Of a stretch of DNA of 64,000 nt, positions 1-64,000 are shown one piece after another (positions within the stretch are counted from its first letter, which is position 1; the number at the start of each line of letters is the position of its first letter). Under the pieces are notes generated by a model. That model ran no database searches, had not been told where the DNA came from, and was given only the letters and a program-made list of their open reading frames with translations. The stretch lies in the NCBI RefSeq assembly GCF_009914755.1, contig NC_060927.1. The stretch is one strand, 5' to 3'. The translations under genes and the position numbers were made by a program. This DNA is from the human T2T-CHM13v2.0 reference genome, Homo sapiens.

Positions 1-535
1 CTCCAATTTTTTAAAAGCATTTTTCTGTTATCTTTTAACTTCTAATCAACTTCTAAGAAACTTGATTTCATTCTGATTTTTAAACTTTTGTATTTGACCT
101 GTTTTATTTTCTTCTTTCTGGGAATTGTTAAGGATATTTTCTGTATCACCAGTTTTCTGAACTTCTGTTTTTTGCTTCTGGGACATTTTCTTGTTTTATA
201 TATTTCATAATATTTTCTTAATTTTCTCTTTTTCTTTGTGAAATACTTATTATTCAGATGCCTTGTAGACTAGACTGAGTCTCTAATTTTCTTATTTCTC
301 AAGATATTTTTTTCTACTGTCTGGGAAATTTTCTCAACTTTGTCCTCCTACATTGAGCCGATATTTGTGAAATAATTTCTAGAGGCTTATTTATCATATA
401 TACCTTCAATACATTAGCAGTAATACTATTTGAAATTTTGTAACACTATCCCTCTAAAGGATAAGTATGAAGGACCGTATCTAATCATTTAACTTAGACC
501 TGATTACATGATTCACTTGTATTTAATCAGCATTT

Positions 536-726
536 CATTTATTTGTTATTTGTTTTATTCTATTTTATTTTATTTTTTAGAGATAGAGTCTCATTCTGTC
601 ACCCAGGCTGCAGTGAAATGGTGCTACCATAGCTCACTGCAGCTTTGAACTCCTGGGCTCAAGCAGTCTCCCTGCCTTGACCTCCCAAAGCACCATGATT
701 ACAGGCATGAGCCACCACTTCTGGCC
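536..726 (-). mobile_element. Monomeric Alu (FAM/FRAM-like)
   Basis: Alu monomer reverse complement with T-rich tail; TSD atttaatcag(c/t)attt at 521-535 and 727-741. Confidence 0.85.
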
Positions 727-1274
727 ATTTAATCAGTATTTTAAAATGAGAAATTATATTCTGATTTGTAACTAAAGACATTGAAAACATATTTCTCTAC
801 TGTACTTTTGCCCATTATAGCAGTGAATGGCATATTGCACTACCACAGTGGTTCCACTGCCAATGCAGTGACCTACAGGTTGCTTCCAGCCAAGATTCTC
901 TTGGACACCAGTGATTTATTGTCTCTCTGTGTGTATATAGTAGAGCAAATAATTCTTGATAGGAATATGCCAGGTGTTATGCTATGAGTTAGATGATAAA
1001 GAGATGTGTGGCTTCAAACATACACTTCTCTCCATTCTCCATGTTTATATCATTCATTAAGAAATCCCGTACTTCTAATTTAGGACCTTCCTATACATTG
1101 TTTACTTTGAATTAGGGAAATGTTTTATTACTATTAAAAAAATACATATATACAAGTACTTCGAAAAGGGATATGATATGGACATATTACCAAGGTAAAA
1201 CATGGGTAGTCTTAATTGTGGTGTTAATTTATTATTAGTAATTCATGAGAATTCTTTCTGTTTTTAAAATCTAG

Positions 1275-59270
<57,996 letters not shown>

Positions 59271-59793
59271 TACAAGGTCGGGGTGTCTATGCAAAGGAAG
59301 CTCAGTTTTCTTTTATTATGAGCTGCTTGTTTGAGTGGTGTAAAACTATGTGCTCTTCAATATAGTGCTAAAGAAGCCAGCTAATTTTATCAAAGCAGCA
59401 GCCAAAGAAGTCAGGACAAATCTTCAGGACTTGTGAAATGAACTGAAAGAGCTTGAAGCAGATGGAATTTTAATAGTTACACTATATATGCTCTTAGTAG
59501 GTTTTTTTCTTGTAGTGGAAACATAACTGTTAGCATATTTCTTAGGATGTTTTTTCTTGTCTTTTTAAATTCTTATTTCACTCATCCTTTACTCTCCCCT
59601 CAAGTATTCTACACTTTAATTTCCTGAAATAAATTTAAGGAAAAGGGAAATAGTAAAGAAGTAGGAATGGGTGCAGCACACCAGCATGGCACATGAATAC
59701 ACATGTAACTAACCTGCACATTGTGCACATGTACCCTAAAACTTAAAGTATAATAATAATAAAAGAAAAAAAAAAGAAAGTAAAAAAAAAAAA

Positions 59794-60130
59794 AGAAGTG
59801 GATATTCACGGAGAGCTATGAGGGGATAAAAGGGTATGATCTAATGGTAAGAAACTGGAAGAAACATAGCAAGTCATTTGTTCAGATTCTTCTCTGTGTC
59901 CCTGTGTCTCCAGAGATAAGGATGTCCTTTTCCTCCAGGTATACAGTGGGTACCTCTAGAATGAGGTTCTTATGACCTGCTTCCAGGGAAGGTCAGAGAA
60001 TCCTTCCTAGGTTTTATGACTTGTTTCTGGGAAGAAGTGCAGGAGGAAAGTGAGTGAGACTTCCCTGCTTCTGCTGTTTTCTCAAACATCAAGATGCCAT
60101 ATTTTGGAGTAGCATGTCTTAAATCTCATC
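59794..60130 (-). mobile_element. ERV1 (MER4/MER34/MER39-group) LTR 5' part, inside the transduced block
   Basis: Reverse strand begins tgatgagatttaagacatgctactccaaaatatggc, typical of this LTR group; truncated at the L1 A-tail. Confidence 0.7.
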
Positions 60131-60179
60131 ACCCGTCTCAGGTGCAGTTTCATGGCCATGAAGAAGACAGAAAGACCAC

Positions 60180-60502
60180 TCATACCTGCATAAGTATTAT
60201 CACAAACTTTCTTATCTTCTGTTTGTTCTCCTGAAAACCCATTTGTCTTTCCTAAACGAACCAATTTGTCCTTCCCATAGATGTCTTTCTCCCCCATTCC
60301 TTTCCCCTACTAAGTTAGGTATATAAGCCCCAAATTCTAACCACACTTTTCAGTTACTCATCACGGAACACTCCCACATGTGCGAACATTGTCCGCATAA
60401 ATAAGCTCTTTTCTCTTACTAATGTCTTTTTTTCAGTTTAATTTGCAGGCTCCTATTGAAATAACAAAAGTTGGTAGAGGAAAAAGTTTTTTCTCCCCTA
60501 CA
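60180..60502 (+). mobile_element. ERV1 (MER34/MER39-like) LTR 3' part, inside the transduced block
   Basis: gtatataagcc TATA box, ataaataa, end ggtagaggaaaaagttttttctcccctaca. Confidence 0.65.
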
Positions 60503-60998
60503 AAGGCCAAGAACATTTTGGCTTTATATTTATATTTATATTATAATGTGAATTGATTATAATTATAATGTGAATTGATAGAAATATATATATTTTTTTT
60601 CTGCCCCTGCTTGGCACATGACAGAACATGGGCATAGACAGACTGGCTATTGGTAATCCAGTCCTGGGAGATGATCAGGAGGCAGTACTCAATCCTACTT
60701 TCTTCTCTACAGCTTCCCATGGGCTAAAGAATTTACATGTCTGCCCACAGCAAATGTACTCAGGCTTCTACACTAACATAAGCCCACGGAAATGAAACAG
60801 AAAGGGACAGTTCATATGTTTCTGAATAGATCCAGTTGAATAGTCTCATTCAATTTGAGACTGTTGAACAACTGTTGTTGTTCTACATACATTTAAAGTC
60901 AGGGCACATGCGTCACTGCTTATTTTTCTTACTTGACATATTCCCTGCATTTCCATGTCTGCCTGTCCTTTAGATAAACAGTAAAAGTTTCCCATGTG

Positions 60999-61125
60999 CC
61001 AGTATTTCTCAAATGGTTTACATCAGAATCACCTGGAGGACTTTTAAGCTAGATTGTTTGGTCCCATCCCAGGGATTCTGAATCAACAGGTTTGCGATGG
61101 GTCCAGATAGTTTACTTTTCCAAGT
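60999..61125. mobile_element. MER5A-like relic inside the transduced block
   Basis: cagtatttctcaaa...catcagaatcacctggaggactttt...ggattctgaatcaacaggt. Confidence 0.65.
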
Positions 61126-62386
61126 TTACTAACAAGTTTGCCAAGTTCCCCCAGTTTATTACCATTAGACCATACCTTTTTGTCCAATCATTTAAAACAA
61201 ATTTTTATATAATAAGTTTTATTTGTATGTAATAAATTTTATTATATAAAAATAAGTTTTAATATATATTATATAAAAAGTTTTAATAAATACCTAATAT
61301 ATTATTTAATATGATAAAACTTATATTAAATGAAATTTTATGCTGTTCTCTTGTCAATCTGTCTTTTGTTATCTTGCTGGTGTGCCTGTCATGTGAGGGA
61401 CTGCAATCTGATATGCCTATTTTCCACAGTCAAAGCAATTACAAGAGAATTGTTACAATTACCCAGTTATGTCAAGAGATTTTTTTTTAATTCACTAAGG
61501 TAGAGATAAGGAGAATGTATTAAAATAGGATATTTTAATTATAAATGCATGACTGGGGAGGGGGTATTGTTTTTGAATAAAATATGAGGTTATTTGCCAT
61601 GACAAAAAAAAAAAGAAGTAGGAAAATCCCATGGAAATTTATGTTCCTTCTAACTTTTAAAACTACCTAAAAAATATAATTGATTTAAATTATATCTCAA
61701 TATTCCCCATTCTTTTATATCCCCTTAAATAGGTACCCATGAAGAGATTATGAACTACTTGAAGGTGGAGACTGTACGGTGGTGTGTTGGAGCTGGCTTG
61801 TAATGTCTTATGAGTGACAATCGTTAGTTTGAGGAATTTTGTGAGACAGTTGTCAAATTGTTGCTAGCTTGAAATCTGCGGCAATTGGAGTATTTACACC
61901 ATAGAAATGCTATAAGTGAAGACCTACCTTTCCCTTAAGAGCTAGTTGTTAAACCTTTACCAGCATACCACTGGACCTTGTCTAAAATTTCTTTGTGTTC
62001 CCAGTGTCTTGCCCAGTAGATACAAGATAAATATTGCCAGAATCAGATATCAGGAAGTAGTAAGAAAAGGAGTTAATATGCAAACTAAATCACTCGCTCA
62101 ATTGAATAATTGAGATCTTCTGTTCATTTGTTCCTTGGACCTTAATCATTTGCATTTTGGAGAAAATTTTTTCTGCTTTAAAAGTCTGTAATTTCAGTTT
62201 TTGTGTCGGGGAGAGGGAAAAACTATTTGTCTGTAGTTGCTTTTTGTGACAAAGTGAATACCCACTGGGCTAAGTTTCATATCTAAAGCTTGTCACTAAG
62301 AATTTTCATTTTTAGGGGTCAAAAACCTATTTTGAAAATAGTGTTGTGTGAATGCTGTAAGTGTTGTACATGTCTCTGGTTTCAGA

Positions 62387-62478
62387 ATTAAAAGAATTCA
62401 GAGTTACCTTGTGAGATAAATGTTCTTTGCTTCATATTCACAGTTTCACCTCCATTTAAATTTATGGGGAAGAATAAA
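62387..62478 (+). terminator. Candidate distal DZIP3 poly(A) signals (ATTAAA 62387-62392; AATAAA 62473-62478)
   Basis: Hexamers preceded by TGTA elements and followed by T/GT-rich sequence; which one is used cannot be determined from sequence. Confidence 0.55.
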
Positions 62479-62739
62479 TGTTTCCTGACTCAGAAACAAT
62501 TTTGCCTCCATATTTCAGTGCAAATATATTTTGAAGTTACTTTTAAATATTTATTTAAAACCTCTGTTTCTGTAACTGTATGTTAAACGTATTCTTCTGT
62601 AATGAGAATAGACTGGAACATGTGAGGGAAAAATATTAAAAAAAAGATGGCAGTCATCTAGACATGTAAAATGCCAAGAATGTCTTAGAATTGCACAATT
62701 TAGAATTTATAGAGCCTTTAATCACCTTGTCTAGCACCT

Positions 62740-63097
62740 TGTATTAGTCCATTTTCATGCTGCTGATAAAGACATACCTGAGATTGGGCAATTTACAAAA
62801 GAAAGAGGTTTAATGGACTTACAGTTCCACATGACTAAGGAGGCCTCACAATCATGGTGGAAGGCAAAGAGGAGCAAGTCACATCTTACATGGATGGCAG
62901 CAGACAAGGAGAGAGAGCTTGTGCAGGGAAACTCCCATTTTTAAAACCATCAGATCTCATGAGGCTTACTATCACGAGAACAGCATGGGAAAGACCTGCC
63001 CCCGTGATTAAATTATTTCCCACCAGGCCCCTCCCACAACATGGAATAATGGGAGATACAAGATATTTGGGTGGAGACACAGAGCCAAACCATATCA
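62740..63097 (-). mobile_element. THE1 (THE1C-like) MaLR solo LTR
   Basis: tgtattagtccattttcatgctgctgataaagacatacc...ccaaaccatatca; 5-bp TSD cacct. Confidence 0.92.
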
Positions 63098-64000
63098 CAC
63101 CTTAAGGTCATGGTCATATAGCTAGTTATCTTGTAAAACCAATGTTTCTTAGTTCATACTTACAACTGCAATTTCACTTTCATTTAGAAAAGAATAAATG
63201 TTTCTTAATTGAACAACTATTTTATCTGTGTATTTCATTATAAGCATATTCTGAAACTACTTGAAATCTTTACTTCAAATGTATCTTTCTGTTTAATTGG
63301 GCTTAAACTTTTTCTACTGTTTTGAGAAACGTTAGGAAAATGGGAAGGAAAATATCCAAGAAGACAGTTATATAGACTTATAAAATGCCACGATTGTTTT
63401 AAAATAACAGAATGCCAAAGCTCATTGGGTCCTTAGTGACATATAATACATTTTCTTATTTTACAGGTATGTTGTACCCAATGCCACATGGCCAGATAGT
63501 GGCTAGGCCAGTCTCAGTACTTGAGGGTCTCTGATGCCTCATCACATGCTTTCTCCACAAACTCATGTTGTAATAGGGTATTGGTGTTGACTTGCCATGC
63601 TTAGCTCCAAGGATGGGGCCAGAGAACTTAATACAATAGTTGGTATATAGGGAGAATGTAGTAGGACAGTGCTCCAGGAAGTTATATTTAATTCTTTAGG
63701 TGCTGAAGGTAATGGGATTATAGTTTTTGATGTATACTTTAACAGTAAAGACAATTGCAGGGGTCATTCTACCACACACAGTGATCACTGTCATGCCTGT
63801 GCCTACTGAGGGATGATCCAGAACACTCCACCCTGCTGAGAAATCCAGTGAGGACCAGAAAGCTCTTAAAGTGGAAATATTTCCATCAAAAACAACCTGA
63901 AAGTATCCGGTAATATCACTGCAGCTGCTGTTAGATGATATGTCTTAGATTTTCCTTCATATTTATTGTCCATGTGTGTAACATTTTATAGCTTCTATGG

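What the first reader, a model, noticed from the sequence alone, without database searches (positions are those of the whole stretch)
59655..61624. L1 3'-transduction of ~1.8 kb of foreign DNA into the DZIP3 3' UTR
Seen: a ~90-bp L1 3' end (aatgggtgcagcacaccagcatgg...gtaactaacctgcac, which I recall as L1PA2/3/HS-type diagnostics) with its own A-tail ends near 59793. About 1.8 kb of non-L1 sequence follows, then AATAAA (61576), a CA 22 nt later, an A11 run (61604-61614), and an exact repeat of the 13-mer aaagaagtaggaa that precedes the L1 piece (59655-59667 and 61612-61624). The junction gt|aaag reads 5'-CTTT/AC on the bottom strand, an L1-endonuclease-like site. Established: L1 transcripts that read through their weak poly(A) signal carry 3' flank to new sites with two A-tails inside one TSD pair. 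Inference: one retrotransposition event split the ancestral UTR (59271-59654 plus 61625 onward). Repeat maskers would show it only as unrelated small fragments. I do not know whether this instance has been described.
Basis: partly seen in the sequence, partly recalled or inferred. Interest (0 to 1): 0.85.

Follow-up and report, generated by a model that had tools for sequence, protein, structure and literature searches.

The report
L1-carried chr12 DNA in DZIP3 intron
An old LINE-1 jumping event copied about 1.8 kb of chromosome 12 DNA, headed by a short LINE-1 tail piece, into the last intron of DZIP3; this is an ordinary kind of event, although the LINE-1 expected beside the chromosome 12 source is not there.

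Summary
An exact 13-bp target-site duplication (59655-59667 and 61612-61624) encloses a 97-nt L1 3' end, an interrupted A tail, 1.81 kb of non-L1 DNA, AATAAA at 61576, a CA 22 nt later and an A run.

The non-L1 DNA has one paralog in this genome: chr12 62920508-62922381, minus strand. Homology starts right after the internal A tail and stops at the terminal A run. Divergence is 43 of 1725 aligned sites, 2.5%. On chr12 the sequence runs on without an A run into a GU-rich stretch, so chr12 is the source.

The prediction of a young L1 directly upstream of the source fails. The chr12 boundary lies inside an old repeat that is continuous across it. No matching L1 3' end lies within 111 kb upstream.

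The insertion sits in DZIP3's last intron, 59277-61732, which follows the stop codon. It is not in UTR exon sequence.

Best reading: one L1-mediated event (about 0.95). It was most likely a 3' transduction from a donor L1 that never became fixed (about 0.7). Rivals are a template-switch chimera and a nested insertion. This is an ordinary member of a known kind.

The parts
59655..59667 (+). 5' target-site duplication AAAGAAGTAGGAA. Its last two A's overlap the first L1 bases (microhomology).
   Evidence: exact 13-mer, with only 2 copies in the window.
59666..59763 (+). Severely 5'-truncated L1 3' UTR end, about 97 nt, running through the L1's own AATAAA at 59758-59763.
   Evidence: 39 L1 3' ends elsewhere in the genome match from query position 25-30 (mostly 27); 1-3 mismatches in 95-97 nt to each of the 9 best copies (L012-L020).
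59764..59794 (+). Internal A-rich tail with interruptions: G at 59765, 59776 and 59780, T at 59781, then a pure A13 run at 59782-59794.
   Evidence: The homology with chr12 starts only after this tail.
59795..61603 (+). Segment derived from chr12 (the 'transduced' segment). Its start is ambiguous by up to 3 nt (59792-59795) because it begins with A's.
   Evidence: collinear with G000:C12:62920508-62922381, minus strand, with 43 of 1725 mismatches; the first 42 nt occur only at these 2 loci in the genome at up to 3 mismatches.
61576..61581 (+). AATAAA poly(A) signal used by the source transcript. Cleavage was at the CA at 61603-61604.
   Evidence: the chr12 copy has the same hexamer and CA, followed by a GU-rich stretch instead of A's.
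61604..61611 (+). Terminal poly(A) tail. The A run spans 61604-61614, but its first A may be templated by chr12 and its last three belong to the TSD.
61612..61624 (+). 3' target-site duplication AAAGAAGTAGGAA.
59277..61732 (+). Context: the last intron of DZIP3 (NM_014648.4), a 3'-UTR intron that begins 6 nt after the stop codon. The insertion contributes 1957 of its 2456 bp.
   Evidence: Hub RefSeq table supplied with the finding. One search shows the TGA at 59268-59270, GT at 59277 and AG at 61731-61732.

Best explanation
One L1-mediated retrotransposition event inserted a 1957-bp composite into the last intron of DZIP3, which was then about 499 bp long.

The template was most likely a read-through transcript of an L1 that once sat on chr12, minus strand, at about 62922381/2. 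That position is roughly 9 kb upstream of PPM1H exon 1. RNA polymerase passed the L1's own weak AATAAA. It continued for 1.87 kb and was cleaved and polyadenylated at a strong downstream site (AATAAA, CA 22 nt later, GU-rich element).

L1 ORF2p nicked the DZIP3 intron at 5'-CTTT/AC on the bottom strand. It primed on the terminal poly(A), copied the chr12 flank, the internal A tail and 97 nt of L1, and then stopped. The 5' end joined with 2 nt of microhomology, and a 13-bp TSD was created.

Shown here: the composite anatomy, the single TSD pair, the unique chr12 source with exact boundaries, and the direction of copying (chr12 to chr3).

Inferred: that an L1 lay at the chr12 boundary, and that this allele was polymorphic and later lost, leaving the empty allele seen in CHM13.

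The divergence of 2.5% places the event roughly between the gorilla and orangutan splits (species divergences recalled, not computed here). No function is indicated. It reads as a fixed, neutral enlargement of an intron.

The confidence of 0.7 is for the 3' transduction route specifically. A single L1-mediated event of some kind I put at about 0.95.
For: Anatomy:
- The order is TSD, L1 3' end, A tail, unique DNA, AATAAA, 22 nt, CA, A run, TSD.
- This matches the architecture described for a validated L1 3' transduction: TSD, L1, 32-bp poly(A), 138-bp transduction, second poly(A), TSD (passage in PMC7026601).

Source locus:
- Of the 54 matches listed for the 1810-nt query, only 2 cover it in full: the window itself and chr12 (40 of 1383 candidates were scored).
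- Homology starts at 59793 and ends at 61604.
- 43 of 1725 sites differ, K2P 0.0254, with 8 gap events (60520-60592 left out).
- chr12 has no A run after the cleavage site and carries tgtgttttggttttgg within about 25 nt downstream.
- chr12 is original genomic context, because an old repeat aligns across the boundary with a chr1 copy at 191 of 266 positions.

Age of the L1 piece:
- It differs at 1 of 97 nt from L012, L014, L016 and L018. That fits an age similar to the flank's roughly 1.3% per lineage.

Polarity:
- The chimeras that the one census I read set out to catalogue, and attributes to ligation or template switching, have the non-L1 part 5' and the L1 part 3' (passages in PMC11838501). 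That is the opposite order to this insert, so read-through is the simpler route here.

Absent donors are to be expected:
- Non-reference source L1s are tabulated in PMC9311842 (Table 4 passage).
Against: - The defining corroboration, an L1 immediately upstream of the source, is absent in this assembly.
- There is no scar or duplication at the chr12 boundary.
- No sibling offspring carry the same chr12 tag. The first 42 nt of the segment occur only at chr3 and chr12 at up to 3 mismatches, and no third locus matches the unique part of the segment.
- The chr12 boundary, tg|aagaag, is only a moderate endonuclease-type site.
- The interruptions in the internal tail all lie within 18 nt of the L1 AATAAA and are followed by a pure A13 run. 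That pattern also fits an ordinary L1 mRNA cleaved at its own site, as a template-switch model would need.
- No outgroup genome could be examined.
Confidence: 0.7

Rival explanations
1. Reverse-polarity chimeric retrocopy. ORF2p primed in trans on a polyadenylated intergenic chr12 transcript and copied it to about 62922381. It then switched template onto the poly(A) tail of an L1 mRNA, or the two RNAs were ligated beforehand. It copied 97 nt of L1 and the product integrated as one insert. On this reading no L1 ever sat at the chr12 source.
For: - The chr12 site is a clean empty site.
- The internal tail interruptions all lie within 18 nt of the L1 AATAAA, where a normal L1 mRNA would still be genome-templated, and a pure A13 run follows.
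- The chr12 part starts with A's (aagaag), which would give T-rich cDNA ends able to pair with a poly(A) tail.
- Template switching and RNA ligation are proposed mechanisms for L1 chimeras (passages in PMC11838501; abstract of PMC6789731 in the listing).
Against: - The census I read targets chimeras with the L1 at the 3' end and the other RNA at the 5' end, as cis preference predicts. This insert has the opposite order.
- The model needs trans-mobilisation of a non-genic, unspliced, presumably rare transcript lying about 7-9 kb upstream of the PPM1H start codon, plus a switch on top of that.
- I found no description of L1-5'/unique-3' chimeras in the passages read. I did not read those papers in full.
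Confidence: 0.12
2. Two successive events. A short 5'-truncated L1 inserted first and made the 13-bp TSD. Later an L1-mobilised retrocopy of the chr12 transcript inserted, in the same orientation, into that L1's A tail. Its own TSD would then be all A's and invisible.
For: - The final structure would look identical to what is seen.
- A-rich tails are endonuclease-type targets; for example GT|AAAA at 59781/59782 reads TTTT/AC on the bottom strand.
- The absence of an L1 at the chr12 source is then expected.
Against: - It needs a rare retrocopy of a non-genic RNA to land within a target of about 30 nt, in the same orientation. That is my own order-of-magnitude reasoning and was not computed.
- The right-hand A run is only 11 nt. 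It would have to hold the new poly(A) tail, the duplicated A's and the rest of the old tail.
- The L1 piece is as little diverged as the flank, at 1 of 97 nt against the 4 closest of the 9 copies compared versus about 1.3% per lineage. This gives no sign of an older first event, although 97 nt is weak evidence.
Confidence: 0.08
3. No retrotransposition at all. On this reading a DNA-level segmental duplication or a repair-mediated capture brought the chr12 DNA in, and the repeats and A runs arose by chance.
For: None specific. The only point in its favour is that no donor L1 was found.
Against: - The copy ends exactly at a canonical cleavage site 22 nt after AATAAA and is followed by A's that chr12 lacks.
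- An exact 13-bp duplication flanks the composite at an endonuclease-type site.
- An L1 3' end with its own tail sits at the 5' side.
Confidence: 0.02

Closest known systems
Partnered L1 3' transduction: a 5'-truncated L1 plus downstream flank inside one TSD pair
   Same: It shares the full architecture of L1 3' end, internal A tail, unique flank, downstream AATAAA, second A tail and one TSD at an endonuclease-type site. Compare the chr16:31,950,972 example and the hallmark list in PMC7026601 (passages). The flank maps to a unique locus on another chromosome. Most events in PMC9311842 are likewise interchromosomal (passage).
   Different: The source locus carries no L1 in this assembly. The L1 part is extremely short at 97 nt. 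The transduced part, at 1.81 kb, is longer than the 7-997 nt range reported for polymorphic events in PMC9311842 (abstract passage; that range is limited by short-read methods).
Chimeric L1 insertions (U6/L1, Alu/L1, mRNA/L1) formed by RNA ligation or template switching
   Same: Two unrelated RNA-derived parts lie in the same orientation within one TSD pair, at an endonuclease-type site, with a 3' poly(A) tail (PMC11838501 passages).
   Different: The chimeras that census targets have the L1 as the 3' part and the other RNA at the 5' end. Here the L1 is the 5' part and keeps its own A tail.
Processed retrocopy or orphan transduction of a non-L1 transcript
   Same: The 1.81-kb segment on its own looks like a 5'-truncated retrocopy of a polyadenylated transcript, ending at a poly(A) site with an added A tail.
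   Different: An L1 3' end with its own tail lies inside the same TSD pair. The source is unspliced, repeat-rich intergenic DNA about 7-9 kb upstream of the PPM1H start codon, and it is not a known gene.

Membership tests
L1 3' transduction | An L1 3' end in sense orientation at the 5' side of the insert, with its own poly(A) signal and A tail | tested here: met
   L1 homology runs from 59666 to the AATAAA at 59758-59763, and the A-rich tail runs to 59794.
L1 3' transduction | Non-L1 sequence follows the first tail and ends at a downstream poly(A) signal with a second A tail | tested here: met
   AATAAA at 61576-61581, CA at 61603-61604, A run at 61604-61614.
L1 3' transduction | One TSD pair encloses L1 plus flank, at an L1 endonuclease-type site | tested here: met
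   an exact 13-mer at both ends, with bottom strand 5'-CTTT/AC. The consensus is quoted as 5'-TTTTT/AA and variants in PMC7026601. One caveat: the flank begins AAGAAGTGGA, which partly resembles the TSD.
L1 3' transduction | The flank maps to a unique source locus where it is not followed by an A tail | tested here: met
   chr12 62920508-62922381, minus strand, 2.5% divergent, continuing as ...ccatgacactccactgtg...
L1 3' transduction | The source locus has an L1 immediately upstream in the same orientation (this corroborates an event; structure-based catalogues do not require it) | tested here: not met
   old repeat DNA is continuous across the boundary. The nearest matching L1 3' ends lie 58 and 87 kb away at 84% and 92% identity. 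Membership is therefore probable, not proven.
L1 3' transduction | An empty target site in outgroup species or haplotypes | not testable with these tools
   Only the window's own assembly is held. No other primate genome is available.
Template-switch or ligation chimeric L1 insertion | The non-L1 RNA copy is fused to the 5' end of a 3' L1 segment | tested here: not met
   The order here is L1 (5') then chr12 (3'). The polarity of the chimeras that census targets is taken from PMC11838501 passages.
Template-switch or ligation chimeric L1 insertion | Both parts lie in the same orientation within one TSD pair, with a 3' poly(A) | tested here: met

The most novel reading that the evidence does not exclude
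No L1 ever sat at the chr12 source. On this reading the insert is a reverse-polarity chimera. L1 reverse transcriptase began on an intergenic PPM1H-upstream transcript. It then jumped to the poly(A) tail of its own L1 mRNA, or used a pre-ligated RNA. The product would mimic a 3' transduction perfectly. If such mimics are common, catalogues that call transductions from structure alone would over-count read-through events and infer 'lost' source L1s that never existed.
Probability: 0.1. Interest if true: 0.5.

Novelty: new member of a known kind. Interest (0 to 1): 0.2.

Why it matters
L1 3' transduction is a textbook process. This copy is a fixed and apparently neutral intronic example, so it matters little in itself.

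It does have three modest uses:
- It marks a source site about 9 kb upstream of PPM1H exon 1 where an active L1 probably existed in an ape ancestor and was then lost.
- It is a clean presence/absence marker for hominid phylogeny.
- It accounts for 1957 of the 2456 bp of DZIP3's 3'-UTR intron, and it places two sense-oriented AATAAA hexamers there.

It also shows that the check 'find the L1 at the source' can fail for old events. When it does, three mechanisms remain that one genome cannot tell apart.

Tried and rejected
- **Donor L1 further upstream on chr12 (long read-through or splicing).** I scanned 126 kb, C12:62908000-63034000. Only two L1 3' ends match the piece, at 62980642 (84%) and 63009052 (92%). 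That is too diverged compared with the flank's 97.5% identity. Rejected.
- **Chr12 boundary as the edge of a repeat or a transcript start.** The repeat continues about 84 nt or more upstream in the comparison with L005, but not with L007 or L008. So the boundary lies inside a repeat.
- **Sibling offspring carrying the chr12 tag.** None were found.
- **Dating the L1 piece from the bodies of its best-matching copies.** Most of the 9 loci are themselves 5'-truncated, so the distances were meaningless. Only L016 and L020 were usable, at 3.8% apart. This is too thin to name a subfamily.
- **Distinctive internal tail as a tracer.** L020 (chr12:59.2 Mb) shares the first 19 tail bases. However, the hits were ranked by similarity to a query that included the tail, so this is probably selection bias.
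- **Literature.**
  - No paper links DZIP3 with an L1 transduction. 2 of 2 papers holding all three terms are unrelated by title and abstract.
  - Szak et al. 2003 and the published Hoyt et al. paper are not held.
  - The Hoyt preprint reports 183 highest-confidence L1 3' transductions in CHM13 (passages).
Full report
**1. The observation**

- AAAGAAGTAGGAA lies at 59655-59667 and again at 61612-61624.
- Directly after the first copy comes an L1 3' end. In a search of the window's own genome, 39 L1 3' ends at other loci align from query position 25-30 (mostly 27), which is window position 59666 (40 of 699 candidates were scored, and the 40th match is the window itself).
- The L1 piece runs to its own AATAAA at 59758-59763.
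- An A-rich tail follows, with G at 59765, 59776 and 59780 and T at 59781. It ends in a pure A13 run at 59782-59794.
- At the far end there is AATAAA at 61576-61581, CA at 61603-61604 and an A run at 61604-61614.

The 13-mer occurs only at these 2 places in the window at up to 1 mismatch. Shuffles gave a mean of 0.29, and 2 of 100 shuffles reached 2 or more matches. Both copies sit exactly at junctions that other evidence defines independently (see section 2), so chance is not a serious explanation.

**2. The 1.8 kb has a source on chromosome 12**

I searched the genome with 59794-61603 and got 54 listed matches (40 of 1383 candidates scored). Only two cover the whole query: the window itself and G000:C12:62920509-62922380 on the minus strand. 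The other matches are old interspersed repeats at 72-89% identity. They cover query positions 1-340, 340-710 and about 1335-1580.

- BLAST against the fetched chr12 DNA places the homology at window 59793-60525 (96.7% identity) and 60557-61604 (95.6%).
- A global alignment shows collinearity throughout, apart from an AT-rich indel zone.
- Leaving out 60520-60592, 43 of 1725 aligned sites differ. That is p = 0.025 and K2P 0.0254. There are 26 transitions, 17 transversions, 8 CpG-associated changes and 8 gap events.

On chr12 the sequence after ...ttgccatgac continues as actccactgtgttttggttttgg. This is a GU-rich stretch of the kind found downstream of efficient poly(A) sites, and no A run follows. 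The chr3 copy therefore ends exactly where a chr12 transcript would be cleaved, and it carries added A's. The direction of copying is chr12 to chr3, through RNA.

**3. The predicted donor L1 is missing**

Upstream of the chr12 boundary (minus-strand reading) the sequence is ...ctaggtttgatg|aagaagcggatattc... This is not an L1 tail.

The boundary lies inside an old repeat. An independent copy of that repeat on chr1 (L005) aligns continuously across it, at 191 of 266 positions, with the boundary at query position 139. So chr12 is an undisturbed 'empty' site.

Within the fetched 126 kb (C12:62908000-63034000), which reaches 111 kb upstream of the boundary, I found the following.
- Only two L1 3' ends match the L1 piece: 62980642 (84%) and 63009052 (92%), both in the same orientation.
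- The nearest L1-like DNA of any kind starts 4.7 kb upstream. It is old, at 74% identity to the window's own L1.

No third locus carries the first 42 nt of the segment at up to 3 mismatches, so no sibling insertions are detectable.

**4. Where the source and target lie**

*Source.* An ORF on L031 (5281-5529, minus strand) matches Protein phosphatase 1H chains (7kpr, 9hab and others) at E = 1.5e-28. It lies within a CpG-island-like stretch at 62913000-62914200. Its ATG maps to chr12:62913528. The source segment therefore ends 6,980 bp upstream of the PPM1H start codon, on the same strand. This is intergenic and repeat-rich DNA.

*Target.* By the hub's RefSeq table the insertion is in the last intron of NM_014648.4 (59277-61732). 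That intron begins 6 nt after the stop codon at 59268-59270, and no listed transcript has an exon there. The insert plus one TSD copy (59668-61624) makes up 1957 of the intron's 2456 bp, so the earlier intron was about 499 bp. 'Into the 3' UTR' is right only in the sense of a 3'-UTR intron.

**5. Age**

A copy-to-source divergence of 2.5% has a Poisson 95% range of roughly 1.8-3.4% on 43 differences (my arithmetic). From recalled figures, this lies between human-gorilla divergence (about 1.6-1.7%) and human-orangutan divergence (about 3.1-3.4%). I therefore expect the insertion in the African apes, not in gibbon or macaque, and I am uncertain about orangutan.

The L1 piece differs at 1 of 97 nt from L012, L014, L016 and L018, and at 2-3 nt in 95-97 aligned from the other five of the 9 best copies. 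This fits an age similar to the flank's. It gives no sign that the L1 piece is older than the flank, though 97 nt is weak evidence. I could not assign a subfamily. Only one usable pair of full bodies was available (L016 and L020, 3.8% apart).

**6. Mechanism**

The anatomy matches a partnered L1 3' transduction. The hallmarks and an example with the same order of parts are described in PMC7026601 (passages).

The target-site nick reads 5'-CTTT/AC on the bottom strand. That is a variant of the 5'-TTTTT/AA consensus quoted in that paper. The L1/TSD junction shares 2 nt (AA).

I rate a single L1-mediated event at about 0.95. Three routes could have produced the template.

(a) *Read-through from an L1 at the chr12 boundary that was polymorphic and later lost.* Source L1s are typically young and polymorphic (abstract of PMC4381410 in the listing). 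Non-reference sources are tabulated in PMC9311842 (passage). Absence about 10 or more million years later is therefore unsurprising. I give this about 0.7.

(b) *A chimera made by template switching or RNA ligation.* This is possible, but the chimeras that the census I read set out to catalogue have the L1 at the 3' end (PMC11838501 passages). It would also need trans-mobilisation of a non-genic transcript. About 0.12.

(c) *A later insertion of a chr12 retrocopy into the A tail of an older short L1.* This gives the same final structure. It needs a rare RNA to hit a target of about 30 nt, and it fits poorly with the short 11-nt right-hand A run. About 0.08.

A DNA-level origin is contradicted by the poly(A)-site boundary and the TSD (about 0.02).

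**7. What remains open**

- The internal tail does not separate (a) from (b). Its interruptions lie within 18 nt of the L1 AATAAA, where even a normally cleaved L1 mRNA would be genome-templated.
- The start of the chr12 part (AAGAAGCGGA on chr12, AAGAAGTGGA in the copy after CpG decay) resembles the new TSD (AAGAAGTAGGA). I read this as two purine-rich endonuclease-type sites, but I did not test that.
- Only outgroup genomes can decide between the routes.

**8. Novelty and score**

- No paper in the held library links DZIP3 to an L1 transduction.
- A CHM13-wide catalogue of transductions exists, with 183 highest-confidence L1 3' events (Hoyt et al. preprint, passages).
- The kind of event is textbook, and this copy shows no sign of function.

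I score interest at 0.2 and classify it as a new member of a known kind.

Noticed in passing
window 59793-59802, compared with 59656-59666 and 61613-61623: The chr12-derived segment begins AAGAAGTGGA (AAGAAGCGGA on chr12), which resembles the TSD AAGAAGTAGGA. A similar purine-rich word therefore occurs three times in the structure. This may reflect two similar endonuclease-type sites or chance.
   Followed up: partly
window 59268-59276 and 59277-61732: The DZIP3 stop codon lies 6 nt before the last exon junction, so the last intron is a 3'-UTR intron. The insertion enlarged it from about 499 to 2456 bp. It also put two sense-strand AATAAA hexamers (59758 and 61576) inside it.
   Followed up: no
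L031 5281-5529, minus strand (G000:C12:62913280-62913528); CpG-rich stretches at C12:62913000-62914200 and 62916900-62917400: PPM1H exon 1 (matching PDB 7kpr and 9hab, E = 1.5e-28) lies about 7 kb downstream of the source segment's poly(A) site, on the same strand. Any read-through from the source region would head toward the PPM1H promoter.
   Followed up: partly
window 60526-60592, compared with L009 3650-3520: There is an AT-rich indel zone. chr12 carries sequence that aligns against two gaps of 56 and 8 columns in the chr3 copy. The chr3 copy has an 18-nt word (ATTATAATGTGAATTGAT) repeated 22 nt apart, where chr12 has it once.
   Followed up: no
L009 4650-4940, minus strand (C12:62922649-62922937), compared with window 61131-61370: A second, more diverged copy (84-93% identity in pieces) of the repeat with the AT-rich core inside the transduced segment lies about 270 bp upstream of the source segment on chr12, in the same orientation. 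An inverted partial copy of the first repeat sits at C12:62922893-62923053.
   Followed up: no
L020 (G000:C12:59209246-59209359, minus strand): An L1 3' end 3.7 Mb from the source locus has a tail whose first 19 bases are identical to the internal tail here. The hits were ranked by similarity to a query that included the tail, so this is probably selection bias.
   Followed up: partly
window 24297-30034 and 50363-50465: The window holds other L1 sequence. A long element ends at about 30026 and its 3' end is 92.7% identical to the piece. A further 3' end fragment is 84.6% identical. Both appear older than the L1 piece in the finding.
   Followed up: no
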